Assembly (NCBI GenBank): GCA_951406725.2
Contig: OX597836.1
Location: 38,626,001 to 38,690,000 of the forward strand
Origin: Octopus vulgaris
Lineage: Eukaryota
Reading direction: 5' to 3'
DNA: 64,000 bases
Below are positions 1 through 64,000 of the stretch, piece by piece. The notes under the pieces were generated by a model. The model saw only the letters and a list, made by a program, of their open reading frames with translations. It made no database searches and was not told where the DNA came from. Both the position numbers and the translations under genes were made by a program. Position 1 is the stretch's first letter, and each line of letters begins with the position of its first letter.

Positions 1-146
1 GACATGGCTCATCAACAGATGAACCACACTATTTAAAAAATTCAAGGTAACTTGATTGACTGGATGCATACAACATGCAACAATTAAACCATCCAAGCTT
101 CAGCCCTAATGTTGACTCCTACCATTGCAAGTACACACAAGTCATC

Positions 147-377
147 CTATTTCTTTACTAACCACAAGGGGCTAAACACAGAGAGGACAAACAAGGACAG
201 ACAAATGGATTAAGTCGATTACATCGACCCCAGTGCATAATTGGCACTTATTTAATCGACCCCGAAAGGATGAAAGGCAAAGTCAACCTCGGCAGAATTT
301 GAACTCAGAACGTAACGACAGACAAAATACGGCTACGCATTTCGCCCGGCACGCTAACGTTTCTGCCAGCTCGCCGC
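147..377 (-). mobile_element. tRNA-derived SINE, family A (Nin/Deu-like central domain)
   Basis: Minus strand reads GGCGGCGAGCTGGCAGAAACGTTAG...GAGTTCAAATT (A/B-box-like), then GCCTTTCATCCTTTCGGGGTCGAT...AAGTGCCA. 13-bp TSD CACACAAGTCATC at 134-146 and 378-390. Confidence 0.9.
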
Positions 378-525
378 CACACAAGTCATCTATATCTGAG
401 GTTGAGCTATGATGTAATAATGTAATGCAAAATGCACAACAATAATAAGAGAAAGGAACAAGGGTATTGGTTTGGTGCTCCTTTATTTCAGCTGTTGCAC
501 GTTTCAATATTCAGCAACACAATAA

Positions 526-1243
526 AGGCAGTGAGTTGGCAGAATTGTTAGCATGCTGGGTAATAAACTTAGTGGTATTTCATCAGGCGGCGAGCTGGCA
601 GAAACGTTAGCATGCCAGGCGAAATACTTAGTATTTCGTCTGCCGTCACGTTCTGAGTTCAAATTCCGCCGAGGTCAACTTTGCCTTTCATCCTTTCGGG
701 GTCGATTAAATAAGTACCAGTTACGCACTGGGGTCGATGTAATCGACTTAATCCGTCTGTCTGTCCTTGTTTGTCCTCTCTGTGTTTAGCCCCTTGTGGG
801 TAGTAAAGAAATAGGTATTTCATCAGTTGTTACATTCCTATTTCTTTATTACCCACAAGGGACTAAACACAGAGGGGACAAACAAGGACAGACATAGGTA
901 TTAAGTCGATTACATCGACCCCAGTGCGTAACTGGTTCTTAATTTATCGACCCCGAAAGGATGGAAGGCAAAGTCGACCTTGGCGGAATTTAAACTCACA
1001 ACGTAACGCAAATGAAATACCACTAAGCATTTCGCCCGGCGTGCTAACGTTTCTGCCAGCTCGCCGCCTTATTCAGTAATCAGTTGTTACATTCCGAGTT
1101 CAAATACTGTTGAGTTCAACTTTGCCTTTCATCTTTTCATGATCAATAAAATAAGTACCAGTTGTGTACTGAGGTCGATGTAATTGACTATCTCTGTCTC
1201 TCTCCTCTGAACTTTCTGACCTTGTGCCAAAATTTGAAACCAA
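526..1243. mobile_element. Triple-nested family A SINEs: old + copy (526-585 and 1081-1243) holding a + copy (586-813) and a - copy (839-1068)
   Basis: TSD GGTATTTCATCAG at 574-586 and 814-826. TSD ATCAGTTGTTACATTCC at 822-838 and 1079-1095. Confidence 0.88.
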
Positions 1244-1434
1244 TATTTAGTAACATATGACATCACACCATAGATGCAACAAATAGATGCACCCTGCAGT
1301 TGCCAGCATGGGGAGCAAAAACATGGTCAGATAGTTATATAGGAAATATATTGCCGACTATTGAAACATATGTAATAACTGAAATAAAGGAGTACCAAAT
1401 CAATTACCATGTTCTTTTCTCTTCATATATACAT

Positions 1435-1833
1435 AGGCGCAGGAGTGGCTGAGTGGTAAGTAGCTTATCTATCAACCACATGGTTCCGGGTTCAATCCCA
1501 CTGCGTGGCACCTTGGGCAAGTGTCTTCTACTATAGCCTCGGGCCGACCAAAGCCTTGTGAGTGGATTTGGTAGACGGAAACTGAAAGAATCCCGTCGTA
1601 TATATATGTATATATATGCGTATGTGTGTGTGTGTCTGTGTTTGTCCCCCTAGCATTGCTTGACAACCGATGCTGGTGTGTTTATGTTTCCGTTACTTAG
1701 CAGTTCGGCAAAAGAGACCGATAGAATAAGTACTGGGCTTACAAAAGAATAAGTCCCGGGGTTGAGTTGCTCGATTAAAGGCGGTGCTCCAGCATGGCCG
1801 CAGTCAAATGACTGAAACAAGTAAAAGAGTAAA

Positions 1834-1834
<1 letters not shown>
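1435..1834 (+). mobile_element. tRNA-derived SINE, family B (CORE-like), near full length
   Basis: Head AGGCGCAGGAGTGGCTGAGTGGTAAG...GGTTCAATCCC; CORE-like GTGGCACCTTGGGCAAGTG; internal (TA)/(TG) tract; (AGTAAAAG)n tail. Close copy at 46465-46870. Confidence 0.88.
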
Positions 1835-1907
<73 letters not shown>

Positions 1908-1911
<4 letters not shown>

Positions 1912-2275
1912 TAATAAGAAAATGGAGGTCATCAACAGGTGGTATTCATCAACTTTTAGACATTATATTATGTCAACTTATTTATTTACTTAAATATTCT
2001 CGTAATTGTCATTTTAGTAAATAAATAAATAAGTTAACATAATATAATGTCTAAAAGTTGATGAATACCACCTGTTGATCTCCTCCATTTTCTTATTACT
2101 CTATAAATTAATGGTAAAATATCTCTTTATCTTCACCCATTTAGTACACTCGGTAATGTAATTGCAATGCAATAAAAAACACTTGTTTATTAATAATTGG
2201 GTATTCTACCAGCAGTATATTGGATAGATATTATCCTTTAATTGGTTGTATTCACAACCTCTAACTTTCTTGTAA
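1908..2275. mobile_element. Fold-back fragment, probably Penelope-like, between (TA)n/(GA)n tracts
   Basis: Inverted arms of ~83-87 bp at 1908-1990 and 2016-2102; the right arm continues into further unique element-like sequence. Confidence 0.6.
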
Positions 2276-2280
2276 ATATA

Positions 2281-2314
<34 letters not shown>

Positions 2315-2832
2315 ACACACACACGGAGTGTGTGTGAGCAAACACACACAAAGCAAGTGTAGTATAGATATCCACAGAGTAGTGCTCAGGTAGATGAGAA
2401 CTTAAAATCCAACTCCTTCATACAGGGCAGATGCATCTGGTGTTGAAAGTAGGAACTTATATATATATATATATCTACTGCATCGTGGATCTTTCTTATG
2501 CATGAATGAGCTTACACACCCACTCCTTTCGGTTACTTTACTTCACAACCATTGAAGCATGAAGCACTCCTTCCTCACGACCGCAGATTCGTGAGATGGT
2601 TGTTATTTGAAAATAGTTTCGAGTAGGAACCAGAAAGAGAAGTATGAACATGCAATGTGCATGTGCAAACTGAATTCGTGAAATGAAAGAGAAGAATAAA
2701 AATGCAAAGCGCAAGTCAAAATGAAATGAAAGAGAGGAATAAAACAAGTTATATGATGGCCTGCATGCCACGTCTGACACCACTTTCATGTAGCTTTGAT
2801 GCAATTTTCTTGTTCTGTACTCTATATTCTGT

Positions 2833-3360
2833 ATCATCATCGTTTAGCATCCGCTTTCCATGCTGGCATGGGTTGGACGATGCAACTGGGGTCTGGGAAG
2901 CCAGAAGGCTGCACCAGGCCCAGTCTGATCTGGCAATGTTTCTACGGCTGGATGCCCTTCCTAACGCCAACCACTCCATGAGTGTAGTGGGTGCTTTTTA
3001 CGTGCCAGACAAGGCTGGCAAATGGCCATGATTGGATGGTGCTGTTTACGTGCCACCGGCACGGAGGCCAGGCGAGGCTGGCAAACGGCCACAATCAGAT
3101 GATGCTTTTTACGTGGCACCGGCACGGAAGCTAGTCGGGGCGGCGGTGGCAACGGTCACGTTCGGATGGTTCTCTTATGTGCCACCGGCACTGGTATCAC
3201 AGCTACAATTCCCATTGATGTTGATCGATTTTGATTTTGATTTCACTTGCCTCAACAGGTCTTCACAAGTAGAGTTTTGTGTCCCAAGAAGGAAAGATAT
3301 GCATAAGTGGACTGAGGTCATGGGTTATGGTCTCACTTGTCCTGCCGGGTCTTCTCACGC
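2833..3360 (-). mobile_element. SINE-like family D ((GAT)n tail, internal ~60-65-bp repeats)
   Basis: Begins with (CAT)n-CGTTTA on +; contains CTGGATGCCCTTCCTAACGCCAACCACTCC and repeated TGGTGCTTTTTACGTGCCACCGGCAC units. Confidence 0.85.
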
Positions 3361-4214
3361 ACAGCATACTGTATCTCATGCATATATGTGCATTAAGCCT
3401 ACTTGTGTTCATCTGCCTTTATACATACATATACATATATCTGGCCCCTATATTGAAGAAACTGAAGGGAATTTTAATGATTTTAAACAGCTGCATTCAT
3501 TAGTATAAGCAGCAAAATTTTGGGGTTGTAGAATCATTTCTATTTGGAATGCTAATCTTTGCAATGGCTATTTTAAACATTTCAATTTTTTTGACAACTT
3601 ACATATTTTTGATAATGTCATTTTAGCAAACAACTTTTCTGGGTGTTTTTATTTTTACGAAATATTATGAATGCCATCAAGCCATTTTACTGAAGGGAGC
3701 ATTTCGATTGTTGCATTTTTATCATGTTTCCTAATTGGTTTGATGACATGTTTACAATAGGTTGCATAATCTTTATAATTTAATTTGGCATTACATGTTT
3801 CCACCATCAATTAATTCCATGCATAATTTGTAATTCATTTGTCAGTAATATGAGACAATCTGTATTATGAAATAAACCTATTGAATTATCGACAGAAATT
3901 GTATAATCTTCTATACACTGGATCAACAGAAGTGTTGATTTGTAAAAATATTTATGCAGTAATATAGTTCAGTTATAATACGGTTGTGACAACAACCACA
4001 ACAATAGGCAACTACAAGTCTAAATATAACAAGAACCATAGCAACAAATAACTATAAGTCTAAATGTACTCACAAGTATAAGTTTAGTGGTAACTGTTAG
4101 AGTGTCGACAACTATAAGAGGAGTAATAACAACAGATGTAGTGACACCCACAACAAAAGATTTAGTGATTACCAGTCATATAAGCATGGGGCCAACAAGA
4201 GCCACAGGTATAGG

Positions 4215-4340
4215 TCCAACCATAGAAACAGGTGTAATGCCAAATATAGAAACAGGTGAAAGGCCAACTATAGAAACAGGTGTAAGGCCAACTATAGAAA
4301 CAGGTGAAAGGCCAACTATAAAAACAGGTGTAGTGCCTAC
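4215..4340. repeat. 24-bp minisatellite, ~5 copies
   Basis: Unit AGGCCAACTATAGAAACAGGTG(A/T)A; produces the PTIETG(E/V)R-repeat ORF 4087-4413. Confidence 0.85.
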
Positions 4341-4654
4341 GATAAGTATTAATGCAGTCCCAAACGTAGGTACAGGTGTAGAGACAACTGTGCCAGACAT
4401 AACTTGTCAGTAAATTACATAAACAAAAAAGTTAAAAGTAAATTCTGAAAATATATAAAAAAAACATTAAGAAAAGGTAATTAGCTTTGAATATAATAGT
4501 TATTGCAGCTTTATATAGTCTCATTTAGTCACATTGTGCAAGTGAGGAATGTCTATACATATGATGATGGCATGGATAGATCAAAGTATTGAGTGAAATG
4601 CTGATCAAGAGATTTTGTAAACTTTTGATCCGGAACAAAATATGAGGTTGAAAC

Positions 4655-4812
4655 TATAATATTTCAATTTGGTCAGTTGAGATTGTTGACACCCAGGTTC
4701 GAAATTTCCCCAAGACACCTGATGAAGGCTGGAGGGTATATCAGCCGAAACATTGTGATAACAACAAACAAGATGAGGACAAATATCCGTCGAATGTAAA
4801 TGATGTAAATAA
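4655..4812 (+). mobile_element. Penelope-like element terminal fragment with decayed hammerhead motif
   Basis: ACAC-CTGATGA-A-GGCTGG-loop-TCAGCC-GAAAC-ATT-GTG at 4715-4757. Confidence 0.65.
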
Positions 4813-4824
4813 ATGCATCGAAGT

Positions 4825-5035
4825 GTTTCAAATGAAGGGAATTTGTTTTGAAGACACGGAGAGGATTAAGGAGGCTGTGACAAGGGTCCTAAACACCTTC
4901 ATATTTGGGTAAGTTCCATGGGGCCTTCACGAAGTGGACCAGAGCACTACAAGTGCATTGAAATCAGGGGACCCTACTTTGAAATTAATAAATGTCTCAC
5001 CTGAAAGAGTGGCAAAATTTATGGAATATACCTTG
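4825..5035 (+). pseudogene. Mariner transposase C-terminal fragment with 3' terminal region
   Basis: With frameshifts translates to MKGICFEDTERIKEAVTRVLNTF...FHGAFTKW...KCIEIRGPYFE, matching the mariner C-terminal W..C....G.YFE motif. Confidence 0.75.
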
Positions 5036-5644
5036 TGTGTCGTCTATTTTTCAAATATTTTATACACATGGTCCACTTTTTAAAATTCAATTCAGTGTGT
5101 GTATGTGGTGGAGGAGATTTGACTGCTATTTCTAATAGGCTGAAACAACCACTTAGAGGTCCCACCATTGGCTTGAAAAACATTTGTTGTTACAGAAGCT
5201 ACATAGAACAGTTTTAGTCCGCATACACCAGATCAGATTTTAAAAAAATATTGGTATCCTTATCTTGTTTTACTGTATTTTCCTCTTGATCTTGTTGTAA
5301 AATTCATCTAGTGTTCCCACCATCACCACTGCTCAAGTTAAATGTTTCAAACTGTCTCGGTAACTAATCTAAATGTGTTGAAATTTTCATCACACCAACG
5401 ACTATATTTTTTTAACAAGTCATTCGTGATTGTCATCTTTATGGACATTCTCTGCTATTGGGTTTTAATCTTGATGTCTCATATTTATTGATTGATTTCA
5501 TAATTATCTTTATATAAAAAGGAAACATTAAATGTTCCACTTTCCTATGCTGAAGTTGAGTGGTTCAGGAAACTGAGATTAGGATGTAGTAACTTGTTGA
5601 TGCAAACAAATTTACAGAATTACATATTACAGTGATAATCCATA

Positions 5645-5961
5645 TTTTTATTTTTTATTTATGCACCCTTTTCAAGCCTAGTCAGGCTCATGGGCCCAGT
5701 TTCCCGGTTTCTATGGTGTATGTGTTCCCCACAGCTGGACGGGACGCCAATCCATCGCAGCGTTACTCAAGAAACAGGAAGAGAGAGTGAGAGAAAGTTG
5801 TGGCGAAAGAGTACAACAGGGATCGCCACCAACCCTTGCCGGAGCCTCGTGGAGCTTTAGGTGTTTTCGCTCAATAAACACACACAACGCCCGGTCTGGG
5901 AATCAAAACTGATCCTCTGACCACGAGTCCGCTGCCCTAACCACTGGGCCATTGTACCTCC
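5645..5961 (-). mobile_element. tRNA-derived SINE, family C
   Basis: Minus-strand head GGAGGTACAATGGCCCAGTGGTTAGGGCAGCGGACTCGTGGTCAGAGGATC; A-rich tail. Homologous to 21450-21765. Confidence 0.85.
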
Positions 5962-6367
5962 AAGATAAACCATATGATAAACTTTTTTCTATAATCCCTC
6001 TAATACACTAAACTCATTGTCTACAATAGAACAATTCTTCTTGCCGAAAAGACTAACAACAAAATAAAAGACACAGTAGCCTAATATTGGTGTCGAATTA
6101 TGGCACAAGGCCTGCAATTTTGGGGGATGGAGTAAGTTGATAACATCGATCCCCATGCTCAACTGTTACTTATCTTATTGGTCCCAAAAAGAAGAAAAGC
6201 AAAGTGGACCTCAGCAGAATTTGAACTCAGAACATAAAGACATGAAATGCCACTTGAGTATTTTGTCTGGCATGCTAATGATTCTGCCAGCTTCACACCT
6301 TACACATCAATCTGAAATGAAAGCTGATAGACAACATACACTGAACCCTGAAGCAAATATTCTATAT

Positions 6368-6698
6368 CATCATCATCATCGTTTAACGCCCGTTTTCCAT
6401 GCTAGCATGGGTTGGACAGTTCGACTGGGGTCTGGGAAGCCAGGAGGCGGTACCAGGCTCCAGTCTGATCTGGCAGCGTTTCTATGGCTGGATGCCTTCC
6501 TAACGCCAACCACTCCATGAGTGTAGCGGGTGCTTTTAACATGTCACTGACACGAACACCAGTCAGGCAACGCTGGCATCAGCCACATTTGGGGGGTGCT
6601 TTTTATGTGCCACCGGCACAGGTATCATAACTACAATTTCCATTTGATTTTTATTTTGATGTTGGCGTTGACGTACTTGACGCAATAGGTCTCCTCAA
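6368..6698 (-). mobile_element. SINE-like family D copy
   Basis: (CAT)n-CGTTTAACG...CATGCTAGCATGGGTTGGAC...CCTAACGCCAACCACTCC. Confidence 0.85.
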
Positions 6699-7409
6699 TA
6701 TTAACTCTGACACTAAACAGGATCATATTGGAAATGACAAAACTTTACACCCATAATACTCAAGACAAAAATGAAGAAACATGAGATGTGACACAAAGCA
6801 ATAATTTTTCGTTTTGCACATGTTTACTCCACCATCTAGTTGTTTCAGTCATTAGATAGTGGCCATCCTGGGGCATCACCTTGAGGAATTTTAGTCAAAT
6901 GAATCAACCTCAATCCTTTATTTTTTTTAAGCCTGGTACTATTGGTCTGTTCTGCTGAACTGCTAAGTTATGGGGAAATAAAAGCACCAACACTGGTTGT
7001 CAAACACAAGGCACAAATGCACACATGCATATACCTGATGGGCTTCTTCCGGTTTCTGTCTCCAAAGCCACTCACAAAACTTTGATCACCCCAAGACTAT
7101 AACAGAAGACACTTGTCCAAGATTCCACACTATGGGACTGAATCTAGGACCATGAGGTTGAGAATCTAAGTTCTTAGCACACAGCCATGTCTGTGACTAT
7201 ATGTTAAATTTTAGAAAAACAAATGCGAAGTTATTGAACTGTTGCATCACATTTTCGGAATGATTAAGATTTTTCTTCTTTTTAATTAAAATCAAATTCT
7301 CCACATTATTTATTACCCAATAGATAGCATGGAAATGAAAAGTTATTAATTGAAAATACAAAGTACAAAGGACTTGATTGTACAGAGAAGTTGTTGGGGT
7401 TTCATCAGT

Positions 7410-7682
7410 CATCGTTTAATGTCCGCTTTCCATGTTAGCATGGGTTGGATGATTTAACTGAAGACTGGTGAACCAAATGGCTGCACCAGACTCCAATCTG
7501 ATCTGGCAGAGTTTCTACAGCTGGATGCCCTTCGTAACGCCAACCACTCCAAGAGTGTAGTGGGTGCTTTTACGTGCCACCAGCACGAGGGCCAGTCAGG
7601 AGGTACTGGCAATGGCCACGCTCAAATGGTGCTCTTTACATGCCACCTGCACAGGAGCCAGTCCAGTGGCACTGGCAACCAC
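7410..7682 (-). mobile_element. SINE-like family D copy
   Basis: Same diagnostic motifs as 2833-3360. Confidence 0.8.
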
Positions 7683-7972
7683 CATAACATAGGTGATGTT
7701 AAGTTAGTGACTGAGAAAATGAAAGTGATAAAGATGATGGTGATGTCGCACCTGACATCACAAAATGCGTCTGAATAAACACAGCAAATAGAGACTCGGA
7801 CATTGCTTAGAAAATAATTTTCATTGAAACATGGTATTTAGATGTTTTCTGTTTTTCTGTCCATGAAAATATTGTATATATACAGACACATACTTTACAT
7901 TCATCATAATAGAGTGAAAGCAAAAAAATGAGAATGAATGAATAAATAAAACTATCGATATGTCTTGTAGTA

Positions 7973-8402
7973 CTCTTTTACTCTTACTCGTTTCAATCAA
8001 TTGACTGTAGCCATGCTGGAGCACCGCCTTTTAGTTGAACAAATCGACCCCAGGACTCATTCTTTGGAAGCCTAGTACTTATTCTATTGGTCTCTTTTGC
8101 CAAACCGCTAAGTTATGGGGACGTAAACACACCACCATCGGTTGTCAAGCGATGTTGGGAGGGACAAACCAGACACAGAAACATACACACACAAACACAC
8201 ACACACACATATATATATACACACACACACATATATACGACAGGCTTCTTTCAGTTTATGTCTACCAAATCCACTAATAAGACATTGGTCGGCCTGAGAC
8301 TATAGTAGAAGACACTTGCCCAAGGTGCCATGCAGTAGGAATGAACCTGGAACCATGTGGTTGGTAAGCAAGCTATTTACCACACAGCCACTCCTGCACC
8401 TA
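7973..8402 (-). mobile_element. Family B SINE
   Basis: Reverse complement of the 1435-1834 element. A more decayed copy lies at ~6835-7192. Confidence 0.85.
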
Positions 8403-8639
8403 TCAAACAGTGTGTACGGGATGGCACCAGTGGTTTCAAGGTTAGTAAGAGTCTAGCCGTAAGATTCAGTTTAAACGAAGTAACCACACAACTAAGCCCG
8501 TGCGTTGTATAATAATAAAAAAAAATGATTACACTAGCAATTTAAAAATGACATTATCTCAATAATTTGGGATTATAATGAACTAACATATTGGTACTGA
8601 AGCTTTTGTCCATAAATGAGAAATCAAGGTTGAAATGAG

Positions 8640-8854
8640 AACCTGTAGATGAGCTGCATTTTGCTGAAGAAGAATCAGGAATTTTTAATTTCACACAAGC
8701 TTAAATAGGACTTAACTCTGCTGTAGATTAGAAAATGAAATTGTTGATTGAAGTATATTGTTATTTTAATCACAATCTCTAATGATCCTTCACAAAAATA
8801 TGAATAAATTAGAATACTTATTGTTGTTGCTATTGTTTTTAAACATAAACAGAA

Positions 8855-8889
<35 letters not shown>

Positions 8890-8892
8890 CAT

Positions 8893-8925
<33 letters not shown>

Positions 8926-8932
8926 CATACAT

Positions 8933-8967
<35 letters not shown>

Positions 8968-8974
8968 CATACAT

Positions 8975-9007
<33 letters not shown>

Positions 9008-9014
9008 CATACAT

Positions 9015-9049
<35 letters not shown>

Positions 9050-9054
9050 CATAC

Positions 9055-9089
<35 letters not shown>

Positions 9090-9303
9090 CATACATACAT
9101 ATACATATATATATATATATACATACATACATATACATATATATATATATACATACATATATATATATATATATATACATACATATACATATATATATAT
9201 ATATATACATATATATACATATATATATATATAATATATATATATATATATACATATATACATACATATACATATATATATATATATACATACATATACA
9301 TAT

Positions 9304-9337
<34 letters not shown>

Positions 9338-9475
9338 ACATACATATACATATATATACATATATATACATATATATACATACATATACATACATATACA
9401 TACATATACATATATATACATATATACATACATATACATATACATACATATACATACATATACATATATTATATA

Positions 9476-9537
<62 letters not shown>

Positions 9538-9890
9538 AGATAAAAAGCCAAATAATTTTGTATAAGCTGTATAATCTCTTTGGGAATATAACAGATGATG
9601 TTTTAAAGAAATGAAAAATAGATGTTGAAATGGCATAACCATTGTTTTGGTTAGCATTGTTAAAAAATATTTTAAAGTTCTAATTATCTTACATGGATCT
9701 GCAAGGTCACGGAATTGTCTTCTAAATAGGTTGATATTTACCGCCTCCCCACTCCTTTTCACTATGTTTTACTCCACAATCTCCTGAACAGAAACAGAGA
9801 ACTATGTACATGAAACCTGCATCTGGAATTATGTTGATAGAGCAATCAAGTAGACTTTTTTCAGGAGCTCTACAATGTAAGATGACTATA
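8640..9890 (+). pseudogene. Possible decayed SF3/D5-like primase-helicase fragment, split by the microsatellite
   Basis: 9662-9733 reads KKYFKVLIILHGSARSRNCLLNRL; RNC is one substitution per codon from GKS. About 43 codons later, in a +1 frame, KPASGIMLIEQSSRLFSGALQCKMT. Upstream [19 protein letters not shown]. Many stops; speculative. Confidence 0.25.
8858..9540. repeat. ~680-bp compound (TA)n/(TACA)n/(TATACA)n microsatellite ending in (GA)n
   Basis: Directly visible; explains the YI/YM-repeat ORFs at 8675-9551. Confidence 0.97.
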
Positions 9891-10284
9891 TGTATTATAA
9901 TTTAAAATAAGCTATTTTAATATCTAGGCAGTGAGCTGGCAGAATCCTTTGCACACTGAGTAAAATGCTTAGCAGTATTACAGACATCCTCATGTTCTGA
10001 GCTCAAATTCTGATGAGGCTGACTTTGCTTTTCAGCCTTTTGGGGGACAATAAAATAAGTACCATTTAAGAACTGGGGTTGATGTAATTGACTTTACTAC
10101 CCTTGGCTAAGAGTATAAAAAAATTACATCCCTCTGTCAAGGCATGGCAAGTCAGTTTGGTAGAGTATGTTCATCAAACCAGTATGATCTCAAGCTCAAA
10201 TTCACAGCCTCCACATCAGACTGTGGACTGAACATAGGTAATCCAATCCAATCCAACCTAATATAATAAAGTGCTCTAGGTCAG

Positions 10285-10549
10285 TGCACCGACCGGCTTC
10301 CTTGGCGTATATGTTCCCCACTTGGATGGGACGCCAGTCCATCACAGGTGAGCTCCAAGATGCAGGAGGAAAGAGTGAGAGAAAGTTGTGGCGAAAGAGT
10401 CAGCAGAAGTTCGCCATTACCTTCTGCCGGAGCTGTGTGGAGCTTAGGTGTTTCGCTGATAAACACACACATCGCCTGGTCTGAGATTCAAACCTGTGAT
10501 CCCTCGAGCGCAAGTCCGCTGCTCTAACCACTAGGCCATGTGCCTCCAC
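10285..10549 (-). mobile_element. Family C SINE (a decayed family A copy lies at ~9926-10100 +)
   Basis: Minus-strand head TGTGGAGGCACATGGCCTAGTGGTTAGAGCAGCGGACTTGCG; matches 23341-23630. Confidence 0.85.
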
Positions 10550-12196
10550 ATTTTCAATATTTTGCAAGAACATGCTTAGCTTGGGGAAGTATGATTATGC
10601 ATCTCTTATAATATAATAGATGCATTGATGAAATCAACTTTCTAGCAGCAGTAGACCAAATTACAAACTGCTGTTCAAAATTACCAGAAGTGAGAGAGCT
10701 GATTTTGGTTCAAGGAAATCTAGATTTATAGAAGGTTATGAACTAACAGGTGTTTTATTTCTACCAAAGCAAGTGAAAAACAGCAATTCTGTCTTGTATT
10801 TGTTGGAGAAGATTTCAATAAGTTTCTCATTCTAATAAATGATGACAAAACTACATATATAAATGGATAATGGTGTTCAAGAGATTTATAAAGCCAATCT
10901 CAGCAACATTACAAATTGCTTGCACTGGCTCATAAACTAAATAAGATAGAAGCCAGAGTGATTGTAGTAAAGTATTTAGTAAACAGGTGAGCACAGAAGT
11001 GGCTATGTGGTAAAGAAGTTTGCTTCCAACCACATGGCGTCAGGTTCAGTCCCACTGTGTGGCGCTTAAAGCAAATGTCTTCTACTACAGCCTTGAGCTG
11101 ACCAATGCCTTCAGGGATTCAGTTGATAGAATCTGAAAGAAGCCCATTACATTCTTTTATTCTTTTACTTGTTTCAGTCATGACCGGCCATGCTAGAGCA
11201 CCACCTTAATTCTGATTGCTTTTGTGTGCGTGTGTGTGTGATCATTTTGACATTCACATGTCCATGCTTGCATGGATTGGACAGAGTTTATTATTGAGGC
11301 AGATTTTCTATCACCAGATGCCCTTCCTGTCACCAATCTTCACTTCTTTCCAAGCATAATCATATTTTGCCAAGCCAAACACATTCTTGCAGAATATTGA
11401 AAATGAACGACACTGCTTGTATGACAGTGACATTCATTTACAACTGTCACACAATGTCAAGACAAGAACACACACACACGCACACACACTCATACACACA
11501 AAACAGGCTTCTTTCAGTTTCCATCTAACAAATCCACTCACAGAACTGTAACAGAAGAGATTTGCCCAAAGTGCCATGCAGTGGCTCTGAATCCAGAACC
11601 ATGTGGCTGGAAAACAAACTTCTCACCACACACTCATTACCTGTGAGTGTGTGTGTGTGTCTATATACATGCATGTGAATGTGTGTCTACATTACTGTCT
11701 CCTTGCCTTGATTTCATATGGTATTTGTAAATGAGTATCCAACCCTGGGGAAATATAACCTTATTTGGAAACAAGTAAACAGGTGAGAAGTGGTTACAAA
11801 AAAGACATTTGGCCAAAGGAAACCTGCCCCAACAAATCCCATCTGACTCAGGCAAGCATAGGAAAGTGGACATTAATATGGTGGTGGTGGTGGTGGATGT
11901 TCAAGGCTTTGTTTTCCACTCTCTTGCTTTCCTTTTTAAAGTAAATCATATACAATTTCAAAATCAGGTGCCCAAAACAAATTGCATATGATAATGGCCC
12001 ATTTCTTGTTAAATGATCGATAAAAACACATAATGGGATCTCTAGATATTCAGGAAATTAAGCATATCAGATTTATCTGAATTTTTAACTGCTTGAACAA
12101 CACTGAACAAAAAGGTCCACAAAACAAGTTGGGGAGATCATAGAGAGTACAGAGAAATGAATTCCATAGAAGATATGATTATTACTGCAGATTAGT

Positions 12197-12710
12197 TCTT
12201 TAGCATTTCAGCTGGCCATACCGGGCTCAAATATTCTACCTGCTTTATGTTAACATTGGTCAGATCTGTCCTATCACATCTACCTTACAATATCGTATCA
12301 TCAAAATCTCAAAGTTATAAGATGATGCATATTCAATTCAAAACAATCATCATCATCATCGTCATTGTCGTTTAACGCCTGTCTTCCGTGCTAGCACGGG
12401 TTGGACGGTTCGACAGGGGTCTGGGAAGCCAGGAGGCTGCACCAGACTCCCGTCTGATCTGGCAGTGTTTCTACAGCTGGATGCCCTTCCTAACACCAAC
12501 CACTCCGTGAGTATAGTGGGTGCTTTTTACATGCCACTGGCACAGGGGCCAGAGTAGGTTGGCAAACGGCCACGATCAGCTGGTGCTTTTTACATGTCAC
12601 TGGCATGGACGCCAGTCAAGGTGGCGCTGGCATCAGCCATGTTTGGATGGTGCTTTTTATGTGCTACCAGCAAGAGTATCTGCCTAAGCAATCTGAATGC
12701 TAAAGGGTTA
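12197..12710. mobile_element. piggyBac-like MITE interrupted by a family D SINE (12347-12680, -)
   Basis: Ends CTTTAGCATTT and AATGCTAAAGGGTTA; same family as 54494-54713. Confidence 0.65.
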
Positions 12711-13541
12711 GAGTTGAAGAATTAATGTAGTAGATTGGGTACTAAGGAAAGAACCTTTGGTGCTAACCTCTTCGTTGACAAGTTGAAGTATAAAGCTGTA
12801 GAGCAGTAAATGTAAACCTACTTTGATAAAAAAGAAAAGAATTTTATCCAAGGACATGTTCAACCTTAACTAAAGTTTAATACTTTTGTCTATTTGAGAT
12901 AAGCCCAAAACAAAGAATTTTATAAAGTAAAAATGATAAAGAAGACACTGTGTAATAAATGCGACAGAAAGTGATTAGGCCAAACAACATGTGAAGTAAA
13001 AACTGAAATAAACTACTATGTTACTTTGCTTTCCTGATGAGGACTAATAACACTGAAACACGACTGATATTGCTGCATCTACCAAACACCAGACTATTCT
13101 TTCTCTCATCCAAGGTTACTTAATTGGGTTTCTGGTACAGCAAACCCATTCAAGAATGGAAAAGCTTATTTTGAATGGTCTCCCTTATCATTGTTTGAGT
13201 GGATTAAGTAGTATTCAATGACGTTATCCACCCAACACCCACATCTTGTTAGGCACATACTCCTAATTAATTAAAGGTGTTGTCTTAACACATAACTTAT
13301 TAGTTATCATAATGTTTTATAAACATTTGGTTCTGTCATTCATGACAATCATAATAATTCTGTTGGAATAATTTAAATAATAATTCATATCATATAAGAA
13401 TACGAATTATGTAAAACAAATGTATTTTCATTTTCACTTTATATATATTTATATATAGACTTTAAGCTTTGCAAAAGAACTTTTCAAATAGATTTATCTT
13501 AAATATTTAGCATAAAAATTTGTTCAAATCTGTCAGATTAC

Positions 13542-13544
<3 letters not shown>

Positions 13545-13586
<42 letters not shown>

Positions 13587-13614
13587 GTAAGATTTAAAAT
13601 CATCATCATCATCA

Positions 13615-13659
<45 letters not shown>

Positions 13660-13704
13660 TATATATGTAAGATTTAAAATCATCATCATGATATATATAT
13701 ACAA

Positions 13705-13745
<41 letters not shown>

Positions 13746-13850
13746 CATATATATGTAAGATTTAAAATCATCATCATCATGATATATATATATATATATA
13801 TGTAAGATTTAAAATCCATATATATATATATATGGTTTTTAAATCTTACA
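13545..13850. repeat. Compound tandem repeat ATATGTAAGATTTAAAAT(CAT)n-(TA)n x4 with a terminal inverted copy
   Basis: Units near 13583, 13663, 13751 and 13798; TTTTAAATCTTACA at ~13837-13850. Confidence 0.85.
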
Positions 13851-14066
13851 GGAGAGCTTTTTAAACAAATTAACCTTAAATTATGTGTAATATATTTTAT
13901 AAAAATAGGTTCAAAACTGTCAGAACTTCCAACTGGGGAAGAAAATTGATGCAAGAAATTAAGCAGAGTGTTTGAATACGGAGATCTTAGAAGCTAGATA
14001 AATATGATTAGAAGCAAAAATTACAATAAGTAAAACGATTTTAAAAATAAAATATTAAATATTTTC

Positions 14067-14168
<102 letters not shown>

Positions 14169-14439
14169 TACATATATACACACACATACACACATTAAAA
14201 GTGTCATTATAGGATAAAGATTTGTTATATTTTCTATATTTTTTCGTCATCATCATCATCATATGTGGATATAAATTAAATGACAGAGGTTATAGAGGAA
14301 TAAATGTGATGTATGTATTCAATGTGAATATGAAACATAGAAATATATTTAAGTGTAAATGTTGCATGTTGGAGAGCAAAGCATAAGAAGATAGATGGAG
14401 TGCTTAGGTGAAAGAATACAAATGATTATGAACGAAAGG

Positions 14440-14970
14440 ATAGGGAGGGAGGGAGGGAGGTTTGGAAGGAAGGAAGGAAGGAAGGAAGGAAGGAAGGCAG
14501 GCAGGAAGGCAGGCAGGAAGGAAGGGAGGAATGAAGGGAGGGAGGGAGGAAAGGAGGAAGGGAGGGAGAGTGGGATGGAGGAAGGAAGGAAGGAAAGAAG
14601 AAAGGAAGGGAGGGAAGAAGGAAGAGGGGGAAGAAGGAAGGGAGGAGAAGGAAGGGATGGAGGGAGGGATGGAGGAAGGAAGGAAGGGGAGAAGGAAGGG
14701 TGGGGAAGGAAGAGAGGGGAAGGGGAAGGAAGGGAGGGAAAGGAAGGAAGGAAGGAAAGAAGGAAGGAAGGTAAGAAGGAAAGAGGAAAACAGAGTAAGA
14801 AAGAAAGAAAAAAGGGAAAGAAAGAAAGGAAAAAGAGGAAGAAAGAGAAGGGGATTAAAAGAAAGAAAGGAAGGAAGGTAGAATGAAAGAAGGACTGAAA
14901 GAGAGAAATAAAGACAGGTAGACAGAGACAGACAGACAAAGAAAGACACAAAGAGGGAGAGAGAAAGAAA
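14440..14970. repeat. Polypurine (GGAA/GGAG/GAAA)n tract
   Basis: ~500 bp almost free of pyrimidines on +; explains ORFs 14349-14991. Confidence 0.95.
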
Positions 14971-15937
14971 ATATGCAAATATTGTAGACACAGATCAGAA
15001 AAATAATTATACGAAAGGGAAAATGTGAATATGTCTATTTGTTTTAGTGAAGATTAAATTTATATCTGGTACTTTAAAAGAGCAGTGTGACATAAATTGA
15101 AATCATTCATTCATAGGGAAGGAAGGAAATAAACGAAGCATGCTTATATATATAAATCTGATGTATAGAAAACTCATCTACGTATATCCAGTCATCATTT
15201 TCTCGTACCACAGAAAAATTAGATGTTATATTAATATTCCATTGTCAAAATAATGGTAAGCAGATAAAACATTTCAAATTGTTTGGCTAAGCTTTTAGAA
15301 TTTCTGGTGGAAGACTAAAAGGGGATGTAAATGTAAGACTGCAAGACAAGGAAATATAATGACAGATACTGAAGAAAGAAACATGCAAAAGATTATTGGA
15401 ATCATGATAGATGATAATGATTTCTTAGGCAGACATATGAGGTTTAGCATGACGAGAAATGAGATATTGGTCTTTTAAGAATTTCTCCAATGAAGTCTTC
15501 GACTAGAAGTCTTAGACATGTCAGATTTAGTAAGAAGGAAAATGTTTGTTTATTTTTCTTTATTCTTTATATATATATATATATATGTATATCTTAACCC
15601 AGCATAAGTGATTTCTTCAGCTGGAAGTCTTAGCTAGACATACAAGGCTTAGCAGGAAGAGAGCTGAGATATTGGTAGTTTATACGTTTCCCCAATGTGA
15701 AGCATCGTCTTCAACTGAAAATCAAATCCCCTCATCATGGATTTGGTTCATAAGAAGCTTAACTTTATTCTAATTATAATAACTAGCAAGACCAGTGGAA
15801 ATTTCATGGCATAAATCAGCACATTTGAAAACATTATGTTAGTATATTGAACACAAGGGGTTTCAAAAAATTCTTTGGATATCTTGCCATTGAGTAAGGT
15901 ATTGCAATAAATAAAATATCAAATAAAATAAGTTATG

Positions 15938-16182
15938 CTATTGTGTCTGGGGAGAGTCATTTTCTTTTTGTGCCTTATTATTTAACACACTCACCAGTAA
16001 AATTTCCACTTTTTTCTTATTTTAATTTTTATTGTCCTAAAAATAAGAAAAAAGTGGAAATTTTACCGGTGAGTGTGTTAAATAATAAGGCACAAAAAGA
16101 AAATGACTCTCCCCAGACACAACAGAATATGCTTCAACACACAAACTCATACAAAGAATCTTGCAAACCAAATCCAAAAACG
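15938..16182. mobile_element. Fold-back, 5'-inverted retroelement fragment, probably Penelope-like
   Basis: Inverted arms 15941-16023 and 16039-16122; direct repeat AAATAAAATAAGTTATG at 15921-15937 and 16183-16199 (candidate TSD). Confidence 0.7.
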
Positions 16183-17822
16183 AAATAAAATAAGTTATGA
16201 ATATCATTTAAAAAGTTTCTGTCATTGACATACGGTCATATATACATTTCAGTAGGGAGTGAGGTAGAATCAATTCGATCATATCGTCTCAAATACTTTA
16301 TTGTTACATTTGGCTGAATTATTCCAACTAGGATGAAAGGATAAAAAAAAAAAAAAAATCAACTTTTATAAGGTTTCATTTCGAAATACTAGTTTCCTTT
16401 CCTCTTTTTTTTTTTTTTAAAAAAGGTAAAAAACATATTTAATTGCAATAAGTCAAATATATTACTGTTACTTATTCTATCAACTCTGAAAAAAAAAATA
16501 AATAAATGAACGGCAAAAATCATCTCTAGCAAAATTTGAAGTAAGAAAAGATAAATTATATTAGATAATATAATCATCCACCGTTTGCTATAGTAATTAT
16601 AATACAAAACAGAGTGAATATTTGTAAGTCGCATGAACAAATCTCATTACAGATGCGTATATATGATCAAGAGTAATTAAATTAGATTCGTACAATTGAT
16701 GCAGAGATGAAGGTTGAGATGCATTAGGAATCATCAATATGAAACCCACCACCTTTTGTAGTTGTGGTGATGGAGATGCTGGTTGAAGCAAAAAAAAAAA
16801 TGTTATCACGAAAGTTGATGCAAGAAGGTGATATGATGTTAGAAATTGTGAATGAATGGACAAAAGTAGATAAATTTATAGAAACAAAAAAAAGGGTATG
16901 AAGGGGTATGAAAGAAAGACAAAGATGATGATGGTAAGGAATGTAGGTCAGTGATGAACCCTAGGAGTCATAAGGATGGAGCTGAAGCCGGTTTCATGGT
17001 GAGGAAATGAATGAGATCACAGCATTACTCCACCCTGAATGGGATGCCAGCCTGTCACAGATTTAACTCCCCCTGCTATTGGTTAGTCCACATTATTCCA
17101 TAGAGAGCATAGGGTGAGCTTCCCAGTTTCTCTTGCACATATATTCCTCCCCTGATGGGATACTGGTCTGTCACAGCATTACTCATTTTTACCAGCCGAG
17201 TGGACTGGAACAACATAAAATGAAGTGTTTTGCTCAAGAACTGTGGTGTTAGTAGTGTTATGGGCTGTGATGGAGCTATGTGGTGTTGGTGGAGGGGACT
17301 GCAGATGAGGTGGACAGAAATAAGGCTTGCAGGGGCCGGCGGAAGAGTGAAAGGGGCATACGTGGTCAGGAAGCACTTGTGGGCAGTTTGAGCTGAGACC
17401 GCAGAGAGGCAAGATGTGTTTAATTCATGAGAGTGACCGCTGATTCCGCCGAGGTCAACAGGTAAGGCCTTTTGTATTTCTTTCTCCCGTTTGCTTCTTT
17501 TTCTGTTGTCCTTTTCTTCCACCACACTACAAGAACACAACACATCACCTGGTCCAGGAATCAAAACCACAATCACAAGTCAAACACCCTAACCATTAAA
17601 CCATGCAACTTACTGATAGTTGAGTAAACTAGAACTGCATGAAAATAAAGAGTTTTGCTCAAGAACACAGCTGCCTGGTTTGGAAATCAAAACTGCAATC
17701 TTACAATTGCAAATGCAACACTAACCATTAGGCCATGCACCATCAGTAAAACATGCAATAAGACAGAAAGAACAAAGGAATTGCAGTGTGCAGTAAGAGT
17801 GTTGGAGTAAATTCCATTAAAT

Positions 17823-18065
17823 CCGTGATTCTCAAACCAGAGTTCATGTGATCCTTGGGGGTCCATGTAAGATTCTGTTGTTAAAATTTATGTGCAATAA
17901 ACTGGTCATATTTCTACAATACACAAAATGTTTTAATTTTTTGTACAATTCCTAATAACATTTAATTATAGAAATTTAATAAGAATTTTTGGTTATAAAA
18001 GTCCAGTTGAGGAGAATGGGGTCACCAAAGGGGTCCATAGGCAGAAAAATGGTTGAGAATCACAG
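17823..18065. mobile_element. hAT (Charlie-like) MITE
   Basis: TIRs CCGTGATTCTCAA and TTGAGAATCACAG; degenerate 8-bp TSD CATTAAAT/CGTTAACT. Confidence 0.7.
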
Positions 18066-18659
18066 CGTTAACTGTTCAATATATGTTGGGAAAGTTTGTA
18101 TAAATGTAGGTGCGAGAGAAGATTATTAACTGGTGTGGCAGCTACAAAAGTAGGTAGTGTAAGAGTTTGTATGGAAGGAGCTGCTGGTTGAGGGCCTGTT
18201 GAATTGGATCTTGGGAATGGCATGAAGAGGGAAGGTGTGAAACGATTTTGGCAGGTAGGTGATTGGGTTGAACGGAGAAGGTGGATCAAACTCAGTTAAC
18301 AGTAGCTGCAGTGGACGCTCATGGAAGAAGTTCTGGGAACTGAGTGGTGTACTAATGAGAAGAGGAGTGTCACTGAAACTGGGTGAGGAGTGATGTGATA
18401 GATAGGAGTGAGATAAGAAAGATGAGTGTGGAGTGTCAGATGAGGCTGGAAAGAATGGAAATGAGAAAGGTCAGTGGATGAGCAGAGTGTTACTGAGAAG
18501 ATGGAGAATTGTAGTGGATGATGGAAATAGTGCCAAACCCATGATGCCAGCATGGAAAATGTTAAATGTTGATGTTGTGAAGAGAAATGGAATGAAATGG
18601 CTGAGTATTATATGGAAGAAGGATGAAGATGGCTGGATGAGAGAAGACAGAGCAATGAA

Positions 18660-19150
18660 TCATCATCATCGTTTAATGTCTGCTTTCCATGCTAGCATGG
18701 GTTGGATGATTTGACTGAGGGCTGGCGAACCAGATGGCTGCACCAGGCTTCAATCTTGATCTAGCAGAGTTTCTACAGCTGGATGCCCTTCCTAATGCCA
18801 ACCACTCCGAAAGTGTAGTGGGTGCTTTTACGTGCCACCAGCACAGGGCCAGTCAGGCGGTACTGGCAATGACCTCGCTTGAATCTTTTACATATGCCAC
18901 CGGCACAGGTGCCAGAAAGGTGATGCTGGTGATGATCATGCTCGAATGGTGTCTTTTACGTGCCACCGGCACGGAGGCTAGATAGCCACTCTGGCAACGA
19001 TCACACTCAGATGGTGCTCTTAATACCCTACTAGCACGGGGCTCGCGTGCTAATAAGGCGACGCTGGTAACAATCACACTTGAATAGTGCTTTTTAAGTG
19101 CCACTGGCACAGAAGCCAGTTAGCCACTCGTCAATGATCACACTCGTATG
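18660..19150 (-). mobile_element. Family D element with ~5 internal ~62-65-bp repeats
   Basis: (CAT)n start; repeated TGCCAC(C/T)GGCAC...GCCAG...TGG(C/T)AA(C/T)GATCAC units homologous to the 47.8-49.4 kb array. Confidence 0.88.
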
Positions 19151-20339
19151 GTAAGTAAACGAGAAAGACTAAGACAGACGTGACTAAAGATGATGAGGGA
19201 GAAAAGAAGGGATGATGTTAGATGAAATGAGACACAGAGAAGACTATCATGGGGCCTACAGGATTTACTTAGCAGGGAAAATAAGCTTAAAATGTTTGTT
19301 GTTGTTAAACTCAATATTATCTTTCAATTTTAATAAATGTCAGTAATGTAAATTGTCACAGTGCATTGGTTTACCTGTTATTTTTCTTTGTAAAATATCT
19401 ACCTACAAAACAAACCAACAAGAGAGCCTCTCTCTCTTTGTGTTCACTGACCCTACTAAAAATAGTAACCAAAATTGCCTCAAACCATGCTATATTTCAA
19501 AAGAAGAACACAATAGATAATGGAGTCCTGAGTAGATTGTCTGGAAACATGATGGATTGGAATTGTGTGGAGTGGTCTTGATCAGTGTCAAATTATGACT
19601 TGACCTATGGTTAAATAACAACACTATACCCCCAAAATGATTCTAAAATAAAATTCTTTTACATAATAATTGATTATAATATTGAGGACTGATTAATGGA
19701 GGAGAATAATATGTTGATTAGAGCAACATGTAACAAATGTTCAAATGTAATGATCTTGGCTAATTAGAAATCAAACTCATTAATTTGTTTGTTTCATTTG
19801 AGAAATTATACGACTGTGCACACAAAACAATGTCCAGTGCTTACAATTAAAGGTTTTAACTAACTAATTCTTAGAAATAAACTTCAGGCAACCTTCATTT
19901 GACAGAAGCTATGAAGAATTCTAATGAAAGGCAGCACTTGGAAAAAAGAACCAAAAACAAACAAAAACAGAATATCACAAAGTTCTCTTTTAAGTTAACG
20001 AGGATATTTCAAGCTAACAAAGAATATCTGGGTAAAAGACCTGTATAAAATAAATCATTTAAAGCCATTTTTTTTTGTTTTGAAATTTGTAACCAACCCA
20101 GCATGGTCACAGCACATTAGTTTCTTCGCTATTTTTCTTTGAATGACTCGGATCAGGAAAGAAAGCACCCATTACCTTTAACACTTTAGCACACACCCCT
20201 ACACACACATGCACACACACACACGCACACACAACTGGTGGCCTGAAATTATCCTCAGACCAGAGACCTAACCTGAATAATTAGAACAGAATGCATCCAA
20301 AGTTCTAGCAATGATGGTGTAAAAAGTGCATTAAATAGG

Positions 20340-21112
20340 TGAAGGCATAGCTGTGCATCAAGAAGTTTGCTTCCCAACCACATGGTCTCAGGTTCAGTCC
20401 CACTGTATGACACGTTGGGCATGACCAAAGCCTTGTGTGTGGATTTGGTAGACAGAAACTGAAAGAAGCCCTTTGTACATGTGTGTGCATGTGTACATGG
20501 TTGTGTCCCACCACAACTGGTGTAGGTGTTTACATCTTCGTAACTTAGTGGTTAGGCAAAAGATACCAACAGAATAAGTACCAGCCTTAACAAAATTAAG
20601 TACTGCGGTTCATTCATTTGACTAAAAATTCTTCAAGGCAGTGCCCCAGCATGGCCACAGTCTAATGATTGAAACAAATAAAAGATAAAAGAATAATAAG
20701 CAACAGTAAACGAATCATCAGTAAATTGTTTCAGAAGAAATTTTAAGCTAGGTGCAAACATGGCTGTGTGGTTAAGAAGCTTGCTCTTGCAACCATATGG
20801 TATTAGGTTCAATCCCACTGCATGGCACCCTGGACAAGTGGTGTCTTCTACAGCCCCAAGCCAACTTGTGAGTGAATTCAGGAGATGGAAACTGTGTTCA
20901 AATCCATTGCACCTGTGTGTGAGCCCCACTCTCTGGGCCAATCATTGTTAGCATATTCATGTCTATAACTTAGTGATTTCAGTAAATAGGACCAGACCAA
21001 CAAATAAGCACTAGGCACAAAAAAAAACAAAGTCCTGGAGTGGATTAGTTTTGACTAAATCCTTCAAAACAATGTTGCAGAATGGCTGCAGTCCAATGAC
21101 TGAAACAAGTAG
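20340..21112 (+). mobile_element. Two adjacent decayed family B SINEs (~20340-20690, ~20750-21112)
   Basis: Heads ...CAACCACATGG...GGTTCA(G/A)TCCCACTG; tails AATGA(C/T)TGAAACAA. Confidence 0.75.
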
Positions 21113-21179
21113 AAAAAAAATAGCTGCCATTATGAATTACAAGAAAGATAAAGGAAGATATTCAAGAATGAAACAGCTA

Positions 21180-21420
21180 CATAGGATCAAAACTGATGGA
21201 TTAACTGATCAGGAAAGTATTTGAGATGCAGTTCAGATTTGTGCCAAATCCTCTAGGAAGAGGGCATCAGCATAACACCAGTGCCTGCCCTCCTGTGAGA
21301 TGACTACAAGAGATGTTCTTAACTTAGAGCAAGTCACTCTACATAGAATTTGTTTATCTAGAGAAGGCCTTTGACAGAGTACTTATGCTTTGTAGTTTTA
21401 TGATTGCAATGAAAACTAGG
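21180..21420 (+). pseudogene. RTE-clade LINE reverse-transcriptase fragment
   Basis: EMQFRFVP...GRG...LQEMFL..SKSLYIEFVYLEKAFDRV, decayed forms of the Q.GF..GR and F.DLEKAFDRV motifs. Confidence 0.75.
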
Positions 21421-21449
21421 TGTAGTTTATTTTCTCTTTTTTTTTTGCC

Positions 21450-21765
21450 AGAGCAATGGCCCAGTGGTTAGGGCAGCAGACTCGTGGTCAGAGGATCGCA
21501 GTTTTGATTCCCAGACCGGATGTTGTGCGTGTTTATTGAGCGAAAACAGCTAAAGCTCCACGAGGCTCGGGCAGGGGGTGGTGGCGACCCCTGTTGTACT
21601 CTTTCGCCCCAACTTTCTCTCACTCTTTCTTCCTGTTTCTTGAATAATGCTGCGATGGACTGGCATCCCGTCCAGCTGGGGGGAACACATATGCCATAGA
21701 AACCGGGAAACTGGGCCCATGAGCCTGGCTAGGCTTTTAAAAGGGTGCATAAATAAAAAAAAAAA
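21450..21765 (+). mobile_element. Family C SINE
   Basis: GCAATGGCCCAGTGGTTAGGGCAGCAGACTCGTGGTCAGAGGATCGC...poly(A) tail. Confidence 0.88.
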
Positions 21766-21917
21766 GTGCATGCCATGTACAGAGGTGCTGCATCTGTCAC
21801 AGTCATAGTTTGTCACCAGACTCTACCTGTCAGTCTACATGGCACTTTTATCCATGCATCCATTTGTGCCGCATGCCCATACCAGCTCAATCATCTCTAC
21901 TTCAGATCGAATAATAC

Positions 21918-22152
21918 CTATTTTTTTACTACCCACAAGAAGCTAAATCATTGTGGGGACAAACAAGGACAGACAGACGGATTAAGTCGATTATATAGAC
22001 CCCAGTGTGTAACTGGTACTTAATCTATCGACCCCGAAAGGATGAAAGGCAAAGTCGACCTCGGCAGAATTTGAACTCAGAACGTAACGACAGACGAAAT
22101 GCTGCTAAGCATTTCACCTGGTGCGCTAACATCTCTGCCAGCTCACCGCCTT
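21918..22152 (-). mobile_element. Family A SINE, followed by a piggyBac-like MITE (~22187-22413)
   Basis: Family A motifs with flanking ATCGAATAATA repeats; the MITE ends GTTAAAGGGTTA. Confidence 0.85.
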
Positions 22153-23340
22153 AAAATATCGAATAATAAAAGATCAAATAATACCTTTAATCTTTTACCA
22201 TTCAGATTACTCAATCAAACGTAATATTAGTTCATTTACATCATTTTGAATGAATCATGTATTATCTTGCAGCTTTGAGATTTTAATGATGTGATTGTTT
22301 GTTTTTAGAATGACATTGTAGGGTAGGTGTGAGAGGCTGGATATGGCCAGTTTGAACATAAAACAGGTAGAATATTTGGGCTAGATTTGACCAGTTTGAA
22401 TGTTAAAGGGTTAGTATCCAACCTCTCTCCCTCTTTCTCTCTCTCTGTCTGTCAGTCTCTCTCTCTTTGTGCATGCTTCTTATGCTACAATTTTATTCTG
22501 CATATATGCCTATAAAAATACCTTGAGTAATTTTAACAATAGAATATCTAAGCAGGTAGTAATTAAATACTGTTAATTTATTACACATTTCATACTAATT
22601 ACATATCTCGTATAACACAGAAATCATTAAACAACACTGATTTTAATGAAACCAGGGAGAGAGAAGTGCACAGCTACAACCTTTCAGATAATTGTTTTCA
22701 AGAACAATAAAATTAAATTCTTTCTTGTTAGCTAGTAGCACTTAGTTACTTGATATAAACCCTAGTTGGTCATAATAACAGATGGCCATTTTTACAGGTA
22801 ATTTTGTCTTGCCTACTTAAATTTTAAATGTAAAGTAATTTTCTTTAATGGACCTTCATGTGACCAGTGTCATTTTTACGGTGGCCTTTCTCACGGATTT
22901 AACTTTAATTAACTATAGAGAAGGTCCCCATTCCAAAATTAAATGAATTTTGATTGTTCCTGAATTGCACATTTTGCAAATGATCGGATGTGAGATATCA
23001 TATGAAGGAATTAAAACAGATTGTGAGAGAATTAGAGAATTCATAAAAAAACACACACACAGACTGTTACATTCACTTCCAACTTTGCTAACACTTGTTG
23101 ACATGATATATATCATCATTTTCGCAGTAACTGAATCATAGACAAATGATCAGAAAAAACAAAATTACTTTGGTAATAAAAAATATTGAAATAAAAGTGA
23201 ATAAGAGAGAGCATGTACACTTTTAGTATCTACAAATCTTCAATGACCACCACAAGGCAATTATCTTTATTATTGTCTGATTTACAATTATATCATTTTA
23301 TACACACACATACACACACACATATATATATATATATATA

Positions 23341-23630
23341 GTGGAGGCACATGGCCTAGTGGTTAGAGCAGCGGACTTGTGGTCGAGGGATCGCGGGTTT
23401 GAATCTCAGACAAGGCAATGTGTGTGTTTATGAGTGAAACACCTAAGTTCCACGTGGCTCTGGCGAACTTCTGCTGACTCTTTTGCCACAACTTTCTCTC
23501 ATTCTTTCCTCCTGCATCTTGCAGCTCACCTCCGACGGACCAGCGTCTCATCCAGGTGGGGAACCTATACGCCAAGGAAACCAGGAAACTGGCCCTTATG
23601 AGCCAGGCGTGGCTCAAGAAAGAACAAACG
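23341..23630 (+). mobile_element. Family C SINE within (TA)n
   Basis: GTGGAGGCACATGGCCTAGTGGTTAGAGCAGCGG...GGGTTTGAATCTC. Confidence 0.85.
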
Positions 23631-23667
<37 letters not shown>

Positions 23668-25174
23668 GGGAGTATGGCTCCAAACTTACAGGGAAAAATT
23701 AGATTTAGGATTAAATCAAATTTCACAGTATAAATATATATAATATGAATTAGAGATAAAACCACTATTAGGCAACTCAAACAGTGATAGACATAAACTA
23801 ATATATAAATAACAAATAATATAGATATAATTCATATATATATATTGTGTATGTGTCTGTGCATGTATGTGTGTACATGTGTGTAAGTGTGTGCATGTGT
23901 GTATATGTATGTGTGTGTGCATGTATATATATGTGTGCACATGTGTGTGTGTGTGTATGTTTAATGCAAATGTAAAAGGATGATTTCTATTTTGTGATTT
24001 TTGGACAGTAATTTTTTGTTTTCTTTCAAACTGAAAAAAAAAAAAAAATTTGAACTTCTTTCAGTTTCCATTCTACAACATAACATTTAACAAAGCTTAC
24101 ACTAATAGACATTTATGTACTTAGATACCATTTATACATGATGAGAAAATATATATGACAATGATGACGATAGCACGAAGAATTACAAATAGGAATATGT
24201 TTAAATTTCATACCAACTTAATTGGCTTCCGCAATGAATGCAAATGATAATTACAAAGAAGATATTATTACAATCTGTCAGATACCAGCAGCAGAAACTT
24301 GAAGTATATTTCCCCAGGATTACTTGTGATGGAAACATGTATACCAGAATAACTGCACATACTGTGTGTCTTGTATCATTAAGTTTGACAATACCTATCA
24401 TTATCACAGGTCATGAATATGGATGATAACGACAACGAAACAACGTTTGTGGCATTTAGTCTTAATAAATTTCATTTCTGAGTTATGATAATTGTACATT
24501 TCCCAAGAAATTTCATTTCAAATATGAACTAGTTGCAGGATATATATCAAACAGGATATTTTGTTTTGCTTATTTTCCTGCTTAAATTTTACCGAGTAAT
24601 TAAATTATAATGTTTCAAGAAGAAACTTAGCTTAATGAACTTAACTTTGTTACTAAATATAATTATATCCATTTTCTTTTTTTTTTCCCCTACAAGTAGG
24701 AGTTTGGATACAAAGTTATTTGAGGCAGGATTGTGAAGCTGGATGCTCTCCCTATCACCAACACTTATATTTTTCCAAGTAAGGGACACCATTATTACAA
24801 AGGCGGATATTACCATTATTACAAAATGCCACTTAGCACACCACACAAAATGCCGCTAAGCATTCCTTACATTCTGTATTCAAATTCCATTGAAGTTAAC
24901 TGCTTTTCATCCTTTCATGGTAAATGAAATAAGTACCAGTTATTCACTGGAGTCGATATAATCAACTAGCCCCTCCCCCAAAATTTCGGGCCTTCTGCCT
25001 ATACTAGAAAGAATTATTACAAAGGTGTTGAAAAATAGAATATCAGAGAATCAGAGTGACTGATCATACAGACAACAAAGAATGCCAGCATCAATAAGCT
25101 GCTTCACTCAAGAATGGTGACAGACATGGAATATGTAAACATAGGGGTACATAGGACTGCTTACACATAAACAT

Positions 25175-25211
<37 letters not shown>

Positions 25212-25234
25212 GCACTGGACATATATACATACAT

Positions 25235-25628
25235 ACTCTTTTACTAGTTTCAGTCATTTGACTGTGACCATGCTAGAACACCGCCTTTAGTTGAGCAAAT
25301 CGACCCCAGGACTCATTCTTTGTAAGCCTAGTACTTATTCTATCAGTCTCTTTTGCTGAACCACTAAGTTATGGGGACGTAAACACACCAGCATCGGTTG
25401 TCAAGTAATATTGGGGGGGACAAACACAGACACATACACACATACATATATATATACACATATAAACGACGGGCTTCTTTCAGTTTCTGCCTACCAAATC
25501 CAGTCACAAGGCTTTGGTCGGCCTGAGGCTATAGTAGAAGACACTTGCCCATGGTGCCACGCAGTGGGAGTGAACCCAGAACCATGTGGTTGGTAAGCAA
25601 GCTACTTACCACACAGCCACTCCTGTGC
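25235..25628 (-). mobile_element. Family B SINE
   Basis: Reverse complement of the 1435-1834 element. Confidence 0.88.
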
Positions 25629-26413
25629 TTTTATTTATATGCATGTGTGTGTGTATATGTGTGTGTGTGTTTCCATTTACGGAATACCCACATGGCATTG
25701 ATCAATTTGGAACAAGAGAAGATGCTTAACCAAAATGCTGCATACCGAGATTGAACCTGGATGCATGCAGTTGCAAAAGCAAACTTAATCACATCCCCCG
25801 TAACTATGTTTAAATACATATATACATATTTCAAAATCAGCGGAATAATAGCAACTACTGTACTACGAGGGTCAGCAAGTTCAAAACAAAACTTCTTATG
25901 CAATCAGCATTCATAATTGTTCTTGTGTCGGATGCATATCGATTTCTTTTGATTTGGCACAAAACCAATTTTTGCAGCTTAAGAGCACAGTTGATTAAAT
26001 CAACTTCAGCACTTACTATTGCTTATTTTATTGACTTCGATGTGATGCAAGGTAAAGTCAACCCTATAAGGAATTTGAATTGAGATCTGTGAAGGAGGGA
26101 AATAAGTACTATAGATATTTGCACAATTTAATTTCCTCCCTCAAGTCTGCCGATTGAACAACTTCTATCACCTTCTTCTACCTATTATATGTATGTATAA
26201 TGCTTGTCAGTAAACATAATAGCTTTTAGTTTACAACTTATTCTCTTGCAGTTTGTCAGTAGAATATCGTTATCTAATTATAAATTTTCATAGTATGAAT
26301 ACAAATTATGAAGAAATATGTATAAGTTTAGTCTCTCATCGATAATGTGGGCATTCAGCCATGGTGACTTAAAACATAAACTTTGATTCACCTTTACAAT
26401 TTCACTCAGGGAA

Positions 26414-26607
26414 ACTTAGAACAGTATAACTTCTATTATAGAACAGTATAATTTCTATTATACTTAGAACAGTATAATTTCTATTATACTTAGAACAGTA
26501 TAATTTCTATTATACTTATAACAGTATAATTTCTATTATACTTATAACAGTATAATTTCTATTATAGAACAGTATAATATCTATTATACTTAGAACAGTA
26601 TAATTTC
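26414..26607. repeat. 26/22-bp hairpin minisatellite, ~8 copies
   Basis: Unit TAGAACAGTATAATTTCTATTATACT; 22-bp variants lack 4 nt. Confidence 0.95.
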
Positions 26608-27909
26608 AGGATCTAAACAACAACACAGTAGGAGTTGTTGTTTAGATCCTGTTGAGTACTAACTGAGCTGGTATTGCTGGAGTCAGAATGCTTCTAAGCT
26701 GTGCCCAACCCATTTGTTTCCACGTGTAGCATACATCTAGACTACTACCAAGTCCAGTCCTTGTTGTGGGGAGGTAACTTGTGTGCCTTGATAACACTGG
26801 AAGCCATGCCAGCAGAACACAAGTTCTTTGAAGGAGCTCCCATGCTGGATAGGTCAAAGGGTAGGAGTCAAATTAATATGGAACACTTTTTCCTAGAGGT
26901 TAAAATGAACATGCCAAGGAGTTTAATGAATTTCTTCTGAATGCCTGTGCAAAATACTGCATACTGACTAGGCCATGCACCTTCACATATATACATGTGG
27001 CGGGGGTGTGTGAGTATGTATGTACATATATATACACTCACACACAATCAGCTTTTGTCAATCAAATCCACTCACAAGCTTTTGGCTGCCCTGAGGCACA
27101 TAGTGGGAGACACTTACCCAAGGTGCCATGCAGTGGGACTGAACCCAAGACCACATGTTCGGGAAGCGAGCTTCTTAGTCACACAACCACATTTGTGCCT
27201 TCCACACCCACAGCATAACAACAAATAGAAACTTTCACCATTTCAGTGGAATCGAGGAAACCACTGCAGCATTTTATGTTCTAATTAAAGTTACCCGACA
27301 ATTATCTGATCTCTGTTTTGGCAATATCACAGACGAAATGTATTACAAGACATTCGATGGTTATCATTAAAAGATATTTATATGCTTTAATGGTAACATT
27401 ATCAGGACAACACACTAACACTAATCCCACACAATTCATAACCAGAAGACAGAAATGCCCTGGTAATCTTTCAATATATTAACATAATTATCATCACTGT
27501 CATCATTTAATGTCCACCTTCCAAGCTTGTCTCGGTCAGATGATATGGATTTTGTACAGCTAGATGTCTTTCCTGTCACCAGCCCACACGTGTTTCCTAG
27601 CAAGGTCAAATTTCCCCCCGTGGCTAGCAGACATGTTGCACAGAAGACTGCAAACTTGATACCACTTATATATGAACACGACACTCATTTACAACTAAAA
27701 TGCTTGTCAAAACAAAGAGACACAAGCATACACTCGTGTACATATATATATATATATATATCAGCAAAAATTTAGATTCAAATTAATATGGTACTTAATT
27801 TAGATGCACCAGAATTCTGTATGGTGTTATCCATAAAAATTTGCTGGGTGATTATAATCAAAATAAGCAACAAGAATGATTCCAGAGTCATTCTTGTTGC
27901 TTATTTTGA

Positions 27910-27955
<46 letters not shown>

Positions 27956-28029
27956 GTATTTATACACATGATTAGATATAGAGTCAAATCAAATAAATGA
28001 ACATTGAAATTAACTATAACAGACAACAA

Positions 28030-28313
28030 GAATTCGAATCTTCACCAGACTCTCCTCACTTGTGATGAAAATGTAACTCAAAGGTCACTGTTTTAACACC
28101 ATTGCTGAGATCTAAAGTGTATCACAGAAGGTCTTCGACTCGCTCACAGAAAACAACTTCCAGGCCAGATTCCAAAAGTCACAGGAACGCTGAGACCAGT
28201 GTATTGTTGCACAGGGTGATTGATTCAAAGGTGATGATGTTAAAACTTGGGCAAGTAGGTTATTTTTTATTAAGCATGACTAGTCCAAGAACTTTTGTGA
28301 TAACCATCTTATA
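28030..28313 (+). pseudogene. Mariner transposase C-terminal fragment and 3' end
   Basis: KGHCFNTIAEI*SVSQKVFDSLTENNFQARFQKSQER*DQCIVAQGD*FKGD; TIR-like AGTCCAAGAACTTTTGTGATAACCATCTTATA. Confidence 0.75.
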
Positions 28314-29522
28314 CTCTATATCTCAATAAAACGCCAATCATGATAGGTCTGCTCAACGAGGGTTGTTGACCTGAGACCAAATAGCCAACTCAAACCATTC
28401 AGTTTTAAACTTTTCTCATAAAAATATATCGTGAACAGAAACCGTTATTCATAGATAACTTGGACTTTTTGTTTGCGTCTCCCGTTGCCTCAAAGCCATT
28501 AATAACCACGTAGCACATAAAATAAAGGAAACATACAGGGACTAAACGGTGACTATAACGGAGATAAGAGCAACATGAGTGAGTTTACTATTGTTATGAG
28601 GAAACAAAAAATGCTTCAGAATAGTCATTAGTGAAAGCAGCTAAAGAGAATATAAAATAACAAACCATAAGCTATGGAGTGTGGATTTGGAAGATTTATG
28701 GTAATAGTGATACTTGGCATACATCACTTAGTATATTAAAATGGTGTAATGAGAAGTCTAACTACTTTCAGCCCTTCTTATCATTACAGCTTAATTGCCA
28801 GCGTGGATATATGTTCTACGATAATGAGGTAAATGTTGGGAACTTTACTAGTCATATAATAGTTCCACATCACCAAACATCTCATTGGTATTCATTAACG
28901 CCAAGTTCTTCACAAAACCGAACGTGTTAATTATTACACTTCAGACTTGGTCAGTTTTGAAACTGCTGAGAGAGAAAAATATCATTTGGTAAAACATTAA
29001 GTTCCATTTTCCAAAGCATCTAATTGTAATGAAGCATAGTTGCTACGGTGATAAATTATTCAGATAATATCTAACCAGAAAGATGAAAAATATTAACACA
29101 TTCAGTCAGATGATTATATTACATCTGTTAAAAAAAATAAAAAAAACATTTAGTATTTAAGCTGTAACTTAATACTCACAAAACCAAAGTAGATTTCTAG
29201 CAAATAGAAAATAAATTGTAATAAAAACGATGATCGCTTCTCTTATTTAACCCTATCCTGTATACAGATTCCTAAAAATGTTTGCGAAAAGACAAAAAAT
29301 GCAATTTATATACAGCTTATTCTCATAATGAATTCTTCAGAAAATTTTGATCTAATTGTCATTTTATAAAAGAAAAATAATTTACTCAGCAGGCACAGTT
29401 GTATGGTTTAGAAATTTGCCTAGAAAACTCATGGTACCTGGTTTGATTCCAGAGCACAGCACCTTGGTTAAATTTATATATTATCATCATTATCAAAGCC
29501 TCAAACTGACCAAAACCTTGTA

Positions 29523-29771
29523 CACAGGCCTGGAAACAGGGGATACACTTGCACTAGTTAAAATTTGCTGGGGATGCAAGATCAAAATTTACACTCCTAC
29601 ATTACTCAGATTTAGAAAATGATGTTTAAAAATTAATCTGTAAAAAGTAGCTTGAAGTTAGGTTTCTTCTCAAAGAACAAAAAGTAAACAAAAAAACAAT
29701 AAGACCTTGTTTGTAAAAAATTCTGGACCTGGGTTTGCACCTCCTAAGCAAATTTCATTCCCAAATCAGTG
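29523..29771. mobile_element. hAT MITE inserted in a family B SINE
   Basis: 8-bp TSD ACCTTGTA (29515-29522) and ACCTTGTG (29772-29779); homologous to 43778-44049. Confidence 0.8.
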
Positions 29772-30696
29772 ACCTTGTGAGTGGAATTTGAGAAAGAACG
29801 GAAGCATGAATGTGTCTATTTGTAGGAATACACACAATGAATATAAACTTTATTATTGAACAGAAATCTATTGAGTGCGATCCTGTAATTTCTCTGGAAG
29901 TATCAAGTGTCTGTGGATTTATTTAATAAATGAGTGAATTCTTACAAAATGAATTGCAGAAAAAAATCAATGTTACAATCTAAACTTATTTGTGGTGTAG
30001 GAGACACTAATAAAATACTTCAATAAATGTCACTTAAAATTAGCTTTATGATTTATTATTAAAATTATTACTGAAAGTGTTTGTCAAAAATTTCTTCATA
30101 GATTTTTTTTTTTACTTTTAACTCTTTAAGTCCTAATACTTATTTCTTACGTTTATATATTTGTTTTGCAAGATTTTTGATGTGAAATCGTGTGAAGACA
30201 CAATAGGAATACAAAATACAAAATGGCTGACCGTTAGTAACGAGAGACACACAACTAAGAAAGAAGAAAGCAAAGGACCACCGATGAGGTCACAGGAGTG
30301 TGATGAAAGAACTCTAGCCGAAATAAGATTAAGATTAATGTAAAAAATAAATAACGCTGAAGCAAAGTAACACCAAATATATAGTGCGTGTGTTTTTATT
30401 GGCTAAACTGGCAAAATGACCATTCCTAAATACAAAAATACTTATTTCTTACTTTTCAATTTTAAGATGTCTTGAAATTAAAGCTGAGTGATGAGCTTTA
30501 AAGGACAATATTGAATACTTGCATGTAATTAATGAGAGAGAGAGAGAGAGAAGTTAAGGGAATGTAAACAAACCAACACTGGTTGTCAAGCAGGAATGGG
30601 GCAAACACACACACACACATATATTCTTTTATGTCACTTGTTAAGATTATCTCTATAGATATTCTATAGAAAATACAGCCAACACTGATTTTTATA

Positions 30697-31101
30697 GAAT
30701 GACCCGCTGTTCTTGAGGAGACCTGTTGAGTCAAGTTCGTCAACATCGAAAAATTCAAATGGAAATTGTAGTTAAGACACCCGTGCCGGTGAGCACGTAA
30801 AAAGCACCATTCGAGCGTGGCAGATACTAGCGTTGCCTGACTGGCGTCCGTGTCAGTGACACGTAAAAAGCACCAACCGATCATGGTCGTTTGCCAGCCT
30901 GCTCTGGCTCCTGAGCCGGTGGCATGTAAAAAGCACCCACTACACTCACAGTGTGGTTGGCGTTGGGAAGGGCATCCAGCTGTGGAAACACTGCCAAATC
31001 AGACTAGAGCCTGGTGCAGCCTCCATGGCTTACCAGACCCCGGTCGAACCGTCCAACCCATGCTAGCATGGAAAATGGACGTTAAATAATGATGATGATG
31101 A
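30697..31101 (+). mobile_element. Family D element in sense orientation
   Basis: ...GGCGTTGGGAAGGGCATCCAGCTGT...CCCATGCTAGCATGGAAAATGGACGTTAAA-(TGA)n. Confidence 0.88.
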
Positions 31102-31433
31102 TCTATAGAGATGACCTTAACAAGTGATGTAAAGTGCACTGCTAACACAGTAGTTAGTACACGGTATTGACTTATAAAAACGCTTAATATACTTTATACT
31201 ATATTATGATTGCATAATATACTATGGTATATTATGGTTGCATATACTTTGTGGTATATTATTGTTGTCCCTGCAAGTCATTAATTCATTTCAGCCATGT
31301 AGCTGCGGTCAAGCTGGAGCACCAGAGTGATTTTGAAATATGGAACACTTCACAAATTTGCATGTTACAGTTGTGCAGGGGCCATGGTATTCTTCTCTGT
31401 ATTGTTCCAATTTTAGCATATGTATTTCTGAAG

Positions 31434-31482
<49 letters not shown>

Positions 31483-31533
31483 TTCATACATACATACATA
31501 CTACACATACATACATACATACATGCATATATA

Positions 31534-31984
31534 CAGGTCATCGTTGACTTACAACCACAATTGGTTCCAACTGGCTGGTTGTAAGTCAATCTGGTCCTAA
31601 GTCAGCCTATAAGCTTTGTTTTATATTTTTACATTCTTAAGGTACATTCTTGAGTAAAAGTCACATACAGCATTCTGTATTATACTATTATACTGGTGTT
31701 TGTAAAAAAAACTTTGGGGTCTCAAGCAGTCATCTTATAAACAAATATGAGGTTGCCTTGATGTCTTTGCAACAAGATAATCATCCAACATAGTGGCAAT
31801 CGATAACCAAACCTAGGGCATATGTTTGTTAGCTGACATCATCTGTAGATGGGTTAATTTCTAAGAAATTAAACCCATTAGATTTCAGCTGGACTATTTA
31901 TTATTGCTACTGGGAGCTGGCATGCCAATCATCATTAAGTCAATTGATTGTAAATTGGATAGGTCGTAAGTCGATGATGACCTA
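31534..31984. mobile_element. Tc1/mariner-superfamily (pogo/Tigger-like) MITE
   Basis: TA|CAGGTCATCGTTGACTTACAACC ... GGTCGTAAGTCGATGATGACCT, a ~23-bp TIR pair with subterminal GTAAGTC repeats. Confidence 0.75.
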
Positions 31985-33199
31985 CACACACACACACACA
32001 CACACACACAAGATTGGCTTACTCACAGTTTCTTGGAGAGGCACAAGCACCTACACACACCTACAGTAACTTCCGCCTACCAAATTCAATCACAAAGCTT
32101 CGGTCAGTCCGGGGCTATAGCAGAAGACACTTGCCCAAAGTGCCACACAGTGGGACTGAACCCGAAACCATGTAGCTAAGAAGCAAGCTCCCTAACCACA
32201 CAGTCATATCTACCGTATTCACTCACAAGACATCGGTTAGCCCAGGGCTATTGAAGATACTTGCCTAATGTACCGTCTAGAAGAATTGAACCCAAAACCA
32301 CATGGTGGCAAAGCAAGCTTTTTAACCACACAGCTATGTTTGTGCCTGTTTTATCAACTCCAAATGGAAGAAATGAAAATTGAACCCCAGTAGAATTTGA
32401 ACTCAGAGCCTAGAAAACCTCAACAAATGCCTCTTCACAACTCTGCTTTCCAAGTTGCAGCTTCATGACTACCACTTTGCTTAGCGGATCATTTTTCACA
32501 GAAAACTATCACAAAAAGGAATGTTCTTTATGTATTTCAACAAAAATTACTCTTGCTAAATCTATAAAATAAGATTTGATTTGAAATAGCATATTTTGGA
32601 TTAAATTGAACTGGTTGCATTTGTTTTTCTTTCAGATGTTTCTATAATCAGAGATGCTTGTCAAGATCACTTAGTGGATTATACCATGAATTAGCATTCA
32701 AAATAGACAAATAAATAAATAAATAAATAAAAGTACAGGTCGACTCAAATCAAGTGGCAAATAATACAGCAACAGTTAAAACTGTAGTCGTATTTTTTTA
32801 ATCTCCTTTTCAGAGAGTTAACTCAATCTGTCCCTGACTATTACTACCAACAAATTAACTCAAAACAGCGTTATTCATTTTTAATTCCTAAAAATCCTCT
32901 ATTATACTCAAATGAACAACAACAACAACAAGAATAAAATATAATTCAGAGAGTGGATATACATCATAATTGATAAACAAAGAAAATGACAAGCCAACTT
33001 CTCAATGTCTTCATATCAGATTTGATTTATTTTTTCAAATCATTTTATTTAAACTGATAGCCTATATTCAATATCTTTCATTCTAAAACTTAATTTCCTC
33101 CATATGGTATTTTATTTCAACTTTCTTTCTCGCAGTATCCATAACTACCTCCTCCTCTCCTACTTAAATCTGTTCTCATAAATTAAGTATCTTCTACCT

Positions 33200-33720
33200 C
33201 GGTACAGACATGAATGTGTAGTTAAGACGTCGGTTTCCCAACCACATGCACACTTCTGAATGGCATGTTGAACAAGTATCTTCTACTATAACCCCAAGCC
33301 AATCAAAGCCTTGTGAGTGGATTTGGTAGGCAGAAACTGAAAGAAGCCGGCGAGCTCTAATTTCCAGTAACTGACCATCCACTAGGACAATGAATATATA
33401 TGGCATGTTGAACAAGTATCTTCTACTATAACCCCAAGCCAACCAAAGCCTTGTAAGTGGATTTGGTAGGCAGAAACTGAAAGAAGCCGGCGAGCTGGCA
33501 GATACATTAGCACGCCAGGCAAAATGCTTAGCGGTATTTCATCTGCTGTTACATTCTGAGTTCAAATTCCGCCGAGGTCGACTTTGCCTTTCATCCTTTC
33601 AGGATCGATAAAATAAGTACCAATGTAATCGACTTAGTCCCTTTGTCTGTCCTTGTTTGTCCTGTCTATGTCTAGCCCCTTCTGGGCAATAAAGAAATAA
33701 GAAACTGAAAGAAGCCTGTT
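33200..33720 (+). mobile_element. Family B SINE containing a family A SINE (33488-33700) and a local duplication
   Basis: TSD GAAACTGAAAGAAGCC at 33473-33488 and 33701-33716; 33261-33356 is repeated at 33401-33496. Confidence 0.85.
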
Positions 33721-34296
33721 GTATGTATGTATCTCCTTGTGTTGACATCATGTGGGAGTTGTAAACGATTGCCACTACCATGCAAGCAATGTCATTCATT
33801 TCCAATATGTCTAGCCACAAAGAAATATTGCTTTCTACTATAGGCACAAGGCTTGAAATTAATGATAGTTGGTGCCTCTCATATTCAAGTGGGTTTTTTT
33901 GTTCTGCTTTCTTCTTGTGTTAAATTGCCTTTAGCTCTATGATAAACTCCCCACACATCCCATTAATTAGGATATTTATGTGACATTGTTTCATCATGGC
34001 TTTCATAGCTAATAATACCTAGTCACTGCTTCTTACACAAACTTTACTGGTGTTAAGGTCCCCCATCTTGAACATGTAAGTATCTCTAAAATTTGTAGAA
34101 TGTTGCAAGATTCTCAGATATGGTTTCATTACATGAAAAGAAAAAAAAATTTAACTGGCACTCAGGCAGTTACAACGATGGGGGTTCCAGTCGATCTGAT
34201 CAATAGAACAGCCTGCTTATGAAATCAACCTGCAATATGCAAGAGGCCGAGCACTCTAATTTCCAGTAACTGACCATCCACTAGGACAATGAATAT

Positions 34297-34530
34297 ATAT
34301 TTCTTTACTGCCCACAAAGGGCTAAACATAGAGGGGACAAACAAGAACAGACAAACGGATTAAGACGATTACATCGACCCCAGTGCGAAACTGGTACTTT
34401 ATTTATCGACCCCAAAAGGATGAAAGGCAAAGTTGACCTTGGCGAAATTTGAACTCGGAACGTAACGACAGACGAAATATGGCTACGCATTTCGTCCGGC
34501 GTGCTAACGTTTCTGCCAGTTCGCCACCTT
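34297..34530 (-). mobile_element. Family A SINE
   Basis: Full family A motif set on the minus strand. Confidence 0.88.
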
Positions 34531-36278
34531 AATCGTTGACTAACCCTGTCAGCCACAGCCAAGGGGATATAAACCCATGTTTGTACCGGAGCTATAGAGC
34601 CAATACCTTTTAAAATGTATATTCTACAAACAGAAAGAGATTTATTGAAAAACAATTGACAGACACATAAAAACTTGGGTTGGGTTATGTTTAAAACTGA
34701 CAAGTCTTCCATCTAATCCCAATATTGAGCTTTGATTAGACATTTTCCCGTTATTGCTTTTATTCATGCAGGACATCACTTTTACTTTCGGTTTATAAAT
34801 TATGAACATCGCTTCCCATTTCGTTTTCAACTTCAAAACTGCCATGCTTGTCGACTGATGCTAAATTCTAAATTGCCTTTTGAGAAACATTTGATTGAAG
34901 TCCCAGAATATTCGAATCCCTGCAATACTTCTGCAGTTGTGAACATCCTATACCTTTGCTTTTCCCCATCAGATGTGTCTGATTGTGATGTACTTTGCTT
35001 CACGGTAAAAATAAATAAACAAACAAAAAAAAACAAGAATAATTCTAAAGAGCACCTTATATTCAAGCAGACATTTAAAAAAACAAAAAACACCCTGTAG
35101 TGTCAAAATATCTTATTCTGACTAATTCCTTTTTTGTTTGATTTGATCTTAAGACAAACTAAAATTTTCTCACAATATTGATAATTTGGCAGAGTTTCAA
35201 GTCTGAACTTCCTATTATACCAAGAATATGGTCTGACAGAGTTTAGTGTCAAACATAGCACTTTAGCGAGTAGGGGCAAGTTCAATCCCTTCGGCCCATC
35301 AAATATAACTTACTCTAATCTGATTCCAGTCGAATGAACAAGCAACCATAATGAGGGAGATAATAGTAGACTTCTTGGCATGGACAACAGAATATGAACA
35401 ATCTACTCCTATGGATTTAGTAAAAGGTCCCAGTGGAGTTTACAATGGTCAAAACATGGTTACTTTAATGACCAAGATCACAATATTAGACTGACTAAAT
35501 CAGTGTATAGCTTCTACATTGCCAAATAATTTAATGACTTATTAATCTCTTAACTCTCAAATGACAATTTCTTTTAACTCTTATCGGTTAATTGCTTCAG
35601 TCATTAGACTGTGGCCATGTTGGGGCACCACCTGGCAGAATTTTTAGTTAACAGAATTGACCACAGTACTCAATACTTGTTGTAAAGCCAGGTACCTATT
35701 CTAAATCTGGCTTATTTTTTACAGCCAGATGCCTTTCCTGTCACTAACTCTCACCTGTTTCCAAGTAAGGTAATATTTCTTCAAGAGGTGGCAAGCTCAT
35801 AGAATTGTCTTTTTTAAGCTGTGGGGATTTAAACACACCAACACCAGTGGTTACCAAGCAGTGACGGGGAAGCCAAACAAATATACAAAGACACACACAT
35901 GACAAGCTTCTTTCAAACTCTCTTCCCTGAACAAAAAAAAACCCCACTTGAATATGAGAGGGGTACTGTTTGTAGAAGGCACCAACTATCACAGTCAGTA
36001 TTTGAACATCAGCACAATATTCCAAAACACATGCAAAATACACTTGGAACACTGTTATATCCTTCCCTCTCAATCCAGACAAGTAATTCTTTGGGAAAAG
36101 GGTTGACTCTTCCAAATCCACTCACAAAGCTTTAGTCGGCCCAAAGCTTATAGTAGAGGACATTTTGCCCAAGGTGCCATGCAGTGATATTGAACACAGA
36201 ACCATGTACTTGGAAAGCAAACATCTTACCATACAGCCACATCTACTCTTATGTAGCACTTTTCTTCTTTAGAGTCTA

Positions 36279-36676
36279 CTAGCAGTATCGCCCGGCGTTG
36301 CTCGGGTTTGTAAGGGAAATAACTATATAAGCATTTTTAGAGAGTTATAGCCAAAAAATAGCAAAAAAATGCATTAAAAATGGAAAAAAATGATGGTAAA
36401 TTTTTTTTTAAATCATTGACTCATCGTAGACATTTTTAGAGAGTTACTTCCCTTATATAATATCGAAAAAATGCATTAAAATGGAAAGAAATGAAGATAA
36501 ATTTTTTTTTTAAATCGTAGACTCATCGTAGACGTGCGCTAATACCCAGAAGGGCTTGATATGAATCACGACTATAAGATACCCGGTTTTGGTTAAACTG
36601 CACCGCAAAATGTGGGAGTAGTTAGGAACCTAAATCGTAGGAGACAGACACACAACCTTACTTTTATATATAAAGA
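36279..36676 (-). mobile_element. Non-autonomous Helitron
   Basis: Minus strand: 5' A|TCTTTATATATAAAAG; 3' hairpin CCCGAGCAACGCCGGG followed by CTAG|T; inserted between A and T with no TSD; internal ~110-bp direct repeat. Confidence 0.85.
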
Positions 36677-36891
36677 TTACTCTTGCAGTACTATAAAAGT
36701 GCATCTGGACAATCTACTTCAGTCTGTGCTCATGGAGCCGTATCTCCAGCAACTAAACAGACCAACAACCAACACACTAATGCATTTTCATGTCTGTTAC
36801 ATATGCTATACAATGAGATAGCGTCAGTGTCCTTTCCAAGATGCAGACTAGGATAAAATTGCATAGGAAACCAGCAGTTGTTCCCCTACTC

Positions 36892-37082
36892 CAGCAGTAT
36901 TTCGTCTGCCGCTACATTCTGAGTTCAAATTCCGCCGAGGTCAACTTTGCCTTTCACCCTTTCGGGGTCGATTAAATAAGTACCAGTTACGCACTGGGGT
37001 CAATATAATCGACTTAATCCGTTTGTCTGTCCTTGTTTGTCCTCTCTGTGTTTAGCCCCTTGTGGGTAGTAAAAGAAATAGG
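36892..37082 (+). mobile_element. 5'-truncated family A SINE
   Basis: GAGTTCAAATTCCGCCGAGG...GCCTTTCACCCTTTCGGGGTCG...GTAAAAGAAATAGG. Confidence 0.85.
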
Positions 37083-37383
37083 TTTTCTCTAAGGTAAGGA
37101 CAAGGGCTGATACAGAAGTTGCCAGAACAAGGTTGAAGGCAACAAAGGACTTGCCTTGGGGACCACAGCTCTGGATTCAATTGCGAAGTTTATTCCTGAA
37201 GCCTTTCCTACAATTTAGTATAGTCATGAGGTAGCGGGTTTTTCCTCTCTCTTAGATTAGCTGTCTTTCCAGGTTGATAAATCCCAGTCACACCAACAGC
37301 AGTTTTATACACAGTGGAAAATAAACAAAGTAGGTTTTTTTTTATATTTTAGCATCATTAGTTCATCTTAGTTGTTATCAATT

Positions 37384-37414
<31 letters not shown>

Positions 37415-37849
37415 ATGCTAATATATATCCTTCCACTGAAGTAAAATATACCAAAACCAGACATCGAAATGGGAAAAAAATAAATATTACTTAAGTGCAT
37501 TATATAGCTACACACACACACAGACACACACATTACTTGAACAAGCAAGTTTGCAAAATTTGTTCAGAAAAAAATATACAATGTATCACATCCAACACAC
37601 ACACACACACACATATATATACAGTTTTTTTTTCATCTTAACCTATGCTTCTTTATTTGTAATTCCGAGAGAGAGAGGGAGAGAGGTGGAGAAAGTACTT
37701 TGTCTTATCACTTCACTTCTACCCATCCTTCCCTGCCCACCATTACAGACAGACAGCGAAGCAGTCTAAATTGTCGAGAGATGAACAAATTCTGTGAAAA
37801 TATCAGACTGGGATCAATCAGAACATTATTCCACACACACACACACACA

Positions 37850-37895
<46 letters not shown>

Positions 37896-38589
37896 CACAT
37901 ATAAATAAATAAATAAATAAATAAATTCCACAGTTAAAAGTGTATCGATCAAGATTTTCCCGAGCTTTTTCTTCAACCTATCACTTGGTTGAAGGAGGTA
38001 TTATGGTAAAGTAAAGGCTTACGATATATAATAATAATAAGTTTCCTTCTGGGAATTCCTACCATCGTTTAGGAATGGGAAAAAAAAAAAATAAAAAGAA
38101 TTTCCTTTATTTTATTCTTTCTTTCTTTCTTTCTATCTCTCTCTCTCTCTCTCTCTGCAAACTGCTTCCATTTACTAAGATTTGGTAAGTGTTAAGTGAA
38201 AGAGGAAAGATATTGATTGGGGACCAGTTGACAGATAAGGCAGCTGTTAGTAGGAGGGAAACAGTTTTAAAGTACTTCAATCACTAATATTGACAATAAC
38301 TTTTTCTGAAGGCTTTTTTTGTTTCTTTCGAAGCCGAGTACATCGTTAATAAAATAATATAGTCACAGTAATGTTTATTATATTGACAAACTCTACAGCT
38401 TCCCTTTTCATCTGAACGCTTAATATTATTTAAATGTTACTTTTATGTTCAAAGTCAGTCATTTAATATTCAAGTCTTATACATAAAACAATATGGACAG
38501 TCAATAGATTTCGTGGTTTAGAAAGGGTCTGTATGAGAAACATACTAACTTTTGGCTTTTTTTGTTAGTTTTTTTTCTCTTTTTTTTAG

Positions 38590-39515
38590 GGTCTATGTAG
38601 GCAAATATTGGCAGAGTGTGTGTGGATAATCATTAGTAATTTCGTGAGGGTCTGTGTGGGTAACATTGATAATTTAGTGATGTACTGCATGGGCAAACAT
38701 TGATATAGTTTAGTAGAGGTTTATGTGGGAAAACATTGATAGTTTGGTGGGATTTGTGAGGGCAAACATTAGTGATAGTCTGTGTGGATAATCCATTAGT
38801 AATTTAGTGAGGGCAACATTGATAATTTAGTGAGGTACTGCATGGGCAAACATTGATATAGTTTAGTAGAGGTTTATATGGGAAAACATTGATAGTTTAG
38901 TGGGATTTGTGAGGGCAAACATTAGTGATAGTTTGTGTGGATAATCATTAGTAATTTAGTGAAGGTCTGTGTGGGCAACATTGATAATTTAGTAAGGGTT
39001 TATGGAGGCAACATTGCTAGTAGTTTAGTAGAGGTACTCATATTATTTCTTTATTGCCCAGTAGGGGCTAAACTCAGAGGGGATAAACAAGGACAGACAA
39101 AGGGATTAAATCAATTACATCAACTCCAGTGTGTAACTGGTACTTAATTTATCAACCCCGAAAGGATGAAAGGCAAAGTCGACCTCGGCAGAGTTTGAAC
39201 TAGGAACATAACGGCAAATGAAATATCACTAAGCATTTCGCCCAGCGTGCTAACGTTTCTGCCAGCTCGCCGCCTAGTAGAGGTACTCATGGTCAAACAT
39301 TGGTAATTTAGGGGGATTTGTGTGGGAAAATGTTGATATTTATCAGAGATTTGTGGAGGCTAACTTCCCAATGGATTGAAAATAAGAGGTGTCAATAGAA
39401 TTGATAGTTTATTGAAAGTTTGGGTGGGCAAACGTGGATAGTTTAGTAGAAGTTTGTGTGGGCAAACAGTGATAGTTTAGTATAAGTTTGTTTATACTTT
39501 AGATAGTTTAGTATA
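38590..39515. repeat. Degenerate ~35-bp minisatellite with a ~160-bp higher-order duplication, split by a family A SINE (39042-39274, -)
   Basis: Unit approximately TGTGTGGGCAAACATTGATAGTTTAGTAGAGGTT; SINE TSD TAGTAGAGGTACTCAT at 39026-39041 and 39275-39290. Confidence 0.85.
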
Positions 39516-39802
39516 ACTTTCTAGGTGCAATCCCACGGTCAGTCATGAAGGGGGTCTAAGGAGAAGAGCATTCCAGCTGTTCTGTCAAATGCAATACTTA
39601 TTTATTCACATTGCTTGGGATTAATCATGCATTACCTTGTAGATTTGGTATTTGAGTGACACAGTTGTTTATTTTTAGAATAATATTGTAGGGTAAGTGT
39701 GAGAGGCAGGATCTGGCAAATTTCTGTTAACCCAATTTCCTTCACAAGGCTCAAATCCATCTCAGGACGAGATGTTACAGAATGAGATTGAATCAGGGTT
39801 TT

Positions 39803-40180
39803 CATCATCATCATCATCATTTAACATCCGTTTTGCATGCTAGCATGGGTTGGACAGTTCGACTGGGGTCTGGGAAGCCAGGAGGCTGCACAAGGCTCAT
39901 CTCGCAGTGTTTCTACAGCTGGATGCCCTTCCTAATGCCAACCCCTCCATGAGTGTAGTGGGTGCTTTTAACATTCCACCAGCACAGGTACGAGGCGAAG
40001 CTGGCAGTGGCCACGATCGGTTGGTGCTTTTTACATGCCACTGGCACAGAAGCCAGTCAAGACAAAGAATATATATGGCATTGGCGACGTTCGGATGGTG
40101 CTTTTTACGTGCCACCGGCACAGGTATCACAACTACAATTTCCATTTGATATTTATTTTGATGTTGATGTACTTGACTCA
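39803..40180 (-). mobile_element. Family D element
   Basis: Family motifs; flanking GGTTTTCATCAT near 39797 and 40182 (candidate TSD). Confidence 0.85.
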
Positions 40181-40503
40181 AGGTTTTCATCATTATGAAA
40201 TGAACTTCCTTTTCAGATGATTTCAACATCCCATTGAGGATAGAATATTAAATCAATGCATTATTTCCAATTGAATAGCACCAGTATTTTTAATATAACA
40301 TATGTTTAAAAATAGGGACCAATGGCAATACAAACTTTGCTCTATTGTTGTATCATTATTTATGGCAGAAACAGGCAAAATGTACTTACAATACTTAATC
40401 ACATCCATTTACAGTAGGAATTCAAAATCTCACAGGATTCATCCCTCAAGGAACAACAAAATAAGTTCCAGTAAAAGAGTCGCATTTGATAAATTGATTC
40501 TGT

Positions 40504-40540
<37 letters not shown>

Positions 40541-41301
40541 TGAAGTGTGGATGAGGTTTGCATTGCATTCTACTAGATTTTTACCAGAATCTTACTTTTA
40601 TATATACATATATATATATATATATATACATATATGGCAATGCTGTATGGTTAAGAAGCTTACTTTGCAGTAAAGTGCAGTTAAGATCAGTCCCACAGCA
40701 TGGTACTTTGGGCAAGTGTCTTATATAGCCCTAGGCCAAATGTGGTGACCAGAAACTGCATGCAGGCCTGTTGAGTGTGTGTGTGTGTCCCCTTATGCTT
40801 GGCTCTCCATTATCACTAGTCAAGTAGTGTTGATTCATTTAGGTTTCCTTAACAGTTTGGCAAAACAGACAATAAAATAAGTACTAGACATAAAAAATAG
40901 GCTGTGGGGTTAATTTGTTTAGCTAAACTCAGCATGGAAACAGTCCAATGACTGAAAAATATCACCAACCCAGTTCCCAAACATATTTCTGCAGAATAGC
41001 GGAAATGAATGGCACTGCTTGTGTGAAAATGACACTCATTTACAACTATAACAAGAAATCAAAACAAACACACACAAACATACACACAGTCACATATACA
41101 CACGCAATGGGCTTCTTTCAGTTTCCATCTACCAAATCCATTCATGAGACTTGTTATCAACCTGGAGCTATAGTATCAAGTTGCCATACAGTGAGACTGA
41201 ACCCCAAACCATGCAGTTGAGAAGCAAAATTTTTAACCACAGAAAAACATCTGAGCCTATCTATCTATCTATCTATCTATATATCTATATATATATATAT
41301 A

Positions 41302-41478
41302 TACCGGAGTAAACACATAAATGTGAAACAAGGTGGAAAAAAGAGTACTCAAATACCAGAGGTAGAGTAATATGCTTTATTTAAAAGCAGCAGAAATTTA
41401 ACAAAAGCTGTTACTCGGAGTTTCACATGAAACTCCAAGTAACAGCTTTTGTTAAATTTCTGCTGCTTTTAAATAAAG
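41302..41478. mobile_element. Penelope-like fold-back fragment in (TA)n
   Basis: 51-bp inverted arms 41375-41425 and 41428-41478 with a 2-nt loop; the right arm begins TGAAACTCCAAGTAACAG, resembling a hammerhead 3' half. Confidence 0.7.
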
Positions 41479-41482
41479 TATG

Positions 41483-41543
<61 letters not shown>

Positions 41544-42044
41544 GTATGCACACACATACACATAACATCATTTAACATATGTCTTCCATGCTGGCCTGGG
41601 TTGGATGGTTTAACAGGAGCTGGTCAGGTAGAAGGCTACACTAGGCAACTGTGTCTGCTTTGCCATGGTTTTTACAGCTGGATGCCCTTCCTAACACCAA
41701 CCACCCCGTAGAATGGATTGAGTGCTTTTACATGGCACCAGCACAGGCGAAGTCAGTTTTGGCATGGTTTTTACAGCTGGATGCCCTTTCAAATGTCAAC
41801 CACTTCAGTGTGGACTGGATGCATTTTATGTGGCACCAGCACTGGCAGGGTCACCAAGTAATTTGACAAGACAAAGAAATTTTGTGAAGAGAGGAGGCAT
41901 TAGAGGAAGTGATCTTGTGTCAGATGATGAAAGATCAGAGTTTGACAGAGACAGAGGCAGAAACAGGTGTCGTGCATTAAATGAAGGAACAGTTTTGAAT
42001 GAAAATTCTGTAAATAATAATAATTATTGTTATTATTATTATTA

Positions 42045-42304
42045 TAAACTTAAAGCTTGTAAGCATTCACCAGGAATTTTTTAAAGAAAATAGTCTAATA
42101 TTGGGACATGTAAGCTCTTGATGGAAAAAAAGTGGGTATTAGTACGATGGGAAATGAACCTACACCTCTTACATTAGTGATAAGTGTTCTAACCAATTAC
42201 CACATGTAATAATACCCACTTTTTTCAATTAAAGGCTTATATACCCCAATATTAGACTATTTTGTTTAACCAATGCATGGTGAATGCTTATAAGCTCTAA
42301 GCTA
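42045..42304. mobile_element. Old fold-back/MITE-like element with a tRNA-like centre
   Basis: ~100-bp imperfect inverted arms 42045-42145 and 42205-42304; the centre on - reads TGGTAATTGGTTAGAACAC...GTAGGTTCATTTCCCATC. Confidence 0.6.
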
Positions 42305-42833
42305 ACAATTATTATTTTTTACACACACACACCTTCCCTACTCTATCTCCAGTTAAGATTTACATAAAATAATGCATCTTTCTTTTCTAATACTCAAACT
42401 TAATTTTGCATATTTTTTTCTAAACTTATCTATGAATTTTCATATTTAATATCACCTTCGTAGTTAAGAACAAAGACACAACTTCGTAGCAGAAAGGAAA
42501 ATGGTTATAGAATATTAATGACGTTAATTAGTTTTTCTTTTCTTTTCGCACTGTTTATAGTCAGTCAGTAGAAAAAAGGTGGCACCTATGACTCTTCAAG
42601 TAGAACCTCAGAAACAAAGAGGAGGAAAGGAAGGAAGGAAGAAAGAAACTGCTCACTTGGTTTAAATGCTTAGAAAAGAGAGGATTCTACTGAAATCACT
42701 CAAGAGACAGGTGATGGCATAAAACCAAGTAACATATAAAGTTTACCAACAAAGTAGAGGTAAAATCCAACTAACAGGCTTCTGCATAGTTTCCATATAC
42801 ACAATTTCACTTGCAGGGTGATTGTGTATAGAG

Positions 42834-43480
42834 TCTTCTCTTGTCTTGAGACAGCTGGCTTCATTCATCCTCAATGTTGCATCTCTCACAAACGCCAACC
42901 AGACCTGGCGATTTGAGGCTAACAACCACGTGATCTCCAACCACTCCTTATTCCAACAGCGAATGCCATAAATATGGGGGCCTAGGTTGGATTTCAGATC
43001 AGCCTTGACTGTCATCAGCCAGGTTTTTCGTTGTCCACCACATTGCTTTCGCCAAACCTGAAGGGGAGCTGGGGCAATTGCTTCGTAGATGAATTCTCCT
43101 GGTTGACGATGGAGGGTATGACCCAGCCAATGCAGACGTCTCATTAGGATGATTTGTGGGAGGGAGGTGATTTTGCACTGGTGTCGCACCAAATTGTATC
43201 AAGTGATGCCATCAGACACGAAAGATGAGGCGTAGACAGAGGCGATCGAAAGATTCTAGTTGCTTAATATCTTCCACCCTTGTCGGCCATGACTCGCTGC
43301 CGTAAAGGAGAATCATTCGCACTAGTGCTTGGTAGATCTGTACCTTTGTGGTGCGTTGGATCTCAGATCTTGACCAGAGTTATGCATTGAGTCAGTTGAA
43401 GGCTTGGCGAGCGAGGTTGATTCGTGTTTTAATGTCAGCCTCACCTTGACCCGTAGCTGTAATGATGGTGCCAAGGTATT
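42834..43480 (-). mobile_element. 5'-truncated RTE-clade LINE (decayed RT C-terminal region)
   Basis: KYLGTIITATGQGEADIKTRINLARQAF...IYQALVRMILLYGSESW...RRLHWLGHTL...GGQRKTWL; 15-bp TSD TGATTGTGTATAGAG at 42819-42833 and 43481-43495. Confidence 0.92.
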
Positions 43481-43777
43481 TGATTGTGTATAGAGAAGTA
43501 ATAGCAGCAGTGCTTAAAAAATAATTAGGAGCTGTATAATAAAGAAGTGGTTGTAATTATGTATAGAGAAGGCGTGGTATGTATAGTGAAGCGGTAGCTG
43601 TGTACAGGTTGCAGCAGAAAACACTTTTCTAAGGTGCTTCACAATGGGATTGGCCCCAAAACAATTTGGTTACTTAAAGAACTTCTAAATTACATGATAT
43701 TAGGTTCAATTACTTTAATCCAGAATTAAGATTAACAGATTTTCCTCTTACCAACAACTACACTCTTCAATTGTAGC

Positions 43778-44049
43778 CATGGGCCCGGGAACAGGGGGTG
43801 CAGGTGGTGCAAGTGCACCCCCTAGAATTTTTGTGGAGTGCAGAACCAAAATTTGCAGCCCTACTTATTTTCCTCAGGTTTAGAAAACGGTAAATAAAAA
43901 GTGATGTGTAAAAAGTAGCTTGAAGTTAGGTTCCTTCTCAAAGATCAAAATACAAAAATAAATAGCAGAAAAAAAGACAAGACCTTGTTTGTAAATATTT
44001 TTGGACCTGGGTTTGCACCCTCTAAGCAAATTTCATTCTCGAGCCAGTG
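43778..44049. mobile_element. hAT MITE
   Basis: Perfect 8-bp TSD ATTGTAGC at 43770-43777 and 44050-44057; imperfect TIRs CATGGGCCCGGGAA and TTCTCGAGCCAGTG. Confidence 0.85.
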
Positions 44050-45579
44050 ATTGTAGCACTATTCACACCTAAATCTGGCTCAATTCTCTTACTTCTACGC
44101 ATTCTGAGAAAGAGTTTTCATAAACTATGGTTACTGCTTTCTTCTTCAGACTAACTAAAAGTCACTTATTGATATTTCTATAAAATATACTAAGACCAAT
44201 TATTTTAGATATCAGATTATGAGATATCAAATTCTCATACTGGTTAACAAAATGTCTCCAACCATAGTGACAGTATCTTTAACATAATTACATAAAATTA
44301 TTTTGATAAATTACTTTCAGTTTTATGTTCAGAGTTAATTTATTCTGAATTTTGTACGAGATTCTACTAAATGTTCCACAAGCAAAAGTTTTAGTCTCTG
44401 AAAAAAGAACAAAAATTATATAAAGATATATAAGCATATATGTACAGAAATGCTTTGATGCTTTATAACCATAAATGAAAAACTTAGTTTTTTTTTTTTT
44501 TTTCATTTGGAATTTGATATTCAGTCGATGAATCAAATTTATGTTGTGAAGTATACTAAAAGTAATCAGTAGACAGTATGGAAAAATATAAAAAAATGAA
44601 TTCTATCTAACAAACTATTTTATCAGAATGGCAATATCAGAATTGAAAGATCAATTCTAAAATGTGTTCTGAACTTACTACCCACCTATACATTACTAAA
44701 TTTATTTACAGCTCCAGGTTGTAATGTTATCATACGCAATATTAGGAATAGATACATCGGTGCGTTACCATAGAAATATGCGAGACATTTCAGGAATAAA
44801 TGTTAGATCTAAGTAAATGTATTTTATAGCAAAACATCAATCAATATTAAAACAGCATCTCCCAGTTTGAAGTCTGCAATATTGGAGATTAAAATTTTTA
44901 CAAGAAAAAAATTTTACTGATTAAACATACATTAATATAAAAAAAATGTGACAATTAAAACAATTTTCCTTGCTTTAACTTGTAATTTGCGAGATCAACC
45001 TTCATATTTATCTTGATGATATAAAATATATTATATATTATAAAGAAATCTCTTAGGTCCTCCTTATCGCAATGTGCAGACAACTACATTAGTTAACCCC
45101 ACAACAATGGCAATGTTAAATGTAAGATATTTTGTTTGCAATCTACGACAATAGCTTTTGTTAAAAATTACTTTAATGGCAAAACAACTAAAAAGGAGTT
45201 TTCTTTGAGAAAAAAACTTTTCAAAATAAATTAATGAATATAAAAATTTGAGTGTAGTTATTTTTTTTTTATTACTATTGTTGAATAACAACATCATTCA
45301 TTGGTTAAAGGTTTCCGAAGTGCAATGACTGGTTTACTGTATTTCTGATGGTCAGTAACAGAGAAGTGTCTGTAACTCAGTGCAGAACAAATATCACAAA
45401 GGACTCAGTCATTTTAAGAGTAAATGTTTTTTGGCTGACACGCTTTTATTGTTTTACTTGTTTTAATCATTTGACTGCAGCCACGCTGGAGCACTGCCTT
45501 CACAGGTTTTAGTTGAACAAATCGATCCCAGGATTTATTTTTTAAGGCCAGTACTTATTCTATTGGTCTCTTTTGATGA

Positions 45580-46010
45580 AAATATGCATGCACATATATT
45601 ATACATGCACATACATGGAGACATGCATACACTTACCCATATGCATACATACACATGCACATACACATGCATATGCTTACATACACACATATGCACATGC
45701 ACACACACACATGCATACATACATGCATACACACATGCATACATACACGCATATGCACATGCGTTCATACACATGCATTCATACACACATATGCACATGT
45801 ATAATACACACATATGCACATGCATACATACACACGTACATACATATGTACATGCACACACAGACATATGCACATGAGTACATGCACACACACATAACGC
45901 ACATGTGTACATACACACATAAGCACATGCGTACATACACACATAAGCACATGCGTTCATACACACATACATTCATACACACACACACATGCATACACAC
46001 ATACAATGTA
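45580..46010. repeat. Degenerate (CA)/(CATA)/(TGCA) alternating purine-pyrimidine microsatellite
   Basis: Directly visible; explains the HT/CV-rich ORFs. Confidence 0.95.
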
Positions 46011-46464
46011 TAGACAGTCAAATTGTGTGTATATTTTAACATGGTATCCATCTAACTAAAAATAATTCTGTTAGTGTTTCCATAAAATACAAACATAACT
46101 AAAGCGTCATAAGCTCAGCTAATTGAGCAGCTTTTTTTGTATTTCCATGAAATTCAGACAGTAAAAATACCAAAGCAGCTCATTGCCTTTGAAGTATTGG
46201 TCAGAGAGTCAGACAAACACAAAGATAGAGACACTTTGCTAATTGCTAATTGTATTAGATGTTAACGAAAAATCAAATTACTAACTTTGAACAACTGCAG
46301 GTCGACAATGGCATGAAAGAAACGTAGGTGGGAAGACAACCCAGAGTGTTGGCAATTTATGCTGGGAGGATCGGTTTAAAGGATTAGTGTAAAACAAGTG
46401 TGGTGGGGTTTGAAAATCTATGAAAGATTTCAGAAATACCTCTGAGTGGCAATAATATACAGAA

Positions 46465-47340
46465 CGCTGGAGTGGCTGTGTGGTAAGTAGCTTGTTTACC
46501 AACCACATGGTTCCGGGTTCAGTCCCACTGTGTGGCATCTTGGGCAAGTGTCTTCTACTATAGCTTCGGGCCGACCAAAGCCTTGTGAGTGGATTTGGTA
46601 GGCGGAAACTGAAAGAAGCCCGTCGTATATATGTATATATATATATATATGCGTGTGTGTGTTTGTATGTCTGTGTTTGTCTCCCTAGCATTGCTTGACA
46701 ACCGATGCTGGTGTGTTTATGTCCCCGTCACTTAGCAGTTCAGCAAACGAGACCGATAGAATAAGTACTGGGCTTACAAAAGAATAAGTCCCGGGGTCGA
46801 GTTGCTCGATTAAAGGCGGTGCTCCAGCATGGCCGCAGTCAAATGACTGAAACAAGTAAAAGAGTAAAAGAGAGTAAAAAGAACAGACATGGCTGTGTAG
46901 TCAAGAAGCTTTCTTTGCATCCATGTGGTTTCAAGTTCAGTTCTCATTGTACAGCATTTTGGGCAAGTGTCTTCTATTATGGTTCCAGGTTGACCTAAGT
47001 TGGGTGAATGAATTTGGTAAACAGAAAACTGTGTGGAAACTGAAGGTGGCGAGCTGGCAGAAACGTTAGCATGCCGGGCGAAATGCTTAGCAGTATTTCG
47101 TCTGTCTTTATGTTCTGAGTTCAAATTCCGCAAAGGTCAACTTTGCCTTTCATCCTTTTGGAGTCGATTAAACAAGTACCAGTTATGCACTGGGGTTGAT
47201 ATAATCGACTTAATCCATTTGTCTGTCCTTGTTTGGCCCCTCTGTGTGTAGCCCCTTGTGGGCAGTAAAGAAATAAGAAGCTGTGTGGAAGCTCGTCGTG
47301 TATATAATTGTATGTGTATATGTTTGTATGGGTCTTCACT
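46465..47340 (+). mobile_element. Family B SINE (46465-46870), then a decayed family B copy containing a family A SINE (47044-47277)
   Basis: Family motifs; GAA(A/G)CTGTGTGGAA is repeated on both sides of the family A copy. Confidence 0.88.
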
Positions 47341-47638
47341 GAATAATCTACTCTGGGCTACACAAGCTAAACACACACTCACAAAAAAAAAAAACAAAAG
47401 GTGAGATGATCATGGTGGGGGAGTGTCTTTAACCCTTTTGATACCAACCCACCTGGGGCCATCCCTGGTTCTTTAATATAAACTTCATGTTTTAAAATGA
47501 TCTACATTAAAACCATCCCTGAAAATTTCATGTTAATTTAGGTTTCTAACACCAGTTTAATAATAACAGTTATTTTACCAAATTCTTTAGTATTTTCAAA
47601 AATGACAGAAACAAAAAAGTGTATTCTTTTAACAGAAA

Positions 47639-49363
47639 CATCATCATCATTGTTTAACGTCCATTTTCCATGCTAGCATGGGTTGGACGATTTTGACTGA
47701 GGGCTGGTGAACCAGATGGCTACACCAGGCTCCAATCTTGATTTGGCAGAGTTTCTACAGCTGGATGCCCTTCCAAACGCCAACCACTCCAAGAGTGTAG
47801 TGGGTGCTTTTTACATGCCACCGGCACGGGGGCCAGTCAGGCGGTACTGGCAATGATTTCACTCGAATCCTTTTACATATGCCACCAGCACAGGTGCCAG
47901 TAAGGCGACGTTGGTAACGATCACGCTTGAATGGTGCCCTTTTACATGCCACGGCACGGGGGCCAGTCAGGCGGTACTGGCAACGACCTTGCTCGAATCC
48001 TTTTACACATGCCACCAGCACAGGTGACAGTAAGGCGACGTTGGTAACGATCACGCTCAAATGGTGCCCTTTTACATGCCCCGGCACGGGGGCCAGTCTG
48101 GCAGTATGGCAATGACCCTGCTCAAATCCTTTTACACATGCCACCAGCACAGGTGCCAGTAAGGCGACGTTGGTAACGATCACGCTCGAATGGTGCCCTT
48201 TTACATGCCACGGCACGGGGGCCAGTCAGGCGGTACTGGCAATGACCCCGCTTGAATCCTTTTACATATGCCACCAGCACAGGTGCCAGTAAGGCGACGT
48301 TGGTAACGATCACGCTCGAATGGTGCCCTTTTACATGCCACGGCACGGGGGCCAGTCAGGCGGTACTGGCAACGACCTCGCTCGAATCCTTTTACACATG
48401 CCACCAGCACAGGTGACAGTAAGGCGACGTTGGTAACGATCACGCTCGAATGGTGCCCTTTTACATGCCCCGGCACGGGGGCCAGTCTGGCAGTATGGCA
48501 ATGACCCTGCTCAAATCCTTTTACACATGCCACCAGCACAGGTGCCAGTAAGGCGACGTTGGTAACGATCACGCTCGAATGGTGCCCTTTTACATGCCAC
48601 GGCACGGGGGCCAGTCAGGCTGTACTGGCAATGACCCCGCTCGAATCCTTTTACACATACCACCAGCACAGGTGCCAGTAAGGCGACGTTGGTAACGATC
48701 ACGCTCGAATGGTGCCCTTTTACATGCCACGGCACGGGGGCCAGTCAGGCTGTACTGGCAATGACCCCGCTCGAATCCTTTTACACATGCCACCAGCACA
48801 GGTGCCAGTAAGGCGACGTTGGTAACGATCACGCTCGAATGGTGCCCTTTTACATGCCACGGCACGGGGGCCAGTCAGGCTGTACTGGCAATGACCCCGC
48901 TCGAATCCTTTTACACATGCCACCAGCACAGGTGCCAGTAAGGCGACGTTGATAACGATCACGCTCGAATGGTGCCCTTTTACATGCCACGGCACGGGGG
49001 CCAGTCAGGCTGTACTGGCAATGACCCCGCTCGAATCCTTTTACACATGCCACCAGCACAGGTGCCAGTAAGGCGACATTGGTAACGATCACGCTCGAAT
49101 GGTGCCCTTTTACATGCCACGGCACGGGGGGCCAGTCAGGCTGTACTGGCAATGACCCCGCTCGAATCCTTTTACACATGCCACCAGCACAGGTGCCAGT
49201 AAGGCGACGTTGGTAACGATCACGCTCGAATGGTGCCCTTTTACATGCCACGGCACGGGGGCCAGTCAGGCTGTACTGTCAATGACCTCGCTCGAATCCT
49301 TTTACACATGCCACCAGCGCAGGTGCCAGTAAGGCGACGTTGGTAACGATCACGCTCGAATGG
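47639..49363 (-). repeat. Family D element whose internal repeat expanded into ~12 x 130-bp tandem units (47802-49363)
   Basis: Each unit is two diverged ~65-bp subunits; ORF periodicities of 130 and 389 bp confirm the unit and a 3-unit higher-order repeat. Confidence 0.95.
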
Positions 49364-51029
49364 TAGCAAAAGGATTGACTACAGATCTGTTTGGTCGGGG
49401 TTGACCTATGGTTAAAGAGCAACAACAAGACTGAATGGCAAATCGGAAGTCTGAAAGTTTTTAAATGACAGAAGAATGTAAGAGTAAAAATGCATAGAAT
49501 ACCAAAGAAATATCTGAGTAGCAAAAATAAAGAAAAAAAAAGTGGAGAGACTATTAAAGGTTACAAACGACACAACAGCATTGTAGAAGGAGGAAATGAA
49601 GGAAGAGGATGTAAAAGCAGTGCTGAAGAAAGCTGGTCTGAGAATCCAATAATCAATATTTCTAGGATTGAAGCAACAGGTGAAGAAAGCTTTCAATACG
49701 ATTGATTAGCACACAACAATCTGGAAAGAACCAAAAACTATTTCTCTGGCCATCATATGTTCAAAAGGTTTTACTAATATTGGTTTTTGTGACATTATAT
49801 ATTATTATTATTATTATTATTGCTATGCCAGGTTTCAAGAAAGTTGAAGTAAGATGTCATGACATTTATGCCATTCCCCAAAATGTTTTTGGCATGAGCT
49901 CAGTGAAAGATTTCTCAATTCTAGACGTAAAATATTTTCTTCTGCCAAATTTTCTTTTTAACCCCACAGAACAGTCCTGATCCAGTACACTTGTGATCAA
50001 AGAGGTTCTAAAAATGACATTCCAGCCGATAGTATACCTAAGGTTACATTACTCAACATATTCTCTGTTTTTGAGACAACAGGGTGTAATTTACAGATAA
50101 ACATGACTGCTATTTCTAGCAGTACAATCACTCATACAGAGGCTCCCTTGTTGGCTTATATCTTGTTCATTCAAGAAAAGCCACCAGTAGACTTGTTTCT
50201 CACACTTATTTATATATACTATTGCACATCTGTTTTCTGTGCTGGCATGTGTTGGACAGTTTGACAAGCACTGACAAACCAGAGGAGTGTATCATTATTA
50301 TTATCATCATCATCATCTCATACTTGGTGAAATAATTTTTCCTCACAGCTTAATTATCTTTAATTAACCTTCTGATGCTCCATGCTCATTACATGAAATA
50401 TGTTAACACTATCTTAACAGTTAATTAATCCATAGTTTGGGTTTCCAAAGAAACAGGTTTTCATCAGTTTGAGAAGGCTAAAAGTTAGAAAAGGACAGAA
50501 TAAGGTCAAAAATGCTTCTGAATATAATTACAATAACACCTTCACCTATGACCCTACTTTGATGAACCAACAAAGGAATCTACACACAAAGGCGGGGTAC
50601 ACCTTGCTTATAAGCAAATCTTACATTCAAATTTTAACCCACACACCAACAAAATCTCTAATACTCAATAGAGCCAAAACAGAAATCTAAGATAAGTTAC
50701 TTAATAAGATGGAGAACTGGCAGAATTGTAAGCATGCTGGAAAATATGCTTAGTGAAATTTCATCTATCTTTACATCTGTGTTCAAATTCTGCCAAAGTT
50801 GACCTTACCTTTCATCCTTTTGAGGTTAATAAAATAAATACCAGTTGATCCCTGGGGGCAATGTAATCAACTTTCCCTTTCCTCTGAAAGTGATACATTA
50901 TGGGACTGAACCCAGAACCACGTGGTTGCAAAGATGGCATTTTAACCACACAACCATGCTTGCATCTTACATTCTTTGATAAAATGGATGCATTGGACAA
51001 CGTAGTTCTAGATATAGATTGTTGGTTTT

Positions 51030-51380
51030 AAATCTTTTACTCGTTTCAGTCATTACATTGATGCCATGCTGGGGCACCACCTTGATGTTTTAAGCCTGGT
51101 ACTAACTCTATTGGTCTTTTTTGCTGAACTGCTAAGTTACAGGAATGTAAACACACTTACACCATCTGTCAAGCAGTGGGAGGGGGACAAACACAGATGC
51201 AAAGAGACACACAAACATATACACAACAGGCTTCTTTCAGTTTCCATCTACCAAATCCACTCACAAGGCATTGACTGGCTTGAGGCAATAGTCTACTATT
51301 GCCTCAGATACTTGCCTAAGGTGCCATGCAGTGGGACTGAACCCAGAACCATGGTGGTTAGGAAGCAAGGTTCTTGCCAC
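51030..51380 (-). mobile_element. Decayed family B SINE (a decayed family A copy lies at ~50710-50882 +)
   Basis: CTTCTTTCAGTTTCCATCTACCAAATCCACTCACAAGGC...GGGACTGAACCC. Confidence 0.75.
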
Positions 51381-51820
51381 AAAAAAAAAAAGAAATGAAA
51401 TTGTGGTGGTCATAGTTAGAATGCCTAACGATCATAGATTAGTTCAAACAGAGTTGAACTGGAGCTAAACAATACCCAACACCTTGTGGAAGAGAAGCAG
51501 AATAAATGCAAATAGAAATGGAATTCTGCAATTCTAATTACAGTTTCTGTTTGAGAGTTAAATATTTTAGTGAAAGAATCTAACAAAATGTGTAACGAAC
51601 AAATGCTTAATGTGGAAACAGAAAGAGAATTTTATTGGAAGAATTGGAAATTACATTTGAACCAAAAGAGAATGGAATTTTGCATGTGTGCCGATTATAC
51701 GTAAATAATTGATCATAGCTTTTCACAGGTTTTACACAAATGTACCTGTTCTTATAGTGAAAAGTGCCTTTATTTCTTAGAAACATACTCTTCCCTTTCC
51801 TGTAAAAGTGTGAAACAGTG

Positions 51821-52400
51821 CAAATAATATTTAACGTTTTTCCCAGCAGAGGCAAAAACCTTGAAACTATAGTCCGTATGTATCACTTAGGTTTTCGAGG
51901 GAGGATGACCTCCCTTTGCAAATAACACAAGGGCACTGAAATTGTGTCTAAGGCAAGCTGGAGATGTCGATCTCCTGGGGCTAAAAGCGTCAGTAACACC
52001 CCACCCCCAGTGGCTAGCCACATTCAGATGGCTAGTACACTTTACGTTGTTGAGCGGTTACTGTTTACATCTCGTTCGGAGATTTATTAATGCTTTCAGA
52101 CAGTTTTTCTAAATCAGTGACTGTGGTTGCTGGGAAAAACGTTAAATATTATTTGCAAAGGTCTCCTTCATCGAAAACTGGTGTTTACCATGCGTTGACG
52201 AGAGGCAATTACCTTGAAACTATAGTCCGTATGTAGCACTTAGGTTTTCGAGGGAGGATGACCTCCCTTTGCAAATAACACAAGGGCACTGAAATTGTCT
52301 CTAAGGCCAGCTGGAGACGTTGATCTCCTGGGGCTAAAAGCGTCAGTAACACCCCACCCCCAGTGGCTAGCCACATTCAGATGGCTAGTACACTTTACGT
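51821..52400 (+). mobile_element. Retrozyme-like / non-autonomous Penelope-type insertion: 5' inversion plus ~1.55 copies of a 353-nt monomer
   Basis: TSD TGTGAAACAGTG at 51809-51820 and 52401-52412; 51848-52049 repeats at 52201-52402 (period 353); 51819-51848 is the reverse complement of 52128-52157; no credible ORF. Confidence 0.8.
52189..52233 (+). ncRNA. Minimal type-I hammerhead ribozyme (C3U core variant)
   Basis: Stem I CAUGCG/CGUAUG; core UUGACGA; stem II GAGG-CAAUUA-CCUU; GAAAC; palindromic stem III ACUAUAGU; cleavage triplet GUC at 52225-52227. Confidence 0.75.
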
Positions 52401-52620
52401 TGTGAAACAGTGTTATGCTTGAATTCATGGTCTTTCTTTTTTAATTAGCTGAATTATTTCTGCAAAGAAGGGGTTCATTTCTGACAAAAAAGCAAAGCTT
52501 CATGACTGGAATTTGTATAACATAGATGATAGGTGTTAACGTGCTGAGCTTTAGAAAAGTTTTTACATATTTTTACTGTTCCATTCACAGTATTTATAAA
52601 ATGTGTATTACTAATCATTT

Positions 52621-53069
52621 TGTAGTGACGCCATCTTGGAAATCTCCAGCATGCATGCGCAGAGTTGGATTCTTCTGGGAGGTCTGTTGGAAGTTCTCTC
52701 ATGCACGTTCGCAGAAAACTAGCAGCAGCGAAATTCCCTCGTATTGCTCTCTCAAACGCTGGCAGCTGAACAAGACAGTCGTGTTTTATTAGCTCTCTCA
52801 AGCTGCTACCTTGTGGTGTATCTCCGCTATGCTTGAACGGACAGGATTTGGCTCACTCCACTTGACTACTGCAATAAGCTCCTAGGCTGCCGATTCGCCC
52901 AGAAAGAGGAAAATGTATATATTGCAAATCAAGAAATATTTATACCGTTGAAGTTAATCAGAAGTCTTGACACTTTCCTTCAATTAATATTTTAATGTAA
53001 AGGATGCGAGCTGAACCCATTCAGTGCGGGGACCCCTCATCTTGTTACAGTTGGTGACCCCAACGTGAT
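52621..53069 (+). mobile_element. LTR-retrotransposon 5' LTR remnant (Gypsy-like) with a tRNA-Trp primer-binding site
   Basis: TGTAGTG...TGTTACA (52621-53049; 5' boundary less certain), then TGGTGACCCCAACGTGAT at 53052-53069, a 17/18 match to the complement of the metazoan tRNA-Trp 3' end. Confidence 0.7.
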
Positions 53070-53202
53070 GGGTGCAGCTCGCATCCTTTACATTAAAATC
53101 CTTTGCTTGAAAATCCTAGCATCTTGAATTTTGTCACTGAAACATTTACAGGCATAGCCAAATATACCAATCAAAATTGGCAGTCATATAAACATATAAA
53201 GA

Positions 53203-53525
53203 TTTTGTTGTGTCTAGGAAGAGCCATAACGCCAATATAATTAACACACACACTGGTTTATTATTAGTCAACTGGTTAAATACCCAATTGATTTGGTTTT
53301 GTTTGTCAAAGCTCTTTTGTTGCTTCTTACAGTCTTTTCAAGGATAACAGACTAAGTCAATAAGTCATTGAAAAGGTTGCCAGAAACAATGAAAGAACTT
53401 TGACAAGCAAACACAAAACAATCAGATATTTAACCAATTGACTAATAATAAATGAATGGAACTGAACCAGTGTGTATGTGTTAACTATATTGGCATAATG
53501 TTTCTCCCTAGACACAAAAAAATTT
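53203..53525. mobile_element. Old fold-back (long inverted repeat) element
   Basis: Imperfect arms ~53203-53345 and ~53368-53525, e.g. TTATTATTAGTCAACTGGTTAAATA vs TATTTAACCAATTGACTAATAATAA, and TGTGTCTAGG vs CCTAGACACA. Confidence 0.7.
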
Positions 53526-53599
53526 GTTTCAACACACAAATTCAAATAAAGAATCTTACAAACCAGACACAAAAACAAAGCAAACATATAAACAGTTTG

Positions 53600-53975
53600 T
53601 CTTTTATCTCTATTACTTATTTCAGTCATTAGACTGTGGCCATGCTGGGGCACTGCCTTGAAGGGTTTTACGCAATTGAATTGACCCGTGCTAAGTTAAT
53701 TTTTTAAGCTTGGTACTAATTCTACCTGTCTCTTATGCTGAACTGCTAAGTTACTGAGACAAACAAATCAACACCAGTTATCAAGCAATGGAGGAGAACA
53801 AAGATACACACACACACACACACAGAGGCTTCTTTCAGTTTCCATCAACCAAATCCTTTTGCAAAGCTTATGTCAGCCCAGGGCTATAGTAGAAGACATT
53901 TGCCCAAGGTGTCACACAATGGGACTGAACCCAGGACCATATAGTTGAGAAGCAAACTTCTTAAACCTCACAGCC
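53600..53975 (-). mobile_element. Family B SINE
   Basis: Family B motifs on the minus strand. Confidence 0.8.
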
Positions 53976-54493
53976 ATAATAGATATTCTCCTTTTCGATT
54001 TTATAAGCAAATTCATATTTGCCGAGGTTGGTTGATCTTTATGACCGTTTATGATTTTCCTTCCCTGACATAAAGACATATTTCAGACATGTGACATTTG
54101 TACATGTCAGAAGCTTTGGTAGGAATGTTCCTTCTATAGTTCCTGTATTCATATATATGCATTCAATCACAGAAGCATCAACCCAGGACGGTCTTTCCTA
54201 ACTGTTGGCATTGTTTATTCTTTCAGCAGCATTATGTTGCAATGGAAAATAATACTTTATGCACTCATATTTGTGCGTGGGTGGTTGTAGATGAACATAT
54301 AGTTATTCCAAAAATGGAAGTAAAACCTATTATTGAGAGACTGCAAAATAATCTTAACGAAGACCAAAAGTTTTAGTACGTAGGAAAGAAGACTGAACCT
54401 TGATATCATCACTTAAAAAGGTTGCTCATTTGCAAAGAAAGAATAGGTGAAAATTAATGATGAACTCATTGTAACTAATAGATGCATATTTAA

Positions 54494-54713
54494 CCCTTTA
54501 GTGTTCACATTATTCCGCCAAAATTAATGCTTAATTATCCTTGTTGTTTTGAACTAATCATGCCTTATCTTGTAGCTATGAGATTATGATGAGGTAGCTG
54601 TTAATTTTTAAAACGATATTGTAGGTTGGTGTGAGAGACCAGATCTGGCCAGTTTGAACATAAAACAGGCAGAATACTTTTGGCCGGATATAGCTGGTTT
54701 AAATGCTAAAGGG
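54494..54713. mobile_element. piggyBac-like MITE
   Basis: TTAA|CCCTTTAG...CTAAAGGG|TTAA with an intact TTAA TSD. Confidence 0.88.
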
Positions 54714-54774
54714 TTAATGTAAAGGAACAATAACCAGTAAGGCAACGCTGAACTTGTAAGATATTTCTGAAATA

Positions 54775-55936
54775 TTAGGTTGCTCAAAAAATACCGTCCG
54801 ATTTTTTGAAACCATTTTTTTTCAAATTTGATGAAAGATGTTATTTTTGCAGTGTTTTAGACGGAATTTTACATGCTTAATAATTGATGCATACTTTTTA
54901 ATAAATGTTTATTGATTTCTTTCAGAATATAATTTTGAAGCATAGAAATCCTCAATTTCAAACATGGAAAACAGGAAAAAATGTGTTTGTTTTTTGCATG
55001 AATTCAAGCTTGGATATAATGCTTCCCAAATAACGGCCAATATCAACAGAGCATGGGTGTGAAAGGTCCACTAGTGATCGGACAGTAAAATGGTGGTTTG
55101 AGAGATTCTGTAGTGAGGATGAGAGCCTTGAAGATCAAAAAGGTAGAGGATGTCCAGTCGCCCTTGATTATCAGCATTTGAAAACAATACAGCTTTCTGG
55201 AACCTAACCAGAGTATTACATTAGAAGTTTATTGTAAGCAACTGAAAGAAATGCATGTTCACTTGAGCCCAAGGTGTCATGCAGTGGGATTGAACCCAGG
55301 ACCATATAGTTGGGAAGCAAACTTCTTAACTTCACAGCCACAATAGATATTCTCCTTTTCGATTTTATAAGCAAATTCATATTGCAGAGGTTGGCTGATC
55401 TTTATGACTGTCTATGATTTTCTTTCTCTGACATAAAGACATATTTCAGACATGTGACATTTGTACATGTTAGAAGTTTTGATAGGAATGTTCCTTCTAT
55501 ATTTCCTGTATTCATATATATGCATTCAGTCACAGAAGCATCAACCCAGGACTTGTCAATCGATGTGGTCCAATTCTGCTTCATGACAACACTTGACTGC
55601 ACTTTCCAGGATAACACTGCAGAAGCTCACAGACTAAGGATACAAGACTTTACTACATCTTCTATATTCTCCTGATCTTTCACCCACCAACTACCACTTT
55701 TTTTAAGGCAAAAATCCTCTGTTCCAAAACCAAGGTCGAAACTGAATTCAAGGATTTCTTGGCATCAAAGCCTTTGTATTTTTTATCAAAGGGGCATATA
55801 CGACCTTGTTAATTGAACGGAGAAATGCATAACTGTTCAGGAATTATATTTTGAGCAATTAAAATTTGTATAAAGTTCAGTTTTCAAAAATATAGGTGTA
55901 TTTTTAAAATCAGCTATTATTTTCCAAAGCACTTAA
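54775..55936 (+). mobile_element. Mariner (Hsmar1-like) element, internally deleted, with a captured 286-bp insert
   Basis: TA|TTAGGTTG...CACTTAA|TA; pseudo-transposase LHEFKLGYNASQITANINRAW...SDRTVKWWFERFCSEDESLED..GRG, and LVNRCGPILLHDN...YSPDLSPTNYHFF. Confidence 0.92.
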
Positions 55937-56178
55937 TACGCCTATTGTCAGAATGATTTAAAGATAAATGTGTAAATTATCATTTCGGATCTCACTGTAC
56001 AGAGCCAATAATGATTTTTTTTATCTGGTGGCAGACATAAGCACTGATCAGCAAACAGCTTTGTTCACTGAAACTATAAACAAAGACAGTAGCTTGTTTT
56101 GGCTCAAAGGTCTAGGTGTTCCTGGCTTATGATGTACAATATGTCAAAACACTGGTGTCCTAGAATCCCTTGGGTTAA

Positions 56179-56938
56179 CCCCTTACCCAACAATTATTTT
56201 GAAAATAAATGTATTTTTTCAGACATATTTTTTAATTGTTTTATTTTACTATGTTTTGAATGGTGATTTCGAGGTATATTTCAAACCTTATTTATTATGA
56301 ATTTTAATTCAATAATATTGATTTTAAATTACCGCTTTGGGCAGAAACGAGTTAACCCGTTTTTTTCATAAATCATATTACTTTTACAAAAAATCATGTT
56401 ATTTTATTTGGTTATCTTATTTTCCAAATTTAGAATGAATGATCAAAACATGATTGTTTACTTCTGTTGATTTTATTACTTCAAAACTGTTAGTAATGAC
56501 AAAAAATAAAACTCTTCTGACGAACTTTCACTCTCATCAGATGTATCCAACCCTCCAAGAGAAGCTTCATAATCGCTATCATCATCAGAGCTCGACATGG
56601 TGGGGTTATAATATAAAGGTATAAAAAAAACAACATAAAAACAAAGTGAATATTTCTATTCATAAAATGTGCCTTCCAACCCTTCGACTGTCTCCAGGTG
56701 ACTAAATCATACTCGGTCTTCAATGCCTTACTCAAGCGAAAGGTGGCAGAAATCGTCACTGCCAGACGTATAAAGTGAGCGAATATACTCGTATATGTCA
56801 AAAAAGAGTTAATAATAGACAAAGGAACTCGTTTGCTGTCGATTTTGGCGAGTCTATCTTTTGACGAGTTAACTCGCCAGAGATAGAAAAAAACGATTTC
56901 GGTCAAAACGCATATATTCATTTCTGCCGGGTAAGGGG
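56179..56938 (-). mobile_element. piggyBac internal-deletion derivative
   Basis: TTAA|CCCCTTACCC...GGGTAAGGGG|TTAA; on - from 56598 MSSSDDDSDYEASLGGLDTSDESESSSEE, like an acidic piggyBac transposase N-terminus. Confidence 0.85.
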
Positions 56939-57203
56939 TTAATAAGCTAAATGTGTTATGAACACAGTCATCATGAAAGGGAGAAGTTGTCCTCTAGTAA
57001 TGTACTTAACAGCGACTAGCTGAAACATAAAGAATAAATTGCAAATCATTATTTCAGATCTCACTATACACAGTGAAAATAATGATTTTTCAAAACTATA
57101 GCTCTGATGTCTATAATCTAAAAATGAACTAAAAGAAATTATTTAAAGAATTCGTATAAAGCAAAACATCCAAAAACTGACCGGTATAAACCAGTAAGTA
57201 AAT

Positions 57204-57484
57204 CATCATCATCATCATCGTTTAAAGTCCATTTTCCGTGCTAGCACGGGTTGGACGGTTCGACCAGGGTCTGGGAAGCCAGGAGGCTGCACCAGGCTCC
57301 AGTCTGATTTGGCAGTGTTTCTACAGCTGGATGCTCTTCCTAACGCCAACCACTCCGTGAGTGTAGTGGGTGCTTTTTACATGCCAGAGGCGGCTGGCAG
57401 CGGCCACGATCGGTTGGTGCTTTTTACGTGCCGCCGGCACAGAAGCCAAGTCAGTGGCACGTAAAAAGCACCAACCGATCATGG
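57204..57484 (-). mobile_element. Family D element with 5' inversion
   Basis: TSD CCAGTAAGTAAAT at 57191-57203 and 57485-57497; 57456-57486 is an inverted copy of 57401-57432. Confidence 0.9.
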
Positions 57485-58069
57485 CCAGTAAGTAAATACA
57501 TGGTAAATATAAAATATCTATGTAGCACACAAATAAGAATACAAATATATTTGTTAAGCAAAGTACTAGAATGACTTAGTTATCTAGCTTCAGCTTCAAG
57601 AACGGTTATATAAGATGTAAAGAGGATGGGAAAACAAGAGACAGACAGATGGGAAAGCTGTTAGACATAAGAATAGAGAGAAGGATGAAGAGAGAAAAGA
57701 GCAGAGACGAGGAGAATTCCATATCTGAACTTCAAACTGAAAGACAAGAAGTTTATAGAAATACTATTGTGTTTCTATACACAGTAAGTAGATAGTGAGC
57801 GTATAAGAGGTGAGGTGCCCTATCAGACAGACATACAATGTAGATCATTGATTATATTAATATAATACACTCAACTACAAAGGATGTACATTACTTGAAG
57901 ATGTAGGTAAGTTCAGTTATTTAATCAGTGTTAATATAGGCAATCACTGAAGATGTTGGTACAAGAAGTCTTTATCATATTTAATATACACGTTTTGTGC
58001 TGTAGTAGTTTAAATTGATAAAGTATGGGGGAATACTTATAATTTCTCTTGTTATCAACAAAATGGTGC

Positions 58070-58179
58070 TGTGTGTGTGTGTGTGTGTGTGTAGAAATAG
58101 TAGCATGCAAGAAGAATGAGTAGTATGTGTGTGTGTGTATATATATTTGTGTGTGTGCATGTGTGTGTATATATATATA

Positions 58180-58210
<31 letters not shown>

Positions 58211-58787
58211 GTGTGTGTGTTTGTGTGTGCATATATATATGTGTGTGTGTGTGTGTATATATATATATGTGTGTGCATGTATATATATATATGTGTGTGT
58301 GTGTATATATATATGTATGTGTGTGTGTGTGTGCGTGTATATATAAATATATATATGTGTGTGTGTGCGTATATATATATATATATATAGAACTGATGGG
58401 TAGCTGTGCACACACACACACATAAATGGTGGCTCTGTTTGTATGGAATGGAATTTGTGGTTATGTGTATATATATCTGTGTAGAAATGATGGTTGTGTG
58501 TGCACATAGAAATGGTGGCTATGTGCGTGCATATGTTTAGAAATGTGTGCGTATGTGTGTGTGTGTAATAAAACGGTGAGAGCATATAAATAAATTGTCA
58601 CAGGGTATGTATAAATGGTGATTAAAGGATTAATCAATGACATGATAAACTGAAACAAATGAGTTTACTCTGTGATTCATAATGATAGGCAGACTTCAAA
58701 TAATGTGTGCATGTGTTTGAGAGAGAGAGACACACAGAGGTAGAGAGAGAGAGACAGAGGTAGAGAGAGAGACACAGAGACACAGAG

Positions 58788-58838
<51 letters not shown>

Positions 58839-58845
58839 GGGAAAG
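58070..58845. repeat. (TG)n/(TA)n and (GA)n compound microsatellites
   Basis: Directly visible. Confidence 0.93.
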
Positions 58846-58849
58846 TCAT

Positions 58850-60150
58850 GATTCAGGAAATGTGAACAAGACATTTGATTGGATATAAAGACGATGATGT
58901 CAGCAAATGATTTAACAACAAGGAAACTGGAAAAAAAAATTGACCAATGGAAAACGATGATTGAATTAAATTTACAAATTTTTTCAATAACAGTAAATAA
59001 TACAATGGTTTGGTACAAGTTGGATGTAGGAATCGGTCTGGATGCTCAATATCAGTCACATGGTTTATACTTAGAATAGAAGTCTTTGTATGAGGCACAG
59101 TGGTTCACAAGACTGAAAGGTTTTATTGGCAATATATTTTGATATCAACAACTGCAGTGTGGAAGGTGTTTATAAGCCATTTAAGAAACACACAAAACTG
59201 TTAGATTCATTTCAACATTTAAATTTAATTTGTCAAAATATTTTCTTCGCTTTGAGACCGCGACCTGTTCACTGACAAAACTTCGTGCTGCACGAATGTT
59301 GAAATGAATCTAACAGTTTTGTGTGTTTCTTAAATGGCTTATAAACACCTTCTACGCTGCAATTGTTTTCGTTCCAGCACATGTTCTCAGATCAAGTCAC
59401 TCGCTATGCAAGTACATCTCCGTAATATTTTGATATATCATCTATAAAAGTAAATGCTGGCAGAAGGCAAAAACTAGTGATGAGAATTCAGTACAGGTTA
59501 GATGAGTTCTGGTCACTTTGTCAAAGATGTGTTTCAAAGCACAAATAAAGAAAGAAATCTCCTCAAAGAGAGACAGAAAGAAGTGAAGTATGAAATTGCA
59601 GGAGGAATCATGCCTGTGATAAGTTGAAGAATCTATGGGAAGCCTGTTTTATAGGTTACTTAATGATACAAGTAAGAAGGGGTCAAACCCCTCCAAAATG
59701 ATGAAGAATTGACAAAATATTGCTCCCAGACAAATTCAAGTTCTGGTATATGCAGTTTGAACAGTAGCTCAGAAGGCACCTGGTTAAGTGGCTAGGGTAT
59801 TTGGTTTACAATCATAAGGTCAACATACTGAAGAGATCCAACTGGATCTAAACAGTAGCTTTATAGTTGCAGGTATGGGTGTGTGGTGTGTGATTAAAAA
59901 GCTTGCTTTGCAACCACATGGTCTCTGGTTCAGTCCCACTGCATGGCTCCTAGGCAAGTGTCTTGTGATATAGCCTCTGACTGACCAAAGTCTTGTGAGT
60001 GAATTTCATAGATGGCAACTGTGTGAAACCTGTCATGTGTGTGTGTGTGTGTGTAAATCCCAAAAATGGAATAAGAATGCAAAGGATGACAATAAAGCCT
60101 CCAGACAGATAGACAATGTGAAGACAGGCAGGAAAAACAATAAAAAGGCG
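58850..60150 (+). pseudogene. Decayed non-LTR RT region resembling R2/NeSL/R4-type elements, interrupted by later insertions
   Basis: WYKLDVGIG[fs]GCSISVTWFILRIE, RLDE...KMCFK, VKYEIAGGIMPVI, RIDKILLPDKFKFWYMQF, NVKTGRK appear in the expected order. Confidence 0.65.
59146..59424. mobile_element. Penelope-like fold-back insertion
   Basis: 67-bp inverted arms 59153-59219 and 59295-59361; candidate TSD ATATTTTGATAT at 59134-59145 and 59425-59436. Confidence 0.7.
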
Positions 60151-60516
60151 GACAAGAAAGTACAAGGACAGGTCATTCGCAAGTTCCTTTCATCAGTCAA
60201 GTTACCAAATTATTCTTACAGTTTCAGACAGTTACACTTGAGACTGTTCAAATCTGGCTGCCCCCAAAAATCTAAGCTAAGAGCTTTCAATTTTTGGGGA
60301 GAAAGCAAGCAAATATGTATGGCAATAAAGACAGAAAATGGAGAACTTGTTACACAATTACAAATACAAGCAAGAAAATAACAACAGGTGTCTTTCAACT
60401 AATAAAGATGAATCGAGTTGAGCTGCATGCCTAAAGTGAAGGCCTTGAGGCAGGAACATAAGAGATGAAAGTCAAGAGACAGGAATATCAGAGATGCTTC
60501 ATATATATGTGTGTGT

Positions 60517-60824
60517 GTGGCGGTGCAATGGCCCAGTGGTTAGGGTAGCGGACTCGCAGTCATAGGATTGTGGTTTCAATTCCCAGACCGGGCATTGTGA
60601 GTGTTTATTGAGCGAAAAAACCTAAAGCTCCATGAGGCTCCGGCAGGGAGTGGTGGCGACCCCTGCCATACTCTTTCGCCATAACTTGCTCTCACTCTTT
60701 CTTCCGTTGGCCTGCTCGCTTAGCAAACGGGGTGGTGTCATTTGAAGGCTTAAACAATGCAAAGCGCATTGTGACCAGTGATGTGTAGCAACATCTGATA
60801 GTCTGGTAGGTCACAGTGATCACG

Positions 60825-60828
<4 letters not shown>
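60517..60828 (+). mobile_element. Family C SINE with a variant 3' half
   Basis: Family C head; 3' part differs from the 21450 copy. Confidence 0.82.
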
Positions 60829-60878
<50 letters not shown>

Positions 60879-61647
60879 TAGATATATATATATATGCAAG
60901 AGAATGTATACCAAACATATCATTGGAAATGGCTAGAATTAGAATGTCTTCTTTTAATGACTGACAGATGCTTACATATAACTACAGTCAGAATTGTAAG
61001 GCAAGAGACTGCATTTGTTATATTAACAGGGATACAAAAACAGTTTGATTGCTCTGAATAACATTTCCACACGTAAAATGCAAATTAAGTTTACAACAAT
61101 TTCTCTCTCCCTTACACTACTAATGGACTGTAAACGAGAATGCTTTTATCCTAAAGAAATGCTTTCATTAAACACCTCCCTATCATTCTTTCTCCTTCTG
61201 TAAAGTAAATAATTTAATTCAATGCAATGTTTAATAGACCCTAGATTCCTAATTCTATTATACTGGACTTTGCACACCAAGCCACTTGGCTGTTGAACAT
61301 TTGTTTATTATCACCATTTCTTTTTAACATCCACTTTTCCAGGTTTCCACAGCCAAGTGGCTTGGTGTGCCAAGTCCAGTATAATAGAATTAGGAATCTA
61401 GGGTTGGATGGAGTTCAGTAAGAGAGATGTTCTGTAGTCCAATGCCCTTTGTACTGCCAACCATTACTTGTTTCTGACCAAGGTAATATTTTCCCATGGC
61501 TCTACGTATTTTTGCAGAATACTGGAAATGACATCTGTTTACCTCAGTCATGCAATGTCAAGACAAGTAGACACAAGCATGCACACACATATAAAGAGAC
61601 ACATCATCATCATCATCATCATTTGATGTCCTCTTTCCGTGCTAGCA

Positions 61648-62335
61648 TGAGGACAACAACAACGATGACAACACCGATGATGACAATGATGAAGACGATG
61701 TTGAGAATGATGACGATGACGACAGTGATGATGACAATGATGATGATGAGGAGGAGGATGAAGATGATAAAGATGAAGATGATGAAGATGACAACACCAA
61801 TGATGACAAAGACGAAGACGATGTTGAGAATGATGATGGTGATGATGACGACAGTGGTGATGATGACGACAGTGATGATGACAATGATGATGATGAGGAG
61901 GATGAAGATGATGATGAAGATGAGGATAATGAAGATGAGGACTGAAACATTTTATTCATTATCCCTTTCTTTTAGTTCTTAATTATGTAGCACATGATCA
62001 ACAATAGATGAGGATGAAGAAGATGAGAATGATGATGAAGATGGAGATGAGGATTATGAAAATGAAGATGAGGATTATGAAGATGATGATGAAGATGAGG
62101 ATGATGAAGATGACGAAAATGATGATGAAGAAGATGAAGATGATGAAGATGATGATGAAGATTATGAAAATGAGGATGATGAAGATGAGGATGAAGATGA
62201 GGATGATAAAGATTATGAAAATGAGGATGATGAAGATGATGAAGATGAAGATGATGAAAATGATGATGAAGAAGATGAAGAGGAGGACGATGATGATAAG
62301 GATAATGATGACGATAATGACAATGATGATGATGA
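61648..62335. repeat. Two degenerate (GAT/GAA/GAC)n trinucleotide tracts
   Basis: 61648-61942 and 62006-62335; they explain the poly-M, poly-H and poly-S ORFs. Confidence 0.93.
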
Positions 62336-63129
62336 CATTCCACTCCTAAGGCTATGACAGAAAACTAGAAGACACTTGCTTCAAAGTGTTGAGCAGTGGA
62401 ACTGCCTTTGGAGTCATACATTTGTGAAGCAAACCTTAACTACACAGCTATGTCTGTATCCATGGTTACGTGTTCATTTGTCTTTTGTACTCAGACAAGT
62501 GACAAGAGAATTTCTAGGAAGTCAGAAATACAAAATCTCCATTAACATAAAGTAACAATATCGAAACACAACCAAAACATATTTTCTTTTCAGGCGATAC
62601 ATCAGGAGATAACGGTTCAAAGTACTAAAATTTATTATCTCAAAACAGCTACTAATTACCAGTTACTTGAACAGTAATATAAATTCTCATTTAATTAATT
62701 ATTTGCTATTCATCAGCATCATTAAAATTTTTTATGTTAGTGTAGGTTGGACAGTGCTGCAAATCTCCGTGTAATCCAGTTCTTTGTTTAAGCAGAGTTC
62801 TCTTCAAATTGTTCAAACTACAGAACAATTTTCTGAAGCTGAGGTTAAAAATCTATAATCACACCAGAACACATCACATCCAATTTGCAGCAATTATTCT
62901 CTGCATAATCACATCAGCTCAGCATTCCTATGTATAAAACAATTCCTACTAACAATTTGTGAGGCCCTCTCAATGACCACTTACAATGACTCTCTCATTC
63001 TACCAGCTAAAAATTAAAAAAACTTATATCCCTCAACGAGGAAGGACTCACTGGATACTGTAGTCCTGTATAGACAATGCCTGAATAAACGACAGGACAG
63101 TTACAGCTGATAATATTAACCAGATGACA

Positions 63130-63562
63130 GAGTGGTGAGCTGGCAGAATTGTTAAGCATACCAAGCAAAATGCATAATAGTATTTCAACCATTTTTACAT
63201 TCTGAGTTCAAATTGCACCAGGGTCAACTGTGCCTTTCATCCTTTCAGGGTCGATAAAATAAGTGAACACTGGGTTTGATGTCATCGACTAACCCCCTCC
63301 TACAAAACAACTGGCTTATTGAAACCAATATCAATCCGATGGAAGAAGGTGACAAGCTGGCAGAATCACTATCATACTAGAAAAAAGCTTAGCAGCATTT
63401 CTTCCAATTTTAAGTTCCGAGTTCAAATGCCGTGAGGGGTCGACTTTGCCTTTCATCCTTTCAGGGTCAATAAATAAGTATCAGTTGAGCATTGGGGCTG
63501 ATGTAATCAACTTACTCCTTTCCCTGAAATTACTGGCCTTGTACCAAAATTTGAAACCAGTA
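63130..63562 (+). mobile_element. Two decayed family A SINEs
   Basis: GAGCTGGCAGAAT...GAGTTCAAAT...GCCTTTCATCCTTTCAGGGTC occurs twice. Confidence 0.8.
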
Positions 63563-63602
63563 TTAATCAGATGATGTGCTCAATACTGTAGAGCAGCAAC
63601 AA

Positions 63603-64000
63603 GTGGAGGCGCAATGTCCCAGTGGTTAGGGCAGTGGACCCGCGGTTGGAGGATCGCGGTTTCAATTCCCAGACCGGGCATTGTGTGTGTGTTTATTGAG
63701 CGAAAACACCTAAAGCTCCATGAGGCTCTGGCAGGAGGTGGTGGTGACCCCTGTTGTACTCTTTCACCCCAACTTTCTCTCACTCTTTCTTCCTGTTTCT
63801 TGTCCCTGACTTCCTACGCAACCACTGATCCTGGATGTGCATTCATCCATCTGTCGATGCTCTCGGTGTCGGGGATTGACCTGCTTTCTCTTCTGCGGGT
63901 CTTACGAATAACAAAGGACCACGTTTCACACTACTCCCACTATGGAACGAAGACCGCTTCGCTCAACAAACAAACAAGCAGCAACAGGTAAACACGTAAG
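63603..64000 (+). mobile_element. Family C SINE with a third 3' variant
   Basis: GTGGAGGCGCAATGTCCCAGTGGTTAGGGCAG...GGTTTCAATTCCC; 3' half unlike the other copies. Confidence 0.82.

Follow-up and report, generated by a model that had tools for sequence, protein, structure and literature searches.

A young insertion of a dispersed 353-nt family with a predicted hammerhead and Penelope-type ends in the Octopus vulgaris genome

The sequence at 51809-52412 of the window, by which we mean the whole 64,000-nucleotide stretch of Octopus vulgaris contig OX597836.1 that was analysed, is a young, target-duplicated copy of a dispersed non-coding family with fixed ends of the Penelope type. A predicted hammerhead with a U3-G8 core is present family-wide in the 353-nt unit, and by its anatomy this family, here called family A, would be a protein-free non-LTR retrozyme. 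The explanation that accounts best for the data, and that we consider probable as a whole, is a protein-free family of 353-nt hammerhead units that was likely copied in trans by a Penelope-like reverse transcriptase-endonuclease. Mobilisation in trans by an enzyme of this type is, as a claim of its own, very probable. Among the points against the explanation, the U3-G8 pair is not Watson-Crick, the Rfam score of the hammerhead lies under its threshold, stem III is unpaired in the monomer circle, the inverted arm of the window copy misses the usual end, and the unit has no likeness to the ends of the autonomous families examined.

Table 1. Features of the insert in window coordinates. Unit position 1 corresponds to 51875, at the predicted cut site.
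Feature	Position	Strand	Basis
Left target-site duplication, 12 bp	51809..51820	.	Direct repeat and empty site in X15/X16
Short inverted arm, unit positions 283 to 254	51819..51848	-	Self-comparison, family ends
First hammerhead, 3' half (stem II, GAAA, stem III, GUC, 3' strand of stem I), without 5' half	51848..51880	+	
Complete 353-nt unit between two predicted cut sites	51875..52227	+	Folding, end-to-end pairing
'Tail', 47 nt between the fixed family ends (unit positions 174 and 221)	52048..52095	+	End map
Complete predicted type I hammerhead, canonical geometry; predicted cut after 52227	52189..52233	+	Rfam alignment
Non-consensus core UUGACGA, U3 (52195) opposite G8 (52200)	52195..52201	+	Motif scans
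Self-complementary stem III, 8 nt; predicted inter-unit pairing in dimer	52219..52226	+	Folding, family comparison
Second, partial unit (positions 1-176), to the main fixed 3' end of the family	52228..52403	+	End map, haplotypes
Right target-site duplication, 12 bp	52401..52412	.	Direct repeat and empty site in X15/X16

The 12-bp direct repeat that was reported to bracket the insert is identical at 100% in its two copies, and is a true target-site duplication because contigs of the empty site keep one copy. The empty site was recovered in one contig each from X15 and X16, which belong to one study. In these contigs 51808 is joined to 52401, 592 bases are absent, 12 letters fit either side of the joint and the shorter side measures about 248 letters. 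The joint was present in two of the four sequencing runs compared; in run X17, a contig reaches 29 letters into the insert (threshold 31 letters), a mere hint that this run may be the source sample. The flanks of the empty-site contigs differ from those of the window by about 2%, and the insertion is therefore young. The family could in principle be ordinary satellite DNA spread by recombination at the DNA level, and a few copies do lie in larger tandem or segmental duplications (L070-L072). This is refuted by the empty site with its target duplication, and the dispersal over many contigs and the combination of 5' truncation with fixed 3' ends also speak against it, so that we give it practically no credence. 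In the duplicated region at L071:2538-6997, a family copy lies within a LINE-like reverse transcriptase fragment and is then repeated four times in units of about 1385 bp; L070 and L072 contain later duplications of a similar kind.

The head-to-tail repeat of about 200 nt with a period of 353 was recovered as a direct repeat of 203 nt (spacing 353, 97%). The 30-nt inverted piece at the 5' junction is a perfect inversion (51819-51848 against 52128-52157), which starts at unit position 281-283 and has two bases in common with the duplication, the last two of the left copy. The main arm of the window copy stops at the usual fixed end, and the last three bases of its partial second unit lie within the duplication. 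The initial annotation saw no credible open reading frame, in agreement with which no stop-to-stop frame of at least 110 codons was detected over the insert. The anatomy is also without an LTR pair.

The proposal of a dispersed family was borne out by at least 74 matches to the insert in the genome, among the 40 of 3012 candidates that were scored. An exact 33-base pattern of the ribozyme core occurred 283 times in the genome and not once in the reversed control. A second family, B, has a unit of 357 nt that is 73% identical to that of family A, with 102 exact motif matches, and further sister families with units of about 345-358 nt gave 573 exact matches of a U3-A8 motif. Since it has one complete and one half hammerhead, the window copy contains no two consecutive complete motifs; two consecutive units with complete hammerheads, the arrangement termed 'active' in 10.64898/2026.07.22.740005, were found at five loci (L002, L010, L014, L016 and L028). 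The 353-nt unit, its tandem arrangement and its many dispersed copies agree with the suggested structured non-coding unit of retrozyme size, for which 150-450 bp is the range in non-LTR retrozymes. More families of about 345 nt were seen at L154:1364-1708, L014:178-511, L147 and L089:1729-2060; their U3-A8 hammerhead is identical or similar, most of the body differs, and they have inverted arms.

We mapped the ends of 48 distinct family-A and 15 distinct family-B elements; 19 family-A and 10 family-B loci, which were duplicates of the same insertion, were left out of this and the haplotype map. About half of the loci in the end map were chosen by the ribozyme core alone, and therefore carry no bias on their ends. 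Most copies examined consisted of 0.5-3 units in two back-to-back arms. The outer 3' ends of family A fell mostly at unit positions 170-179 (40 of 73) or 215-223 (23 of 73), together 63 of the 73, with 10 outside both classes, and the 23 outer 5' ends were scattered from 1 to 327. One 3' end of each class was combined in 17 of the 25 two-armed elements. For family B, 23 of the 24 3' ends were located at 174-178 or 220-222, and eight of the nine two-armed elements combined one end of each class. Flanks of (TA)n were present in 23/48 family-A and 12/15 family-B elements, with mean flank A+T contents of 0.83 and 0.89, respectively, versus about 0.63 for the window. Clear duplications outside microsatellites were mostly 12-14 bp.

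These fixed ends, near unit position 174 or 221, replace the permuted endpoints that had been expected. Target-primed insertion with a duplication is upheld by the 12 bp and the empty site in the window and by the duplications of the family at large, but the 5' inversion that had been attached to it is not; a second cDNA, primed from the opposite strand of the cut target, is the better reading of the inverted arm. Unlike the usual family arm, the inverted arm of the window copy does not end at 221, and its cDNA would have been primed at an atypical site. A similar short arm (276-248) is found at L014, and two of the 25 two-armed elements are of this sort.

The fixed-end pattern of family A is the footprint of a Penelope 'tail'. 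Penelope-like elements are described as tailed by 30-40 bp at one end, as carrying an inverted copy with a truncated 5' side and as inserting into microsatellites (PMC8557442). For Poseidon from Anolis, both strands of AT-rich targets were cut and extended in vitro, the tail corresponded to the stretch bounded by two internal start sites, and hammerhead mutants were without effect on insertion (PMC11167929). By analogy with that report, the tail borders at 174 and 221 would be start sites of reverse transcription. Family A thus resembles EN+ Penelope-like elements (PMC8557442, PMC11167929) in its one-end tail, inverted 5'-truncated arm, partial tandems, AT-rich or microsatellite targets and two internal start points. 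It differs from them in lacking an open reading frame, in the length of the tail (47 nt versus 30-40), in a hammerhead that is canonical rather than minimal, and in showing no likeness to the autonomous families examined.

Two autonomous Penelope-like families were found in this genome. The first has frames of 776 aa, with about 90 of the 150 scored matches at 98-100% identity, and is young; relatives of its protein contain reverse transcriptase and GIY-YIG domains. The second is 64-65% identical to the first. The autonomous proteins of this genome may be Neptune-like, a label that we do not use as evidence. Among 17 loci of the first family, 11 had two outward arms, all with a tail of about 40 nt at exactly one end (11/11), and the ends of these 11 insertions lie in TA runs. 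The suspected link to Penelope-like elements is supported, in that the fixed-end footprint is common to family A and an intact Penelope-like family. One family copy, at L075, does adjoin an intact reverse transcriptase and GIY-YIG frame, which belongs to the first family; a TA run lies between copy and element, and both have ends of their own.

BLAST searches with both units gave no sequence match to the autonomous families (14 loci, L132-L145, and 12 more), and a covariance model of the 3' domain of the unit, over 21 sources, had no match in L132-L145. Rfam searches of seven autonomous loci yielded microsatellite-driven matches only, among the best 150 of 263. The autonomous loci read are a few among 14249 candidate places. 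With no likeness to the unit, the autonomous family is therefore only a candidate partner. The unit could alternatively be a solitary terminal repeat (pLTR) of some autonomous Penelope-like element not found here, and precedent comes from Xenopus, where likeness to known elements was reported for 24 of the 57 retrozyme families (Penelope-like in 21 of the 22; 10.64898/2026.07.22.740005). The small number of candidate places read and the U3 cores of the autonomous elements fit such an origin, against which stand the head-to-tail 353-nt units with no open reading frame between them and the separation by a TA run at L075. We consider it very unlikely.

In both young autonomous families (L141:2151-2195 and L135:6316-6355) we noticed hammerhead-like motifs whose core is U3-A8 and whose stem III is palindromic, about 45-60 nt upstream of the first 3' end. 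At L139:1861-7719, a young autonomous Penelope-like element of about 5.9 kb includes the 776-aa frame, about 1.3 kb of upstream sequence with a coding look and a 3' region of about 2 kb that is mainly microsatellite-like; all ends read are in TA runs. Nearby, at L139:8739-9329, a small inverted-arm element contains a minimal CUGAUGA hammerhead with a palindromic stem III and is unrelated to family A.

The Rfam model Hammerhead_1 (RF00163) aligned to 52189-52233 over model positions 1-45 with 17.1 bits (gathering threshold 34; E 0.062 on 96 bases), and a search of 3 kb left the window hammerhead unreported at E<=1. The alignment implies a 6-bp stem I, a 4-bp stem II with a 6-nt loop and a 2-bp stem III. 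Minimal hammerheads of the Penelope type have a short stem I, a long stem II and little or no stem III (PMC4209133). The hammerhead had been annotated as minimal type I; its position and type I fit stand, and its geometry is canonical instead. The reported recurrence of its 3' half upstream is present in the sequence.

The initial annotation overlooked the core sequence, which is UUGACGA instead of the consensus CUGANGA. At the base of stem II there is a G10.1-U11.1 pair (52202/52215). U3 was found in all 46 complete motifs from 25 loci, and UUGACGA in 42 of the 46. A C3U change strongly slows minimal hammerheads. An amplified C3-G8 sublineage was considered; among exact matches, C3 occurs in seven family copies genome-wide, and these are scattered on an unrooted tree. 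The sister families and both autonomous Penelope-like families have a U3-A8 core; the widened U3-A8 scan of the autonomous loci gave no matches on reversed sequence, and its pattern excludes the family-A motif by construction. G8 is found in families A and B, with A8 lineages between them on the unrooted tree, which contains 62 of 113 rows and 173 columns and may be mosaic. Two origins of G8 or a module swap would fit this distribution, and A8 is likely ancestral to G8. U3-A8 is known from covariation in Schistosoma elements (PMC4209133) and from other natural hammerheads (PMC3088659); family A shares U3 with these Penelope-associated hammerheads and differs at position 8, a G that forms a wobble. 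No natural U3-G8 family was found in the literature searched, which included PMC7151607 and covered few subscription papers. A-to-I editing was considered as the source of G8, but the rare variants of 134 family-A segments were not enriched in A>G (32, versus 49 T>C; p 0.095), and CpG decay was evident.

Six different stem III sequences are all self-complementary, that of family B by means of two G-U pairs. This suggests that the dimer form is under selection, and makes the dimer-acting stem III that had been proposed likely. The long-range self-complementarity described within the monomer is real (z -4.06 for the linear fold), and folding as a circle gave a z of -4.55 as compared to -2.46 for the opposite strand. 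In the predicted fold, stem I of the hammerhead is continued by a long helix formed between the two unit ends; pairing probabilities in the monomer circle were 0.6-1.0 for stem I, about 0.77 for stem II and 0.0 for stem III. Across 18 units of families A and B, the 33 pairs of the end-to-end helix were 98.3% paired, against 39-49% for slid partners. Six pairs were changed on both sides, a count that does not beat shuffles (201/500), and almost all of the double changes come from one split, A versus B. The self-complementary stem III and the conserved end-to-end helix suggest selection on the RNA of the unit.

We put self-cleavage of the predicted hammerhead at slightly better than an even chance, and the same holds for the formation of a circular RNA by the family. 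Under the same Penelope-type mobilisation, the U3-G8 ribozyme could instead be crippled or dispensable, with uncleaved linear multimers as templates and no circle. The non-Watson-Crick core pair, the G-U base of stem II, the unpaired stem III of the monomer and the insertion without hammerhead activity in PMC11167929 are consistent with this, as are the mixed haplotypes described below, which fit mixed multimers. Yet two families that are 27% apart retain the remaining core positions, stem III is self-complementary in both, and the helix joining the unit ends is conserved. We regard a crippled ribozyme as unlikely, although not to the degree of the other alternatives.

To describe the templates, we compared haplotypes within and between insertions from a multiple alignment, in which one segment of L014 was misaligned. 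Units within an element differed by 2.8% overall and by 0.5% at sites polymorphic in the family (102 comparisons), versus 6.5% and 3.6% between elements (5515 pairs). No difference at shared sites was observed in 56 of the 102 within-element comparisons, and most insertions therefore derive from one haplotype, as predicted for a circle or a uniform multimer; two or more such differences were observed in 21. The window copy has seven differences between its units, of which five (9, 91, 94, 335 and 336) are alleles shared with other insertions, although that at 91 is a CpG and may be recurrent. At each of the 20 marker sites that could be compared, its 3' unit equals an arm of L007, whereas its 5' part agrees with a different subfamily. 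The two units thus represent different family haplotypes, and simple rolling from a single circle therefore does not account for this copy. The two-haplotype arm could be explained by a template switch, by a source multimer of mixed composition or by gene conversion at a later time.

In the model of the initial annotation, a single 353-nt circle is reverse transcribed in rolling fashion from any start point, with a 5' inversion as in LINEs. The 56 uniform comparisons and the arms that cross the cut site are in its favour. It is contradicted by the ends fixed at two positions and, for the window copy, by the joining of two haplotypes known from other insertions, and we hold this model to be highly improbable; other copies may have had a circle as template.

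According to the preferred explanation, a Penelope-like enzyme would cleave AT-rich DNA on both strands, with about 12 bases between the two cuts. The end left by one cut would prime cDNA synthesis within the RNA at unit position ~174, and the other usually at ~221; we infer the 12-base staggered cut priming two cDNAs from PMC8557442 and PMC11167929. Once joined head to head, the two cDNAs would form one direct and one inverted arm, with 47 nt of tail at one end and a duplication of about 12 bp. Since each arm crosses the hammerhead cut site, the template would be either circular or a multimer that had escaped cleavage. Weak activity is predicted for the U3-G8 hammerhead, which may cleave chiefly in dimers held by the self-complementary stem III, and ligation might then turn the released units into circles, as it does in mussel and axolotl. 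In the window copy, the second arm would have begun at its atypical site and the main arm would have joined two family haplotypes, likely through a template switch or because the source multimer was mixed.

Coral, mussel and axolotl have non-LTR retrozymes for which both cleavage and circles were demonstrated, with units of 350-390 nt in mussel and 331/353 nt in axolotl, and Penelope-like elements were named as their likely mobilisers (PMC7229834). Family A resembles them in unit size, non-coding tandem units with one type I hammerhead each (predicted in family A), a short palindromic stem III, a structured unit, duplications longer than 4 bp and co-occurring Penelope-like elements. It differs in its U3-G8 core and in copies that mostly read as 0.5-3 units in two arms with fixed ends rather than as long arrays; cleavage and circles, which are established for the animal retrozymes, are predictions for family A. 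A 2026 preprint tied retrozymes to Penelope-like elements by homology and co-occurrence, and eight of nine predicted Xenopus retrozymes did not cleave (10.64898/2026.07.22.740005). The pLTR-related retrozymes of Xenopus have likewise been proposed as non-autonomous partners of Penelope-like elements, the link being homology and co-occurrence there and insertion anatomy, with homology not found, in family A. A search of papers, as distinct from repeat databases, gave no report of an octopus retrozyme; the supplement of PMC7229834 may list cephalopod motifs.

The return of animal retrozymes to genomes has so far been inferred from co-occurrence and homology. The two-start footprint of family A is also that of a young, intact Penelope-like element of this genome, and the question is therefore open to a bench test with named RNA positions. 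Searches based on CUGANGA or U3-A8 would miss the whole U3-G8 family, which tests the natural tolerance of a wobble at the 3-8 pair of the core. A more speculative scenario, which we doubt, is a natural hammerhead lineage that works with the U3-G8 wobble, midway between U3-A8 (573 motifs) and C3-G8 (seven copies). Such a lineage would be tuned low and cleave only as a dimer, its stable circles would be copied by a Penelope-type dimer from two fixed sites, and switches between RNA molecules would shuffle modules between families. If true, nature would have supplied an intermediate step of a compensatory change within the core of a ribozyme, and retrozyme insertion could be reconstituted with a small, defined RNA.

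Several other repeats were observed in the window. A tandem array at 47809-49364 consists of 12 units of 130 nt (four of 389 nt) with 95-97% matches and is GC-rich for the window. Another high-copy repeat, at 52620-52850, begins abruptly on its left side at 52620, and its flanks vary in three runs. Two short elements at 52989-53099 and 53253-53457 have long terminal inverted arms, with 32 nt at 97% and a hairpin of about 200 nt that gave sub-threshold matches to microRNA models, and may be MITE-like or inverted-arm retro-copies.
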